Source: Nitrososphaeria archaeon (lineage in GTDB: Archaea > Thermoproteota > Nitrososphaeria_A > Caldarchaeales > JAVZCJ01). From it: DNA of 64,000 nucleotides. Below are positions 1 to 64,000 of the stretch, one piece after another. The notes under the pieces were generated by a model, which had not been told where the DNA came from, made no database searches, and saw nothing but the letters and a program-made list of their open reading frames with translations. Both the position numbers and the translations under genes were made by a program. The stretch covers positions 16,479 to 80,478 of the forward strand of contig JBGVSY010000035.1 in NCBI GenBank assembly GCA_041862235.1, in the 5' to 3' direction. Numbering within the stretch: position 1 is the first letter of the stretch; every line of letters starts with the position of its first letter.

Positions 1-1126
1 AAAGCTCCCAGGTGAAGCTGACATCACTCGACTCCGGTCGAATCGCCATGAGAACATATCGCCAAACATCTGGCTCTGCAATCTCAAGTGTCTCGTCAAT
101 CCAAACGCCTATCCCGTGACTCCGCGAAAAACGCTGTCCTTCAAACGTGATGAATTCCGTTGATGAGACCTGCCAAGGCAGAACGTAGCCGCGGCGCGTA
201 GCGAGCAGTAGCGCTGGAAATATGATGATATGAAACGGAACGTTATCTTTCCCAATGAAATGGACGTTCTTCGTATGCTCATCAAGCCAAAACTCGTCAG
301 CCCGATCTGCTTTCCCAATTCTTTGGAACCATTCTACCGTAGCTGAGAGATACCCCAGCACCGCCTCCATCCAAACATAAATGGTCTTTCCCTCAGCACT
401 TGGAAAGGGTGCGGGAATCCCCCATCTGCTGTCACGGGTTAGGGCGCGCGGTCGAAGTCCCTCCTCAATCCATCCATAGGAAAAGTTGCGTGCATTATCA
501 GGGAGTTGAGGATTTGAATCGAGATACTCCCTCACAGCATCGCTAAACTTCGGAAGATCAAAAAACCAGTGTTTCGCCGAGCGAATGGTTGGCCTAGCGC
601 CACAGAGCACGCAACTTGGCTCGATGAGCTGAATCGGATCCAAGACCCGATCACAGTTCTCACATTGGTCGCCGCGGGCGCCGTCGGATTTGCAGAAAGG
701 ACAGATGCCCTGCACAAATCGGTCCGGCAGAAACAGATCGTCTTTCTCGCAATATGTCAGCTCAACCTCCTTGGTGAACACGTATCCATTTTCATAGATC
801 CTCCGGTAGAAATCCTGAACAAACTGAATGTGCACCGGGTTCTCGGTACGCGTATAGTTATCAAGCTCTATGCGGTAGCATCTCAGCAACTCACAAATCG
901 CGGCGTGTTGCTTATCCGTTAGAGCCCTTGGCTCTATCCCCTCTCTGATAGCTTCGACCTCTATCGGTGTTCCATGCTCATCGGAGCCTGAGACCGAGAC
1001 GACCTCCTCTCCCTTGGCGCGTAGGTAACGCGTGAAAACATCTGCGGACAACAAGTGGAGGAAGGTTCCTAAATGAGGCGTCGCGTGGACGTACGGCCAC
1101 GCTGAACACACAACCCATTTGCCCAC
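1..1126 (-). CDS. metG: Methionyl-tRNA synthetase, N-terminal ~375 codons. The gene runs off the window start; a GTG start is proposed at 1126.
   Basis: Continuous minus-strand reading frame with motifs AWPYVHATPHLG (HIGH-like), the zinc knuckle CPFCKSDGARGDQCENC, and HFIGKDNVPFH. It is absent from the ORF track because it is truncated at the window edge. Confidence 0.8.
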   Translation of the reverse strand, partial: MGKWVVCSAWPYVHATPHLGTFLHLLSADVFTRYLRAKGEEVVSVSGSDEHGTPIEVEAIREGIEPRALTDKQHAAICELLRCYRIELDNYTRTENPVHIQFVQDFYRRIYENGYVFTKEVELTYCEKDDLFLPDRFVQGICPFCKSDGARGDQCENCDRVLDPIQLIEPSCVLCGARPTIRSAKHWFFDLPKFSDAVREYLDSNPQLPDNARNFSYGWIEEGLRPRALTRDSRWGIPAPFPSAEGKTIYVWMEAVLGYLSATVEWFQRIGKADRADEFWLDEHTKNVHFIGKDNVPFHIIIFPALLLATRRGYVLPWQVSSTEFITFEGQRFSRSHGIGVWIDETLEIAEPDVWRYVLMAIRPESSDVSFTWEL

Positions 1127-1502
1127 TTCCGGCCCCCCAAGTCCTCGATCCAGCTCTACTTTGCGCTGCCAAGCTTTTTTAGGCTTAGAAATGCTCCTCG
1201 GGGTGGCAGGTAGCCCTTGATTCTTCCCATAGCCAACCTAGCGAGCTTAATCCCCTCTCTAGACGCCTGAGCGCTGTAAGGTCATATAAATATTGTTTAC
1301 TGGCTACGCAGACGGTGGATCAATCAACCGCAATACGAAGCAACGATCGCGCCTTCTCGGTTGCTTTCTCGATATGGTCACCGAAAATGACGTTGAAGGG
1401 CGACGGTGCCTGAAGTTTCAGCGTCGTCGAAACGATCGATCGATCTTCACAGTCGGTGCCGTCGTTCCTCGTGCTGCTGGTTATCGTAGGTCATTAGCGG
1501 GT

Positions 1503-2855
1503 CTAGAACACGTAGTCACCCTTTGACCGGGAAGTCTTCTTTATGCCGAGGTCAGACACAAGCCTTCTCAGTTCTACGTCGATTTCGTCCTCGATTCTTC
1601 TCCGATCATCGTCTGAAACGTCTACTGAAATAGGTGTAGAGATCGGGCTTGGAGGAGCGGGCGGTTCGGGGGCCATCTCACCGCCGCTCTCACCAGGCCC
1701 GTTTCCACCGGACGAAGCTAGGACGGTTGGAGCAGGTTCGACTTTAGTTCCTAGGGGAATAGCAGCCAGGGCATCCAGTGGCTGTTGTTTCGGCTTTGGC
1801 TCTACTCCGGTGAGCACAAGCGAGACCTGCACCGTGGACGTCAAGTATGGATCAATTCTCGCACCCCAAATCACTAAGGCATCATCACTCATCAGCTCCG
1901 AGACTATCTCTCCAGGGCGGGAAGCTTCGTTCAAGCTCATGTCCTCGCCGCCACTCACATGTACTATCGCTCCGGAGATTCCTTCGTAAGTTACGTCGAG
2001 TAGAGGGGAGTTGAGTGCGTTGTACGTTGCTTCTTCAGCACGGTTTACAGTTGAAGACCAACCCATACCGATGGATGCCAGTTCCCCTCGGGACACTATC
2101 GTCTTGAAGTCGGCGTAATCTACGTTTATGAGGCTCGGCTTGGAAATGCAGTCTGTGATGCTCTGAACCATGTTTCGGATAACTTCATCTGCTAGCTCGA
2201 AAGCTGTCCTCAAGCTGTAGTGTGGGTAGAGCTCGCGAAGCCTGTTATTGTCGATCACAACCACGGTGTGGCACGAATTCCTCAGTTTTTCTAAGCCATC
2301 CATGGCAATCCTCTGACGCACCGCTCCCTCAAACCGAAATGGAGTTGTGATGACGCCGATGACTATAGCCCCGTTGTTCTTGGCGACATCTGCTATCAGT
2401 GGGGAGGCACCTGTACCTGTTCCGCCTCCCAGGCCGGTGGAGACGAAGATTATGTCGGCATCCCTAACGTATTTCTGGATTTCTTCAATCGACTCCTCAG
2501 CGGCCATCCTACCTGTCTCGGGGTTTCCACCACAGCCCTGCTCATGAGTAATAGTCGGTCCGATCAGTATCTTTCGGTTTGCTCTGACCATGTTCAGGTG
2601 GGTGGCGTCGGTGTTTATGGCTATGTTGGTTACCCCTTGAAGACCTCCTAGTGCTAACCTGTTGGCGGTGTTGCAGCCTGCGCCGCCGACCCCGACCAAC
2701 AGAATCCTAGTTGGTTGAGGCAGAACATCTTTGTCGAGCTTCCTCGGAACGAGCTCTGGCTTAGATAACTCGGGAGCAACAGGTGCGCGGAGGTCTGCTC
2801 GCGAGCTATCCTCTGAAAGAGAAGATCTTGGAGCAAATAGGTCTACGAAGGTCAT
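1503..2855 (-). CDS. ftsZ: FtsZ/tubulin-family cell-division GTPase
   Basis: The tubulin signature GGGTGTG, GVGGAGCNTANRL near the N-terminus, and a Pro/acidic-rich C-terminal tail. 450 aa. Confidence 0.85.
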   Translation of the reverse strand: MTFVDLFAPRSSLSEDSSRADLRAPVAPELSKPELVPRKLDKDVLPQPTRILLVGVGGAGCNTANRLALGGLQGVTNIAINTDATHLNMVRANRKILIGPTITHEQGCGGNPETGRMAAEESIEEIQKYVRDADIIFVSTGLGGGTGTGASPLIADVAKNNGAIVIGVITTPFRFEGAVRQRIAMDGLEKLRNSCHTVVVIDNNRLRELYPHYSLRTAFELADEVIRNMVQSITDCISKPSLINVDYADFKTIVSRGELASIGMGWSSTVNRAEEATYNALNSPLLDVTYEGISGAIVHVSGGEDMSLNEASRPGEIVSELMSDDALVIWGARIDPYLTSTVQVSLVLTGVEPKPKQQPLDALAAIPLGTKVEPAPTVLASSGGNGPGESGGEMAPEPPAPPSPISTPISVDVSDDDRRRIEDEIDVELRRLVSDLGIKKTSRSKGDYVF

Positions 2856-3010
2856 GCCATGGGTCCTCCGCTGGCCTCAGCTTCTTCCTTGATGAAGTCA
2901 CGCAGGGCTGTGCGTATGGCCTCGGCTCTGTTGGGGTACAGACGCCTCTCGATAAGTCCATCTATGGCTTCAATGTATAATTCCGGTAGATGTACGGTAA
3001 CGACTTTCAC
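2852..3010 (-). CDS. cdrS: CdrS-like small RHH DNA-binding protein (52 aa, GTG start). Its stop overlaps the ftsZ start as ATGA.
   Basis: Translation is VKVVTVHLPELYIEAIDGLIERRLYPNRAEAIRTALRDFIKEEAEASGGPMA. It has a beta-strand plus two helices with an RAEAIR motif typical of RHH/CopG proteins. Its position immediately upstream of ftsZ mirrors the haloarchaeal cdrS-ftsZ2 unit. Confidence 0.55.
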   Translation of the reverse strand: MKVVTVHLPELYIEAIDGLIERRLYPNRAEAIRTALRDFIKEEAEASGGPMA

Positions 3011-4016
3011 ATTTACTCACCTGTACTCTGTTCGAGTACCTGTGGTCTGGCGAAAGACACACACTAGATAATCGTCAGGACTACCGCCGAACATCCGGGC
3101 GAAATACCCTGAACGTCTTTCTTCGAAAGGAGATATCTCATTGTGGTAATCTCAGCCTCCTTGTTTGTGTTTGATGCTCACTTCTTGGTAGGGAGCGTTT
3201 GGCCTGCAGCTGTTTGCCACCAAGAAATTCAGGAAAAGAAGAGGCTCCGCTTGATTTGAGGCCGGTTTCGCAGAAGACTGGGAGATCAGGTGTGTACTGT
3301 TGAGTGTTGGACTGTTGCGTGACGCCAGACCGATTCCATGTTTGAGTCAAAACCTCCATCCCATCCGGAGTTTCCGATCCCTTCTTCGACTGGCCAAGTA
3401 GCTCACAGCCTCTCACAGTTTCGAGGCTCTTGAGGTAGCACGTGTCGTGAAGTCTCCACAATATGGGCGACGCGCCTTCTAGAGAGTTGCTGATCCTAGC
3501 CTCCCAGAAGTTTTCGATCGATCGAAGCTGGAGATAACGGACAGGATCGATTGAGTCGTCATCCCTAGCTTGTGAGCCACTTGGTCTGACAAAGTACTCG
3601 GCTTGGCTTCAACGATCTATTTATTCACAGCTTACAGTGTTGTGAGTAGTCATTAACGGTGGGGGCAAGTGAGAGCCCAAGGCGCGAAGTACTTCTTCAA
3701 GTTGTGTCGAAACATTGCGGATCAGATCGAAGTTGAGTTTGCGAGAATGGAGCTAGAAGGCCTCTTCCCAATTCCGCTACGTCCCGTCTCTAACTTTGTC
3801 GATGTTCTTTCTAAGCCTCCTCTAAGCAGTTTTTGCTGAGATGAAATGAGAGTTCAGGACATTCTGATGAGAGATGTGTGCTACAGTTCAACTCAGAGGT
3901 TTCAGTCAAGTCAGGATGAACGATCGATCGATCTACAACACTTCTGAGGTCCTTCGAAGCCGGGTCAGATGTAGCTCTTCCTTGAAGTGGTCCATTGATC
4001 CAAAATCGTTTTATCA

Positions 4017-5015
4017 ATGGATCATCTGACCGATCGTGGGGTTCCGCGGATGAGCTTTGGGGATCAAAGGGTTCTGGTTACCGGGGGAGCAGGCTTCATA
4101 GGAAGTCACTTGGTGGATGCCTTGATGGAGAGGGGAGCCTATGTAACCGTACTAGACAACCTGAGCACTGGGTCCAAAGAGAACGTTAGACGGTGGATTG
4201 GTCACAGCCGATTCTCCTTAGAAGCTGGAGACTGCCTCGAAGCAGAGGTTCTGAGAAGAGCCATCAAAAATCAGGAAATGGTCTTTCACGCGGCAGCGAA
4301 TCCGGAGGTAAGAGCAGCTCTCACAGATCCCCAAATAGACTTCCAGCAGAACGTCGCGGCCACCAAGATGGTGTTGGAAGAGATGAGAAAAAGCCGAACT
4401 GCAAGAATCCTGGCGTTCACGTCGACATCAACGGTCTACGGTGAAGCGAAGCAAATTCCCACGCCAGAGGACTACGGTCCGTTGATTCCGATATCGTTGT
4501 ATGGGGCATCCAAACTTGCGTGTGAGGCGCTAATATCAGGTTATTGTCATATGTTTGGTCTACGAAGCGTCATCTATCGCTTCGCCAACATCGTCGGCTC
4601 AAGGTCGAGGCATGGCGTAGTCTGGGACTTCATTCAAAAGCTCAGGAAGAACCCAAGAGAGCTTGAGATACTGGGTGATGGGACGCAATCCAAGTCCTAT
4701 CTTCTCGTCGATGACTGTGTTGAGGCTTTCCTGATCGCCCTCAAGAAGTTACCTGAAAGACTAGAGACATACAACGTTGGCTCTAGCACACGAGTTACCG
4801 TAATTGAGGTAGCTAAGGTAGTATCGGATGAAATGAACCTGAAGGATGTCAGCCTCACCTTTACAGGAGGAGTTGAGGGTGGACGGGGCTGGAAAGGCGA
4901 TGTGAAGACAATGTTGCTCGACATATCCAAGATCGAGAAGTTGGGCTGGAGAAGCAAACACGACAGTGCAGAGAGCGTACGCATCGCAGCCAGGCAGTTG
5001 TTGAGGGAAATCTAG
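4017..5015 (+). CDS. NAD-dependent epimerase/dehydratase (SDR family, UDP-sugar epimerase/decarboxylase-like)
   Basis: VLVTGGAGFIGSHLV Rossmann motif and a YGASK catalytic YxxxK. 332 aa, with a likely true start at the Met around 4050. Confidence 0.8.
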   Translation: MDHLTDRGVPRMSFGDQRVLVTGGAGFIGSHLVDALMERGAYVTVLDNLSTGSKENVRRWIGHSRFSLEAGDCLEAEVLRRAIKNQEMVFHAAANPEVRAALTDPQIDFQQNVAATKMVLEEMRKSRTARILAFTSTSTVYGEAKQIPTPEDYGPLIPISLYGASKLACEALISGYCHMFGLRSVIYRFANIVGSRSRHGVVWDFIQKLRKNPRELEILGDGTQSKSYLLVDDCVEAFLIALKKLPERLETYNVGSSTRVTVIEVAKVVSDEMNLKDVSLTFTGGVEGGRGWKGDVKTMLLDISKIEKLGWRSKHDSAESVRIAARQLLREI

Positions 5016-5479
5016 ATCTTGAAATGGTCTACGGAGCCGCCTTGCGAGCGCCCTCTGAAGTAGCGAGACGATCTGTCGGTCTTCTTGCGCGTTGCCTGGA
5101 GACCCAAGGTTTTTACTGCATACATGTCACAGAGGCCTTCCCTGCCATCCATGGCAACTTCATTCACCCAATCCAAATAGTGCCTAAATTCATGGAGGAA
5201 ATTGAAAAGAGCAAGCTCCTTGGCGTTCTCCAACTCAACGCTCAAGGTGTGGTTTCTGTCTTCACGAATCAGCGTTGAATATGGATAAGTGTTTTGCCTA
5301 TCAACGCGAACCGTGATCTCTATTGGCCGGGTCTTCCAACACATCTGGGCACTGTACTCTGTGCCGTCTCTGGCATACTTGAAAACCACCCTTAAATCGT
5401 GTCTCAGCTTACCCTTTACAAACTGCTCGACATCTTCTTGTCCTAGCGGGACATCAGTCCTGTTGTCGACCCTAATCAA
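5012..5479 (-). CDS. Hypothetical protein with an HEFRH (HExxH-like) motif
   Basis: 155-aa ORF containing the motif NFLHEFRHYLDW. It is convergent with the epimerase gene with a 4-bp overlap. Confidence 0.4.
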   Translation of the reverse strand: MIRVDNRTDVPLGQEDVEQFVKGKLRHDLRVVFKYARDGTEYSAQMCWKTRPIEITVRVDRQNTYPYSTLIREDRNHTLSVELENAKELALFNFLHEFRHYLDWVNEVAMDGREGLCDMYAVKTLGLQATRKKTDRSSRYFRGRSQGGSVDHFKI

Positions 5480-6265
5480 AGGGCTTCTTGGTTCGAAGAA
5501 CTCACAAGAGTAACGTTCCCAGTCGGGCCTTACCTCAGCGTAAGGCGGAAGGTGAAGTTTCTTTCGAATATTCTCAACAAGTGAAACAACATGTCGCTGT
5601 AGATCTATGTTTCTCTTCGTGCACCAAGGGGTTCTTCCAGCCCAGTAGCTCGGCCAGCACTTTCCCTCCTTGTCTCTATAGCTTCTCCACCTACATTTCC
5701 GACATGACCTTTCCTCTGTCAGACTGGTTCACCTACAGTTCAGGCAACATCAGATCGCTTCCAGCCCAAGGCCAGGAAGCTGTGGCAATCTCTCCAAAGC
5801 TTCATCCCAACTAGCTCCGACTCAGTTCTCCGCTGCGTCAGCCTCAGTCTTGATTGCTTTTAATGAGTTATGGGTTGCCTCTTCAGCGTTTGACTTTCTC
5901 TAGCGCAGGAACTTGATCAACACAGCAGTTTGTTGATTGAAACCAGGGCTGTTCGTCTCCAGCCAGCCGCTTTGCCGGCGAAGACACCCTAACACTCCCC
6001 AACGTATTCCTCAAAGTTGGATATCCCCACGTGGCTGATCCTTATCCTTCTAATCATCCTATGACTATTGATTCCCGCTAGCTTGGTCAGTAACGCCAAT
6101 CAATGAGAATGTTCTGGAGCCTATTGTGAACGGATTTTACGGAGAGCTAGGTTTCATTTGTCTATTGGATATGTCAGAGTATTACTCAACATTCACAACT
6201 CTTTTGAGATGGTCTGCAGCGCTTTCATTCGGTAACTCGAGCTGACCCCAAGCAAGAAGATCCGA

Positions 6266-6655
6266 ATGGAACTCGTCGATGAATCAGGAGACAAGGTTAC
6301 AGTGATCTTCGAGGGACGGTTATCTAGGGAGAAAATACTTCAGTTGGCGGACCTAGCGGAGCTTTACGGAGGCAGCTTTGAGGGGAGACTGGGAGGGGGG
6401 AGTGAAAGCAAGCTCGATCGTCTTCTGAGAGTTGTGGAGAAATGCTTTCCCTTCGGTTATTTCACCTCCAGAGACGTTCTGGAAGCTTTCCAAGCCGAGT
6501 TCAGAGAACCGATCCCCCTCACGACTGTTTCAACATACCTCTGCCGGCTGGCTGACAGAGCGGTCTTGCAAAGAGTTGGGTCAGGCCGGGGATGCATCAG
6601 ATACAGGGTAGCCCGAGGCGAGTACAAACCTCTTCACGAGCAGAGAATGGCCTAG
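6266..6655 (+). CDS. Hypothetical protein with a C-terminal winged-helix-like DNA-binding region
   Basis: 129-aa ORF. The C-terminal segment TTVSTYLCRLADRAVLQRVG...IRYRV resembles a winged-helix recognition helix and wing. Confidence 0.45.
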   Translation: MELVDESGDKVTVIFEGRLSREKILQLADLAELYGGSFEGRLGGGSESKLDRLLRVVEKCFPFGYFTSRDVLEAFQAEFREPIPLTTVSTYLCRLADRAVLQRVGSGRGCIRYRVARGEYKPLHEQRMA

Positions 6656-6660
6656 TGCTT

Positions 6661-7122
6661 CTATCGACTCGGACCGGAACTGGCTCTCCGCCTCCGTATG
6701 ATTCTCCGTCCTTCCTCGCTACCGGAATAGGTATATGGTCTTCCCTGCCTTGTGACAAGCCCCTTCTCATGGAGATCCTTCAGCGTTCTGGAGACGTACT
6801 CTCGATTCTTGTTGAGGTGATCACTCAGTTCCTTGGCGGTCCTGGGCTGTTGGACGAGCAGTCTCAAAACATGTAGTTCACTCTCGGTCACAGAGAGTCT
6901 CTTTTCCTCGGCTTTTCTGGACGCTTTGTTCATTGCGTCCTCGATCCGGGAAAGAGACTGCTGTATTCTGACGAGCTCTCTTAGAAAATCATCTGAGTCC
7001 TGCTCGGATTTCGGGTTTCTAGACTGGGAGGATTTGGTGAGACGTGCTCTATAAACGTAGGAGAATATGACACCTTCAACAATGAGTAGGGCTGCAAAGA
7101 GATACACGGTTGGATCCATCAT
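6661..7122 (-). CDS. Membrane-anchored MarR/winged-helix transcriptional regulator
   Basis: An N-terminal hydrophobic helix (VYLFAALLIVEGVIFSYVY) followed by an HTH segment LTESELHVLRLLVQQPRTAKELSDHLNKNREYVSRTLKDLHEKGLVTR. Confidence 0.55.
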   Translation of the reverse strand: MMDPTVYLFAALLIVEGVIFSYVYRARLTKSSQSRNPKSEQDSDDFLRELVRIQQSLSRIEDAMNKASRKAEEKRLSVTESELHVLRLLVQQPRTAKELSDHLNKNREYVSRTLKDLHEKGLVTRQGRPYTYSGSEEGRRIIRRRRASSGPSR

Positions 7123-7130
7123 GTTCTCCC

Positions 7131-7700
7131 CTAGAGCTCAGCCCCTAGAACATCGATCTTGGTTATAATCCCTACCATCCGTATCCGCTCATCCATCACC
7201 AAGACTGCTGGGCTGCGTCTCAGAAGCCGTGTCACCTCTGTCAAGCCCGAGTCCAATCTCACCTCAGGAAAGGGGGGATCCATCAAGGTCTCGACCCTGG
7301 CCCTCATGACTTTTTGGGCATCATCCGCTTCGCTGAGATGTTTCAGTATCGTGCTTTCTGATATACCTCCTACAACCATTCCGTTCAGCGACACCGGCAG
7401 CTGAGAGAAACCGCTCTCCCTCATCACTGCCACCGCTCGCTTCACTTTTTCTCTGACCTCTACATGGATCGCTGGATGGCTCATTATGTCTTTGGCTTGG
7501 GAAGGCTTTGAGGCCTGAAGCGCCTGGAATATACTGTTCATCGTGGAAATCCGGGGATTGACTGTGCCCCTTTCTATCTTCGCTATCAGCGATTGACTCA
7601 CACCCGCTCTAGCTGCAAGTTGCTCTTGTGTCAACCCTCGTTTTCTTCGTATTTGTCGAATTTCCTGCCCTTTCGGCAGCCTAAACATCATGGGGTTCAC
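7131..7700 (-). CDS. XRE-family HTH plus CBS-domain transcriptional regulator
   Basis: LTQEQLAARAGVSQSLIAKIERG (Cro/C1 HTH) followed by a CBS-like region. This is a common archaeal domain architecture. Confidence 0.7.
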   Translation of the reverse strand: MNPMMFRLPKGQEIRQIRRKRGLTQEQLAARAGVSQSLIAKIERGTVNPRISTMNSIFQALQASKPSQAKDIMSHPAIHVEVREKVKRAVAVMRESGFSQLPVSLNGMVVGGISESTILKHLSEADDAQKVMRARVETLMDPPFPEVRLDSGLTEVTRLLRRSPAVLVMDERIRMVGIITKIDVLGAEL

Positions 7701-8181
7701 CGGCTTCTAAACCCTTGGACATCCGCTTGGGCTGGGTGATTTCCTCGATCATTTGAATAATTACTCTTCTGTTCTCATCGATAAACTGAGAGGAGGCGCT
7801 CCCTTGGCGGTACGAGGTTGACAGCTCCGAGAGCCTTTCACCTAGCTCCGAGAAGGAGGCTAGGCTTGGTGACTCCAGCAGACCCAGGTACCCCATTAAG
7901 AGGGTTGTGAAGAGAGACTCCCGAACGTTCTTGTGTGCTTGACTCAGACTTCGGTTGAAAGCTCCCTTGCTCACCTTCCTTCTTCTTAAGCTAGCCTTTT
8001 GATCGCTTGTTAGATTGAACGCCTCTTCCGTGGATAGAGCATCTATAAGCAAAGTTTCGAGCTGGGCTTTGGCAAGAGAGCTGTTTCTACTCAAGAGATT
8101 AAATAAGGGGTCTTGGCGAAGACTCGAGATAAGACTGCCGATTGTTTGCCTAACTTCTCGAGATACCCGCGACCGTCGCAT
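7681..8181 (-). CDS. Hypothetical protein, probably co-transcribed with the HTH-CBS regulator
   Basis: 166-aa ORF overlapping the downstream gene by 20 bp on the same strand. Confidence 0.4.
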   Translation of the reverse strand: MRRSRVSREVRQTIGSLISSLRQDPLFNLLSRNSSLAKAQLETLLIDALSTEEAFNLTSDQKASLRRRKVSKGAFNRSLSQAHKNVRESLFTTLLMGYLGLLESPSLASFSELGERLSELSTSYRQGSASSQFIDENRRVIIQMIEEITQPKRMSKGLEAGEPHDV

Positions 8182-10421
8182 GCTGTGTGTCTCCCAAGCT
8201 TAATTGATAGCTAGGTATTAATCTGTACACGCTGAAACGTTGTTCTGAGACCGTGGGCTGAGGCAAGTCCTTTTGAATAACGCCTCAGAGCGCCTCTTTG
8301 TCTCAAATTGTCAGTTTTCTGGCTTTGTGGGTCTTCAGCTCGCTCCACGTCCATTAGATTTCTCAGGCCATGACAACCGTCGCCAAAAGGCATGGGTAGT
8401 CTACGCGCATTCGAGGCGGTAGTTTCGTTAGGTCACAAAGGGGGATTACACTCCCGGACGAATGCAGGAAGGCTTTAAGCTACCTTCCGCGATCATAGCG
8501 GAAGTCTCTGCCGCTACTTCTGGGACACGTCCGCTGAGTCTAGGTGTGTTCGGTAGAGCGATTCAACAATCTTGACGACCGAGGAAATGTGCTCAAGATA
8601 TAACTAGTTTTTGCTGTGACGAAAGAATCTCCTCGCAAAGCCTGAGGGTTTGCTCCAGCCCTTGCTACTTCCATTCTTCCTCTGATCTCTCATGCATGAC
8701 TCACAAGTAACTGACTGGGCTGCCGCTGATCATCATGATGTCAAGCATGAAGAGAATCGCCAGCAACCGTAAGTTCATTTACCGATCGATCTATCTAGAG
8801 GCCCCAGACTGACTGCGAAGATCTTACCTGAGATGGCTCCTCCGAGGTCTCCGCCACCCGAAACAGGCTTCTCGTTCGACAGTGGTATGTCGTTCTCTGC
8901 CTCCGCTTGATTCACCGGTTCTCATTCATCGATTGGTGGAGGCCAGCTCGAAAGCGACATGTGCGCCACAGAGGCAGGACGTTTCAGGTCATCACTACAT
9001 TTTCTCGCAGCAACGAAATTCATCTTCTCGCGGGTAGACATTCTGACAACTCGATCGATCGAGACTGCCCCAGATACATCTTGCACCCACAATTTGAGTG
9101 AGAGAGTTCGAGACTCCATTGATGTTGGTTGGAAGATCAGTCGATCTGAGCAAGATGCAGGAGACGATGTCACCTGTGTCAGACGGAATGCCGTATGGGC
9201 TGTTGCGAATGCCCCGCAAGCAGAACGCTCTATCGACGGATATAGTCAGGTCTGACTTGACCAAGAAGAATCGGTGGCAGGTTTGTCTGACATAGGAACC
9301 GCGTCGGAACGTGGAACACAGTTCCAGCATTACGTACTGATCTATGATCCGGATCGATATGCAACGTCCCCCCATAGCTGTGAGCGAATAGCAGTTGCTT
9401 CACAGCCGTTGTTACTTGGTCGATCGTCGATCGATAACAACAAAAAGTGTCGCCCGATCGGTTGGAAGCCAACGTCAAATGACGACAACAACTCGCCGAT
9501 TCGAAGTGAGTGTTGGAGAATGTCACGTCATCATCACAATGCGATTTGTTGCAGAGAAGTTTACACCTCTACCAAGAGCTTGGTGGAGGGATCGTTGATA
9601 ACCGGAAGAAGAAGCATGCAAGAGGGTGTTCTCCGAGTTTGGAGGGTTAAGGTTCGAAATACACATACAAGCTAGAGGTCAAACCCAGAGGTGTAGATGT
9701 GCTAGACATCCTCGGCTAAGACAGACCTGTCATGAGTTATTGGGTATACAATTGTGTATTTCAGGACAAGACGACTCTTATTGTCTTGTAAAGTGGCTGG
9801 AGAAGCAGAAATAGGGCTCCTCGCGCGATTCGTCATACGTCACTCATGTTTGGTGAACAACGTTCGTAGTGTCTCGTCAGGTTTGTCGATAGGCCAATTT
9901 CGTTGGGTTACTCAGATCTTGTACAGTGGGATGACACGCGAGTACGATGGATCTACACTTGAAGAATCAGCTGAAGGATGTGCCGCCACCGACAAAACTT
10001 ACACAATGTGCAAGATTTGTCAAGGCACAACAAGACTGTGAGAGATGGAATGGTAGTTTGCATACAGGCCGTTATGATCGCAGACTAGATCTCATCGGAT
10101 TGTTCGAGTTCTGTGATCTTCATTGCTTACTGGAGAACACTGTTCTACACAAATCTCACTAACGCGTCCTATTAGACCAAACATCCCTCCCGTCTGACAA
10201 CGTTGTCGGATTGCAATCCTCGGCTCCAGTTGGGTATGCTGTTGACAGACCACGTTATCGTTACCTGCCAACGCGCTGAGTTCACACCTGCAAAATACTC
10301 AGAAAATGTGTTAAACCTGGCAAAACTGGCACATTGTGTAAGACCTATGAGCTCTTCCACGTCTTACACAATGTTAAAGGAGCGTCTGTGTCGAGCAGCC
10401 CGCGGCAATGTGAACGAGATC

Positions 10422-11222
10422 ATGCATAGCAACGGCACCGGAACGGTGATCACGTTCGCCAACCAAAAAGGAGGCTGTGGGAAGAGCACAACAGTGGTCA
10501 ACGTGGGAGCCATACTATCATGGTGTCAAAACATGAATGTGTTGCTTGTGGATATGGATCCCCAGGCTAACACCACTAGCGGAGTCGGGATAATCCCTCA
10601 TGAGGTCGACACAACGGTATACAATGTACTTCTGACAGCCGCAGGTTTCAAAGATATGCGAGTTGGGCCTGCAACAGCCGAGGAGGCGATCATAAGAACA
10701 GCGTTCCCAAACCTCGACATTCTTCCGTCCAACCTGTATCTGGCAAGGGCCGAATCCGAGCTGCAGTCAGTTGTCTCGAGAGAAACGCTTCTCAAGCGAG
10801 CGTTGAATTCGATTAAAAGCCACTACGACTACGTGCTTGTAGACACACCCCCATCACTGGGGATCTTAACGTTGAATGCTTTAGTGGCTTCGGACGACGT
10901 TATCGTCCCTGTGCAAGCTCACTTCTATGCCGCTTCAGGAATACCTCTGCTGTTTGGCGCCATAGAAGATCTCAGGGTTGCGGGTTATGATGTCAAGGTA
11001 AGAGGGTTCCTAATGACAATGGTGGACAACAGAACCAGACTTGCACGAGATGTGAGGAAACTCCTTAGAGATCAGCACGGTAACCTCGTCTTCCAAACAG
11101 AGGTGCCCTCAAATATCCGTCTAGCCGAGGCCCCAAGCCACGGGAAACCTGTGATATTCTACGACTCCAGGTGCACTGGTGCTCAAGCATACCAAAAACT
11201 GACGGAGGAAATGATCAGTTGA
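10422..11222 (+). CDS. ParA/MinD-family partition ATPase (SegA-like). The start is chosen about 10 residues before the Walker A motif.
   Basis: Deviant Walker A ANQKGGCGKSTT and ParA-like downstream motifs (VLVDTPPSLG). The ORF track gives a longer N-terminal extension from 10203 that is probably not translated. Confidence 0.75.
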   Translation: MHSNGTGTVITFANQKGGCGKSTTVVNVGAILSWCQNMNVLLVDMDPQANTTSGVGIIPHEVDTTVYNVLLTAAGFKDMRVGPATAEEAIIRTAFPNLDILPSNLYLARAESELQSVVSRETLLKRALNSIKSHYDYVLVDTPPSLGILTLNALVASDDVIVPVQAHFYAASGIPLLFGAIEDLRVAGYDVKVRGFLMTMVDNRTRLARDVRKLLRDQHGNLVFQTEVPSNIRLAEAPSHGKPVIFYDSRCTGAQAYQKLTEEMIS

Positions 11223-11263
11223 ACCAAAAAAAGAAAGATGATTCGTATTCTGTTCTAGGAAAC

Positions 11264-11662
11264 ATGGGAAGAAGGCTCAGCGTTGTGGGAGCCTTCATAG
11301 GAGAGAAGCGATCTCAAGGCGACAATCTCGTCCGCGACAACGTGGAAGCTCTGCAAAACATACCCCGACCAACAGTACGACAAGAAGAAAAGCTGGATTT
11401 TCAGAGGCGCTGGAAACCGAAAAAGATGAGGAAAAGCTTCTATGAAACCAACGACAGAATTCAGAAATCGGTATGGATCAACAAAACGCTGAGACAAGAA
11501 GTCGTAGGCATAATAGACGAGTTGAATGGAAAAAGTCTTCCTTTCACAGAAGGCCAATTGCTGCGAGAATCTGTCGAGACGGGATGGCCGACCGTTAGGG
11601 AAAAATATCTTGAGATGTTGCTTAGGCTGGGAGACCTCAAGACCAACGACCAGGAACCCTAA
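11264..11662 (+). CDS. Small basic protein downstream of parA, a candidate SegB-like or centromere-binding partner
   Basis: Same strand, about 40 bp after parA. The sequence is K/R/E-rich and reads as a real protein, whereas the overlapping minus-strand ORF 11255-11716 is F/S/L-rich and looks spurious. Confidence 0.4.
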   Translation: MGRRLSVVGAFIGEKRSQGDNLVRDNVEALQNIPRPTVRQEEKLDFQRRWKPKKMRKSFYETNDRIQKSVWINKTLRQEVVGIIDELNGKSLPFTEGQLLRESVETGWPTVREKYLEMLLRLGDLKTNDQEP

Positions 11663-11899
11663 CTCTTCTGTCACGTTTGAACATTGAACAAAGTAGGAGC
11701 AGTATACATCTTGCACAATGTGTCAGGTGTGGCAGCCCTACCTGTACCGATTCTCGCCCAACAGACGTTTTCGATGAACTTCAACCGATCTCAGCCAATC
11801 GATCAAAACGTGAAAAGAAAGGGATCGACATTCACTTGGGAGAGATGGTAGACCAACTATCCCAAGGAGCCATGATCGATCGAGGTTCTGTGAACCCAT

Positions 11900-12715
11900 T
11901 CACCCGCTCTTTTTCATCCTAAAGACTGAACTCATCAGCGCCGACACATATGCACGTTGCCGCTCATCTACACTTGCAAGCGAACTCAGCGACACTGGTG
12001 TAACACTGATGTTCTTCCTAACGTAGACGTTGTACGCGTCGGTGTCGACACCGAATCTCTTCACCTTTCTTCCGTCCAGCCAATAGTAGGGCACACCGTT
12101 GGGATCAACTTTCCTGCGCAGGAAATTCCTGAACTTGAACCTCGCCAAACTCGTGATCTTAACTCGGGTCTGTAGATCTATCCTCTCCGGAAAGTTGACG
12201 TTGATGAAGTCTATCTCCTTCGGAAATGGATTCCTGTCTACGAAGTCCATAATCATCCCTGAGAGGTCCGCGGCCTTCTTCATATACGGATTTCGATGTG
12301 TAGCTGAAAACCATGCCTCTCTGCGTGTATCTATAGAGAGAGCCATCCCAGGTATACCTACTATCGCCGCCTCCAACACGGCTGCTACGGTTCCACTTGT
12401 GAAGATAGAGTGAAGCGTGGTGTTATCCCCTCCATTGATCCCGGAGACAACGAAATCGGGTTCACCCTCGAGGAGTAAGAGAGCGGCGTACACGGCGTCG
12501 GCTGGTGTCCCGTTGATGGCATACGCCTTGCCGTTTCCTCTAAGATTGGTTTCGCGTATCCTTAGAGGCTTATGAAACGTGAGAGCCTTCCCGTCTCCAC
12601 TCCGCTGGGACTCAGGGACAACAACTAACACTTTGTGCTTCTTCTTCAATACGTTGTACAATTCAATGAGGCCTGGAGACTCAGGCCCATCATCGTTCGT
12701 CAGGGCGATCTGCAT
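11900..12715 (-). CDS. surE: 5'/3'-nucleotidase SurE
   Basis: N-terminal LTNDDGPESPG motif and overall SurE length of 271 aa. Confidence 0.8.
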   Translation of the reverse strand: MQIALTNDDGPESPGLIELYNVLKKKHKVLVVVPESQRSGDGKALTFHKPLRIRETNLRGNGKAYAINGTPADAVYAALLLLEGEPDFVVSGINGGDNTTLHSIFTSGTVAAVLEAAIVGIPGMALSIDTRREAWFSATHRNPYMKKAADLSGMIMDFVDRNPFPKEIDFINVNFPERIDLQTRVKITSLARFKFRNFLRRKVDPNGVPYYWLDGRKVKRFGVDTDAYNVYVRKNISVTPVSLSSLASVDERQRAYVSALMSSVFRMKKSG

Positions 12716-12868
12716 TTCTTGCTTCGTGAGGAGGCTGCGTCTGGGCTTGGAGTTAAGTCTTGTCTCATAGAAGCGTCCTTCGATCTATCCTTGGTCTGTG
12801 CTAGACCTATTTGGGGGATCAGAGAAGGAAGAAAAACCATTATCTTCTAGCTTCCAGCGTAGAATAGA

Positions 12869-12992
12869 GGGCCCGTAGCCTAGAATGGATAGGGCGGCAG
12901 CCTCCTATCCTCCTTTGCGAGAGTCAGCTGCAGAGAGGTGGGACGAGCACCCCCTCGTGGAGATCGCGGGTTCAAATCCCGCCGGGCCCGCC
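12869..12992 (+). tRNA. tRNA-Arg (anticodon CCT, tentative), about 124 nt with two introns: a canonical one at 37/38 and a second in the variable-loop region
   Basis: Acceptor GGGCCCG pairs with CGGGCCC, then G and an encoded CCA. The D arm is GCCT/GGGC, the anticodon stem GCAGC/GCTGC, the loop CUCCUA, and the T arm GCGGG-TTCAAAT-CCCGC. There are about 18 extra nt after position 37 and about 29 extra nt between the anticodon stem and the T stem. Confidence 0.65.
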
Positions 12993-13100
12993 ATCGGCAA
13001 ATAATCAGATCGGCTTGTTCTCGGCTCTTCTTTAGGCGATCAGCTTGACTCAGATGGTTTCGGCCGTAGGATAAGACTTATTCAAGCCAGATCCCGCACA

Positions 13101-13463
13101 ATGTCTTCGAAACACTTCATGAACGACAGGGAGTTCGAGGTGAGGATAGTTCAGTTGATACTCTCAGGGGAAAGTCAGAAGGCTTTGGAAGCACTGAGCA
13201 AAAGCTATGGTGTGGGGACCCCGAAGCTCCGGGTTGGAGCTGTGAAGGGAAGGGTGAAGAGCCCGGCGGTCTACGTTGCACGAAGCAAGACAATACATGT
13301 CTCAAACGCTGACGGGTTATCAAATCCCAGGCTTATTCTTCACGAGTTTTATCATCACCTTCGCACCATTGACGAGAAGCACCGAGGAACCGAGAAGCAC
13401 GCCGACAGGTTCGCTGAACACTACGTCCGCTCATATATCGAGAGAGGAAGATCGACCCAGTGA
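13101..13463 (+). CDS. Small putative zinc metallopeptidase-like protein (HEFYHH motif)
   Basis: 120-aa ORF with LILHEFYHHL, an HExxH motif similar to ImmA/IrrE or SprT-like small peptidases. Confidence 0.45.
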   Translation: MSSKHFMNDREFEVRIVQLILSGESQKALEALSKSYGVGTPKLRVGAVKGRVKSPAVYVARSKTIHVSNADGLSNPRLILHEFYHHLRTIDEKHRGTEKHADRFAEHYVRSYIERGRSTQ

Positions 13464-13537
13464 ACGTAGAGAAAATCTGTGGCACAAAGCCTTTGGAGGT
13501 TGCTGTTCAGCCGAGCCCTGATAGTCCTTTGATTTGG

Positions 13538-14245
13538 TCAGTCGATCGATCGGAGAACGGATAGGAGTTCCGACAGGCTGTGGATTACGTAGTCGGGATT
13601 CTCAAGATCCGGCCAATCACGCCTCATGACAAGGGTCACCAGCATCCCTGCGCGTTTCGCTCCTCGAACATCGCTGAACGGCTTGTCGCCTACGACAAGA
13701 CATTGCTTGGGGGAGACGGCCAGTTGGGAGGCAGCCATCAGGAATGGTTGAGGGTGTGGCTTGAGCATCACGCCGTCCTCTCCGCCGACTACAACAGCCG
13801 AGAAGTAGCGCTCCAAACCTGAAACACTGATGCGTCGACGTTTCACGCCAGGCGTGCCGTCCGTGTTGGTCACAATCCCTAGGGAGTATCCTCGCATAGC
13901 CTCCAGGGTTGACACAACGTCTGGGAACGGTCTTCCCTTGGCGTACTCCTCCCAGTAACGCTTCGTCCAGCGTCGTAAGGCTTCACTCGAGGCGGCTACT
14001 TTCGCGTTCACCCTCTGCAGAACTTCAACCCACCACAGATTACGGTTGAACTCCAGACTCCTCTCCATCTCCTCTCCCGTCTCCCGGATCGCGGTGAGAA
14101 GCCTTCGAATCGTAGATGCTGGGCTTGTGGGATGCATATCCCGCGCGATCTCTCGAGCCACACTGTCACTGGCCATCCTCGCCACTGCCGAAGAGTCGAT
14201 CAGCGTGTCGTCGAAGTCACACAGCACCGCCTCCACTCTCTTCAT
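13538..14245 (-). CDS. HAD-superfamily hydrolase
   Basis: DxDxT motif (LCDFDDTLIDS) at the N-terminus and GDKPFSDVRGAKRAGM near the C-terminus. Confidence 0.75.
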   Translation of the reverse strand: MKRVEAVLCDFDDTLIDSSAVARMASDSVAREIARDMHPTSPASTIRRLLTAIRETGEEMERSLEFNRNLWWVEVLQRVNAKVAASSEALRRWTKRYWEEYAKGRPFPDVVSTLEAMRGYSLGIVTNTDGTPGVKRRRISVSGLERYFSAVVVGGEDGVMLKPHPQPFLMAASQLAVSPKQCLVVGDKPFSDVRGAKRAGMLVTLVMRRDWPDLENPDYVIHSLSELLSVLRSID

Positions 14246-14403
14246 CTCTTAACCCTCCTTCAAAATGGGCTGCAAGGTCTTGATAATGAGAAGGTGTCAG
14301 GCCCGATGATCGATCGATACTCCGGCGGAAGGACGCGCAGATGGTACCTTAAACTCAACGAGGAAAACGAGCTAGACCGATGATTTAGCTACTCGCTACC
14401 GAG

Positions 14404-14598
14404 TTATTCCTCAACGATGATAGCGTTTTCAGGGCATTGCTCAACGCAGGCCATACAGACCAAGCAAGCGTCGGGGTTCGCGGGTATGGATACTTCTTTG
14501 TCGTTGTGTTTCCCTTTTTCGAATACTTCCACCGGGCAGACTTCTATGCACGTCCAGTCTCCATTGCATTTTTCACAGTCCACTGTTACTTTGGGCAT
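14404..14598 (-). CDS. 2x[4Fe-4S] ferredoxin, about 65 aa, with a start at the internal Met
   Basis: Two cysteine clusters, CEKCNGDWTCIEVCP and CLVCMACVEQCP. The upstream 48 codons of the tracked ORF are basic and low-complexity, and are unlikely to be translated. Confidence 0.6.
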   Translation of the reverse strand: MPKVTVDCEKCNGDWTCIEVCPVEVFEKGKHNDKEVSIPANPDACLVCMACVEQCPENAIIVEE

Positions 14599-14996
14599 GT
14601 AGCTCACCCTGTTCGTGCCGCTATTTGCGCGGTATTTAGGGTTTTTCCTTCGAGAATTAGCGGCTGTGGATGCGTTCGGTCGATCGACCTTCGCGACCTC
14701 TGCACGTACTTCGCCGCAGTCTCCTTGCAGTCTTCTCTCCATAGAGGTGAGGTTCTCAGTGATCCCGTTGAGGTAGGCTGGGTTTTCCAGAGTTTAGTAA
14801 CCTGTTTGTTGGGTTCGGTCGAAGTTGTTCCACGACGTGAAGGGAGTTTGACTAGGACCCTCATGCAAAGATCGTGTCCAGCCGGCGCATATGACTTTTC
14901 TAGGGGTCATCGATCACTCGTGTGTGACTGACCAGCCAATCGATGGATCAAAAGCGTTAATAGTCCATCGTGTAACCAAAGCTGTGAGTGAACGTC

Positions 14997-15773
14997 ATGA
15001 GTTTCAGGATGAGAATTCCTAATGCCAAATCCTTCTCTGACCTTGTAAACGCTGTGTCAGCTGTTGTTGAAGAGGGAACTTTTCGTGTGGATGAGTCGGC
15101 TGTGAGGTTAACCGCAATGGACCCAGCCCACATCAGTCTGGTGGACTTCGAGTTTCAGAAGGCGGGGGCGGAGGAGTTCTCTTGTGAGACGCCTGTTGAG
15201 ATATCTGTCAGTATTACGGAGCTGCTGAAGTTCCTCAAGAGGGCGAGAGGAGGTGAAGGTCTGGAGTTATCTTATGACTCTGAGAGGAGGCGTTTGACGA
15301 TATCGTTCACAGACCCCTCGCTTTCGACAGAGAGAATGTTCACAGTAGGCGCCTTGGAGACGGCGGGTGAGAAGCCTCCTTCGCCGAAGTTGACGTTCGA
15401 TGCTAGGGCGAGGATGGAGATAGATGTGTTCAAAAATGCGGTAGATGACAGTATGTTGGTGAGCGATTATGTGAAGGTTACCATCAGCCCCAGCGGTGTA
15501 ACTCTCGCCGCTAAGGGAGAGCTTGGTACTTCTCAGACGAAGGTGGTGAAGACCCCAGAAAAGACAGATACAGCTCTCTATGATTTGCAGGCGGAAGCCG
15601 AAACCTCAGCGCATTTCAGCATAAACTATCTGAGCAAGATCCTGAGAGCCGCAACTGCCGTCTCGAAGGAGCTCACAGTTGAGTTATCAACAAGCAAACC
15701 CATCAGGCTTGACTTTACCATACCCGCTGGTCACCTGACTTATCTGATCGCTCCTCGCATTGAGTCGGCGTAG
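14997..15773 (+). CDS. pcn: DNA polymerase sliding clamp PCNA
   Basis: PCNA-like N-terminus FRMRIPNAKSFSDLVNAVSAVVEEGTFRVDESAVRLTAMDPAHISLVDFEF. About 258 aa. An upstream ttaata element lies about 35 bp before the ATG. Confidence 0.8.
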   Translation: MSFRMRIPNAKSFSDLVNAVSAVVEEGTFRVDESAVRLTAMDPAHISLVDFEFQKAGAEEFSCETPVEISVSITELLKFLKRARGGEGLELSYDSERRRLTISFTDPSLSTERMFTVGALETAGEKPPSPKLTFDARARMEIDVFKNAVDDSMLVSDYVKVTISPSGVTLAAKGELGTSQTKVVKTPEKTDTALYDLQAEAETSAHFSINYLSKILRAATAVSKELTVELSTSKPIRLDFTIPAGHLTYLIAPRIESA

Positions 15774-15950
15774 AATTTTTGAAGTGATAAAGAGAAAGGA
15801 AGTCGATCGATGCTCACTTTGCCGGCTTAAGGCTCTCCCATGTATTCCTCTTCAGCCGCTTCATTACTCTTCAGATAGTCTCCTCTTGGTTCGGTGGTGA
15901 ACTAAACCTTAACACTGGCTTGTTCGAATGGTTCGAGAAGGCGATGACCG

Positions 15951-16994
15951 TTGGTAACGGGTATAGTCTATCACAAAGCATATCTCGCCCATGATTTGGG
16001 TTACGATCATCCTGAGAGGCCTGAGCGAATAGAGAACATACTCAAGGCGATGGAGGAGATCTTAGAGAGGCAGGACGTTACTCTCCTTGAGCCGAATCCA
16101 GCGTCAACGACGGATCTGTTGAGAGTTCACACCGCAGACTACGTGGCCAAGATACAGAGTATGAGTGAGACTGGAGGGGTTCTTACAATGGACACTCCAG
16201 TTCCACAGGGGGTCTACGAAACAGCGAGGCTGGCTGCTGGAGGAGCGATACTAGCTGGCGAGTCGGTTGTAGAGGGGAAGGTCGATAACGCGTTTGCGTT
16301 AACCAGGCCCCCAGGTCATCACGCTGGCAGAGCTTTTGGGGGAGGTTTCTGTTTCTTCAACAATGTAGCTGCAATGGTAGAGTACATTAGGTTTCGTCAT
16401 CACCTTGGGAAATTCGCTATTTTGGACTGGGATGTTCATCATGGAAATGGAACCCAAGAGATATTCAATCGTGACCCCGACGTACTGTACTTTTCAACCC
16501 ATCAGAGCCCTCTCTACCCGGGCACTGGAGCCATAGAACAAATTGGAGAGGGATCCGGTCTTGGATCCAAGATTAATGTTCCTCTTCACCCAGGGACTTC
16601 TGGAGCGTCCTTCAAATACATTTTGGCCGAGCTTTTCGCGCCGTTGGTGGAGCAGTTTAGACCCGACCTTATCGCTGTTTCAGCTGGTTATGACGCATAC
16701 TTTGATGATCCGCTTGCGAACCTGAACTTCACAATCGAGACTTATTCCTACTCAGCCAAGTTTGTCAAGGACTTGTCGGATAAGTTATGTGATGGAAGGC
16801 TTGCGGTTGTATTGGAGGGCGGATACAACCTACAGGCGGTTTCACTCGGTGTTCTTGCTACATTGTCTTCTATGCTTGGACTAGGAGACGTTGAGGAGCC
16901 CTCCACAACACCATCACAGGTTGTTGATGAGGTCGTCCGAAGAGAGGTCTCACACATTAAGGAAATTCTGTCTCCTTACTGGAACCTGCGGTGA
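15951..16994 (+). CDS. Histone deacetylase/acetoin-utilisation (AcuC) family deacetylase
   Basis: Motifs HPERPERI, RPPGHHA, FCFFNNVA, LDWDVHHGNGTQ and SAGYDAYFDDPL. Confidence 0.8.
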   Translation: MVTGIVYHKAYLAHDLGYDHPERPERIENILKAMEEILERQDVTLLEPNPASTTDLLRVHTADYVAKIQSMSETGGVLTMDTPVPQGVYETARLAAGGAILAGESVVEGKVDNAFALTRPPGHHAGRAFGGGFCFFNNVAAMVEYIRFRHHLGKFAILDWDVHHGNGTQEIFNRDPDVLYFSTHQSPLYPGTGAIEQIGEGSGLGSKINVPLHPGTSGASFKYILAELFAPLVEQFRPDLIAVSAGYDAYFDDPLANLNFTIETYSYSAKFVKDLSDKLCDGRLAVVLEGGYNLQAVSLGVLATLSSMLGLGDVEEPSTTPSQVVDEVVRREVSHIKEILSPYWNLR

Positions 16995-17665
16995 AGGCTG
17001 TCTGGTACGATGATTGGCGAAGAGTTCAAATACAGTATTTGGAAATGGATCTAGTGATGGGTTTGCCTTATGCTCGCCCCTACCACCCAACGTGGAATTG
17101 GGATCGCTGTCTGGATGACGTTAGGGGTCTCAACGGCCGTCTCGGTTTCCCGAGAGACAAAGCCGGTTGTCTGGCCTTCCTTGGTCTTAAGGTCTTGCCG
17201 GAAGAGAGGCTGGTTAAGGACTCTCTAGATAACCGCGCCGTTACCGATGATTCAGTGATACTCTCGCTTCTTCATCACTACTCGAAAGCACATCACCGTA
17301 GGTTAACAGGTACATTTGTTCCTTTTCGCAAGTTCTCAGGCGGCTCATCCTATCAACCAACATTTGGGAGACGCGTCTTGGACAAGATTTCACTTACGTT
17401 TGGTAGTCGCCCAGAGATGCTAGGCCCCGCTGCTGAGATGCTTGGGGGAGCAGAGACTCAGCTAGAAACCTACTCATGGCAAATCCCTGCACTTCCTCTC
17501 ATTCCGTTGACCATCGTCCTGTGGCCACAGAGTGAGGAGTTTTCCGCGTCCTCCAACGTACTGTTCGATTCCTCAGCAGATTCGTTTCTACCCACCGAGA
17601 TGCTGGTGCTTCTAGCTGAGTTGACGTCCGCTAGACTGAAGAAGGTAGCAGAGTACCTCGATTGA
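16991..17665 (+). CDS. Hypothetical protein translationally coupled to the deacetylase (ATGA overlap)
   Basis: 224-aa ORF whose start overlaps the upstream stop by 4 bp. No confidently recognised domain. Confidence 0.4.
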   Translation: MKAVWYDDWRRVQIQYLEMDLVMGLPYARPYHPTWNWDRCLDDVRGLNGRLGFPRDKAGCLAFLGLKVLPEERLVKDSLDNRAVTDDSVILSLLHHYSKAHHRRLTGTFVPFRKFSGGSSYQPTFGRRVLDKISLTFGSRPEMLGPAAEMLGGAETQLETYSWQIPALPLIPLTIVLWPQSEEFSASSNVLFDSSADSFLPTEMLVLLAELTSARLKKVAEYLD

Positions 17666-17919
17666 TGCACGTAGAACCAGCTATCGTCAATCGATAGAAT
17701 GTGTGCTCCATCCAAGCCCGGTGTTCACTCTAGCATTATCCACCGATCGATCGAGAGGTATGCAAGCAGATGGAACATATAGAGCGAGTGTTATACATGC
17801 CGTGGCGTAAGTCTCAGGGAGACCGAGGAGCCAAATCAACCAGACGAACAAACAGGTCGATCGATCTTCTTATAAGTTTTGATAGAAGAGCAATCGTTCG
17901 GCTGCTTGCGGGGAACCTG

Positions 17920-19359
17920 ATGAAGTTCGCGTTCATCCACCCTAGACCAGATCTAGAGACCCCTGACCCTGACAAAAGGAAGGCTCCCGCATCATGGCCT
18001 CCTTTAGGAATACTTTACATGGCATCGTTCCTCAGAGAACGTGGAGTTGATGTCTCGGTACTTGATCAAGCAGCCAGCACCATTTCTTTTAGTGAAACAG
18101 TTGGATGGGTAAAACGTCAAGACCCGGATATTCTGGGAATCTCAACGCTCAACAACTCCGGTCTTACAGCGGCCAGGATTTCCCGTGAAGTCAAATCCAT
18201 CAACGCAGATGTCGTCGTTGTATGGGGAAACGTTCTCGCGTCATTCAACGCAGAGAGGATCCTACGGGATCATCCATTTGTGGACATAGCGGTCAGAGGA
18301 GAGGGTGAACTAACTTCTCTCGAGATAGCTAGGTGTATGGAGAGAGGAGATGATCTAGAATCGGTCCGTGGGATCACGTTCCAAAGGAATAGACATGTGA
18401 TCTCTACGGAGGACAGGCCGCTTCTGAAGAATGTGGACTCACTTCCCCTTCCCGCTCGCGATCTGTTGGATGCGGAATACCATTCAGCAATCTTCGGGGT
18501 GCAGGTGGCGCCTAAGAGGTTCACGACTATGGTATCATCTCGGGGCTGCCCATACAGGTGTCGTTTTTGCGGTGGAAGCAGGCTGTTCCATAATGTTTGG
18601 CGACCTAGGTCAGTGGACAGCATAATGGACGAGTTGACGCTAATCGTTGATGAAGGATATCGCCAACTTCTTTTTGTCGATGACAATTTCACTTTGAGCC
18701 AAGAAAGAGTTGAGGACTTATGCAGGCGAATGAGGCGGGAAAGACTTGATCTCGAGTGGTTCTGCGACTCAAGGGTTGATCGTTGTTCAAGTCAGATGTT
18801 GAAGGAGATGGCGCGGTCAGGCTGCAAGATGCTCTACCTTGGGATCGAGAGCGCAAATCAAAGGATACTAGACTATTACAATAAGAGGATCACTCCATAC
18901 CAATCTGAGAATGCGGTTCAAACTGCGAGGGATGCTGGAATAGACGTGATCGTGGGTTCATTCATAGTGGGAGCTCCTGATGAGACTCGAGCGGAGATAC
19001 TTGACACTTTAAGGTTTGCTCATAATTTGGATATAGATATCGCGCAATTCAACATCCTGAGGGTATTTCCTGGAACAGAGATATGGGATGAGCTCAGAGA
19101 GAAGAGTCTGATAGACGAGGACAGGTACTGGGAGACAGGGATTTATGTGCCAGACATATGCTTTACTGCACAGAACGCAGAGGAAATGAAGCGTTTGATC
19201 TCGAATGTCTTCAGGGACTTCTATTTGCGGCCAAGGTTCATCCTGAGGCAGGGGGTAAGAACATTGACAAGTTGCTACCGTCTTCATGTGGTCGCCAGCA
19301 ACCTTCGAAGCGTAGGTGCGGTTAGGGAAGGTTTCAGCCAGGCGGCTGTTGCGTACTGA
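17920..19359 (+). CDS. B12-binding-domain radical SAM protein
   Basis: A CxxxCxxC cluster (SRGCPYRCRFCGG) preceded by an N-terminal Rossmann-like B12-binding region. The start is chosen at MKFAFIHP; the tracked ORF starts at 17770. Confidence 0.7.
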   Translation: MKFAFIHPRPDLETPDPDKRKAPASWPPLGILYMASFLRERGVDVSVLDQAASTISFSETVGWVKRQDPDILGISTLNNSGLTAARISREVKSINADVVVVWGNVLASFNAERILRDHPFVDIAVRGEGELTSLEIARCMERGDDLESVRGITFQRNRHVISTEDRPLLKNVDSLPLPARDLLDAEYHSAIFGVQVAPKRFTTMVSSRGCPYRCRFCGGSRLFHNVWRPRSVDSIMDELTLIVDEGYRQLLFVDDNFTLSQERVEDLCRRMRRERLDLEWFCDSRVDRCSSQMLKEMARSGCKMLYLGIESANQRILDYYNKRITPYQSENAVQTARDAGIDVIVGSFIVGAPDETRAEILDTLRFAHNLDIDIAQFNILRVFPGTEIWDELREKSLIDEDRYWETGIYVPDICFTAQNAEEMKRLISNVFRDFYLRPRFILRQGVRTLTSCYRLHVVASNLRSVGAVREGFSQAAVAY

Positions 19360-19777
19360 ATTTCATCCAAGCGCTTACTCATGTGCTGTTTGTTAGCAAC
19401 ATGGAGATGGCGGACCTAGTAAGTACGCTGCAGGTCACACTCTCACCAAACAGCTCTGCTAACTTGACAGAAACGAGGAAACAAAAATCGAGATGAGACT
19501 TCCACATCGGGCGTTGAGAGTGTTGAGTTGACGAGCTATCCATGGAATGTTCTTGCCAAAGGAGTATTTTCTAACCAGTGGGTAGGGAACCAGCACAGAG
19601 TCTCCTTTGAACGCTTTTGACGATGTTCCTAGCGAAGCGGGTGATCAATCGATCGCAGTTGGACGGAGATCTGTAGGCCAAAGAAAACTGGGAGGATAAG
19701 TCTCCAGTGCAGAGCTTAGTACCTTTCTCGGTGAATTGCGATCAGTTGAGAACTGCGTGACTCGACGATATTGATTT

Positions 19778-20419
19778 TCAAAATAAGGTGTATAGATATA
19801 CGCACGTTGCCGCGACGAAAGGAATGGTCACGTTATCATCGATTCTTGGTATCCTTTCAATCATGCTAACGAGCGCACTTACAGCGATACCGTATATCCC
19901 CAGTTTCCACAAGGCGATTGTAGAACACACGATGAACATTGCAAGGGTTCCATCCCATGATTTGATGTGTCTCTTCTGGGTGAAGGCTCTGACAACTCCA
20001 GTGACGGCATCCCCAAAGGACATGAAAAGTACAGGAATCAAACCTACCCATATATTTCCAAGATAGAATCCAAGGAGAATCATCAATCCGTAAGCGATTG
20101 CGAAGTGTACTTCGTAGGAGTTTTCTTCTATCTGAAACCAATACATCCTTCTCCATTTTCTTCTGAAGAATACGTAACCCGCGAGCAGAAATGCCATGAT
20201 AGCCACTATCCAGTAGTAGCCCTCATAGAATAGGGGCACTAATAGGGCTGTGATGCCTCCCCCTAGGATGTGGACTATCTTTCTTCCAATGTATTCTGCA
20301 GGGACGCTCCTACCCCTTCTGAAGAACTCATAGAACAATCTCGAGATGTAATGTATTACCGCGAGGTTCCACACGAGAAGAATCGCGGTAACAACTGCTA
20401 CCTGTCCAAGAACATCCAT
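19778..20419 (-). CDS. Polytopic membrane protein, dolichol/polyprenol kinase or cytidylyltransferase-like
   Basis: Six or seven hydrophobic helices, and an FGDAVTGVVRAF motif near the C-terminus like CTP-dependent polyprenol kinases. Confidence 0.4.
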   Translation of the reverse strand: MDVLGQVAVVTAILLVWNLAVIHYISRLFYEFFRRGRSVPAEYIGRKIVHILGGGITALLVPLFYEGYYWIVAIMAFLLAGYVFFRRKWRRMYWFQIEENSYEVHFAIAYGLMILLGFYLGNIWVGLIPVLFMSFGDAVTGVVRAFTQKRHIKSWDGTLAMFIVCSTIALWKLGIYGIAVSALVSMIERIPRIDDNVTIPFVAATCVYLYTLF

Positions 20420-20614
20420 ACTTCTATGGTCGTCTGACCTACACCTATAATTTTTTCCGTCAATTCGGTCGATCGACCATCATGAAATGAACTCTATCAG
20501 TAGCGCCATACACACTGCAAATGTGAGACAAACGTGTTCAGCATTTACAGTAACGCGAGCAAGCGCTGGTGACTCAAGTGACGGGAACCGAGCTTCAAAG
20601 AATCGTTGCGGTCC

Positions 20615-20727
20615 TGGTGCGGGGGGTGGGATTTGAACCCACGAACCCATCCGATCGACCCTGGTGAGTCGAGCTTCGGGACAAGGGCCTGAACCTTGCG
20701 CCGTTGACCAGGCTTGGCGACCCCCGC
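20615..20727 (-). tRNA. tRNA-Leu (anticodon CAG), type II, with about 22-25 extra nt in the variable region (possible intron) and an encoded CCA
   Basis: The minus-strand sequence is GCGGGGG...CAAGG-UUCAGGC-CCUUG...GUGGG-UUCAAAU-CCCAC-CCCCCGC-A-CCA. A TATA-like ctataaaa lies about 35 nt upstream. Confidence 0.7.
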
Positions 20728-20915
20728 CACAGTGGAAATGAGGACGCCTGGGGTTTTATAGTTTTTCAAGGATCTCATGAATGTGAGATCGTTCGGATCA
20801 GCACCGTTCTTCCGCTATTTATTTGGGTATCCAGAGTATGCCTTATTCTTTGTGGAGTGATATCCATGCTTCTCCTCAACCTCGACCTATTCATCGAAGA
20901 TGTTTGCTCATAATG

Positions 20916-21968
20916 TCAAGGGGCTAGTTTCTGATTTCTTTCTTCAAGGTTGTGGTACAGAGTCTTCGCTTCCTCGATCGCTCTCTCTCTCAGCCACTGA
21001 GAGATCACTTCTTGCTCGTATGCGCTTTCCAAATCATCTTGGTCTATTATTTCAGGTTCGCCGTTAGGTCTATCTATCACATCGATCCCTAGATCAACGT
21101 ACGTGACATAGTTCTCGTATAGTTGGGTAGGAGTGCAGATGCTGTAGTGCCCTCCCTTGTAGCTATGATCTGCTCCGTAGTACCGCGATGCCACAAACCA
21201 GTTTCCTTGATTTATTGCTGTCAGTCCGTAATCCCCAGCGCCTACTTGTGTTCCGAGGCCATCATAGCGCCCTCTTCCTGAGAATGTCCTTCTCAGGACA
21301 ACAGATCCCTTTCCTCTTCTAACTACTTTTCCCGGCGTGAGGATGACCGTTCTTCCATCAAGCTTCACGTGTTCTATGCTTACCAACTCTCCCTTTCTTG
21401 GAGCGAATGAACTCATGATTGAAGAGAACAGTTGGGAGACTACATCGTTGGACACATAACCATCTATGACCAGTTTCTCAGCGAACGTGACTAGGTTCGA
21501 AAGAGCTTCGCTTCCAGCTCTACAGAAATGATGTCCGGGAACGGTGTAAGCAACCTCATTTCTAATTTTATCTAGCTCTTGCTTTGCTAAAAGCGGTACC
21601 TCAATCTCCACCACAGCTTCTGGTCTTAGGTTTCCTTCAACTCGGGTCGCTTCCCAATGAGATTCAACGTTTCTCCTCACAATAGGGTAGATCGTGCCTC
21701 TATTTTGTTGACTCATCCAGATAGCTACATCAGGAAGCCTGTCCTTCAACAGTTCGACAAAGTCTATGAGCACCTCACTTTTGCCTGTGAGTAGGACCCG
21801 ATGTTTTCCGCTGTACTCCTTGATCAAGAGATCAGCTGCTTTATGCTCTTGACTAAGGTTGAACCTCTGAGCCTGAGTCCAAGTTGGGTTCACGACATCG
21901 TATCCATTGTCTAGAGCAAGCTTACCCATAGACGTGCTGTAGATGCCACGGATCATCACTCTGGCCAT
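20916..21968 (-). CDS. Probable ribonuclease FAU-1 (archaeal RNase E/G-like RNA-binding protein)
   Basis: The N-terminus MARVMIRGIYSTSMGKLALDNGYDVV resembles the recalled FAU-1 N-terminus. 350 aa. Confidence 0.45.
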   Translation of the reverse strand: MARVMIRGIYSTSMGKLALDNGYDVVNPTWTQAQRFNLSQEHKAADLLIKEYSGKHRVLLTGKSEVLIDFVELLKDRLPDVAIWMSQQNRGTIYPIVRRNVESHWEATRVEGNLRPEAVVEIEVPLLAKQELDKIRNEVAYTVPGHHFCRAGSEALSNLVTFAEKLVIDGYVSNDVVSQLFSSIMSSFAPRKGELVSIEHVKLDGRTVILTPGKVVRRGKGSVVLRRTFSGRGRYDGLGTQVGAGDYGLTAINQGNWFVASRYYGADHSYKGGHYSICTPTQLYENYVTYVDLGIDVIDRPNGEPEIIDQDDLESAYEQEVISQWLRERAIEEAKTLYHNLEERNQKLAP

Positions 21969-22012
21969 TTATGCACGCCTGCCATCAAAGACCTGCTTCG
22001 GAGTCATCCTCC

Positions 22013-22333
22013 TTAACCTTGAAGCTTCCTGCTCTCGGACAGGATCGCGATAAGCGACCTTATGGCCTCTCCGATCTCCTTCACCTCGCGTATGTCTGTT
22101 GCTTTCGAGAGAGCAACCGTTAGCTCCTCAATCTTCCCAATAACAGATTGGTCTATCTGCTTCAGGGCGTATGGAGTTCCGATAGTTGCGGCTTCAACAT
22201 CATCCGTGATCTTAACAACCTTCTTGTTACACTTCAAGCATCGAAGCTCTCCAGATATCTGGAAAAGAGGGCTCCCACACGCAGGGCAGATATCTGTGGT
22301 CATCTTGCCTCCAGAGCGCAGGGCATCCGCCAT
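22013..22333 (-). CDS. UPF0148-family zinc-ribbon protein
   Basis: A CPACGSPLF...CLKCNKK zinc ribbon followed by a helical tail. The start is chosen at the internal Met; the tracked ORF extends to 22465. Confidence 0.5.
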   Translation of the reverse strand: MADALRSGGKMTTDICPACGSPLFQISGELRCLKCNKKVVKITDDVEAATIGTPYALKQIDQSVIGKIEELTVALSKATDIREVKEIGEAIRSLIAILSESRKLQG

Positions 22334-22454
22334 CCTACGCACGTCGTCAGCAGAAGCCCTCTCAGCCACGCCAATCCACCACCCTCTGGTTGTAACTCTT
22401 AAATTTAAGCGAATATGCTTAGAGATACGGCGGCCTTTGCGCCAGCGTAGGGGT

Positions 22455-22733
22455 ATGTCACCCATGATTCAAGAAGAAGAATGGCAAGGAAAGAAGGTTC
22501 AGATCACGCAGATACTTGAAGGGATCTCCAATGATACAGGCACCCCCAGAAATATTCGTCGTACAGCTAAAAACGCAGCTGATGAACTCGACAACGAGAA
22601 GCTTTCACCGCCAGTTCGAGCAGCTAACGCGATAGAGATGATAAACGAGATACTTTCTGATCCCAATATGCCAAGTTGGACGCGGACAGCTCTTTGGTCA
22701 GCAATCTCCCTCTTGGAAACCGTGCGTCGCTAA
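22455..22733 (+). CDS. UPF0147-family protein
   Basis: C-terminal part of ORF 22062-22733. It carries SNDTGTPRNIRRTAKNAADEL...RAANAIEMINEILSDPNMPSWTRTALWSAISLLE, characteristic of archaeal UPF0147 proteins. Confidence 0.55.
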   Translation: MSPMIQEEEWQGKKVQITQILEGISNDTGTPRNIRRTAKNAADELDNEKLSPPVRAANAIEMINEILSDPNMPSWTRTALWSAISLLETVRR

Positions 22734-22809
22734 AACGATTGATCGCACATGATTCTGATTCGCAGCCGCGGTCTTGAGGATTGTTGACTTTCGTCGCTGA
22801 CACGTTGCA

Positions 22810-23655
22810 CTAATTGTCGTTGTGTTGCTCGCCTTCGTTTTTGGGATATTTTGATGTTAGGATTTCCCTAATGCTTTCTGCTATTTTCTTACCTATTCCG
22901 CGCACATGACTTAGTTCTTCTTCATCTTTTGTGAATACCTCTTCCACTGTTTCGAATGCTTCCAAGAGCCTCCTAGCTCGAATTGTGTCTACATTTGGAA
23001 GGCCTGCGACTACAAATTCCTGAGCTTCCTTCATCGTAGCAGGCCTATGCTTCACCCTTACTCGCGGTTCTCGCTTCTTCTCCAGTTGCTCTCTTCTGGC
23101 TATGGATGCAAGAAGTAAGGCAGTTTCTTCACAGCTCTCGGTTCTTAGGACAGATACCCCGTAGTCAACGAGGACACTCGCTAGGGCCCCCAAGATTGCT
23201 TGTGGGAGGACGTTTCTTGAACCATATAGTGTTTCTCCCTCCACCAGGACAATAGGTTTCTCATACAAGTCTCTTAGACTTGCTACTTGAGTGAAGAGTC
23301 TGCCGTCTATTATGGAGGTGCAAAAATCAGACACAGCCTTTCGTTCAACCACACATCTGTCGCTCAGCACGTAGTCACCGGTTTTCAACGTCTCGACCTT
23401 GAGTTCTACTCCAAGATCGATGAGCTTTTTTACCACGTCAGAGTTCATTTCTCGGGAGTCAGCAATGACCCGGATTCCCTGGGTTCCCTGTTGACGTTTC
23501 TTCACGAACTGGTCTAGGCTGGGTTGCTTGTCTTCCGCTTCCTCCCTCTGCCTTCTTTTTCTGGTTGGGGCTTCACTTGCCCTCCATTTCCGGGCCCTGC
23601 AGTTGGATCTCGCTTCAACTCCTGAATGAAAAGTTGGTTTCGACAATTCTTTCAC
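22810..23655 (-). CDS. xpf: Short-form XPF/ERCC4-family structure-specific endonuclease (nuclease plus HhH2, no helicase domain)
   Basis: ERCC4 motifs (ADSRE...GDYVL...VERK), a C-terminal tandem helix-hairpin-helix region, and a basic N-terminal extension. Confidence 0.7.
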   Translation of the reverse strand: MKELSKPTFHSGVEARSNCRARKWRASEAPTRKRRQREEAEDKQPSLDQFVKKRQQGTQGIRVIADSREMNSDVVKKLIDLGVELKVETLKTGDYVLSDRCVVERKAVSDFCTSIIDGRLFTQVASLRDLYEKPIVLVEGETLYGSRNVLPQAILGALASVLVDYGVSVLRTESCEETALLLASIARREQLEKKREPRVRVKHRPATMKEAQEFVVAGLPNVDTIRARRLLEAFETVEEVFTKDEEELSHVRGIGKKIAESIREILTSKYPKNEGEQHNDN

Positions 23656-23728
23656 GTCCCTCCGGGATCACGGGGAAATAAGGCTTATCAGGTTGGCTTC
23701 GGACGATGTTGTGTCAAGAGTGACCGTC

Positions 23729-24355
23729 ATGTCTACTTCGGCCTTGATTTGTCTCGAAGGAATTGATGGCTCAGGTACCAGTACTCAGGCAAGAAGGTTG
23801 GGGAAGAGACTGGAGAAATTAGGTGTAAGATGGAGGGTCACCCACTTTCCAGACTATGGGACACCCATAGGAAAGCTGATCGAAGGGTTCCTTTTACACG
23901 ACATCCGTCTTGAAGCAAGAACGATCCGTCTTCTATACACAGCGAACCGCTGGGAAAGAGCCTCGGAAATGGAAAGAGCATTGAGGAAGGGGGTAGTGGT
24001 GATTCTTGATCGTTATTCTTCATCGAACATAGCCTACGGTGTTGCTGACGGCCTAGACAAGAAGTGGCTGGAAGACATTGAAAACGCCTTGCCCCAGCCA
24101 TCGCTGACCATCCTGATCGATCTATCTTCTCGCGAAGCTTTGAGGCGCAAAAGAAGAGTGAAGAAGCTAGATCGTTATGAGAAGAACATTGAGTATGTAG
24201 AGAGGGTAAGGCATGCCTACCTTCGTCTAGCTAAGGAGAAGGGATGGAAGATATTAGACGGAGTTAAATCGAGAGAAGAACTTGAGGAAGAAATCTGGGA
24301 CTACGTCAATAAGCGTCTTCCGAGGCGATCGATCCATCGAGATCCACGACCCTGA
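23729..24355 (+). CDS. tmk: Thymidylate kinase
   Basis: P-loop LEGIDGSGTSTQ and a DRY-like region. The tracked ORF begins at 23693. Confidence 0.8.
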   Translation: MSTSALICLEGIDGSGTSTQARRLGKRLEKLGVRWRVTHFPDYGTPIGKLIEGFLLHDIRLEARTIRLLYTANRWERASEMERALRKGVVVILDRYSSSNIAYGVADGLDKKWLEDIENALPQPSLTILIDLSSREALRRKRRVKKLDRYEKNIEYVERVRHAYLRLAKEKGWKILDGVKSREELEEEIWDYVNKRLPRRSIHRDPRP

Positions 24356-24514
24356 GGCTGTTCAGAGCCTCAAATTATAGCCCAGTTTGCCTTTGCAATC
24401 TACGTTCACCCCTGGGAGATGCCATCAGCAGGCTCAATCACCGTCTTGGAAGACTTCCTGTAGATCAATCGATGTGAGCCAAACCACACGGCGCCACTAA
24501 ATTGATTAGTCACT

Positions 24515-25933
24515 TTGAACCTGAAGAATATGGTGAAGATGAGTAATAAGGAGGGCGTCGGTCGAAGATACTTCGGCACTTCTGGAATGAGAGGGGTCTT
24601 TGGCGCGGATTTTCGTATAGATCTCTTCTACAGGTTAGGTCTATCTATAAGACAAGCAATGCCATCTGTATCCAAGGTCTGTGTTGGCAGAGATGCTAGA
24701 ACAACTTCGGAGACGATGCAGAGGTCTCTGATGTCAGGTCTGCTGATGAGCGGTGTAGAGGTCTTCGACTGCGGGTTGTGCGCCACGCCTGTACTGCCGT
24801 CAACTGTTGTTGAAACAGGTTCAGATGCCGGGGTCATGGTTACAGCCTCTCACAATCCGCCCCAGTACATAGGAGCTAAACTCTTTGACAGTCGTGGAGC
24901 CGGTTTTCCTAGGGAAATAGAGAGAAGAGTCGAGCATATCTTGAATGAACCTGAAGAATCTCGTCTTGTAAGCAAAACTCGGCTGTACGATATTCAAGAT
25001 AAAGCGCTGAGCCTCTACATCAGGAGGCTCATGGCACATTTCTCCAAGTCAGACTTCTCCTCAGATATTAAGGTCTTGGTGGACTGTGGGCACGGAGCGA
25101 CGTCCACACTAGCCGATAAGGTATTTCTGAATCTTCCGATTCAGGCCAGAATCATCAACAATATCCCGGATGGATTGTTCCCATCGCATCCGCCAGAGCC
25201 GACCGTGGAGAACCTCAAGGTCTCATCCAGATTGGTGAAACCTCTGAAGTCTGATCTCCTTCTGGCGTTCGATGGGGATGGTGATCGGTTGGCGGTAATC
25301 GATGGAAAAGGAAACCTGATTGAGACGGATCTGGTCCTAGCGCTCCTGTTAGAGCAAATAGTCAGGCGCAGCCCCGGCAAGGTGGTGCTGTCGGTTAACA
25401 TGTCCAATGGAGCTAGAGAGCTCGTTGAGAAAGCAGGGGGAAAGGCGGTGTACGCGCCGCTGGGGAAGACCTACAGAAAGATGATGGAACTGAATGGGGT
25501 GGCCGCAGCAGAGCCGTGGAAGCTCATAGACCCAGCGTTTGGTCTTTGGGAGGACGGCGTGTACTCTTCTCTCCTGCTACTGAAGACGGTCACCGAACTT
25601 GGCGGTATTGAGCAGTTCCTTGACTCGCTTCCCAACTATTATAAATTCGAGATCGATGTTAAATGTCCGAACGAGCTAAAGCAACAAGCTCAGGAAAGAG
25701 CGGAGAGAGAGCTCCTCAAGCAAATGGGAACCTCAAAAGTTATGAAGATCGACGGTACGCGTTTAGACTTCTCAGATGGGTCTTGGATATTGATACGGCC
25801 CTCTGGCACCGAAGCCAAGATGAGAGTCTACGGGGAAGCAAGAGAGAAGAATGTCAGAGACAAACTCATGGACACTGGAAGATCTATAATCGAAGAATCC
25901 ACAAACCTAGCGGTTGATAGACAGAACGCCTAG
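24515..25933 (+). CDS. Phosphohexomutase (phosphomannomutase/phosphoglucomutase/GlmM family)
   Basis: Active-site TASHNPPQY, the sugar-binding loop, and FGTSGMRG near the N-terminus. Confidence 0.8.
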   Translation: MNLKNMVKMSNKEGVGRRYFGTSGMRGVFGADFRIDLFYRLGLSIRQAMPSVSKVCVGRDARTTSETMQRSLMSGLLMSGVEVFDCGLCATPVLPSTVVETGSDAGVMVTASHNPPQYIGAKLFDSRGAGFPREIERRVEHILNEPEESRLVSKTRLYDIQDKALSLYIRRLMAHFSKSDFSSDIKVLVDCGHGATSTLADKVFLNLPIQARIINNIPDGLFPSHPPEPTVENLKVSSRLVKPLKSDLLLAFDGDGDRLAVIDGKGNLIETDLVLALLLEQIVRRSPGKVVLSVNMSNGARELVEKAGGKAVYAPLGKTYRKMMELNGVAAAEPWKLIDPAFGLWEDGVYSSLLLLKTVTELGGIEQFLDSLPNYYKFEIDVKCPNELKQQAQERAERELLKQMGTSKVMKIDGTRLDFSDGSWILIRPSGTEAKMRVYGEAREKNVRDKLMDTGRSIIEESTNLAVDRQNA

Positions 25934-25951
25934 AAGGGGTTTCACACATCC

Positions 25952-26377
25952 ATGTGTCCAATAACCTATTTATCTCATGAGATCTTCGACGAGATCGTAG
26001 ACCATTGCCAAGCGGAATACCCGCTAGAAGCTTGTGGGATACTTCTGGGAACAAGCGCGCCTCGACAGACTCGAGTCACAGACATCGTAAGAGCGAAGAA
26101 TATCAAGAGATCCAGCGTGAGGTATGAGATAGACCCATCAACCCTTCACAGGACTCATTTCACCGCGGAGATGAAAGGTCTAGAGGTAGTAGGATTCTAT
26201 CACTCACACCCAGACCTTCCATCCGAGCCATCGGAATACGATGCTGAACACGCACTATCAGGTCAGATATATCTTATCGTATCGTTACAGGTCAAAGGCA
26301 GAAAAAAACCAACCGCTTGGAGATGGAGCTCGGAAGTAGATCGATTCCTTAAGGAGGAACTGGTCATCCAGCCGTGA
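25952..26377 (+). CDS. JAMM/MPN+ metalloprotease (Mov34 family)
   Basis: EACGIL plus the HSHPDLPSEPSEYD JAMM motif (E...HxH...S..D). 141 aa. Confidence 0.75.
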   Translation: MCPITYLSHEIFDEIVDHCQAEYPLEACGILLGTSAPRQTRVTDIVRAKNIKRSSVRYEIDPSTLHRTHFTAEMKGLEVVGFYHSHPDLPSEPSEYDAEHALSGQIYLIVSLQVKGRKKPTAWRWSSEVDRFLKEELVIQP

Positions 26378-26702
26378 ACAGCTGAAAACTGACCGACATC
26401 CTTAATCCAACGCTTTGGCAACAGTTTCTCGATCCATGGTGTTTCATACCAGAGTCTCGCTCTTATCTATTGTCGACGGTTATGACGATTCATGCGCGTT
26501 AGACCCCTGGCAGGGTAGAGGACGGTGATGTCTAGCGTGGAGACGAGAGAACATCCCTCGGAATTGTTGATATTAACTGAGGCCTGACTGTACCTCCTAA
26601 TTCTTTCAAGCGTCCTCGCAGGCCAGCCTGTACCTGCTTGTGTGGCTAGACCAATAGAGATATGTAGATCTCCTGTTCAAGTGACCTGCAGAGGATGGGT
26701 GC

Positions 26703-27377
26703 TTGCCCAAGCTCTTGGAATACAGATTTGATCTCCACACCCACACCACGTGCTCCTTCGACTCCATCACCTCTCCAAAACAACTGGTGAAGGCGGCCGT
26801 TCGAGAGGGTTTATCGGGCCTCGCGGTAACCGACCATAATTCTGTGGAATGTATAGCACAAGTCAAACGTGCAGCCGGCGAGAACCTAACGGTTATCTCA
26901 GGAATAGAATGTAAGACAAGACATGGAGACTTGATCGGACTCTTTGTCTCCGAGAGGCCTTTGGGAAGTAATATACTGGAGATTGCTGACCAGATCAAAG
27001 AGATGAATGGGCTCGTTGTGTTGCCACATCCGATTTCATACTTCCGAAAGAACATCTACTCTCGTCAAGAAATGGAGGTGATCAGGAAAGTAGATGCAAT
27101 TGAGACATTCAACGCGCGTAACGTCTTCGGACGGCTGAACCGGGAGGGTGAAAGACTTGCTGCCAAGTTCAGTAAGACACGGGTTGGAGGAAGCGATGCA
27201 CACACGCTCAGAGAAGTCGGACGCGGATACACCGTGTTCGCCTGTGGAGAAGAAGACGAGGTCAGAAAAGCCATACTATCCGGGGAGACCGATGTTGGAG
27301 GCTCCCTCTCGCCTTTCATAGTGAGAGTCCATTCGATCGCAGCGCGAATAAGGAAAAGAAGACTGTCACCAGACTAA
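26703..27377 (+). CDS. PHP-domain metal-dependent phosphoesterase
   Basis: DLHTHTTCSFD, AVTDHNS, GIE, LPHP and GGSDAH motifs, with an apparent TTG start. Confidence 0.7.
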   Translation: MPKLLEYRFDLHTHTTCSFDSITSPKQLVKAAVREGLSGLAVTDHNSVECIAQVKRAAGENLTVISGIECKTRHGDLIGLFVSERPLGSNILEIADQIKEMNGLVVLPHPISYFRKNIYSRQEMEVIRKVDAIETFNARNVFGRLNREGERLAAKFSKTRVGGSDAHTLREVGRGYTVFACGEEDEVRKAILSGETDVGGSLSPFIVRVHSIAARIRKRRLSPD

Positions 27378-27479
27378 CTGAATATTAGCCCTTCACATCT
27401 GCCTGTGGGATGTCGGATCAGCTAAACAAGTTCCGCCAGCAACCGCAAGATTAATCCATTAGAACCCTCCACACCAACT

Positions 27480-27611
27480 AGCCCGGTGGTGTAGCGGCCA
27501 AGCATGGCGGGCTTTGGAGGGTGAATCCTGGAAGGGAACCCGGTGAGACCCGTCGATCGGGAGTTCGAAACTTGGAAGGGGAAGTTCCGAGCGACAGTCT
27601 CCCCCGGGCTA
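27480..27611 (+). tRNA. tRNA-Gln (anticodon TTG) with two introns: about 31 nt in the anticodon loop at 37/38 and about 27 nt in the T-loop at 59/60
   Basis: Acceptor AGCCCGG pairs with CCGGGCT. The D arm is GTGT...GCAT, the anticodon stem GCGGG/CCCGU, the loop CUUUGG[A], and the T stem GGGAG/CTCCC with TTCGAA[intron]T. Removing the insertions leaves a 74-nt cloverleaf. Confidence 0.7.
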
Positions 27612-27760
27612 CTATTCTTACCGATGATGTCAACCTAGCGCGGCTTCATATAACACCATGGGGTGAAGATTCTTCATAAATTTCTCCAAGCCCCTTTGTA
27701 GTTCTTCACAGATTCTTTGAGGCGCCTCTTAATATGTAGCAACTGATCAGATGAGTTGGT

Positions 27761-28723
27761 TTATGATGGTATCGGTTTCAGTTTCGTTGCGTGCTTGCTT
27801 CGGATCGAGTCAATGATAGCTTGAGCAATGACTGTGGCTCTGTAACCATCATCTATCGTAACAAGAGGCTTGGTCCTCTTCTTTACGCATGCGGCGAAGT
27901 GACTTAACTCTAACTTTAGTGGTTCCTCAAACTTCACTGTAGGTGTGATCTCGTGTTCCATCTTCTCGATTGAGACATTTTGTGCGAGGAAGTCAAGCTT
28001 AATTACGCCGTTTGTTCCTGTGACCTGCATTTCTCTCTTCTTTCTCGGTGTCAGCCAATTTGCCTCTACCAGTGCAGTCTTGTTGCGTGGGAAAACTAGC
28101 GTGGCCTGTACGTAATCAGTAAACTTATGACGCCGTAGCTTTCCTCCTCTGGCAAAGACCGCTTTCGGCCACTGATTGAACATATAGGTTGCGAGATCGA
28201 CATCATGTATCGCCGTGTCTCTTATCACCCCGACATCTCCTATTCTCACTGGCCAGCTGCCTATTCTCCTGGCGTATGAAAGCAGAACCTCCCCGATCTG
28301 TCCTTCTTCTATCATATTTCTTGTCTTCTGTACAACAGGGTTGAATCTCTCTATGAACCCCACTGACACTATGTTATCGAGTTTTCTGGCAAGATTGAGG
28401 ACCCTTCTTGCTTCGGTTACCTCGACGGCCATCGGTTTCTCAATCAGCACATCCTTGCCTGCTCGTAGAGCCGCTGTTGCGACCTCTCCATGTGTGTTGG
28501 AAGGCGTACAAATGGTGACGGCATCAACATTATCGTCCCTGAGAAGATCCTTGTAATTTGGGTACACTACAGGCACCCCATACCTTTGGGCTACACCTCT
28601 AGCCCTTTCTTCATCTAAGTCGCACAGAGCTTCGAGCTTGACATTAGGAAGCTCGGTGAACACGCGTGAATGGTTGCGCCCCCAGAACCCGGTTCCAATC
28701 ACGCCCATGCCAACTCGGTCCAT
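27761..28723 (-). CDS. Gfo/Idh/MocA-family NAD(P)-dependent oxidoreductase
   Basis: N-terminal Rossmann fold MGVIGTGFWGRNH...EKPM. Confidence 0.8.
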   Translation of the reverse strand: MDRVGMGVIGTGFWGRNHSRVFTELPNVKLEALCDLDEERARGVAQRYGVPVVYPNYKDLLRDDNVDAVTICTPSNTHGEVATAALRAGKDVLIEKPMAVEVTEARRVLNLARKLDNIVSVGFIERFNPVVQKTRNMIEEGQIGEVLLSYARRIGSWPVRIGDVGVIRDTAIHDVDLATYMFNQWPKAVFARGGKLRRHKFTDYVQATLVFPRNKTALVEANWLTPRKKREMQVTGTNGVIKLDFLAQNVSIEKMEHEITPTVKFEEPLKLELSHFAACVKKRTKPLVTIDDGYRATVIAQAIIDSIRSKHATKLKPIPS

Positions 28724-28732
28724 TCGTGCTCA

Positions 28733-29896
28733 CTACCGGGGTAAAGCCTGTAGCATACTAAAGTCGAACAAGGCCTTCTTGTCGCTGATTTCTGCTGAAG
28801 CAAATTCACGCAGTCCACTGTGGCTAGTGAGTAGGATGGCTAGATCCGCCTTGTTCAGTCTTTCACTTAGATCTCTCTGTTCACTGCTGTGAAGCTTGTC
28901 AACTACATCCGCCGTCAAATAGCTCTCGGTGACGCATCTTCGAGATTTTACGCCAGTCAATATTCGTTTCCTCTCTTCTTCCGTGTCAGCTACTACAAAC
29001 AGCTTGATCCTCCCTCTTTGGTCTCTAGTCCTCTTCTTTATCAAGCCCTTCAGATGAGCTATCCCATAGTTAACACCTGCATCCATTGTTTTCTCGACTT
29101 GATGCAGAAGCCTTGTCCCTTGAAACAATATACCTTCACCCTGAGTCAGGTAGCGGATGATTCCAGTAGCTTTGGGATCCCTTACAGCACTAGGAGCTAG
29201 GTGTTCTCCGACGTATTCAAAAACCTTTCTCACGTCTACGTCCAGCTGTTCGAAGAGGAGGAGAGCCTCGTACGCTACAGCTTTTAGGGCTTCATTCTCC
29301 ATCAGCTTGAGGGTGGAGGCCGCTTCTGCCTCCTTAATGCCATCCAACTTGACGATTTTTTCGTCTCCCCAAAGGTTTGAAGCTAACTCCATTGTCCTCC
29401 CCTGTAGCTTACTCTTCTCAGCCACGAATTTCACTCCTTTCGTCGGTGAGATATATGCAAGGTCCACGTCAAAACCGACTTGAAGTCCAGAGGCCTTCTC
29501 CACATTCTGTATTACCACGTCTTCCACGGTCCCCGGAAGACATACGCCGCTATACACTATCAGGGAACCTCTCCTGATGGCAGAGCCCACCAGTTTACTC
29601 AGGGTGTTCAACTCCATCCGACTATCTCCTTCTAGAGACTGGGCGTCTCTCGTAAGAATCACGATCTCCTGGTCCCCAATGACTTTCTGAACATCTACTG
29701 CGACCGAGATTCTTTCCTCTAGCATCAACTGCAGCTGAGTTCTCCTCGAAACTCCGGGTGCGTTTCCCTTTCTTATCACTGATAACACATATTCGTTGGG
29801 CGAGGAATAGGTTATCTTGAAACCTCTTAACGCCGCCTGAAAGGCTAGTGAAACCCCATCGAGCGAGGTGTCGACAACAACTAGTTCCTTACCCAT
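28733..29896 (-). CDS. Nucleotide-sugar dehydrogenase-like protein (UDP-glucose/ManNAc dehydrogenase architecture) lacking a canonical GxGxxG
   Basis: Three-domain layout of 387 aa like the UDP-sugar 6-dehydrogenases, but the N-terminal dinucleotide-binding glycine motif is degenerate (VVVDTSLDGVSLA). Confidence 0.45.
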   Translation of the reverse strand: MGKELVVVDTSLDGVSLAFQAALRGFKITYSSPNEYVLSVIRKGNAPGVSRRTQLQLMLEERISVAVDVQKVIGDQEIVILTRDAQSLEGDSRMELNTLSKLVGSAIRRGSLIVYSGVCLPGTVEDVVIQNVEKASGLQVGFDVDLAYISPTKGVKFVAEKSKLQGRTMELASNLWGDEKIVKLDGIKEAEAASTLKLMENEALKAVAYEALLLFEQLDVDVRKVFEYVGEHLAPSAVRDPKATGIIRYLTQGEGILFQGTRLLHQVEKTMDAGVNYGIAHLKGLIKKRTRDQRGRIKLFVVADTEEERKRILTGVKSRRCVTESYLTADVVDKLHSSEQRDLSERLNKADLAILLTSHSGLREFASAEISDKKALFDFSMLQALPR

Positions 29897-30149
29897 GAAG
29901 TCCTCTCCGTCCTGTCTTCTGCTCAGAGTTACGTTTGGGGGGGTACCATATAAGAAGAATCGAGAAAAGAGACATCCGATGGGTAACGCCTGGCTCGATC
30001 GATTGACGCGGTTCAGCTAACAGACCGGAGTCACAGCCACGTAAACGGACATTCTCTCAGTGCTTGCCAACTCACGAGTCTGGTGCCTCCACGCCGCTCA
30101 GGAACAGAGTATATATACCTTAATCTAGGTCTTGCCTTGGTACCACTAG

Positions 30150-31223
30150 ATGAAGATCTGGTTTGACGCTCTCACTCCAAAGCAGTTCTTGCTCTTTCAT
30201 TCTCTGAAGAATGAATTCGAGAAGCGAGGAGTGGATGTTTGGTTTACATCTCGGGACTATGAACAAGTTCTACCTTTGATACGAATGCTGAATGCTGATG
30301 TTGAGATTGTGGGAAAATTCGGGGGAGGTACGATGAAAGGCAAACTGCAGGCAAGCATCCTCAGATCGAAGAAACTCCTGAGGAGTGTGTCTCGAGAGAA
30401 ACCCGACGCCGCGATGTCCGGAGGTTCACCTGAATCAGCAAGGATTGCCTATGGTCTTACCTTTCCACATTTCTGCATGTCAGATTCCCCTCACTCACCA
30501 GTCTTTCCCTTGTGCCTACCGATCACTGAGATCCTTTTCTCTCCGTGGATCATTAGATTTGAAGAGTGGAGAAAACATGGGATATCGCGCTCTCATGTTA
30601 GGCATTACAAGGCGTTAGACCCGGTCTTTTGGTTGACCAACGTCTCTCCGAAAAGATCTGTCTTGCAAGATCTGCGGCTCAAAGAGGGCCAATATGTTTT
30701 AGTTAGGGTTCCAGAGGTACTTGCCTCATACTTGCTGGGAGTCAAGGGCGGCGGCAATTCAAAAACTATGAATTTTATTCGGGGACTCCCTTCAATTTTT
30801 CCGGAGCAAAGGATAGTGATCATGACTAGGTACTCAAGGCAAGGCAAAATCTTTAGAAGACTCGGCAACAGAATACTGTTGGTCGATAGAGTAGTCGATG
30901 GAACTAACTTGGTTCGTTTCGCCTCCCTTTTCATAGGCGGTGGCGGAACCATGACGCAGGAAGCAGCGCTGCTCGGGGTTCCAGCGATCTCCATCTTTCC
31001 AGGGCCTAAGCTGACCGTCATGGAATACCTACGTAGAAAAGGGCTGGTAACCAATTTCTCTGATCCAGACCTGGCGCTGAAATATTTGCGTAGAGCGTCC
31101 ACAAGAATTATAGAGTTGGCCGAGAAACAGAGAAAACTCTGCCGCTCGCTCTGGCGGATTATGAACGACCCCAAACCCCAGATAGCTACAGATGTGATTT
31201 CGTGGACGGAACGATCGAGTTGA
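30150..31223 (+). CDS. DUF354-family protein (GT-B fold, UDP-GlcNAc 2-epimerase-like)
   Basis: N-terminus MKIWFDALTPKQ and a length of 357 aa, typical of archaeal DUF354 proteins found in glycosylation clusters. Confidence 0.5.
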   Translation: MKIWFDALTPKQFLLFHSLKNEFEKRGVDVWFTSRDYEQVLPLIRMLNADVEIVGKFGGGTMKGKLQASILRSKKLLRSVSREKPDAAMSGGSPESARIAYGLTFPHFCMSDSPHSPVFPLCLPITEILFSPWIIRFEEWRKHGISRSHVRHYKALDPVFWLTNVSPKRSVLQDLRLKEGQYVLVRVPEVLASYLLGVKGGGNSKTMNFIRGLPSIFPEQRIVIMTRYSRQGKIFRRLGNRILLVDRVVDGTNLVRFASLFIGGGGTMTQEAALLGVPAISIFPGPKLTVMEYLRRKGLVTNFSDPDLALKYLRRASTRIIELAEKQRKLCRSLWRIMNDPKPQIATDVISWTERSS

Positions 31224-31244
31224 CGATCGATCGCCCAAACGTAG

Positions 31245-31832
31245 AGGAGAAAGGTTGCTGAGGAGTGTAAAGACTGTTCTCAAGGGACAGTTCGTTTGTT
31301 ACTCCTCTTCATTGTGGGCAGCTTCTCCATTGGGGCCTTCAACTACTCGTTTGTCCTGTTGAAGGCAAGGGATGTTGGCATACCATAAACTTAAGTCCCG
31401 ATAGTGTACTCAGTAATCCAGGTAGCTCACACAGCCATGGCAATACCAGCATGCTTCCTATCCGACAAGATAGGCAGGGAGGAGGTTCTCATCATGGGCT
31501 ATGTGACTTTCCTTCTCTCAGCTCTCTTTCTCTTTCTACCCTTTGAAAGCTTTTTCTACGCTTTCCTTGTCGCCGCTGTTTACGGAGCCTACTTAGGAAT
31601 TGTGGAGACTGTCCAGAGCGTGTTAGTCCCAGGATACACGCATGGTGATCTAAGGGGCACAGCCTATGGACTCTACTACCTCGTTGTAGGAGCATCGTTT
31701 TCAGTGACTAACACGGTTGTTGGAGCATTATGGGAATACGTGAATCTAAGAATAGTGGAGAGTTACACCATCGTGACATCGATAGTCGCCGCGGTAGGCA
31801 TGATGGTTCTTCGAAAGATTCGAAGGGCTTGA
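31245..31832 (+). pseudogene. MFS transporter C-terminal remnant interrupted by two in-frame TAA codons
   Basis: Frame 0 reads ...LLLFIVGSFSIGAFNYSFVLLKARDVGIP-TAA-T-TAA-VPIVYSVIQVAHTAMAIPACFLSDKIGREEV... (MFS motif A) and continues for 142 codons. No N-terminal six-helix half is present upstream. Confidence 0.5.
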
Positions 31833-31927
31833 TTCTTTGATCGATCGCAAGTTCCTTCATTCCACTTAATGTTGAGGAATCAATCGAGAATGCGGCCAAC
31901 GATCAATGAGACTATCCGTTCCGCCAC

Positions 31928-34225
31928 TCATGGCGGGGTAGAGATGTGGGACACGGTCAAGCGGTAGGGGAGATACTTATTGGTATGATAGATCACGTAT
32001 CCGCCTCCGGGCAGGGATACGCTGAACTCGTTAACTTCATGCTGAAGAACCGCGGCGGGAGTGAGCCATCCCCGAGAGAAGTCTTGAGTGTAAATCGCGA
32101 ACAGGAGCCTCCCTTGAAGATCGGGGGGTGTCACTCGTAGGATTTGATTGATATAAGAGACGTAATCCCATAAGGTCCTGTTCTGCTTCATGTAGAATAC
32201 CGAGTTGATCCAAGGAGATGTCTTCAGTACAAGGTAGTCAGTCAAACGTATCATTGTCTGGTATTGATCGTGGGGCTGAATGTCGCCCGCATCCTCAACG
32301 AGCAGCAACTTGCCGCTTTCCTTGAATCTCGGAGAAACGGCGCTCAACAGCCGCGTGATGCTGTTAAACGTTTCTGCTGGGACAGTACTGCTGCTGTCTG
32401 ACCAATCCATCAGAGACACCCCATCCATCTTGAAGTCATCGACTATTTGGAGCATCCTGTCCGCGAAATACTCAGCGTATATTTCTCCTCTGATGATTCC
32501 ATAGTCAGAGTCATCTTCCAAGCTCGCGTCGAAAGCGATCTCTCCAGTTCGGTTGAGCAACTCTGGATGACGGTTGAGCAACCAATCAGACTCGTATCCT
32601 TGGAAACCCAGATGCACATCAACTATCTTGGGTTGCAGAAAGATTCCTAGCACGACTTGGTACCTGAAATTATGCAACGTTCTTGTCAGAGACAATAAGT
32701 CCCCCTGCGTCCACTCGTAGGCGCCCAACTTGTATCTGAAATACTTCGATATGCTATCTGAGGAGTTGAATCCTGAGTACGTGTTGATGAAATCTGGTCC
32801 AAGCGGCAGAACAACATGCGTCAAGTTGTACATGGATTGAAATGTGTCCATGTCATACTCGAGTTCTGGTCTGAAGGCCGAATCCAGACTCTCTGACACC
32901 CCTACACGTATCGTTCTGTAGGGAAGAACCACGCCGCTCGGGGTGGGGTATACAATAACAAACACTAACAGAGTTGCGAGCAAGGACGTAACGAGGATCT
33001 TACCGCGACGGCTGAGAATCTGACGCCGCATGCCCATGAACCTTGACAGTGCAGATATCACACCGCTGGTCCAGTAAAGAGCGAACAGTATAGCAGCCGC
33101 CCCGATCACACCGAAGAACTGGTGGCGAGGTTCGGAGACCTTTCCAATCATGTCCAAGCTGAAGAAGTTGACCAGCGGAAGGGTAACGGCGATCCACCCC
33201 ATCGCGGTGATCACTAGGATCACGAAGAAGCTCTTCATCTTGACGTCTCCTCGCTGGAAATAGTCGATTATCACAAGCGGAAGAACCCATGTCACATACT
33301 GCACGTTGACTTTGGTTGAAGTCGCAAAAAAAGCTAGAATGATTAGGAACGATAGCAGATATATGCCGTTGTGAGGATCTTCAAACATCTTGTTGGCTCG
33401 ACGGTAAGAAATAAACACTATCAACAGCATAATCGCTGTGGCAACCGCTCCAAGGATCTGGCTGTTCACTATAGACGATAGGAAGACCCAGTATGTGAAC
33501 TGGCCCACCTGCCCGAAATGCTTAAGCAACGCATTCAGATACGCAAGAGGATCTCCAAGATATGGAATTGATATAAGCAGAGGAAATGAGATGAAAGGTA
33601 GTATGTGTTTCCAAAGGACTTTGGAAGGTCTTAGTTTGACGCGGCGGACAAGTAGAGGGATGGTTGCCATTAGAAGAAGGCTGGGGAAGATCTTCACAGC
33701 CGCTCCTACTCCCAAGAAGAATCCGGCGCACGAGTACCTTCGGTTCCAGAAGTAATAGAGTCCGAGGAGAGCGAAGAATATTGCTAGAGAATCAAACATG
33801 CCCCAGACAGCCGAGATGTAGAATGAGATAGGGTTGAAGAGCCAGAACGACATCGCGAGTAAAGCCTTCTTGTTGTCTTTCTGACTCTGACCCTTCGTCA
33901 TGATTTTCCAGATGAGAACACCGACGGCAATATCAGCCAGGATGGGGAGAAGCTTTATCGCCGCTACATAGGCCCCCAGGTTTTGAAGGGACCTAGTCAA
34001 GATGTAGGCCGTTGCACACCAGCCCAGCCAGACCGGAGGATACGTGTAAGAACCCCATGGGTAGTCCACCTCACGGACTTCATACACATTAGTGTGTTGC
34101 TCAACAGTTTGGCTTCCCACTGTTGTCCAGATGCTCACATCCCACGGGTGTCCGAAGAAAGGAGCCACAATCAATCTTATTAGGAAAGCACCTAGCAACA
34201 AAAGCAGGACTTTCTTTGGCATCAC
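31928..34225 (-). CDS. Large GT-C-fold membrane glycosyltransferase-like protein (PMT/ArnT-like) with a C-terminal soluble domain
   Basis: 765 aa, with about 13 N-terminal transmembrane helices followed by a large hydrophilic domain. No WWDYG motif is seen, so it is not called as AglB. Confidence 0.45.
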   Translation of the reverse strand: MMPKKVLLLLLGAFLIRLIVAPFFGHPWDVSIWTTVGSQTVEQHTNVYEVREVDYPWGSYTYPPVWLGWCATAYILTRSLQNLGAYVAAIKLLPILADIAVGVLIWKIMTKGQSQKDNKKALLAMSFWLFNPISFYISAVWGMFDSLAIFFALLGLYYFWNRRYSCAGFFLGVGAAVKIFPSLLLMATIPLLVRRVKLRPSKVLWKHILPFISFPLLISIPYLGDPLAYLNALLKHFGQVGQFTYWVFLSSIVNSQILGAVATAIMLLIVFISYRRANKMFEDPHNGIYLLSFLIILAFFATSTKVNVQYVTWVLPLVIIDYFQRGDVKMKSFFVILVITAMGWIAVTLPLVNFFSLDMIGKVSEPRHQFFGVIGAAAILFALYWTSGVISALSRFMGMRRQILSRRGKILVTSLLATLLVFVIVYPTPSGVVLPYRTIRVGVSESLDSAFRPELEYDMDTFQSMYNLTHVVLPLGPDFINTYSGFNSSDSISKYFRYKLGAYEWTQGDLLSLTRTLHNFRYQVVLGIFLQPKIVDVHLGFQGYESDWLLNRHPELLNRTGEIAFDASLEDDSDYGIIRGEIYAEYFADRMLQIVDDFKMDGVSLMDWSDSSSTVPAETFNSITRLLSAVSPRFKESGKLLLVEDAGDIQPHDQYQTMIRLTDYLVLKTSPWINSVFYMKQNRTLWDYVSYINQILRVTPPDLQGRLLFAIYTQDFSRGWLTPAAVLQHEVNEFSVSLPGGGYVIYHTNKYLPYRLTVSHISTPP

Positions 34226-34726
34226 ACCTGTTCACCGAAAGTTGACACTCAACCGATGCTTAGCTTGGTTCATTTGCTCCGGGAGGTGCTTAATGCACTT
34301 GTCTGGCCACATCCCTAATTCACGCCTATGGAAATTCCTTGACGCTCTCTGTCAGCTGCTCGAGCTCCGACAACGCTATTCTGACTCCTTCTCGATCAGT
34401 TCGGAGCGTCGTCGAGTGGAACCTGTTTTTCACGGCCCTCGCCTGGTGTTCAATAGGTTTCGGTTTTCTCTCTCCAACCGATGTACGATGAAATATATAA
34501 CGTTCACCGGTCAGCTTCGACCTTCCACATACTTCTCTCCATAGTCATACCAGGCATTTTGCAGTCATGCATTCAATTTCCATCGATCGATAGTCAGTAC
34601 GACTAAGGAGCTTGTCAAGATTCAAACGACAAATCCACGAGCCATCATCGGTGAACCTTGGAGAGAGCCAAATCCTACATATAGGGTGGTGTGCGACCCT
34701 GCATCGTTCTACTACAAGAAGATTAA

Positions 34727-35467
34727 CTACCTAGATCTGACCGCCTTTATTATTTGAGAAAGTCTTCGACTGCTCTCTTCCGCAATCGTTCCTGTGACAA
34801 TAATCTTTGCTCCGGATCTAACTGCGTCGGAAGCAGCCCTTGGACTTCGAATCCCTCCTCCCACAACAACAGGCACATCCACAACCCTCACGACTGTCCT
34901 CACTGTTGAGGGAGGAATCGGCGAAGAAGCCCCTGAACCTGCCTCCAAATAGACAAAATGCATGCCGAGATACTGGGCTGCCAGTGCATAGGCGGAGGCG
35001 ACCTCTCCGTGGAAGGGAGAAAGCGGGATTACTCGTCCCATGACGGCAGCTGCTGTGTCGCTACCAAAGATCATATACCCTAGAGGAATCGCCTCGATCC
35101 CGAGTTTCTTCACGAGTAGTGCTCCCTGCATCTGAGCACCGATGATATAGTACCACTCGATGGAGTTCAATAAGGACATAAACCAGACAGCATCGCAATG
35201 ACGACTCAACGCGTTAATGTTGTTGGGGAACACTATTGCTGGAATGGAGATTTCTTCCTTGATTCTCTTGAGGAAGTGGTCTAAGTCCTGTATAGAGGTG
35301 AGTGTTGATCCTCCTACCATTATTGCTGAAGTGCCTTGAGATTCAGCGAATGCGGCTTGCTTGGCTCCTTTCTCTGGGTCTAGGTTTATGGGATCCAGTA
35401 GAGTCATATGAATAGGGTTCTTTTCAGTATTTTCGAGTATGTATTGTTCCACTCTCCCGATCTTCAC
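34727..35467 (-). CDS. Geranylgeranylglyceryl phosphate synthase (PcrB/GGGPS family)
   Basis: YLEAGSGA and VVGGGIRS motifs and an MTLLDPINLDP region, with a GTG start at 35467. The tracked ORF's N-terminal extension overlaps the upstream elf1. Confidence 0.7.
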   Translation of the reverse strand: MKIGRVEQYILENTEKNPIHMTLLDPINLDPEKGAKQAAFAESQGTSAIMVGGSTLTSIQDLDHFLKRIKEEISIPAIVFPNNINALSRHCDAVWFMSLLNSIEWYYIIGAQMQGALLVKKLGIEAIPLGYMIFGSDTAAAVMGRVIPLSPFHGEVASAYALAAQYLGMHFVYLEAGSGASSPIPPSTVRTVVRVVDVPVVVGGGIRSPRAASDAVRSGAKIIVTGTIAEESSRRLSQIIKAVRSR

Positions 35468-35495
35468 GCTGCTTCTTTCTCCTTGACTTGGCGTC

Positions 35496-35798
35496 TCAAG
35501 GCTCGCTTTTCTCTGCCGTCCTCTCCTGAGACACAGCAGTCTTGTCAGAGCTTGCCGCCGCGAGGGCTTCTCGCTTGACGATTCTGTCGTAGAAAGCACA
35601 GTATGCATCTACAGGCATGTGGATGGGGAGTATCTCGACCTCGTCAGTTAGGTTGCAGTTGGAGCAGATTATGATAGCTTTCTTCTCTTTCCTGTGAACT
35701 TCAGCCGTCACGGTTTCATGGTGACAAACAGGGCAGAGGAACATTGTGGGGTAGGGTTTTACTGTTCTCCTGATCACCTTTCGTCTACGTCGCCCCAA
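35496..35798 (-). CDS. elf1: Transcription elongation factor Elf1-like zinc-ribbon protein
   Basis: MGRRRRKVIRR...FLCPVCHHETV...IICSNCNL...PVDAYCAFYD matches the Elf1 pattern F.CPFCNHE...C..C...EPVDVYS.W.D. Confidence 0.7.
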   Translation of the reverse strand: MGRRRRKVIRRTVKPYPTMFLCPVCHHETVTAEVHRKEKKAIIICSNCNLTDEVEILPIHMPVDAYCAFYDRIVKREALAAASSDKTAVSQERTAEKSEP

Positions 35799-35956
35799 GG
35801 TTCGAAGCCTCCAAGCATCATTGAAGACTTGATCAAGTCAGATATAAATAGCTTGAGAGGTGTGGCATGCTTAGTTCCTGAATTATCGTTGTACGGGTTC
35901 TCCGGGGGTTTCTTGCTTCAGCGATATGTCTAAGGTAAATGTAATACGGATTGATT

Positions 35957-36110
35957 GGCGCCGGGAGTGGGACTTCCAGTGGTCTTCACCACCTTTGAAC
36001 CCACGAGACCCCGAAGGGTCACAGGCTCTCTGGCCATTGTCATATAGGATCTCGAGGCCTGCGCTTCAGCGAGAGCTGAAACTGCGCTTTAACCACTCAG
36101 CCATCCCGGC
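35957..36110 (-). tRNA. tRNA-Ser (anticodon CGA) with three introns, near the 26/27 junction, in the anticodon loop at 37/38, and in the T-loop at 59/60. CCA is encoded.
   Basis: The minus-strand sequence has acceptor GCCGGGA pairing with UCCCGGC followed by GCCA, a D arm GCU...AGC-G, and an insert of about 23 nt flanked by a GCGCAG direct repeat. The anticodon stem is CAGGC/GCCUG with loop CUCGAG plus a 23-nt intron, a Ser-type variable arm ACCCUUCGGGGU, and a T stem GUGGG/CCCAC with UUCAAA, a 21-nt intron, then U. A TATA-like agtattaagg lies about 35 nt upstream. Confidence 0.65.
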
Positions 36111-36271
36111 GATTTCATCGTCTGAGAACGTTGCCTTAATACTTTGCTGAGGTGAGCGATGAGAGGCTGGGGTTTGTTTCAACTTAGCTAGCAGGTCAAT
36201 TGTAATTGATGAGTACACGTGGTTGGACGGGTTCCCAGTAGTTTATTGAAACACCGAAGTTATCCTGAAGA

Positions 36272-37504
36272 TCAGCTTCTTTTCATGGCCTCCTCGAGCG
36301 CGGCGACTCCTGGGAGGGTCTTTCCGGACAGATAGGTGATGAGTGCTCCGCCTGCAAGGCTCACGTAGCCGAACTTTGACGGGTCTATTCTCAGAGCTTC
36401 GATGGCTGAGAGGGTGTCACCTCCTCCCACGAGGGAGAAGCCCTTGGAAGCGGCTACCGCTTCAAAAACCGTCTTAGTTCCTTTTTGGAAGTTCTTATCC
36501 TCGTAGACTCCTGGGGGTCCCTTCAATATTATTGCGTTGGCTTTACGTGCGATCTCCCCGTACCTCGTAGCAGTCTCTGTTCCTATATCCATGATCATGG
36601 CGTCCACTGGAAGATTACCCACGAGCATTTCCTTCCTTTGATCTCCTACGTTTGCTGCCACGTCTACGGGAACGCCTATCTTCGCACCGTAGTTCCTCAC
36701 TGTTTCTTTTGCTTCCTCTAGTATGCTCAAGAAGTTCTTTTTCTCCATGAAATCCTCAGTAGGTTTTCCAAGTGTGTGGCCCTGCGCTACGAGGAAGATC
36801 TGTCCTAGAACTCCGCAGGACAATACTTTCTCTACAGTTTCGGGTTTAGTGGCTAGAACGTGTTGCGCTATGCTGAGGCAGTCATCGGGTTTCGCTCCAC
36901 CCAGCAAGAAGACGTTGCCTCCCCTTGGGTCCCAAACCTTGTCCACCGAGGTTAGTTCGCGTTCCATCACTCTACCGGCTGCTGATGGAAGAACTTTGGT
37001 GAAGCCGACGATTGAAGCATGAGATCTGTGAGATACAGAGAAGGCGTCATTCACAAATATATCTGCCAGGGGCGCCAACATCTTGACTAGTTGTCCCTCC
37101 TCGTGTTCCTCGGGCGGTAGCTTTTTCGTCTCTTCGTCCAGCAGCCTCACGTTGTTCAGAAGAATGATCTCTCCGTTCCTCATCGCCTTGATTGTTCGCT
37201 GGGCCTCCTCACCTATCACGTCTGCCACAAAAATCACCTTCTTTCCCACGTGTTTGCTCAGTAGTTGACTATGTTGTTCGAGAGAGGTGAAGTCTGGGTC
37301 TCCCTTTCTTCCCTGATGACCCATCACCACTACTTTAGCTCCTTTGTCCGACAGCTCCCTGATGGTCTCACCGTGTGCCTTTATCCTCTCGGAGTCCGAG
37401 ATCTCCTTTGTCCCCTCGTCATAGGGAGAGTTTACATCTACTCTGAGCAGAACGGTCTTTCCCTCAAAATTGAAGTCGTCCATCGTGAGATACTTCTTCG
37501 CCAA
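36272..37504 (-). CDS. pgk: Phosphoglycerate kinase
   Basis: Full-length 410 aa with conserved PGK blocks (LLRVDVNSP, GGGDT, VGGGAL-like C-terminus). Confidence 0.85.
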   Translation of the reverse strand: MAKKYLTMDDFNFEGKTVLLRVDVNSPYDEGTKEISDSERIKAHGETIRELSDKGAKVVVMGHQGRKGDPDFTSLEQHSQLLSKHVGKKVIFVADVIGEEAQRTIKAMRNGEIILLNNVRLLDEETKKLPPEEHEEGQLVKMLAPLADIFVNDAFSVSHRSHASIVGFTKVLPSAAGRVMERELTSVDKVWDPRGGNVFLLGGAKPDDCLSIAQHVLATKPETVEKVLSCGVLGQIFLVAQGHTLGKPTEDFMEKKNFLSILEEAKETVRNYGAKIGVPVDVAANVGDQRKEMLVGNLPVDAMIMDIGTETATRYGEIARKANAIILKGPPGVYEDKNFQKGTKTVFEAVAASKGFSLVGGGDTLSAIEALRIDPSKFGYVSLAGGALITYLSGKTLPGVAALEEAMKRS

Positions 37505-37948
37505 ATGTACTCAGATCCTCCTCCAGCTAAGCGGGACAACAACAATAAAAGAATGTTGCTGAGGATGACCCCGCTGGACCTGCGTCGGGAGTAGGTATGG
37601 GTCGAGGTACGCAGTTCAGCTGACTTCTGACCTCCGCCTAGACAAGGCTTGAACGTGCATGTGTTGGTTGATGCAGCTAGAACAAATCCGAACGTTTCTG
37701 GCACTGGCGTCAACTACAGTCGAAAGTATTCACTCGACATCAAACTGATTGATCAAATGGTTTTGGCGCGAGTTCGTTCGATCCACCTTCATACGCGAAG
37801 CTTAAATACACAATAACGGGGGTCTTGCATTGGAGAAACACAGCACGGGTGGTGGAGGGTTCTCTCGGGCGCACCAGCGCTCGCGCCTCTGACTTCGTTA
37901 GGGTCGACCACCCGTCAATAAACAACCCATTCTCTTTTTGAACCATTC

Positions 37949-38482
37949 TTACGTGAGCCTTATCTCGTCTGCAATTTCATCCAAGGATATGTATAGATCA
38001 GCGGTCGTCTTCAATTCCCTTCCTATCCCTACGGTGAAGGCAGCTACTTCTACCCTCTTACCCAGACGTTGGATCTCCTCAACGGCTCCAATCAGATCGT
38101 TGTCTCCACTTACCACAATTGCTGTGTCGTATGTGTTTTGGAATGCTAGAGCCAGCATGTCTGTCACCAACGTCACGTCAACTCCTTTTTCGACATGAGT
38201 ATAGATTTTCTCGCTGCAGTAGGGGCATTGATACTCACGTCTCCTCAGCGGCGAGGTCTTTACGTTGATCCCGGAATGCCGCAGTGCGTCAAAGAACTGA
38301 ATCTGCCCCTTGTTGGGAGGGACTCCATGAGGCCCGTAGAAATATGGCCTAACAAGCTTTCGTCCAGCAACTAATCTTTCTATTAGCTTTCCATAGTGTA
38401 CCTTGAAGCCTCGAGAAAACTTCGGGGCCGTATGAAATATGTTTGATCCATCGATGAATATGGCAACTCTCTCCTCAGACAC
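37949..38482 (-). CDS. NYN/LabA-like (PIN-fold) domain protein with an inserted zinc ribbon
   Basis: VAIFIDGSNIFH NYN signature, CPYCSEK, and a GDNDL acidic motif. Confidence 0.65.
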   Translation of the reverse strand: MSEERVAIFIDGSNIFHTAPKFSRGFKVHYGKLIERLVAGRKLVRPYFYGPHGVPPNKGQIQFFDALRHSGINVKTSPLRRREYQCPYCSEKIYTHVEKGVDVTLVTDMLALAFQNTYDTAIVVSGDNDLIGAVEEIQRLGKRVEVAAFTVGIGRELKTTADLYISLDEIADEIRLT

Positions 38483-38709
38483 AGTTACCCCTCGCCTTAT
38501 ACAGCTACAAACACAGCTTTTGAGAAAACGATATTTAAGCGTGCTACGCAGATGGATTGAACGGATGGTCTATGGGGATCTTTAACGTCCCGATTGAGGG
38601 GGCAGGGGATGCTTTCCGGGTTTGAGGGCTTTTTGTGCCTTCTAATCGGGGACTTGCACACTACCTGACCGATCGGGGCTTTGGAGGGAGAGATTCTATT
38701 GGAGGTCTA

Positions 38710-39717
38710 TCAGGGTCTGACTCCGCAGAGTATTGCGGTCAGTAGTGATGATGCGGTCAGGTCAGCTGTCGTTCCTGGGTTCAGTTCATTGCCAGCTGTA
38801 CGTAGCTCTTTATCAAACGCCTTTAGTTCCCGTTGTCCGTTGAGAGTTAAGAGTCCTCCTGCTTTCAGCACTTGGGACGCCCTCGACGACACCCTACGTG
38901 CTTCCTTCAAACCTATCTTTGTGGCGTGACGAATATCCTTTGTAAACCGTGTTCCAACTTTTCGTGCGATGAATGTATCTGGGACTCTATCCAGTATTGT
39001 AAGAAACGTGTGAACTGTGGCTGTGTTGATGTCGCCTGTGTCTCTATAGGTTTTGATGAAGGTAGGGCACCCAATCTCGAAAGTGATGCGCATGTCGCTT
39101 GTCCATTCTCTTGCTATGTTATCCCACTCGGCTGAGGTCTTCATGACTGCAAAAAGGGTGATCCCCTCTTTGGCTATCCTTGATTCAGCGTTCTTCTCGT
39201 TTAGGCTGGGAGCCATCAAGCTCTCTAATTCTCCTAAGCCAGCAGGTTTCGCAAGCCGGATTGCTCTGTAGACATCCAACGTGTCTTTTGTTGTGGTCGC
39301 GCGCACCACCTTTGCAACGTTCTTTCTAAGGGAGCGGATTGTCAGCTTGCCAGATGATGCAAACGTGAGACCCGCTGATGCTGCCAGAGGGATGAACAGT
39401 AGCGATACGCCTAGGTGTGTATTGCCTCCTCTGTGCCACGAACGAACATCGGAGACGGCCTTCTTGATGCAGTTCCCTAGGCCCAGTTCTTCCATTGATA
39501 TCTTACCTGAAGCCTCCAGAACTCCACGTTTGGCTGCTCGCCTCACTGCTGGACCAAGCGCGATTGATCCTGCTAAGAATTGTTCGAACCTAGTATCGGC
39601 GAAATCAGCCACTCTGTGCACGTTTCCCGGCTTTGGCCAGCCACTCACTTCTAGGGCGCCTGCCAGTTGAGCCGCCCGCATCACTTCATCTGGGAAACTC
39701 CGCAACCGTATCTGCAT
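38710..39717 (-). CDS. Triphosphoribosyl-dephospho-CoA synthase (CitG/MdcB) family protein
   Basis: GNVHR and NPGTTADL motifs, 335 aa. Confidence 0.7.
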   Translation of the reverse strand: MQIRLRSFPDEVMRAAQLAGALEVSGWPKPGNVHRVADFADTRFEQFLAGSIALGPAVRRAAKRGVLEASGKISMEELGLGNCIKKAVSDVRSWHRGGNTHLGVSLLFIPLAASAGLTFASSGKLTIRSLRKNVAKVVRATTTKDTLDVYRAIRLAKPAGLGELESLMAPSLNEKNAESRIAKEGITLFAVMKTSAEWDNIAREWTSDMRITFEIGCPTFIKTYRDTGDINTATVHTFLTILDRVPDTFIARKVGTRFTKDIRHATKIGLKEARRVSSRASQVLKAGGLLTLNGQRELKAFDKELRTAGNELNPGTTADLTASSLLTAILCGVRP

Positions 39718-40058
39718 CCGTTCCTCGCCGTTTCACGTTCTGTCATCTACCGCGATAGAATGGTCATTTATCCTTTTTGCGCCTCCCGTCTGTTTCTTGG
39801 TGTTCCTGACGGACATGCAATAAACGGGTTGTTCCAAACCTTTGAGGATTCGTTCTTGAAGCTTTGTGTAATGGTGAGGGGGTGGCATAGTATAGATAAA
39901 ACCTAAAGCATCGCTGTAACTATGTGGGCTAAGCTTCGACCTCAGAGATGACTGCCCATGACGAACACAAGGAAAGCTTAAACAAGACTCTCAATGGAGG
40001 AGCAAGAGGGAAGCGCGCTAGCATCGACCTTTGAAACACCTGAAAGAAGTGTTGCGGT

Positions 40059-41105
40059 GTGGGTGACTGGACGAAGTTTAAGCGGGTTATGGCTGCGGTT
40101 CAGTTGCGTGAAGCTGACCGCGTCCCCGTGGTTCCGCAGATAACCTACACCACTGCGCATATTGCTGGAGTGAATTTCTTAGATGGGTTAAAAGATCCTC
40201 AGACCATGGCGCGATTGCTGGTCACAGGTTTCCGGTTAGCTGGATATGACGGGGTCTATGTCGGTTGGGAGTCCTCTTTCGACCTTGTAGCAGAAGCTAT
40301 GGGATGTAAACTGGAGTTCAAGCCGGACGGGATACCGGTAGTGAGAGAAAGAGTCGTCAAGAACAAGGAAGACGTGAAGCTGTTGCAGGTAGTAGACCCT
40401 GAGAGCAGCGGCAGGATTCCGGTTCACCTTAAGGCCATTCAGCTCGTGAGAGAACAGATTGGAACTAGCGTCCCTATTTTCAGATATGTGCCAGGCCCAT
40501 TAACCTTAGCTGGCGCACTCATAGGGCCAGAAAAAATGTTGGTGAGTCTCATTAAGGATCCTTCTTTCATCCGCCAGGCCTTGGAACCCGCAACCGAGTC
40601 CACCATTAGATTTGCTGCTGCCGCTGTCAAGTATGGATCTGATATCATCGTGGTCGCTGATCCCATAGCTTCTACTACTGTGATCTCACCGCGAATGTTT
40701 AAGGAGTTTGCTTACCCTTCGTTGTGTCAAGTAGTAGAAAGAGTATTGGAGGTTGGAGGTATACCGTCTCTGCACATTTGTGGAAAGACAGAGTCCATAC
40801 TTGAAGAGATGACGCGTACAGGGAGCAAGATACTGGAGTTAGACCACTCGGTAGATCTTGCAGTGGCAAAGGCTAGGATCGGCACGCGAGTTTGCATCCA
40901 AGGTAACTTGAATCCAACCGGTGTCTTGCTAACAGGTGACTCAAAGGATGTCGAGGCAGAGTCTCGAATATGTATCGAAAAGGCTTCGAAGCACGGAGGG
41001 TTCATACTTAGTTCTGGCTGTGAAGTACCACTACGCGCGTCCCTGCAAAACATCAAGGCTATAGTCTCTGCTGCTGAGAGGTTTGGTGTTTATCGAGATG
41101 CCTAG
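40059..41105 (+). CDS. URO-D-family methylcobamide methyltransferase (MtaA/MtbA-like)
   Basis: Uroporphyrinogen-decarboxylase fold, 348 aa, directly upstream of a corrinoid protein and an MttB homologue. A likely start lies at 40089. Confidence 0.65.
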   Translation: MGDWTKFKRVMAAVQLREADRVPVVPQITYTTAHIAGVNFLDGLKDPQTMARLLVTGFRLAGYDGVYVGWESSFDLVAEAMGCKLEFKPDGIPVVRERVVKNKEDVKLLQVVDPESSGRIPVHLKAIQLVREQIGTSVPIFRYVPGPLTLAGALIGPEKMLVSLIKDPSFIRQALEPATESTIRFAAAAVKYGSDIIVVADPIASTTVISPRMFKEFAYPSLCQVVERVLEVGGIPSLHICGKTESILEEMTRTGSKILELDHSVDLAVAKARIGTRVCIQGNLNPTGVLLTGDSKDVEAESRICIEKASKHGGFILSSGCEVPLRASLQNIKAIVSAAERFGVYRDA

Positions 41106-41115
41106 GAACTTCATG

Positions 41116-41772
41116 AGAATGAAGGAGAATGAACTGTTCAGTGAGATTCGTCGAGCTGTGATCGGCTACGATGAGAAGACAGCCGTGCAAACTGTGAAGA
41201 AGACAGTGGAACTTGGAATGAGCCCCAAGCGAGTGTTGGAGGAGGCATTAATACCTGGCATACAGGAGGTCGGCACCCTCTTTGCTCAGGAGAGAATCTT
41301 CATACCGGAAGTCATGCTCAGCGCAGAAGTCTTCAGCTTAGCCATGAAAATAATCAAGCCTGCAATCCTTAGCAAGGGAGAAGAGGTGGAGAACCTTGGA
41401 ACCGTTTTGATAGGAACTGTTGCGGGTGATGTCCATGACTTGGGAAAGAGCTTGGTAGCCACCTTGCTTACGGTCGCGGGGTTCGAGGTGTTCGACCTGG
41501 GAATAGATGTCTCGACCGAACTGTTTGTTAAAAAAGTGAGAGAGCTAAACCCAGACGTTCTGGCACTAAGCGCTCTTATGAGCACGACTATGCTTGAACA
41601 ACGCGAGGTGATAAGAAGTCTGAAAAAGCAAGGACTGCGAGACAAAGTCAGAGTAATTGTTGGCGGCGCTCCAGTCACGAATGATTGGTCCACTCAAATC
41701 GGAGCGGATGGATATGCTCCTAATGCTCATGAAGCTGTTGAATTAGTTAAGAGAATTCTAAGAGAACGCTAA
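41116..41772 (+). CDS. Corrinoid (B12-binding) protein, MtaC/MttC-like
   Basis: B12-binding motif GDVHDLGKSLV (DxHxxG) with a downstream SALMSTTM and G-G motif. The tracked ORF starts at 41083, overlapping mtaA. Confidence 0.8.
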   Translation, partial: RMKENELFSEIRRAVIGYDEKTAVQTVKKTVELGMSPKRVLEEALIPGIQEVGTLFAQERIFIPEVMLSAEVFSLAMKIIKPAILSKGEEVENLGTVLIGTVAGDVHDLGKSLVATLLTVAGFEVFDLGIDVSTELFVKKVRELNPDVLALSALMSTTMLEQREVIRSLKKQGLRDKVRVIVGGAPVTNDWSTQIGADGYAPNAHEAVELVKRILRER

Positions 41773-41784
41773 CTGTGAATAAAT

Positions 41785-43254
41785 ATGGATGAGCGTGGTG
41801 TAAAGAATAGGCCCAACCTGAGGTTGCTGTCGAATGAGGTCATAGAGCGAATCCATGAGTCCTCTATTCGGTTGCTTGCGGACATAGGAGTAACAGTAGA
41901 AAGCCGTGAAGCTTTGGATATCCTAAGAGAAGGAGGTGCCAAGGTCGACGAAGTGAAGAGAAACGTAAAGATTCCTTCATCTTTAATCGAGGAAACATTG
42001 AGGAAGGCTCCTCATAGATTAACCATCTACAGCCGCGATAGAAGACATGATCTCAACCTTGCAGAAAACAACGTTTATTTTGATCCTGGATCAGCGGCTA
42101 TATCCATCTTTGATTATAGCAAGGCTTCACCAAGACCTCCCGCTCTCAAGGACGTAAAGGACTTCGCTGTTGTTGTGGATTCATTGAAGAATATTCATGC
42201 TCAAAGCACAGCACTAGTGCCAATGGATATGCCAGAGACTATGAGGGACAGGATTCGTCTCTATGTTGTTCTGAAGTACTCGACGAAGCCTATCGTAACT
42301 GGGGCCTTTACTGTTGATGGAATTTCAGACATGAAACACATGCTTGACATTGTTTCAGATAGCGGGTCAAAGAAGGCGGGGGCTATGGCTATTTTCGATG
42401 TTTGTCCGTCACCTCCCTTGAAGTGGAGTCACCTAGCTGCCAAGAATGTGATTGATTGTGCTGAAGCGGGTCTGCCCGTTGAGTTGGTCTCTATGCCCCA
42501 GATCTCGGCGACAGCACCAGCCACTCTCGCTGGGTGCCTAGTGCAACATAACGCTGAGGTGCTTTCAGGAATAGCGTTGGCTCAATTAGCATATCCCGGA
42601 ACACCAGTTATCTATGGGGGATCTCCCGCACTATTCGATCCGCGATACGGTACATCGGTAATGGGTTCTCCAGAAGTGTTACTTCTGTCCTGTGGATACG
42701 TAGATATGGCTAAACACTATGGACTACCCAGCCACGCCTACCTCGGTATGAGCGACGCCAAAGTGATTGATTACCAAGCTGGTTTCGAAAGCGCATTCGG
42801 GGCTTTGATGGGTGCTTTGAAAGGGATAAACATCATTTCTGGCGCAGGTATGATCGAGTTTGAGTCTTGTCAAAGTTTGGAGAAACTGGTGCTTGATGAT
42901 GAGATATGTGGTTATGTACATAGGGTTGCCACAGGCATCGACGTGACTGAGGAGACTCTAGCCAACCAAATCTTTCAAGAGTGTGTGGCAAAGGGACATT
43001 TCCTTTCACATAAGCATACAGTCAGGTGGCTAAGAAGAGAGCAATACATACCAAGTGAGTTGGTTGACCGCAGGGATAGGAGCATGTGGAGAGCTCTCGG
43101 TAGGCTTGATGCCCTGAAACGAGCACGAACACGAGTGGAACAAATACTCTCTGACCATCAACCGGAACCTCTAGAGCCCGACATCGAGAAAGAACTCACC
43201 CGTTTTGCCGTTTCGATCTGTAGATCACATGGAGTCCCCCGCCTGACACTCTAA
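41785..43254 (+). CDS. MttB-superfamily methyltransferase (trimethylamine/quaternary-amine:corrinoid methyltransferase family) without pyrrolysine
   Basis: Uninterrupted 489-aa ORF of MttB length and context, with no in-frame TAG. Confidence 0.7.
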   Translation: MDERGVKNRPNLRLLSNEVIERIHESSIRLLADIGVTVESREALDILREGGAKVDEVKRNVKIPSSLIEETLRKAPHRLTIYSRDRRHDLNLAENNVYFDPGSAAISIFDYSKASPRPPALKDVKDFAVVVDSLKNIHAQSTALVPMDMPETMRDRIRLYVVLKYSTKPIVTGAFTVDGISDMKHMLDIVSDSGSKKAGAMAIFDVCPSPPLKWSHLAAKNVIDCAEAGLPVELVSMPQISATAPATLAGCLVQHNAEVLSGIALAQLAYPGTPVIYGGSPALFDPRYGTSVMGSPEVLLLSCGYVDMAKHYGLPSHAYLGMSDAKVIDYQAGFESAFGALMGALKGINIISGAGMIEFESCQSLEKLVLDDEICGYVHRVATGIDVTEETLANQIFQECVAKGHFLSHKHTVRWLRREQYIPSELVDRRDRSMWRALGRLDALKRARTRVEQILSDHQPEPLEPDIEKELTRFAVSICRSHGVPRLTL

Positions 43255-43427
43255 GGTTTCTATACACGCGGTCATGCTGCATTCTTGTCCGCAGATAGTC
43301 TTCTCCTTGTCCTCGACGTTCCAGTCGTGTCGTAAGAGCGCGTATCTGCATTCAATGCTACCAGTAGGTACTTCAAGACAAATGCTGGTCCTAAAGGTTT
43401 AAACCCATCGTTGTCTCGCATGGTACC

Positions 43428-45392
43428 GTGAGATCGTTAGTAACGAAGCTCAGCGCGGCCTTTCTTCTGGGCTTTTTTTGTCTAACGCCGCTGTTCAGAG
43501 TACGTGGAAAAGGATTGTTTGTAGATCAGTTAGAGCTCTCGGACTTGGAAGTAGAGGTCGTGACTTGGATCCAACCTCATACTGCACGGCCCCTCGCACG
43601 GTATGACGTGAAAGCAGAAGTAATTATGGAAGGCATGTTGATTGAGAAATCTACGGTAACCGATGACGACGGAAAAGCCTTCATACCAGCCTTGGTTTGG
43701 CTTGGGGCAAAGCTGAACATCTCCGTTAAACCCGAGAATGAGCTGGTGAACCCCGGAAGTGATTACCACCGTGAACTCCTCAAGAGTCAGGGAGTCGACT
43801 ATGTGGACAGGTCCAATGAGTCAGTAAAGAGCTCAGTGCCGGTTGAAAAGAAAAAGATTGCTTTGACCGTCGACAAGATCAGCCCCAACCTACCCTTTGA
43901 GGTTAGAGTGGATTACACGGCTGTCACTGCGGTTATCACGGATGCTCTTGGAAGACCCCTACCAGGCGCTTGGGTGGCTTTGGTGGATGTTTCAACCGGG
44001 CTCCTCGCCGGATGGTCGTACACAAATTGGTCTGGACACACCTCACTGATTAATGTTCCAGTCTCAGAGGGAGAAGATGGAGAGTACTCAGTCCAGGCTC
44101 ATTATCTTGGAGAAGGATTACAGGGAAAACCTGTCTGGCCATTCGGGGCTTATGGCGTTTGGCCCTGCATATATGATTCGTGGCTAGACGAACAGCTAAA
44201 CAAGTCTATCACGGTTTATGGTCTTTATGGAAGACATTTGAATATCACTACTCATGTCTATAAAACAGAGCTGAACTTCTTCTACGGGCGACGAATACCG
44301 ATAGATGTCTCAGTAGTTATTCATCCAAAACATCTCCGAATCGAGAATGTACGTGTTACTCAAGGAACCGTCGGGATAGAGAGGCTTCCCAGAGGACTTT
44401 ACGGTGTCACCGCAAAGTGGGCTGACATCGTAGTTGGTTCAGACAACGTGAACGTCACCAAAGTAGGGGGGGGTCACTTTCTCTTTGAGATGAATGTAGC
44501 AGTGTACGACCTGAACCTAACGATAAAGGATGCGGCAAACACTCACACAGTTCCAGATGTAGAGTGTGAAATACACGATCCGCTCGGAAGGATTACCTAT
44601 GCTGAGGCCCGCGCTGGTAGGCTGATAGTTCAAAGACTTCCGAAAGGGTACTATGCAATAACATTTAATTGGATTTCACCCTACACAGGTGAAAGGATAG
44701 ACATCGCTAGCTTCGCAGGGAACATATCATATTTAGCGTCAAACACGGAAATCTACACAAACACGTACGATGTTGCCTTTGCTGTGAGAGATGGAAATGG
44801 AAGGCCGGTGAGCGGAGTTACAATCATGGTGGGAAGGAGAACAAATCCAACGAATCCAATGGGCGAGGCTGTATTCACCCTCGTTCCCGCTGGAGAGTAC
44901 CAGGTGACGGTCTCCAAGGAACATATAGTCCTAGAAAAAAGGACAATTATCATACATTTCTCTTTCAGGAATTTCTCTTTTACCCTACCGAACTTGCTGG
45001 ATTTGAATGTGAAGGTAGTAGACCAAGAGGGTCGGCCAATTGATTCAGTCGTCGTCATGCTTAGGAAAGGTGACGAGATCGTCGCCTCCTCCAACACCAA
45101 CGAGCAAGGCTTGGCAACGTTAAGCCAGATGGTTGTAGACAACTACACTGTCGAAGCGACCTATGATCAGTTCACTGGAAAGCTTCTGGTAATGGCGCGG
45201 GAGTTCCACAAGTCAACTCCAATTGTAATAGAGTTGCCCTTGAGTCAGGGAACAGTCTCGACTACACAAACAACCACGATGGAAGGCGGACTCCCGGATG
45301 GAACCTTGGTCATCATTGCTGTGGTTGTAGTAGCGTTGGTACTCATCGTACTCGTCGTCTCACAACGGCTGAAGCGTACGGTTGCACCATAG
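43428..45392 (+). CDS. Cell-surface protein with a signal peptide, repeated beta-sandwich (CarboxypepD_reg-like) domains and a C-terminal transmembrane anchor
   Basis: N-terminal hydrophobic leader, recurring DGxG and VxVxV beta-rich repeats, and a C-terminal GTLVIIAVVVVALVLIVLVVSQRLKR. Confidence 0.55.
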   Translation: MRSLVTKLSAAFLLGFFCLTPLFRVRGKGLFVDQLELSDLEVEVVTWIQPHTARPLARYDVKAEVIMEGMLIEKSTVTDDDGKAFIPALVWLGAKLNISVKPENELVNPGSDYHRELLKSQGVDYVDRSNESVKSSVPVEKKKIALTVDKISPNLPFEVRVDYTAVTAVITDALGRPLPGAWVALVDVSTGLLAGWSYTNWSGHTSLINVPVSEGEDGEYSVQAHYLGEGLQGKPVWPFGAYGVWPCIYDSWLDEQLNKSITVYGLYGRHLNITTHVYKTELNFFYGRRIPIDVSVVIHPKHLRIENVRVTQGTVGIERLPRGLYGVTAKWADIVVGSDNVNVTKVGGGHFLFEMNVAVYDLNLTIKDAANTHTVPDVECEIHDPLGRITYAEARAGRLIVQRLPKGYYAITFNWISPYTGERIDIASFAGNISYLASNTEIYTNTYDVAFAVRDGNGRPVSGVTIMVGRRTNPTNPMGEAVFTLVPAGEYQVTVSKEHIVLEKRTIIIHFSFRNFSFTLPNLLDLNVKVVDQEGRPIDSVVVMLRKGDEIVASSNTNEQGLATLSQMVVDNYTVEATYDQFTGKLLVMAREFHKSTPIVIELPLSQGTVSTTQTTTMEGGLPDGTLVIIAVVVVALVLIVLVVSQRLKRTVAP

Positions 45393-45517
45393 ATAGCTCG
45401 GGTCAAGCGAGAAATGGGCGATGGCGATGCACCGCATTTGGTGAAGATTGTATAGCTGGGTCTTGCCACACATCACCAGATTTATTAGTTGCTCAAAGAC
45501 TGATAGAAGCCTAGGAC

Positions 45518-45766
45518 ATGAGAGTTAAAGTGGTTCCTGCAGTGGGTGGGGGAGAGCCGCTTGAGCTTGAAGTGGCGCCTACAGCTACTGTGGCAGCCGT
45601 TAAGGCGAAGGTGTGCAGCATCAAACGTCTACCTGAGGATGTGACACGGCTAACCTACAGAGGACGAGCACTGAAGGAGACGGAGACCCTGTCAGAGATT
45701 GGTGTAGAGGATGGAGACAGGTTAGTTCTCCTCACTCGAACCGGCGGCGCGGCTTTACTTAGATGA
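45518..45766 (+). CDS. Ubiquitin-like protein (beta-grasp) ending ...TRTGG followed by a 5-residue tail (AALLR)
   Basis: Alignable along its length with eukaryotic ubiquitin: LEVAPTATVAAVKAKV against LEVEPSDTIENVKAKI, and RLVLLTRTGG against LHLVLRLRGG. Confidence 0.7.
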   Translation: MRVKVVPAVGGGEPLELEVAPTATVAAVKAKVCSIKRLPEDVTRLTYRGRALKETETLSEIGVEDGDRLVLLTRTGGAALLR

Positions 45767-46183
45767 TCTCTACGGCCGATAAGTCTCGAATACCTCCACA
45801 ACGAACCTTCAGCGACTGATCAGACATTACGATCGATCGACCGCTTGCTGTGGCGGATTGTTGAGACGACCTCTGAAAACGTGATCGATCCGTCTCCTGC
45901 GTTGATGATAATAGAGGCGCTGTACTTCCTAGTGTCGAAGATCTGAATCACGTCCGGCAGGTGATTTTGCTGCAACGGATTCTTCGTCCCCTTTCTGTAC
46001 TTCCCACCTGTAAATTTGGGGCGTGACTCACAATAATGTGTGACTGCGTCGGCATTTATCTCTCGCCAACTAATTGAACTGGTTTCTATTGATCGATCTG
46101 TTCAATGAGCAGAGATGTTCTCTTGTCTTGCTTGTCGGAAGAATGTTCATTCTAATCGGCTTATGACTGAACTGTGATCCTGC

Positions 46184-46498
46184 CTATGTTTTCTTGACCC
46201 TAGCTTTCAATATCTCGGTCATTCTCGTCCTAAGCTTCTCTCCCTTCAGGTTCTTCTTCGACAAAGAGTCGAGTTGTCGTATTACTCTCTTTTCTCCGAG
46301 GAGGGTAAGCCACTTCTGGAAATCTCCTCTGTCAAGGTGAAACTCGAGAGATTGAGCGTTTACCTTTTCGACACAGTTCACGAACTCAGGGAGATTCGTG
46401 GCGAGGAATTCGGTGGGCATGTCAGTTCCATGATAGAAATGGAAGCCTTTTTCTAGGGGGACTGTCTTCAGTTTTTTCACCGTACAGCTCACTTTCAT
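46184..46498 (-). CDS. Hypothetical small protein
   Basis: 104-aa ORF, divergent from the GT4 gene. Confidence 0.4.
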   Translation of the reverse strand: MKVSCTVKKLKTVPLEKGFHFYHGTDMPTEFLATNLPEFVNCVEKVNAQSLEFHLDRGDFQKWLTLLGEKRVIRQLDSLSKKNLKGEKLRTRMTEILKARVKKT

Positions 46499-46765
46499 GA
46501 AGCCGCTGACAAGCCCCTACATAAGTTTTACTTATGTTACTCTTTGACTCCGAGGAATGTCTCCTGTTCTCCACCATTCAGCCCGTCCGCAAACCTCGTC
46601 CACAGATCCTTCAGATGGAATCGAAGGCATCGGACTTCGATCATTGAGCTTCGAGATACAAATCTAAGACTCTTTGAGGGAACGCTGAAAGGTTATCTGT
46701 ATACGAAGGGTTTTTATCTGCTTCATGTAGTGGAGGTGAGCATTACCATCGTGAGCGTGGAATTG

Positions 46766-48019
46766 ATGAAGCTCCTTGAGCTCTCTTGGGAGTTCTACCC
46801 TTCATTGGTCGGCGGGCTCGGAACCTACGCATCCGAGATATGTCGACAATTTGTAAAGCTGGGCACTGATGTGACAGTGTTGACGATCAACAGAGGTGAC
46901 CTGAAGAAGAGAGAGATCTGGCAGGGAATCGACGTTCATCGACCTATAATAGTCAACACCGAGGACTTCTTCGGAAGCATAGTCTCTGAGGAACTGACGG
47001 GGTGGGGGGGAAGAGGCATTGAATTCTTTTCGAACATAATTTCTTACAACATCTTGTCTGCAAGTAAGGCAGCCAATGATTTGGTCCGTCTTGAGGGGAT
47101 GGAGTTTGACCTGATCGTGTCTCATGACTGGCTCTCAATACCTGGCGGGCTAAGTCTGAAGCGGGAACTGAACCTCCCTCTGGTTTTCCATGTTCATTCC
47201 ACTGAGCATGGAAGAAGCCTTGGAAACCCGTCACGAACCGTACAGCAACTTGAGTTAATTGGCGCGAAGAGAGCTGACTTGGTTGTTACTGTGTCTTGCG
47301 CTATGAAAGAAGAGATATCTACCATAGGTTTTCCCCCAGAGAAAATCAAGGTAATCTACAATGGTGTGGATGAAGAAAAGTATAGATCCTCTAACGTGGC
47401 CACAGAAAGAGTGAAGGAGATTAGAGAACAGTACGCCGTTAGAGAAGACGAGATCATGATACTCTTCATCGGCCGCCTGGTTCCTGTCAAAGGGGTCGAC
47501 AAGCTGGTTCAATCCATGGCTTACGTGAAGTCCAAGTTTCCGAGTGCCAAGCTTTTGGTCATTGGGTTGGGGGATTTACAGGAACACTTGAAAAACTTAG
47601 TTCGTCAGTATTCATTGGAGAAAGAAGTGCGTCTGAGATACGAGTTCATAGGCGAGAAGGAAAGGGTGGAGCACTACGCAGCTTGCGATGTCACAGTGTT
47701 CCCCAGTCTTTACGAGCCATTTGGCATAGTTGCCTTAGAAGCGATGAGCATGGAGAAGCCCGTTGTTGTCGGCGCGCGAGGCACAAGCGGCCTCAGGGAG
47801 ATAGTAATTCCGAATGGAGAGAATCAGTGTGGCTACCATGTTAATCCATATGATCCTGCCGACATAGCCTGGGGAATTAACAGCTTGCTGGTTGACAGAG
47901 AGAATATGAAGCGGTTAGGAAAGAATGGGCGAAGCCGTGTTCTCGAGAAATTCACGTGGAGTGCGATAGCAACCGAGACACTAGGTGCTTATCAAGAGCT
48001 CCTTCAATCTAGTCGATAG
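46766..48019 (+). CDS. Glycosyltransferase family 4 (GT-B, glycogen-synthase-like)
   Basis: EPFGIVALEAMSMEKPVV (the E-x7-E region) and an N-terminal YPSLVGGLGTY. The tracked ORF starts at 46544; the start is chosen at MKLLELS. Confidence 0.75.
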   Translation: MKLLELSWEFYPSLVGGLGTYASEICRQFVKLGTDVTVLTINRGDLKKREIWQGIDVHRPIIVNTEDFFGSIVSEELTGWGGRGIEFFSNIISYNILSASKAANDLVRLEGMEFDLIVSHDWLSIPGGLSLKRELNLPLVFHVHSTEHGRSLGNPSRTVQQLELIGAKRADLVVTVSCAMKEEISTIGFPPEKIKVIYNGVDEEKYRSSNVATERVKEIREQYAVREDEIMILFIGRLVPVKGVDKLVQSMAYVKSKFPSAKLLVIGLGDLQEHLKNLVRQYSLEKEVRLRYEFIGEKERVEHYAACDVTVFPSLYEPFGIVALEAMSMEKPVVVGARGTSGLREIVIPNGENQCGYHVNPYDPADIAWGINSLLVDRENMKRLGKNGRSRVLEKFTWSAIATETLGAYQELLQSSR

Positions 48020-48307
48020 TGTTCGATGAGTCGACCTGAGGAGGAATACGGCTGTAACTCTCGTCAGAAACGAAACTAGCTGTAAAATGAGAGTGCTTTG
48101 ATCAACCCCAGTTGAGAAACGAAGTACTTATCTCCAACCCGAATCATGTACCCGTTCTCCTCGAGTTTCTTGACGTTTTCGCTTACTGTGTCCAGATCGA
48201 GTCGAGGCTGTCTGAGATCTCCCTCGATCGATCGGACTAGAGATGTGGAACAGTTCGGGTGGCGAGTAGGGCGAGTAGATGGGTGGAAAAGAAATAATAG
48301 TGGCCGT

Positions 48308-48850
48308 GTGTTGGTAGCTGAAGAGGAGACGTTGAAGACAGCTGATCAGGTGAAAAAGGAGATAGCTAGGAGATACAGCGTCGACCCTGATGGATGGCAG
48401 GTTCTGTACGGCAGAAAACCGGGTGGGAGCAGCGATCTCATGGTAGTCCATGGCTCTGACATGTGGATCATAAAAGAGAATCCTGTAAATCCCCGGCGAA
48501 CGATCGGATTGGGAGCGAAGGGACATCTGAGGGAAGGCGAAGAGATTAGGGGTTTCTCTCCATATCCATTTGGCCTCAGACCGCTGCCGAGAGAACAAAT
48601 GGAGGAGCTCATCCTACGACTGGTGAGCGGAAAAAGCACACGGAAAACTATGAGAGCGATAATGATGACTAGACCATCGTCTCCAAAAGACATAACAAGT
48701 GCTGTGGTTATGCAGGGGCCGGTCGTCTATTCAGACAGGCCAATTGAATTGATTAGCGAAACTCACAGGGAACTCAGTGAGAAATTGGATGAAGAGTTGG
48801 AGAAACTCCTCTACAAAAAATATCCAAGCCGGATGGGCATGTATCGATAG
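48308..48850 (+). CDS. Hypothetical protein
   Basis: Plus-strand ORF with an acidic/basic helical C-terminus. A GTG start at 48308 is proposed. The overlapping minus-strand ORF looks low-complexity. Confidence 0.35.
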   Translation: MLVAEEETLKTADQVKKEIARRYSVDPDGWQVLYGRKPGGSSDLMVVHGSDMWIIKENPVNPRRTIGLGAKGHLREGEEIRGFSPYPFGLRPLPREQMEELILRLVSGKSTRKTMRAIMMTRPSSPKDITSAVVMQGPVVYSDRPIELISETHRELSEKLDEELEKLLYKKYPSRMGMYR

Positions 48851-49435
48851 CAAGCGCAGGAATGCTGGAAAAATCTTCATGTACCACATTACGTAGGCGA
48901 GGTTGTCTTGATGAATGAGGACGCAGCGAAAATACGTTCTTCACAAAACGACCGAAGTTGAATCGCACAGCCTAGCGACAGTGGTGAAAGTATCTGTCAA
49001 GCCCATCTTTGGATAAGCTTGTTTGGCTGGCCGTCGTCATCTTGGAAGACTCAGTTTCTATCGAGCGTTCACGTCAGCGTTGATCCTCTCTAAAAGAACG
49101 TGGTTATGGCAAAAGACCATCACTTTCTTCACCTCCTTTTGAGCTAGCAACCTCTCTGATTACTAAAGCAACGCTATAGACTACTGGGCTGTAGGGTGTG
49201 CTAGGTACAAAATCTATCTTCAGCACCCCCTCCTCGGTCTCATTCACACCTGTGATTAACCTCATAGCTCCAAGAAATAGCTCTGTGATAGGATCAACCG
49301 TCTTCTCGATCTTCTCCCGGACAGCAGCTTCGATAGAGAACTGGACCACTTCTCTCAAAAGCGAAATAAGTATAAGTTTTTATTACGCGCGGAGATTGAA
49401 ACTCACTGCAAGCTTGCACGAAGGCGGAACCTACC

Positions 49436-51094
49436 TTGAATAGAGCCTCATCAATCCTACTCGCGGTGACGCTGGTTCTCGTGTTGACCTCCACCTTAAG
49501 CGCCCGCGTGGCTCGAGCGTCCGTCGTTCAGAGTACGCCCACCAGCATATCTAGGCTCGTCTCCGTCTCGAACTACGGTCTCACGTTTATCACGGATGAG
49601 ATCATCCTTCAAGAAGGAAGCTCCATATCCATAGGCATTCCATCAGAATACAAGGGTAATTTAGTCGAATACTACACCGCCGATCCGGAAGTAACGGTAG
49701 CTGCGTTCACTGATTCGCAACACCCTAACATTATCTTCCTTAATGTAACATCGCAAAGCCCTCGGCACCAGCTGAGTTTAGTGACCGTTCTTCGGGGAGT
49801 AATCTGGCAGGAGATGTCGGGGGCGTTCAACCTTACGTTCCCTGAAACTCCTGTGCTACTACAAGAGCTTCAAACCTTCAACATATCGATCGTGCTTCCA
49901 AAGGACGCAGACATCAAGATACCGCCCGTTGGCTTCAACTTGACAAAAACAAACGAAACGGTGACGCTCTACACAGAAGCGAGAGCCCTAGCGCCTGTAA
50001 CGAAAGATGATTTATCCATCTCCTTCAACTCGGAAACAATTGACTTGTTCTCAGTAAGGAGCGACGAAGTCACCATAAACTTCGACGGAGAGCTAAATAT
50101 ACAAGAAAAACTCTGCGTCACATTCCAAGGAACGGGGGAGACAGACACATTAAGCTTACGCATACCCAAAGAATCGCAGATCACCCTGCTGAAAGGACTG
50201 CTTGGTGAACTGGATAGAACGGTGGGAAACGAAAGCCAAGGCCTAGTAACCGTGGCGGTCAAGCTCAGACAAGCTATCACAAGGGGAGAGAACGCCTCTT
50301 TGACAATACAATACAAGGCGCCGGTCGAGGCGTTCACAACAGAATCCGACGGGGAACACATCATTCACTTCCCTCAGTCTCTGAACAGTACGTACAATGA
50401 TTACAAGATATGGATCATCTTTCCTTCTACATATGTTCTCAAAAAATTCGAACCCAAACCCCAGGGGTTCATTAGAGAGGACCCATACCGTGTCAAACTC
50501 ATGTATCAAAGAGAAGACACTGCGCTAAAGAGACAAAACAGCGCCCAACTCCATTATGAGATGTCATTCAGCATGTCGCAGTACTACAGTTGGATCTGGG
50601 GTGCCGCGATCCTCCTCGGAGCAATAGGGCTAGCAACACGTCTCACACCCGTAGCAGGCCTCAAACCTGCAGCGATGGCGCCCGAAACCAAGAGACTTAT
50701 CGAGGAGGCACTGGAAATATACGTTCGAACCAATAAAATGAGGCAACAGGTGTTAACACGATCAACAGTCGAAACTGCGAGAAAAGGAGACACCGCGCTT
50801 CTAAGAGAAAGCATGCGAACAATCAAAAGAGACAGTGAACGAATGAGGGATCCATTAAGAAGGTTAAGAAAGGTGCAGCCAGCGCTAGCGTCCACTCTCG
50901 CAGAACTAGAAAAAACGGAGGGCGTGATCCAAGAACTCCTTAGCGCTTACAATCGAGTGAATGAAGATCTAAGGAGAGGCAGAATTTCTAAGAAAGTTGG
51001 ACAAAGGATCCAGAGAGAGTACAGCAAACAAATACACGGACACATAAGCACGGAAGAGGAACTGGTTGAAGAAATCAAAAGAAGTGCAGAATAG
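49436..51094 (+). CDS. Membrane-anchored surface protein (signal peptide, large ectodomain, one transmembrane helix, cytoplasmic coiled-coil tail)
   Basis: N-terminal ILLAVTLVLVLTSTLSA, many N-x-S/T sequons in the ectodomain, a transmembrane helix WIWGAAILLGAIGLA, and a K/E/R-rich C-terminus. Confidence 0.55.
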   Translation: MNRASSILLAVTLVLVLTSTLSARVARASVVQSTPTSISRLVSVSNYGLTFITDEIILQEGSSISIGIPSEYKGNLVEYYTADPEVTVAAFTDSQHPNIIFLNVTSQSPRHQLSLVTVLRGVIWQEMSGAFNLTFPETPVLLQELQTFNISIVLPKDADIKIPPVGFNLTKTNETVTLYTEARALAPVTKDDLSISFNSETIDLFSVRSDEVTINFDGELNIQEKLCVTFQGTGETDTLSLRIPKESQITLLKGLLGELDRTVGNESQGLVTVAVKLRQAITRGENASLTIQYKAPVEAFTTESDGEHIIHFPQSLNSTYNDYKIWIIFPSTYVLKKFEPKPQGFIREDPYRVKLMYQREDTALKRQNSAQLHYEMSFSMSQYYSWIWGAAILLGAIGLATRLTPVAGLKPAAMAPETKRLIEEALEIYVRTNKMRQQVLTRSTVETARKGDTALLRESMRTIKRDSERMRDPLRRLRKVQPALASTLAELEKTEGVIQELLSAYNRVNEDLRRGRISKKVGQRIQREYSKQIHGHISTEEELVEEIKRSAE

Positions 51095-52087
51095 ATTAGA
51101 GCTACCGTGAGTACTATTGTAGAGCGCTAGACTTCAGTAACTGTTCTGTCGGTATCAAAGGAAGAAGCACGATAGAGAAGCAGTAGTCGACTTGGTTGAA
51201 AGTGTGGATCAAGTCCATCGAAGGATAACGTGAGGAAGGTGGACGTGTTTTGGAGTTAGTCTTGCACACCTGACCGCCCAGTGTATGGATAGAACATCGA
51301 TCGATAAGTCGATCCAGTAAAACGTTTTATCGACTTTTATAAGTGGATTGTACGGTGATGAAAATACCCGCTAGCCCGCTTCACTACCCGTTGGTGTGCC
51401 TTCTCTACCGTCTGTGTCCGAGGCGTCTTCACCTTCCAGTTCTGGTGGTGGGAGGCGCGATGGCAGATTTTGAGATTGTGTTCTTCGAGTTGGCGGGGCA
51501 GCCCGGCAGGCTCAATAGATTGGTGGTTCACGCTTTGTTCGGCGCCTCAGTGTTATGCTCAGGCTTGGTGGTGTTGCTGCGTTGGGCGGTGTACGCTTCT
51601 CTAATGAAGGGGCTACTGAGAGCCAAGATCAGCGATAGGAGTGTGGGGTTGCAGTTACTTTCAGGGGTACGGGGCGCGGTTTCACACATCTTGCTGGACC
51701 TGCCAGGTCACCCATACAACGCGTTCCTGTAGCTCCTAACGGCTGAGTTGATAAACGTGGTCCATAACCTCGTGGCCATCGACCAGGCTTAAGCTGTAAC
51801 CCATGTATTCATGACGGTGGTCGGAGTGATCCTTGTCATGGCTGTTGCTACAGACGCGCGTGTCTGGGGAGGGTACCTGTGCAGACTCCTCTGCAATCGA
51901 GGCATGTGTTTGTCATCGATGGCTACGTTCGGGGAAGACCATTCGATCGATTCGTTAACCGTCCTGTCTGTTCAGGTGTACTGCGTGCCTGAATCGACTA
52001 CACACTTTAGTCCAATGGTTGGACTCGATAAGTCGGTGTCCATCGATGACGCCGTTTCAACTTCGTAAACAATTATAAGGAGAACGC

Positions 52088-52987
52088 GTGGCCTCGGTAT
52101 GTACACCTGCAGAATTCGATGAATCTAACGTGTGTGTGACAACGTTGAAGAGGTCTGTTGCGCTGATCAGACTTTGCAGACCAATCAACGGCGTGATGAT
52201 GCTGGTTGCGCTCTTTGTCGGCTTTGTCTTTTCAAGTCGGCCGCCCAGACCGGAAGAGGCGATCCTTGGAATGTTAGCTGCCTTCACGTTGAACTCGAGT
52301 TCCAACGTTATGAATGACTACTTTGACAGAGAGGTGGATGCTCTGAACGCCCCCGACAGACCGATACCTTCGGGGGTGGTGACGGGGCGGGAAGCCATCA
52401 CCATGGCTATATCGTTGGCTGTCTTAGGCGAGTCCGCCGCAGCGCTAACATCGGCTCCATGTCTTCTAGCGGCCACAATCTTCTACTTGTTCGCTGTATC
52501 TTACAACGCTTGGATCAAGAAAATGGGGCTTGTTGGGAATCTATTTGTGAGCGTGGGCGTGTCAGCTCCGTTTCTATACGGCATGATTGTGATCGATGGA
52601 ACTGTAACCTGCAAAATAGCTTTGTTGGCAGCCATCGCGTTGGTAGCCAACGTGGGCAGGGAAGTGGTTAAGGGCATATCGGACATAGAAGGTGATGCCG
52701 CGAGAGACATACAGACAGTTGCTAGGAAGCACAGTGAGAGGATCGCCGCCAAGGTCGGCGCTGGTCTGTATGTGATGGCAGTAGGGTTGAGCATTGTCCC
52801 ACTCTGGGTGGGGTATGTGTCGTTGTATTATGTACCGTTCATCCTAGTTACAGACGTTGGTTTGCTACATCTTTCTTGGGCGATCACGAGGGAGAGAGGA
52901 CATGAGAACGCTCTCAGAGTGAAAAACTGGACCCTTATATGGATGGCGACTGCTATGGTTGCGTTCCTAATGGGAGGATTGTTGTGA
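52088..52987 (+). CDS. UbiA-family prenyltransferase, probably digeranylgeranylglyceryl phosphate synthase
   Basis: NDYFDREVDALNAPDRPIPSG (NDxxDxxxD motif), about 8 transmembrane helices, and an apparent GTG start. Confidence 0.65.
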   Translation: MASVCTPAEFDESNVCVTTLKRSVALIRLCRPINGVMMLVALFVGFVFSSRPPRPEEAILGMLAAFTLNSSSNVMNDYFDREVDALNAPDRPIPSGVVTGREAITMAISLAVLGESAAALTSAPCLLAATIFYLFAVSYNAWIKKMGLVGNLFVSVGVSAPFLYGMIVIDGTVTCKIALLAAIALVANVGREVVKGISDIEGDAARDIQTVARKHSERIAAKVGAGLYVMAVGLSIVPLWVGYVSLYYVPFILVTDVGLLHLSWAITRERGHENALRVKNWTLIWMATAMVAFLMGGLL

Positions 52988-54309
52988 GCCCTTACCAACC
53001 TCCAAAAGGCATGGATGACCTGTTGCCGCGAGAGATGGATATCAAGCGGCTGGTAGAGGATGAGGTTAGAAGACAGTTCAAGCTCTATGGGTACCGAGAG
53101 GTGGAGACGCCAACTCTGGAATATTTTGACTTATTTGAGAAGAAGTCAGGGGAAGAGATACGGGAGCGGATGTATGTGTTCCCAGATCGACATGGAAGGA
53201 GGCTGGCTCTTCGTCCGGAGGTCACCCCTTCGATCGCCAGGATCGTTGCTACGAGGTTGAAGGCGGCTCCCATGCCCCTAAGGCTTGGCTACATAGCGGA
53301 CTGTTATCGGTACGATGAACCTCAGTGGGGCAGACGGAGGAGATTCTGGCAAGCGGGCTTTGAGATGATTGGGACTAGTGCAGCAGAATCAGACGCCGAG
53401 ATCCTCTTGGTTTCGGAGGACCTGTTTGAGGGGTTAGGGCTTCTCAACCAGCGGTTTGTAGTAGGACATGTAGGGATTCTGCGGGCAATTATGTCGGAGT
53501 CTGGAGTTGAGGAAACGGATCAAGATCGAGTGCTGGGAAGGATAGACAGAGGAGACGAGGAGACTGCTTTCGAGATATTGACACAGGCAGGTGTGGCGAC
53601 GTCCACGCAAGAGATCATACGTGAGCTGACAGAAAGATCGAGCGAGGATGTTGACCAAATCGTTCGAGAAGGGTACGAAATTTTACAGCCGTGGAGTAAG
53701 GCTGTTGGGTGTCTCCACAATTTGGAGACAATCCTGAAATTGGCTAGGAACGGTGGCATGGCGAGGACCGTTACGTTGAGGCTGGGCTTCGCGAGGGGGC
53801 TCGAGTACTACACGGGCTTTGTGTTTGAGCAGTACGTCCCCAAGGTTTCAGTTGCTCTGAATGGGGGTGGAAGATACGATCACTTGGTAAAGCTGTTCGG
53901 CGGAAGGGATCTACCAGCGGTTGGGTGCGCTGTAGGCATTACTAGAATTCAGCAGTACCTTGCTGAGAAGACAGAGCGAAAAAGTTGGAGAACATGGGGA
54001 ATGCCTGTCGCGATCATCTATAGGAAGGGATGTGGCGCGTACGCACTGAGGGTCGGCTCAAAGCTGAGGGAGATTGGGGTAGCGGCGGAGGTCGCGGTTG
54101 GCGGTAAAAAGCTAGGTCAGGCGATCAGCCAGTATTCTAAGAAGGGCCATGGGTTCCTGGTCATTGTGGGTGAAGAGGAGGAGAAGACGAGAACGGTGAC
54201 GGTCAGGAACCTCAGTGAGCGGCGGCAGGTGAAAGTAGATTTGGATGATTCGGAGGGTCTGAGGAAAGTCGTAGGGGACAGTGTCTTGCCTACGAAATCG
54301 TTTGGGTAG
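52984..54309 (+). CDS. hisS: Histidyl-tRNA synthetase
   Basis: Class II motifs (LRPEVTPSIAR, GGRYD), with a GTG start overlapping the UbiA-family stop codon as GTGA. Confidence 0.8.
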   Translation: MSPYQPPKGMDDLLPREMDIKRLVEDEVRRQFKLYGYREVETPTLEYFDLFEKKSGEEIRERMYVFPDRHGRRLALRPEVTPSIARIVATRLKAAPMPLRLGYIADCYRYDEPQWGRRRRFWQAGFEMIGTSAAESDAEILLVSEDLFEGLGLLNQRFVVGHVGILRAIMSESGVEETDQDRVLGRIDRGDEETAFEILTQAGVATSTQEIIRELTERSSEDVDQIVREGYEILQPWSKAVGCLHNLETILKLARNGGMARTVTLRLGFARGLEYYTGFVFEQYVPKVSVALNGGGRYDHLVKLFGGRDLPAVGCAVGITRIQQYLAEKTERKSWRTWGMPVAIIYRKGCGAYALRVGSKLREIGVAAEVAVGGKKLGQAISQYSKKGHGFLVIVGEEEEKTRTVTVRNLSERRQVKVDLDDSEGLRKVVGDSVLPTKSFG

Positions 54310-54311
54310 CT

Positions 54312-55187
54312 TTGAGTAAGGAAGGCGAAAAGGAGAGGCAAGCTTTGTTGCCCTCGCCTTCGTTGGCGGTGGAAGCGGGATTGGTTGTGGGGACCCTGGG
54401 GGTAATATCATATCTGTCGAGGGTGGTTGATAGGCAGGGGCTTCTTGCTGGACTGCTCGTAGGTTATGTCACCTATGCGTTTGGCGGAAGGTTTCTGTTT
54501 CTACCCATGGTCGTTTTCCACGTTATAGCTGGAGTGTCTACGAAGTACAAGTATGATGTGAAGAGAGAGAAGGGAGTCGCTGAGGAGAAGATGGGGGCAC
54601 GGGGATGGTGGAATGTGCTGGCAAATGGGGCCGTAGCAGCCGCCTTCGCTTTTGGAAGCGGGGTCAGTGGGAGTTCCGTCAATCTGGTGTGGTTAGCGGG
54701 TTTCTTGGGCGCGATAGGAACGGCGGCGGCGGACACTGTGGCTACAGAGATTGGACTACTTTCTAGGAAACCGCCGCGCTTGATAACTGATCTGAAGACG
54801 AGGGTTCCTCCAGGTACGTCGGGAGGCGTGTCTGTGTTGGGAGAGTCAGCCCAGATCGTGAGCTCGGTCTTGACAAGCGCAGCGGTCGTCATATTCATCC
54901 CGTCTGCGGATTTTGCTAGGTGGGTTTTCGGGGTAACGGTGGTTTCTAGCTTCGTGGGGTCCACGCTGGATAGTGTAATTGGAGCGACTGTGCAGGGGAT
55001 TTTTAGATGTGAGGTTTGCCAGGGAACAACGGAGAAGAGGGTTCATTGTGGTAGGAAGACGGTTCACGTTAGAGGCAGTCCTTCGATCGACAACAACGTC
55101 GTGAACCTGTTGGCCACAGCGTTCGGTGCCGCGGTGGCAATAGCCTTGCATTTGTTAGGAGTGTTCGGGTTTGCTTTTAGGGTCTGA
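54312..55187 (+). CDS. DUF92/TMEM19-family integral membrane protein
   Basis: Multiple transmembrane helices with G-rich motifs (GGR, ANGAVAAAFA) and a C-terminal CEVCQGTTEKRVHCG zinc-ribbon-like tail. Confidence 0.55.
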   Translation: MSKEGEKERQALLPSPSLAVEAGLVVGTLGVISYLSRVVDRQGLLAGLLVGYVTYAFGGRFLFLPMVVFHVIAGVSTKYKYDVKREKGVAEEKMGARGWWNVLANGAVAAAFAFGSGVSGSSVNLVWLAGFLGAIGTAAADTVATEIGLLSRKPPRLITDLKTRVPPGTSGGVSVLGESAQIVSSVLTSAAVVIFIPSADFARWVFGVTVVSSFVGSTLDSVIGATVQGIFRCEVCQGTTEKRVHCGRKTVHVRGSPSIDNNVVNLLATAFGAAVAIALHLLGVFGFAFRV

Positions 55188-55341
55188 CCGAGCAATACGA
55201 GAAGGAAGCCCGCAAGCATTGCCGAAGACCCTTTGGCTCGAGAGGCCAGTTGACGGACGAAGATGGTTGAGGATCGAGAAGGGGGACGCTTCGGCCACGA
55301 CCAGGACCCCAACCTGGGCATCAGCCTCTTCGATGGGTCCC

Positions 55342-55572
55342 TCAGAGATAGAACACCGGACGATCGATGCCTCGAACACGGTTAAAGTCCTTCAAGGGGT
55401 CAGCCGCCTTGGCGTTGTTGGCTGTCCTGACAGTGTCCAGATAGATTTCTACCCTTGACCAAAAACGCCACAGTTGCCGCGTCTCCACGTGGAACAGGCG
55501 TCGAGCCCACTCCCGGTCAGGCAGCGTAAGCATGACTACCCCGTTGTCGGTGACGACACACTTCTCAGCCAC
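55342..55572 (-). CDS. Small hypothetical protein (76 aa, GTG start) immediately downstream of the RHH gene
   Basis: Its start lies 1 nt after the TAA stop of the upstream RHH gene. Confidence 0.35.
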   Translation of the reverse strand: MAEKCVVTDNGVVMLTLPDREWARRLFHVETRQLWRFWSRVEIYLDTVRTANNAKAADPLKDFNRVRGIDRPVFYL

Positions 55573-55573
55573 G

Positions 55574-55906
55574 TTATTCACCAACCTCCTCGAGCAGCTG
55601 ACGCGCTCGCTCACGCAGCTTGACAATCTCGTCTAGGGTAATCCTGAGTTTCTCGTAGGTGGCCTTCTTGGTGGCAACACCTTGGCGCACTAGGTATGCC
55701 ACCGCTTCACTTCTGCTGCCATACAGACCCAGTCCAACCAACACATCCACTAACTCCAAGTCGTGATCAGTCATCCTTGTCAAGACAACGTTACCTCGCT
55801 TCCTGGACGGGAGAGGAGGAAGTTCAGCTGCGAACGGACCCATCCTACTCAATTGTTGGGAGAACTCATCCTGCAAGCGCTGTAATTGGCGAGCCACCCG
55901 TCTCAC
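55574..55906 (-). CDS. RHH (CopG/NikR-like) DNA-binding protein
   Basis: NVVLTRMTDHDLELVDVLVGLGLYGSRSEAVAYLVRQGV has the RHH strand-helix-helix pattern with an SRSEA motif. Confidence 0.6.
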   Translation of the reverse strand: MRRVARQLQRLQDEFSQQLSRMGPFAAELPPLPSRKRGNVVLTRMTDHDLELVDVLVGLGLYGSRSEAVAYLVRQGVATKKATYEKLRITLDEIVKLRERARQLLEEVGE

Positions 55907-55956
55907 CTCGTCACGGAGAGGTTCTTGGTCTTCCAGCGCCTCTCTCCTCCCATCCA

Positions 55957-56044
55957 GTAATCACGTAATAATTCGTAATTGCGTAATATAAAACATTTTC
56001 TGGGCATCGTCGAAGATGATGTAACGATGTAATCGCGTAATCGC
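55957..56044. repeat. AT-rich tract with seven (C)GTAAT direct repeats, a candidate RHH operator or origin unwinding element
   Basis: cagtaatc acgtaata ttcgtaatt gcgtaatat ... atgtaacg atgtaatc gcgtaatc, lying 50-140 bp upstream of the RHH gene start. Confidence 0.5.
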
Positions 56045-56433
56045 CCTACAAGTTCACGATCTGTTTGCACCCAACTAACTTAGTCGAGTGGCCGCTGTGA
56101 ACGTCAAGCATTCTTGAGAAAAGGCGTAATTTTCCGGTTTCAGGGTGTGAGAAGGAGAAATTGAGGGCGGGTGGAAACGGACTACTTACGGCTATTAACC
56201 AAGAAGGGCGTATGTTTGAGCAATTTTGTATAAACAGTAGGAGCAAACACAAGTTGGAGAAGGTTCCTCTCTCCATGTTTTGAGTCAAAGGTCGTGCGTC
56301 GCACATGATGATGCCCAGAGAATGATGAATTACAAGCTCAGCTTGGAGCTTGCGCCCCGAAGGTCGACCGCGAGGTCCCTCCATCACGGGGTTCACATAA
56401 AAGAACTAGTGAATCGCAGTGACTGACGAGCAC

Positions 56434-56456
56434 GTTCCACCGGAAATGAAGGGGTT
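56434..56456 (+). promoter_or_regulatory. ORB-like element 1 of the predicted oriC
   Basis: gTTCCAccGGAAAtgAAGGGGtt matches the archaeal mini-ORB/ORB pattern TTCCA-nn-GGAAA-n-GAA-GGGG. Confidence 0.6.
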
Positions 56457-56603
56457 ATTTAAATGAGCAGATCTACAGGAGAGGACCGCGTTTTGGTGCC
56501 GATCTGTATGTAGAGGATTGGAGAGAACCTTTCCTTGTACATTTGGTCACGCGGTTTGACAGGATGTGAAGGAATGTGGAAGCGGTTGTGTATGGCCACG
56601 CAA

Positions 56604-56630
56604 CCCCTCACCCCCTCGTTTCCGGTGGAG
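56604..56630 (-). promoter_or_regulatory. ORB-like element 2 of the predicted oriC, inverted relative to ORB1
   Basis: The reverse complement reads cTCCAccGGAAAcGAGGGGGtgaggg. Together with ORB1 it brackets about 147 bp about 200 bp upstream of orc1/cdc6. Confidence 0.6.
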
Positions 56631-56826
56631 GCGTCTTAACGGGAGTCCAGACATCAGAATGGCTGTGGAGATCTTCCTGTATCTTTAGGTTTAGGAAAGT
56701 GTATCATAGGTTTCTTCCGTCTTTCAGCTGTCTGACTCCCCCGAGGCTAGCTCGCTTGTCTCTCACACTATCTCACAATCAACAACTCCGCCTCGCGTTC
56801 CATGCGTCAACCAGGGGTGTCTGTCT

Positions 56827-58071
56827 TTGGAAGATCCCCTCGCCAACTTAGTCTTCAGCGCACACAGCGCCTCTCCCATATTTCTCGATAGGGAGGTTCT
56901 GCGCGCAGACTATCTTCCCTCCTCCCTGCCCCACCGCGTCGACCATCTGAGGCGCGTTGCACAGATGCTTTCGCCAGCGCTTGCTAGGTCGAGGCCGTCC
57001 AACATTTTCATCTACGGAAAGACCGGAACCGGCAAAACCGCCGTGCTCAAACGCGTTTTCGACCGCTTCTCCTCCGAAGCAAATAGGCTTCAGCGCAACG
57101 CCAGGTTTGTGTATGTCAACTGTAGGCTCTTGGGAACAGAATACCGGGTCCTAGCTGCGCTTGCCGCGGCCGTCAGGGTGCGGGTCCCCTTCACCGGCTT
57201 AGCTACAGCTGAGGTCTTCCGTCGGCTCACCTCCGGGCTCGCCAAGAGGCCAGGCTTCTTCGTGCTTGGTCTGGACGAGATCGACGCCTTAGTCAAGCTC
57301 TCAGGCGACAACCTTCTCTACGAATTGACTAGGATAAACGAGTCTCTTACCTCCTCCCGTGTGTCTCTCGTTGGTGTTTCCAACGACCTCATGTGGAAGG
57401 ACCTTCTGGGACCCCGCGTGTTAAGCAGCCTAAGTGAGCAAGAACTTGTCTTCCACCCGTACTCTGCGCTTGAATTGGCCGACATTCTAAGGGAGCGTGC
57501 TCGGCCAGCTTTCAGACAGAGCGCCATTTCAGATTCAGTGATAGCTCTCTGCGCGGCTCTGGCCGCGTCTGAGCATGGCGATGCACGCCGAGCGCTCGAT
57601 CTTCTCAGGGTGTCCGGCGAAGTTGCTGAGCGCGACCAGTCAACTGCTGTCAGTGAGAAACATGTGCGTATGGCCCAAGGTGTCATCGAGCGAGGCAGAG
57701 TTTTCGAAGCTCTCACCTCGCTGCCACTTCATTCTCGGATGGTTCTGGCATCAATTCTCTCCCTAAGTCGCCAAGGCTGCGATGTTACGTCCGGGACCGT
57801 TCACTCAACATACAAGGACTTCTGCAGTCTTCTCAACGTTGACCCGCTCACCCAGCGCCGAGTCAGCGGCCTAATATCTGAGCTGGATATGATGGGCGTC
57901 TTGGGGACCAAGCTAATCAGCTTTGGTCGATACGGCAGGACAAAGAAACTCAAGCTCCTCGTCCCCATTGATGACGTCGCCTCGGTCTTAGAGTGCGATG
58001 AACTCCTCTCACCAGTGCTTACGCATCCTCCCCCGAACACAACTCCACAATATTCTGACAAACACCTCTGA
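56827..58071 (+). CDS. orc1: Orc1/Cdc6 replication initiator (apparent TTG start)
   Basis: N-terminal ...LRADYLPSSLPHRVDHL, Walker A GKTGTGKT, Walker B FVLGLDEIDAL, and a C-terminal winged helix. Confidence 0.85.
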   Translation: MEDPLANLVFSAHSASPIFLDREVLRADYLPSSLPHRVDHLRRVAQMLSPALARSRPSNIFIYGKTGTGKTAVLKRVFDRFSSEANRLQRNARFVYVNCRLLGTEYRVLAALAAAVRVRVPFTGLATAEVFRRLTSGLAKRPGFFVLGLDEIDALVKLSGDNLLYELTRINESLTSSRVSLVGVSNDLMWKDLLGPRVLSSLSEQELVFHPYSALELADILRERARPAFRQSAISDSVIALCAALAASEHGDARRALDLLRVSGEVAERDQSTAVSEKHVRMAQGVIERGRVFEALTSLPLHSRMVLASILSLSRQGCDVTSGTVHSTYKDFCSLLNVDPLTQRRVSGLISELDMMGVLGTKLISFGRYGRTKKLKLLVPIDDVASVLECDELLSPVLTHPPPNTTPQYSDKHL

Positions 58072-58197
58072 ATGAATACGAGGCACGTCATCGTCCCAAA
58101 AGGGCAGCAACGGGGTACTTAGCCGTCCTGTTGACCCACATTTCATACCATGGGCGTAGGCGCCTTGACCGGTTGTTTCTCTCCTAGAACACGCTGT

Positions 58198-58953
58198 CTA
58201 TGGCGGTTCGTAAACAAATCGGGTTCTCTTTTTCCCGCTTCTTCTTGATACATATTGGACCCGCCTCGGTCTCTCATAGTCATGTTCTGGTGCCTCGACT
58301 GCTGTACGGGTCCAATAGGCTTTTCCTCGGGTGTCCCATAGTATAGCGTTGATCAAGCCCTTCTCGTATTGCTGGACATCAAGTTCTCCCCTCATGCGCT
58401 TCACTATCTCGAACGGGAGTCTAACTTGCCGTATCGCCCTTGAAAGACTTAGACGGAACGTCCGCGGATTCAGCGACCTCAGTTCCTTCCCCTGCGGAGA
58501 CCACCAGAGTGCAACCAACTGTTCAAAAAACTCATCGCGCCGCCTTCTCTCAGCCCTGCTTTGGGGCCGTGAAATGAGTTTGGCCCATGCTATCGCTCTG
58601 AGAGGTGGCTCGTCCACATCATCCTCCCTTATCTCATAAACAACTCTCCTTCCGCTTTTGCTCTTGGAAACCAGACCTCTAGAAAGAAGGTGTCCGAGGG
58701 TTCTCCAGACTGTGTTTCTCGCTAGCTCAGTCTCTCTGACCAGCCGATCAAACCAAGTTGGCCCCTTAGACAAGACCCGATGCACTTTGAGAGTGCTTCT
58801 TGCTGAGGGTCCACGCGGCCTACCTCTGGACCTTCTCACACCTGAACCCGTATCAATAAATTCGCTGTTCCGGATATACTTATTGAGGCAAACTTCTTCT
58901 TTCTTGACGGGATGCCAACGTATTAGACAGAATTGTATTGCACACGTCATCAT
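58198..58953 (-). CDS. Hypothetical basic protein with a winged-helix and AT-hook (RGRPRGP)
   Basis: 251 aa, with the HTH-like segment TWFDRLVRETELARNTVWRTLGHLLSRGLV and an RGRPRG AT-hook. Confidence 0.45.
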   Translation of the reverse strand: MMTCAIQFCLIRWHPVKKEEVCLNKYIRNSEFIDTGSGVRRSRGRPRGPSARSTLKVHRVLSKGPTWFDRLVRETELARNTVWRTLGHLLSRGLVSKSKSGRRVVYEIREDDVDEPPLRAIAWAKLISRPQSRAERRRRDEFFEQLVALWWSPQGKELRSLNPRTFRLSLSRAIRQVRLPFEIVKRMRGELDVQQYEKGLINAILWDTRGKAYWTRTAVEAPEHDYERPRRVQYVSRRSGKKRTRFVYEPP

Positions 58954-60143
58954 CTGATATCGACTGCTATGGAGGGTTCTGATCCAGCGTTTGTGGCTCG
59001 TCCATCTTCATGCCATCGGTACACCCTAAGTCCCCGACCACACTTGTTCACTCTGACTCCCTATACCGCGTAGCGCAGAAACCAGCAATCAATCCATCGC
59101 GATAGGATCCTTGATGTGGATGGAAGATCGTGTTGAGCACGCGCACTGGAACTTCCTTCTCCTCACACAAGCAATCCTTGTCCATCCTACCTACTAACTG
59201 CAAACATACGGGTTACTTCTTACTCGCCTTACATTGTTATGCCTCCATTCACTAGACAGAGTTACCATTTTGAGTCGTCTCTTTGACGAGGTACACCAAG
59301 CAGTTTGTCGGTCGATTACATATGCGCATCATTTTTTGAGAGCTTACTGTGGGGCGTGAATCTAGGTCATCTCCAATGGAAGCACTCGATTATGTCCCCA
59401 ACTATCTAGCGTACTTCCTCCCCCGAAGGATCGAGCGATCTATACTCTCCAAAGTCCTGCCGCTTCGCATTGGACTAACTTGTGGCATCGATCACGTTCG
59501 ACGCCAAGATTATCACATTACTGAAAGTTTCGTGGCATCGACCACAACAGTGATAAGATGCACAATACATCTTGAGGCGGATAGATTTCGGTGAACTCTG
59601 AATAATTGGGTCTTTTTATGAACGCACAACTTTTCGATTGGTGCCAACTGTGCATCCTCACAAACGGTGGGCACGACACTTAGACATCCTGAAGACATGT
59701 TCGATCAATCGACACAGGTGTAGCCTTCATCCGTTTGGAGAACACAGCAACATTCTAAGACACCGAAAGGATGTGGAGATCATGTCTGTTCAACTAAATG
59801 CGAAGATACGCCGACAACTGGGGGCTGGTTGTGGGTGCCTAGGGGAGGTTGGCCCAAATGGTCAGACCTTCCCCCTGACCACCTGGGACCTCTATATGGA
59901 AGGTTTATCCCCTGGAGACGGTGGACGTCCCTTCATGGGCGGCCCTAGGCACTATAATAAATAATTCTTCTGCATCTTAAATGTTTATGCGTTCAGGGAG
60001 ATTGAACCTACACGCCTAGCCTTTATAGATAGTGGCCAATCATTCGTACTCGAGCTATTGATTGATACTAAATGCGCAAACATTCGGGCGCAACGAAAAC
60101 GATAAAAGATAAGCTCTGACCTCTTGCGTCGGCGTTTCACGGG

Positions 60144-60854
60144 ATGATGGACATGTTCGGAAAGGCGTTGATGGCCTTCTACGAGGGAGACCCAACACCC
60201 TGTAACATTCAGCGTGATGATGGATATACACGCCAACATGATCTTGCCCTTTACTTTCGAGTGTACGAGGACTGGCCTGACTATGAGAAGAGTGCACTTG
60301 AGTACGTTAGAGGAAGAGTACTCGATATAGGTTGTGGAGCAGGCAGACACGCATTGTATCTGCAAGAAAAAAACTTCGAAGTAGTCGCTGTAGATGCTTC
60401 TCCTCTGGCAGTTGAGGTGGCACGTCTCAGGGGGGTGAAAGATTGTAGCAGAATGTACGCGCTTCAGTTAGACTTTCCACCAAAGTCATTCGACACAGTA
60501 CTACTTATGGGAAACAACTTCGGCATCGCAGGAAATGTTGAAGATACAAAGAAGTTGTTGAATTCATTAAGTGAGTTTACAACACGGAGCGCTCGTGTGA
60601 TTACGACTTGTCGCAATCCTCTTCAAACAAACAAACCCGAGCATCTTGTGTATCACGATCTAAATAGGCGGCGGGGTAGACCTATCGGTCAGATAACTAT
60701 CAGAACAGAGTACAAGGGTGAGCTCAATGATTGGTTCGATCTTTTGATGGTAGAACCCGAGGTTATGGCCGAGATTTGTGCTGAAGCTCATTGGGGCGTG
60801 GAGACATTGTTCGAATCGGAAGATACCTACTCCTCAGTTCTAACAAAGCAGTAA
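60144..60854 (+). CDS. Class I SAM-dependent methyltransferase
   Basis: Motif I VLDIGCGAGRHALYL and an acidic motif II, 236 aa. Confidence 0.7.
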   Translation: MMDMFGKALMAFYEGDPTPCNIQRDDGYTRQHDLALYFRVYEDWPDYEKSALEYVRGRVLDIGCGAGRHALYLQEKNFEVVAVDASPLAVEVARLRGVKDCSRMYALQLDFPPKSFDTVLLMGNNFGIAGNVEDTKKLLNSLSEFTTRSARVITTCRNPLQTNKPEHLVYHDLNRRRGRPIGQITIRTEYKGELNDWFDLLMVEPEVMAEICAEAHWGVETLFESEDTYSSVLTKQ

Positions 60855-61066
60855 TCTACAAGACCTCGTCCTGTAAGAGCACTTGGATCGATGTATTGTT
60901 TAGAAACTCTTCCTCAACTCCCGTGTTTTTCTGAGTCAATCGATAGACATATGTTGGTCGCTTCTTAGTCATGATCTCGGGAAGGTTAACAACTATCTTG
61001 AGCCTTGGAAAGCCTGCAAACGAATAAATTGTACTTCTCCAACCTCCTCAGCAAAAGGGTCTTCAC

Positions 61067-61870
61067 ATGTCAATCGTTTACGCGAGGAAGACCGCGGATA
61101 GACCTAGGTTTGTTCACGACATTATGAAGATCTACCAGCAAGACCTAAAAGAGATCGACGAGGTCCTTATCAAGCCAAACATAGTGTCACACGAAGAGTA
61201 CCCAACCACTACCCATCCGGAGACCCTTAGATCAGTACTCTCGTACTTAACGGAATCAGGGAAGAAATGTGTAGTCGCTGATGGACCCGCTTTTGATGCC
61301 GGGAACTCGTCGAAAATTATTGAGAACCATACACTCAACCGAGTGTGCAAGCAATTCGACGTTCGGCTTATCGACCTCTGCGGACAGAAAATGGCGAAGA
61401 GGAAATCTCCACGCGGATTCTCTCTGAAGGTATCCAAGGTTGCAAGCGAATCGACCTACACTATATCTCTCCCAGTGCTGAAGACCCACTTCCAATGCTA
61501 CTTGTCAGGTGCGCTGAAGAACCAGTTCGGATGCTTGTCAAGAATGGACAGAATCGCGGCACATATAGGACTAAAGAACATCCACAAGTGTATAGCCGAA
61601 CTGAATGTTCTTGTCAAGCCAGATCTCTTCATCGAAGATGTAGTGTACACTATGGTGAAAGCTCAGGAGATAAGACATGGAGGAGAACCAGCTCCAATCG
61701 GCCAGATGATTGGTGGGAAGGATCCAGTAGCTCTGGACGCCTATGGCCTAACACTGCTCCAGCAACTCGAGGAGACGCTGTTGCAAAGAGATGCAAACAG
61801 CATTCCGTTCATCAAACTCGCTCAACAATATGGTGTTGGGACAACACGATATAAGTTAAAATATATCTGA
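61067..61870 (+). CDS. DUF362-family protein
   Basis: IKPNIVSHEEYPTTTHPETLRSVL, LKTHFQCYLSGALKNQFG and other conserved DUF362 blocks. Confidence 0.55.
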   Translation: MSIVYARKTADRPRFVHDIMKIYQQDLKEIDEVLIKPNIVSHEEYPTTTHPETLRSVLSYLTESGKKCVVADGPAFDAGNSSKIIENHTLNRVCKQFDVRLIDLCGQKMAKRKSPRGFSLKVSKVASESTYTISLPVLKTHFQCYLSGALKNQFGCLSRMDRIAAHIGLKNIHKCIAELNVLVKPDLFIEDVVYTMVKAQEIRHGGEPAPIGQMIGGKDPVALDAYGLTLLQQLEETLLQRDANSIPFIKLAQQYGVGTTRYKLKYI

Positions 61871-62023
61871 AGCATGCAGCAACTTAACGTCACGTTGATG
61901 GATTTTTACTGCCGGTAGCTCCAATCGATCGCTAGTTCAACGGATCATGACTCCTTGGTTGGATTTGAGCGCCTCGATTTTGCCCGCTCGGAGCTAGCGC
62001 TTCAATCAACCAACAAAACACAA

Positions 62024-62602
62024 TCAAACGTTGATCAGTTCGACGAGGGCAGACAAATAGTAGACTATCTCGTTTCGACGATCCACGACCGACAGAATCA
62101 CCTTCTTCTTTAGCGCTCTGGAAACAGCAAGAAGGTGTTTTAGGCTTTCCGCACCGACATTTTTTCCCTCTACCACGGGCACCACTAAGAACTTTGCGGT
62201 GTCGGTTTCGTAAGATCCCCTCTCGAACACTCGAAACCTGAAGTCTGGACCGAAGCCTTCCTTTACTACATAGCCTCGCTTCCTGAGATCCCTGAAGACT
62301 ACATAGTCTGTCCAGATGTTTGGACTATTCGATCGATCGATCGATAGAAGTTGGTTGAAGTTTACGGTGTCTTTGTTTTTATCGGTAACTTCGATTTTCT
62401 GTCTTTCTAGCAGGTACAATGCCTCACAGGGGTGGAGAACTATCTTTCCGGTATGTTCATCTTTTTCTCCGTATCCTCTAGCAAGGTATGCGCTGCTTAG
62501 CTCGGTTATCTCTGCAGTTATCGTATCTCCGTCTAGGTGGACCGTGAAGGGTTGTTCCGGTAACTCTGTTTCCTGCTTGCCCACCTTTCTTCTCCAGATC
62601 AT
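62024..62602 (-). CDS. endA: tRNA-splicing endonuclease (EndA) catalytic subunit
   Basis: C-terminal catalytic-domain pattern YVVFRDLRKRGYVVKEGFGPDFRFRVFERG, 192 aa. Confidence 0.65.
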   Translation of the reverse strand: MIWRRKVGKQETELPEQPFTVHLDGDTITAEITELSSAYLARGYGEKDEHTGKIVLHPCEALYLLERQKIEVTDKNKDTVNFNQLLSIDRSNSPNIWTDYVVFRDLRKRGYVVKEGFGPDFRFRVFERGSYETDTAKFLVVPVVEGKNVGAESLKHLLAVSRALKKKVILSVVDRRNEIVYYLSALVELINV

Positions 62603-62655
62603 GCTAATGCTCTTATGCTTTTATCCTTTCGGTCTCGAATTCGAACACGGCTGCC

Positions 62656-63699
62656 TTACCTGAGGGCTCGTCGAATAGACTGTGACAAGGGAGGATACAG
62701 CACGCCCTTCTCCGTTATTATCCCTGTAACAAATTGCGGTGGAGTAAGGTCAAATGCAGGGTATCGGGCTTCAACTCCTTTTGGTGCTATTCTTGTTGGT
62801 CCAATCCAGATGACTTCGCGTGGATTTCTTTCCTCGATTACCACTTCCCTCACCTTGGACGCTCTGTCGAATGTTGACAACGGTGCAGCCGAGTAGAACG
62901 GTATTTTGTGTTCTCTGGCCAGTACAGCGATCTGGTACGTGCCAATCTTGTTGAAGACATGTCCCGTCGTGAGGATCCTGTCGGCTCCGACCATAACCTT
63001 GTTTACCCATTTCTTCTTCATCGTATATCCGACCATACTGTCGCTGATCAGGGTCACTGGTATCCCGTCGGTCTGAAGCTCGAAGCACGTTAGACGCGCT
63101 CCTTGAAGTGCAGGCCTTGTCTCTGTAGCGATAACTTGAATTTTTTTCCTTTGATCTATAGCCGCCCTCACTACTCCTAGAGCTGTTCCGTATCCTACAG
63201 TGGCGAGTGCTCCTGCGTTGCAATGTGTTAATACCGTGTCTCCGTCTTTGAGCAACTTAGCCCCATGTTTTCCGAGAGTTTTGTTGCAATCGACGTCTTC
63301 ATCCGCGATGAGCTGGGCCTCTTTCATGACGACATCCTTTATCTCTTCCACGTCTCCATGGACGTTGTACGCTTTTCTAAGGACTCTGTTCAAGGCCCAT
63401 GAGAGGTTGATGGCGGTTGGTCGGGTCCTCTTGATTACCAACGCAGCTTTTTCCAGCGCCCTAATCAACTGCTTTCTTCGTCTAGCGCGACTGTGATACG
63501 CGACTAGAGCCAAGCCCATCCCGGCAGCGGCACCTATCGCGGGAGCGCCTCTTACCACCATACTACGTATTGCTTTAGCCACTTGTCTGTAGTCGTCGTA
63601 AGCTAGATAGCGTAGTCGTTGTGGGAGAGCCTTCTGGTCTATCATCAATACTCGTCCATTCTTCCATTTCACACTTCTGAGATTGAAGAAGCTCCTCAT
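62656..63699 (-). CDS. eIF-2B alpha/beta/delta-family protein (MtnA-like methylthioribose-1-phosphate or ribose-1,5-bisphosphate isomerase family)
   Basis: An N-terminus with VKWKNGRVLMIDQKALP and a central GADRILTTGHVFNKIGT, 347 aa. Confidence 0.75.
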   Translation of the reverse strand: MRSFFNLRSVKWKNGRVLMIDQKALPQRLRYLAYDDYRQVAKAIRSMVVRGAPAIGAAAGMGLALVAYHSRARRRKQLIRALEKAALVIKRTRPTAINLSWALNRVLRKAYNVHGDVEEIKDVVMKEAQLIADEDVDCNKTLGKHGAKLLKDGDTVLTHCNAGALATVGYGTALGVVRAAIDQRKKIQVIATETRPALQGARLTCFELQTDGIPVTLISDSMVGYTMKKKWVNKVMVGADRILTTGHVFNKIGTYQIAVLAREHKIPFYSAAPLSTFDRASKVREVVIEERNPREVIWIGPTRIAPKGVEARYPAFDLTPPQFVTGIITEKGVLYPPLSQSIRRALR

Positions 63700-63865
63700 C
63701 GTCCTCGGGTTGACAAGGTTATCCTCTCTTAGTTAAGGTTAGCCTCGGGATGGAGGGCGTGAGTTCTCCTGAGGCTTGTCCACTGTTTTTAGGACATGTA
63801 GGCTGTGATATCTCTTGGTCAAGGTTGATGGAGGTATCACTAGTGAATGACAGGATAATCGACAG

Positions 63866-64000
63866 TTAGGACCAAACCTCGTCTGCGATATCTTCAAGAC
63901 CTACCTCTCTCAGTGTGCTTCGCCAAGGCTTCCCGGTCTTCTCATCCCACCCCATCAACCGATACACCTCCATCACCATTCCCCTTACATAAGGAGCCAT
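63866..64000 (-). CDS. C-terminal fragment of an aldehyde:ferredoxin oxidoreductase (AOR)-family protein. The gene continues beyond the window end.
   Basis: The minus strand reads MAPYVRGMVMEVYRLMGWDEKTGKPWRSTLREVGLEDIADEVWS*, matching the AOR C-terminal motif ...YYelrGWDe.tG.P...tLeelGL.... Confidence 0.5.
   Translation of the reverse strand: MAPYVRGMVMEVYRLMGWDEKTGKPWRSTLREVGLEDIADEVWS

Follow-up and report, generated by a model that had tools for sequence, protein, structure and literature searches.

A predicted Orc1/ORB-type replication origin upstream of the orc1/cdc6 gene in an uncultured TACK archaeon

Introduction

The described systems closest to the locus reported here are the oriC1 origins of Aeropyrum pernix, Sulfolobus (Saccharolobus) and the haloarchaea, all of which carry origin recognition boxes (ORBs). 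In A. pernix, four ORBs, grouped in two pairs, surround an element that is clearly A+T-rich, a layout that differs from ours, and the box itself, which we take to read roughly CTCCACAGGAAACGGAGGGGT, is very close to those found here. Sulfolobus oriC1 has three ORBs, including a minus-strand and a plus-strand box whose dyads face each other just before the initiator gene. In S. islandicus, the G-strings of these boxes are distal to the duplex unwinding element (DUE) and thus point outward (oligo P23; PMC12141716), and the same outward layout can be inferred for Haloarcula hispanica oriC1 from the way the mutated C- and G-runs are labelled (PMC3936714). In haloarchaeal boxes, moreover, the G-string cannot be dispensed with and occupies the outer end (PMC3936714). 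The UBP protein, part of the Sulfolobus ucm/UBP system, is restricted to Sulfolobales and Desulfurococcales (PMC12141716). Our literature search for origins of Aigarchaeota or Caldarchaeum returned nothing. Here, we describe the non-coding gap before an orc1/cdc6 gene in a 64-kb stretch of DNA from a Nitrososphaeria archaeon (the window), a gap that, as judged from its sequence, is very probably an ordinary archaeal chromosomal origin of the familiar Orc1/ORB kind.

Results

The orc1/cdc6 gene and the gap upstream

The initiator gene (56827-58071, + strand) begins with a TTG codon in a conserved start context (TTGGAAGATCC), and its product contains the Pfam domains Cdc6_C, Cdc6_lid, and AAA_22. 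Foremost among solved structures, the best matches were S. solfataricus Orc1-1 (2QBY_A, 4.9e-114) and A. pernix ORC1 (2V1U, 2.6e-103), both far above those to Orc1-3, Cdc6-2, and ORC2. The product also scores above the cut-off of TIGR02928 (386.9 bits) and below that of the equivalog NF001625 (447.7 bits against 501). On these homologies, the gene is the Orc1-1 orthologue. Moreover, the positions that map to G120/L121, R341, and R365 of S. solfataricus Orc1-1 (with an inferred numbering offset) are identical in the window protein, and origin binding by the S. solfataricus protein is weakened when residues including these are mutated (PMC3089459). The nearest Orc1 proteins come from Aigarchaeota/Caldarchaeales genomes (62% identity), while those of the close clade are 81-83% identical, and the 64-kb window holds no other orc1 paralogue. 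Through another of its genes, part of the window could be placed on Logan contig SRR29975709_76879; an exact-match search with HisRS gave no hit.

Between the GTG start of a divergent small gene (55906) and the orc1 TTG (56827), the non-coding gap measures 920 nt, somewhat longer than the 880 bp given in the initial annotation. An Rfam search of the gap returned no RNA family. One 116-aa open reading frame inside it (56046-56396, - strand) was rejected as a gene, with no Pfam match and a single relative at 42% identity, and two further frames (55696-55968 and 55171-55458, both + strand) proved to be antisense shadows of conserved genes.

Three ORB sites upstream of orc1

Two full ORBs lie in the gap in opposite orientation. 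ORB-a (56435-56455, + strand; TTCCACCGGAAATGAAGGGGT) is located at -391 from the orc1 start, with TTCCACCGGAAATGAAGGGG found at 56435-56454. ORB-b (56604-56629, - strand) reads TCCACCGGAAACGAGGGGGTGAGGGG on the minus strand, is located at -198, and carries a second G-run; its box match spans 56610-56629, and TCCACCGGAAACGAGGGGG is the reverse complement of 56611-56629. Together, they form a 20-nt inverted repeat whose arms are 90% complementary, and the G-strings point inward to each other, as had been noted earlier, but across a measured arm separation of 154 nt rather than about 147 bp. The double G-run of ORB-b (GGGGGTGAGGGG) recalls the extended G-string of halophiles. The exact 11-mer TCCACCGGAAA occurs solely at these two boxes in the 64 kb scanned. 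Likewise, a weight matrix derived from ORB sites in other genomes gave 21.5 bits for ORB-b and 17.1 bits for ORB-a, with the next best site of the window at 6.0 bits. The two opposite-orientation matches of the initial annotation are therefore both exact and unique in the window, and the motif search it had recommended, run on these 64 kb, turned up no equally good match elsewhere.

A third box, missed by that annotation, is the degenerate ORB-c (56799-56818, + strand; TCCATGCGTCAACCAGGGGT), which retains TCCA and GGGGT at the canonical spacing. It is located at -28, and its end is 8 nt from the orc1 start codon. Its matrix score is just 3.7 bits, the GGAAA half being lost. However, the TCCA-N11-GGGGT skeleton occurs three times in the 64-kb window against 0.53 expected, and all three copies fall inside this gap, within the 394 nt before orc1, with ORB-c as the third and last. 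By sequence, then, there are three predicted initiator sites upstream of orc1, not two. In terms of an ORB cluster (at least two elements with a TCCA-N2-GGAAA dyad and a G-string, and at least one inverted pair), the gap contains two full inverted boxes plus one degenerate one. Both the matrix and the skeleton scans, which covered the 64-kb part of the genome, place such sites at this locus specifically.

A different third core had been proposed at 56165-56182. Here, GGGTGGAAACGG does exist at 56169-56180, but it is without the TCCA half and the G-string, no nearby position exceeds -12 bits with the matrix, and it is conserved in the nearest relative (locus L082) only. We regard it as a chance half-match at most.

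Conservation of the boxes and their spacing

The comparison drew on 80 orc1 loci of distant species and on about 15 orthologous loci of close relatives, the latter located via the small divergent gene. No flanking gene is shared with the distant relatives, and orc1 alone served for that comparison. Among the 80 distant loci, ORB-like sites are almost confined to the few hundred bases upstream of orc1: all 49 strict matches fall within 660 nt, and 262 of 271 matrix hits within 900 nt. The boxes follow the order + - + in 39 of these loci and + - + + in 26. Rather closer still, four Aigarchaeota-type loci have their sites at about -380 (+), -195 (-), and -25 (+), offsets nearly equal to those of the window (-391, -198, and -28), and the third ORB of loci L001, L002, L003, and L030, at -23 to -26, matches ORB-c. 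The orc1-adjacent triads of Aigarchaeota and Bathyarchaeia thus share the + - + order of the window. While the Bathyarchaeia sites are further upstream, their interval between the - and + boxes ('-+') is similar in length (median 165 nt). Unlike the window, these triads have flanking genes unrelated to ours and no GTAAT array.

In the close clade, where intergenic DNA is only about 54% identical (about 46% diverged), ORB-a, ORB-b, and the ORB-c skeleton all persist. The core columns of ORB-b are invariant in the clade alignment (A1), as are the TCCA and GGGGT columns of ORB-c. Moreover, the spacings are fixed, with 154 nt between ORB-a and ORB-b in every member and 168-169 nt between ORB-b and ORB-c. 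The longest conserved intergenic island is formed by ORB-a and the next 10 nt (97% column identity). Those 10 nt, TTATTTAAAT (56455-56464), abut the ORB-a G-string, are invariant in all clade members, and are a candidate TATA-like box or small, easily melted patch.

Composition of the inter-ORB intervals

The interval between ORB-b and ORB-c (56630-56798) is a candidate MCM-loading and unwinding zone, and probably also contains the orc1 promoter. It is 169 nt long with 50.3% A+T, reaching its A+T maximum at 56681-56720, and its best 40-mer (67.5% A+T) lies about 2 sd below the window mean in stability. Within it are a direct repeat (TGTATCTTTAGGTTT / TGTATCATAGGTTT) at 56678-56713 and an invariant 16-mer, CCCCGAGGCTAGCTCG (56739-56754), with a CGAG-N5-CTCG dyad. 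The 16-mer shows 98% column identity against about 54% in the surrounding DNA, is unique in the window, and is confined to the close clade. In the interval between ORB-a and ORB-b (56456-56609), the best 40-mer has 62.5% A+T, and there are fewer conserved blocks than between ORB-b and ORB-c. The sole strongly A+T-rich stretch of the region sits outside the ORBs.

Relatives differ in this respect. Their '-+' intervals (n=78) are typically 165 nt long (median), and the richest 40-mer in each averages 0.87 A+T (median 87.5%, minimum 70%), so that the 67.5% of the window falls below the whole range. Also, the A+T excess of '-+' intervals (+0.17) is greater than that of '+-' intervals (+0.09). In the Aigarchaeota and Bathyarchaeia triads, A+T peaks strongly between boxes 2 and 3 (mean 87% over 40 nt), whereas the window is without such a peak.

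Strand composition and gene orientation

The cumulative G-C curve of the 64-kb window, which is short for skew analysis, peaks at 55.5 kb, at the end of a 16-kb stretch of + strand genes. The skew tracks the coding strand (+0.10 / -0.10) and, being dominated by it, is uninformative on the origin. All genes in the 16 kb to the left are on the + strand and would be head-on to a fork leaving the predicted origin. This orientation and the lack of skew support, along with the weak A+T content between ORB-b and ORB-c and the degeneracy of ORB-c, count against an origin at this locus.

The GTAAT array and the divergent operon

Far upstream in the gap, a direct-repeat array at 55957-56041 (+ strand) is divided into two groups, with copies at 55957, 55965, 55975, and 55983, and then at 56022, 56029, and 56037. 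The array of seven GTAAT repeats that had been annotated is real, though only six of its copies are exact and the seventh (56022) reads GTAAC; all lie on the + strand. Shuffled windows contained at most four GTAAT per 100 nt. The 40-mer at 55958-55997 is 77.5% A+T, a value equalled or exceeded by only 0.0125% of the 40-mers in the window. Between the groups lies an invariant CGTAATATAAAA (55982-55993), whose minus-strand reading is the TATA-like TTTTATATTACG. Most close relatives have 4+4 copies of GTAAT at spacings of 8, 10, and 8 nt, with conserved pentamers and variable spacers. In contrast, no orc1 locus among the 80 distant ones reaches four GTAAT in 100 nt.

The array is 51-135 nt upstream of the GTG start of the small divergent gene, bracketing the TATA-like box. 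This gene (55574-55906, - strand) encodes 110 aa, a putative ribbon-helix-helix-type DNA-binding protein and a candidate binder of the array. It has nine homologues (80-97% identity), always syntenic with the locus. All of its family matches are sub-threshold (RHH_8, E 0.005-0.014; AbmR C-terminal, 8e-6; CdrS, 0.012; NikR, 0.065). The AlphaFold model (pLDDT 74) has a helix-loop-helix and a long helix, and a Foldseek search with it gave no significant match (E > 2). One distant 'homologue' (L100, 40% match) is in fact part of a bacterial tyrosyl-tRNA synthetase, namely its C-terminal domain. It provides no informative second context, and because of this match the motif of the small protein is not a specific one. 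Directly downstream in the same operon is a conserved 76-aa gene (55342-55572, - strand), which is found in every syntenic contig (70-99% identical by tblastn) and has no Pfam or NCBIfam match.

Since the array abuts a divergent gene whose product weakly resembles ribbon-helix-helix proteins, it is best read as a promoter/operator, most likely that of the divergent two-gene operon, bound by the operon's own small ribbon-helix-helix-like protein. Ribbon-helix-helix repressors bind short direct-repeat arrays, such as the MetJ metboxes, the omega heptads, and the ParG tetramer boxes. The likeness extends to short repeats with a periodicity of about 8-10 nt upstream of the regulator's own gene, and to a small protein with a helix-GxS-helix core. 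Here, however, the repeats are pentamers arranged four plus four, neither a partner ATPase nor a toxin can be recognised, and the fold is putative.

Discussion

With a probability of roughly 80%, we consider 56435-56826 to be an oriC1-type Orc1/ORB chromosomal origin of an uncultured TACK archaeon, in which the unwinding zone would lie between ORB-b and ORB-c and the GTAAT array would lie outside. The likeness to Sulfolobus oriC1 is close, given the orthologous initiator (2QBY_A, 4.9e-114), the three ORBs, and the facing dyads of a minus- and a plus-strand box immediately upstream of the initiator gene. The gene-proximal box ends 8 nt before the start codon here, and about 13 nt before an ATG, probably the orc1-1 start, in Sulfolobus (oligos P21/P23, PMC12141716). 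There are differences as well: the inter-ORB interval is about 169 nt rather than about 100 nt and is weakly A+T-rich, the gene-proximal box is without its GGAAA half, CCCCGAGGCTAGCTCG and TTATTTAAAT are extra invariant elements, and ucm/UBP has no known counterpart. As for A. pernix, the initiator seen in the ORC1-ORB4 complex (2V1U, 2.6e-103) is closely related. Haloarchaeal oriC1 (H. hispanica, Haloferax volcanii) shares the inverted ORBs beside the cognate cdc6 gene, though in the minimal halophile origin two ORBs enclose a distinct A+T-rich region and there is an internal G-rich inverted repeat, none of which we saw here.

If Orc1 binds as in the solved complexes of Sulfolobus and Aeropyrum, each box would take one monomer, with the winged-helix domain contacting the TCCA..GGAAA dyad and the AAA+ initiator-specific motif contacting the G-string. 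Polarity and the relatives suggest that ATP-bound Orc1 on ORB-b and ORB-c would recruit MCM to the 169-nt interval 56630-56798, with the two dyads facing inward as in the ORB3-DUE-ORB2 arrangement of S. islandicus. ORB-a would then be a distal auxiliary site, playing the part of Sulfolobus ORB1. Moreover, because ORB-c ends so near the orc1 start codon, Orc1 probably also regulates its own gene.

Where the helicase is loaded is a point on which we depart from the initial annotation, whose classic layout of ORBs, unwinding element, and orc1 is well supported as to an Orc1/ORB origin beside orc1, but not as to an inward-facing pair flanking the unwinding element, as the G-strings in S. islandicus oriC1 are outward. 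Loading and unwinding between ORB-a and ORB-b (56456-56609) would draw on the two strongest boxes, on a spacing of exactly 154 nt in every clade member, on the invariant TTATTTAAAT just inside ORB-a, and on the degeneracy of ORB-c. Yet its polarity is opposite to that of the dissected S. islandicus origin and the inferred H. hispanica layout, '+-' intervals in relatives are less A+T-rich than '-+' ones, and the interval itself has the poorer A+T peak (62.5%) and fewer conserved blocks, all of which makes it doubtful. Since the G-strings point outward in S. islandicus and, it seems, in H. hispanica, and the A+T of relatives lies between the - and + sites, the loading zone is likely to be 56630-56798, rather than the inward-facing pair or the GTAAT block. 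A different objection is that the boxes are mere operators through which Orc1 autoregulates its gene, in a dormant or decayed origin of a chromosome that fires elsewhere. This would suit the weak A+T peak, the degenerate ORB-c, and the head-on genes to the left, and orc1-adjacent dormant origins are described for Haloferax mediterranei (PMC4595724). Against it, the whole triad and its spacing have been kept through about 46% intergenic divergence, the window holds no second orc1, and the Orc1-1-adjacent origin is the most widely conserved in archaea (PMC12141716); we regard a dormant origin as very unlikely.

The GTAAT block had been assigned to the unwinding element of the origin. Its 77.5% A+T 40-mer and its conservation in the close clade would fit a DUE, but the block is about 440 nt outside the ORB cluster with no flanking ORBs, it consists of regular direct repeats beside a divergent gene, what is conserved are the regularly spaced pentamers and not the base composition, and it is absent beyond the close clade, including the 80 distant orc1 loci, where the A+T peak sits between ORBs. 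We therefore find this assignment highly improbable. Alternatively, the array and the small protein might be an origin-accessory system, in which a lineage-specific factor bound beside oriC would modulate firing, conceptually like ucm/UBP of Sulfolobus. The array, the small operon, and orc1 always occur together in the clade, and analogous factors in other lineages are called unknown by the authors of PMC12141716. This co-occurrence may, however, be plain synteny in a narrow clade; simple autoregulation suffices for an array at the small gene's own predicted promoter, and, unlike ucm, an 11-bp motif midway between the ORBs that flank the DUE, the array is outside the ORB-flanked region, so that such a role seems quite unlikely. 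There is a similarly slim chance that the array and small protein, together with CCCCGAGGCTAGCTCG and TTATTTAAAT, are accessory-factor sites tuning the firing of an origin almost without an A+T-rich unwinding element, as a non-homologous counterpart of ucm/UBP.

The current picture of archaeal initiation is unchanged by these results. What the Orc1/ORB origin proposed here adds is a replication origin placed with good confidence in an uncultured archaeal lineage, which aids genome orientation and coverage-based estimates of growth rate. For Aigarchaeota and Bathyarchaeia, the comparison also provides a usable rule, namely three ORBs in + - + order just upstream of orc1-1, with about 165-170 nt between boxes 2 and 3. 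Moreover, the clade illustrates the extent to which the gene-proximal ORB and the A+T-rich element may decay under a fixed spacing, and hence geometry, rather than base composition, seems to be what is constrained.

The orc1/cdc6 gene and its neighbourhood

The non-coding gap that holds the putative oriC extends from the GTG (55906) of a minus-strand small gene (55574-55906, 110 aa) to the TTG (56827) of a plus-strand gene, whose 414-aa product has Cdc6 winged-helix, Cdc6 lid, and AAA+ domains. Since the closest solved structures, S. solfataricus Orc1-1 (2QBY_A, 4.9e-114) and A. pernix ORC1 (2V1U, 2.6e-103), score far above the weaker matches to Orc1-3 (1.8e-47), P. aerophilum Cdc6, and A. pernix ORC2, we place this protein in the Orc1-1 group. 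It passes the cut-off of TIGR02928, and at 447.7 bits falls just under that of the narrower equivalog NF001625 (501). Kept in the structure alignment are the DNA-contact motifs PFTGL (initiator-specific motif), TQRRVS (recognition helix), and GRYG (wing), which, when residues are mapped by offset, would contain S. solfataricus G120/L121, R341, and R365; mutating these in Orc1-1 weakens origin binding (PMC3089459). No orc1 paralogue was found across the window. Because the surrounding genes are housekeeping ones (HisRS, UbiA, DUF92, tRNA-intron endonuclease, and an IF-2B family protein), the locus is judged to be chromosomal. Convergent with orc1 is a winged-helix (ArsR/TrmB-like) regulator gene (58198-58953, minus strand), its position kept in all close relatives (72-74% identity).

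Farther away on the plus strand, the window contains a 122-nt intron-bearing tRNA (12869-12990; Rfam, 45.3 bits), with ARAGORN reporting no tRNA anywhere in the window, and a cluster of URO-D (MtaA-like), B12-binding, and MTTB-family methyltransferase genes (40059-43254), which suggests methylated-amine use. A 78-aa gene (~45530-45766, plus strand) has a ubiquitin/Rad60-SLD fold according to precomputed Pfam matches on a Logan contig (L081, 13746-13982), and brings to mind the ubiquitin-like system that Caldarchaeum reportedly has.

ORB sites upstream of orc1

Three origin recognition boxes (ORBs) precede orc1, these being ORB-a (TTCCACCGGAAATGAAGGGG; 56435-56454, plus strand, -391 from the orc1 start), ORB-b (56611-56629, minus strand, -198; its reverse complement reads TCCACCGGAAACGAGGGGG), and ORB-c (TCCATGCGTCAACCAGGGGT; 56799-56818, plus strand, -28). 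Both matches named in the initial annotation are present, with ORB-a and ORB-b forming a 20-nt inverted repeat (90% complementary, arms 154 nt apart) whose G-runs face inward and sharing an 11-mer, TCCACCGGAAA, that is absent elsewhere in the 64 kb. In ORB-c, TCCA and GGGGT stand at the canonical 11-nt distance and GGAAA is lost. The TCCA-N11-GGGGT skeleton has three matches in the window (0.53 expected), all before orc1 and in + - + order. A third core proposed at 56165-56182 had to be dropped, as it is a half-match (GTGGAAAC) having neither TCCA nor a G-string, and no nearby position exceeded -12 bits with a foreign-site weight matrix.

For comparison, 80 orc1 loci were collected with each species represented by a single genome, the nearest by Orc1 being Aigarchaeota SKYB10 (62%), Wolframiiraptor (57%), and Caldarchaeum (57%), followed by Bathyarchaeia (~50%); none of the 80 shares flanking genes with the window. 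Here, the strict pattern TCCA-N2-3-GGAAA-N1-8-GGG occurs at 49 sites in 35 loci, every one at most 660 nt upstream of orc1, with zero sites in the other ~8 kb of each of the 80. The matrix, derived from such strict-pattern sites in foreign genomes, gave ORB-b 21.5 and ORB-a 17.1 bits, and the runner-up anywhere in the window reached 6.0 bits. Among the 80 loci, 262 of 271 matches above 10 bits fall within 900 nt upstream of orc1. Of these loci, 39 show their ORBs as + - + and 26 as + - + +; relative to the orc1 start, the sites of the four Aigarchaeota-type loci stand at ~-380 (+), ~-195 (-), and ~-25 (+). An Orc1-1-group gene with ORBs specific to this locus within the 64 kb, together with ORBs likewise upstream of orc1 in independent genomes, lends the earlier origin call good support. 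Judged at the sequence level, the predicted origin is by kind of the Orc1-1/ORB type, which is known in Sulfolobus, Aeropyrum, Pyrococcus, and haloarchaea.

A cumulative G-C maximum does lie near the locus, at 55.5 kb, but over 64 kb the skew speaks neither for nor against an origin. This peak is a coding-strand effect, as skew tracks gene strand (mean +0.10 for plus-strand and -0.10 for minus-strand genes) and the 16 kb to its left contain plus-strand genes exclusively. A leftward fork would run head-on into these.

Conservation in the close clade

Through nine homologues of the small gene (80-97% identity), we found a close clade of about 15 metagenome contigs with the window's gene order, namely UbiA, HisRS, DUF92, a 76-aa gene, the small gene, the gap, orc1, and the winged-helix regulator gene. 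Identity to the window is 81-83% for Orc1, and for the intergenic DNA 76% in one contig and ~54% in the rest. Despite this divergence, ORB-a, ORB-b, and the skeleton of ORB-c are retained, with a-b spacing of 154 nt in every contig and b-c spacing of 168-169 nt. The most conserved intergenic islands are ORB-a plus TTATTTAAAT (56435-56464), CCCCGAGGCTAGCTCG, the sequence around the orc1 start (TTGGAAGATCC), whose conservation favours TTG as the start codon, and parts of a GTAAT array. Invariant in every clade member, TTATTTAAAT (56455-56464) directly abuts the ORB-a G-string and could be a TATA box under Orc1 control. The invariant 16-mer CCCCGAGGCTAGCTCG (56739-56754), a CGAG-N5-CTCG dyad between ORB-b and ORB-c, is single-copy in the window and confined to the close clade. 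In every syntenic contig, the conserved 76-aa gene (55342-55572, minus strand), for which no family match was found, comes directly after the small gene. Many short clade contigs (retrieved as L083-L085, L087, L089-L092, and L099) stop within the orc1 upstream region, which may reflect retrieval selection bias or strain variation that breaks assemblies.

The probable unwinding interval

The inward-facing pair had been regarded as the classic layout, a view at odds with S. islandicus oriC1, where ORB2 and ORB3 are inverted, flank an A+T-rich element, and are each needed in vivo (PMC12141716). In oligo P23 (PMC12141716 supplement), the bottom strand carries the left box, ATCTCCAATGGAACCGAAGGGGTGT, and the top strand the right box, ATCTCCAAATGAAATACTGGGGTAGG, which is followed after ~13 nt by an ATG, probably the start codon of orc1-1; each box therefore turns its dyad to the unwinding element and its G-string outward. 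Going by the labels of the mutated C-run and G-run, the outward layout seems to hold for H. hispanica oriC1 too, and the G-string is recognised by the AAA+ domain (PMC3936714). Interval composition in the relatives agrees with the S. islandicus polarity, with '-+' intervals, named for the strand order of their flanking ORBs (median 165 nt, A+T excess +0.17, mean best 40-mer 87% A+T), being more A+T-rich than '+-' intervals (238 nt, +0.09, and 78%). By homology, the loading zone would thus run from ORB-b to ORB-c (56630-56798), and ORB-a would be the counterpart of the distal Sulfolobus ORB1.

The main point against this model is the weak A+T content of the b-c interval (50.3%), whose best 40-mer (56681-56720, 67.5%) lies below the minimum of 70% among 78 comparable intervals of relatives. 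Since the best 40-mers are likewise low in the close clade (67.5-70%) and in GC-richer relatives (70-82.5%), the unwinding element is weak but within the trend. The low A+T content leaves some weight with unwinding in the a-b interval, but there the G-strings would face the unwinding element, opposite to S. islandicus oriC1 and the apparent H. hispanica layout.

The GTAAT array and the small protein

An A+T-rich block of seven GTAAT repeats had been offered as the unwinding element. Both the array and its A+T richness are real (40-mer 55958-55997, 77.5%, equalled or exceeded by 0.0125% of the window's 40-mers), though the block (55957-56041) has six exact copies, the seventh being GTAAC. All are on the plus strand, three units have the form GTAAT-N3-GTAAT, and shuffled windows never exceeded 4 copies per 100 nt. 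Most close relatives carry 4+4 copies (spacings 8, 10, and 8 nt; groups 39-45 nt apart), in comparison with which the window has lost one unit by a 10-nt deletion and has another as GTAAC. Within the clade, the spacers vary, but the pentamers are invariant, as is the CGTAATATAAAA that lies among them. This pattern reads as the signature of a putative array of protein-binding sites that includes a TATA-like box, TTTTATAT (minus strand), unlike a composition-selected stretch. The block also lies ~440 nt outside the ORB cluster, and precedes the small gene by 51-135 nt; an unwinding role is accordingly judged very unlikely. A GTAAT-type cluster was found at 0 of the 80 distant orc1 loci. We lean slightly toward the block being the promoter/operator of the divergent operon; it may instead have an origin-accessory role, the synteny within this narrow clade fitting the promoter/operator equally. 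The only other pentamer cluster this dense in the window is TCGAT (five copies within 100 nt at 62301-62420).

The small protein resembles only ribbon-helix-helix-type regulators, with every match sub-threshold: RHH_8 (three members, E 0.005-0.014), AbmR C-terminal (8e-6), CdrS (0.012), and NikR (0.065). Its predicted model comprises a helix, a GLGLYGS loop, a helix, and a long helix, and gave no significant Foldseek match. The core motif is not diagnostic, given a 40% match to a TyrRS C-terminal domain.

Altogether, the locus has the sequence-level features of an origin except a clear A+T-rich element, and our search found no paper on Aigarchaeota replication origins. Mildly new are three invariant elements without explanation, the decay of the box nearest orc1 together with the weak A+T element in this clade, and a conserved + - + ORB triad with fixed spacing.
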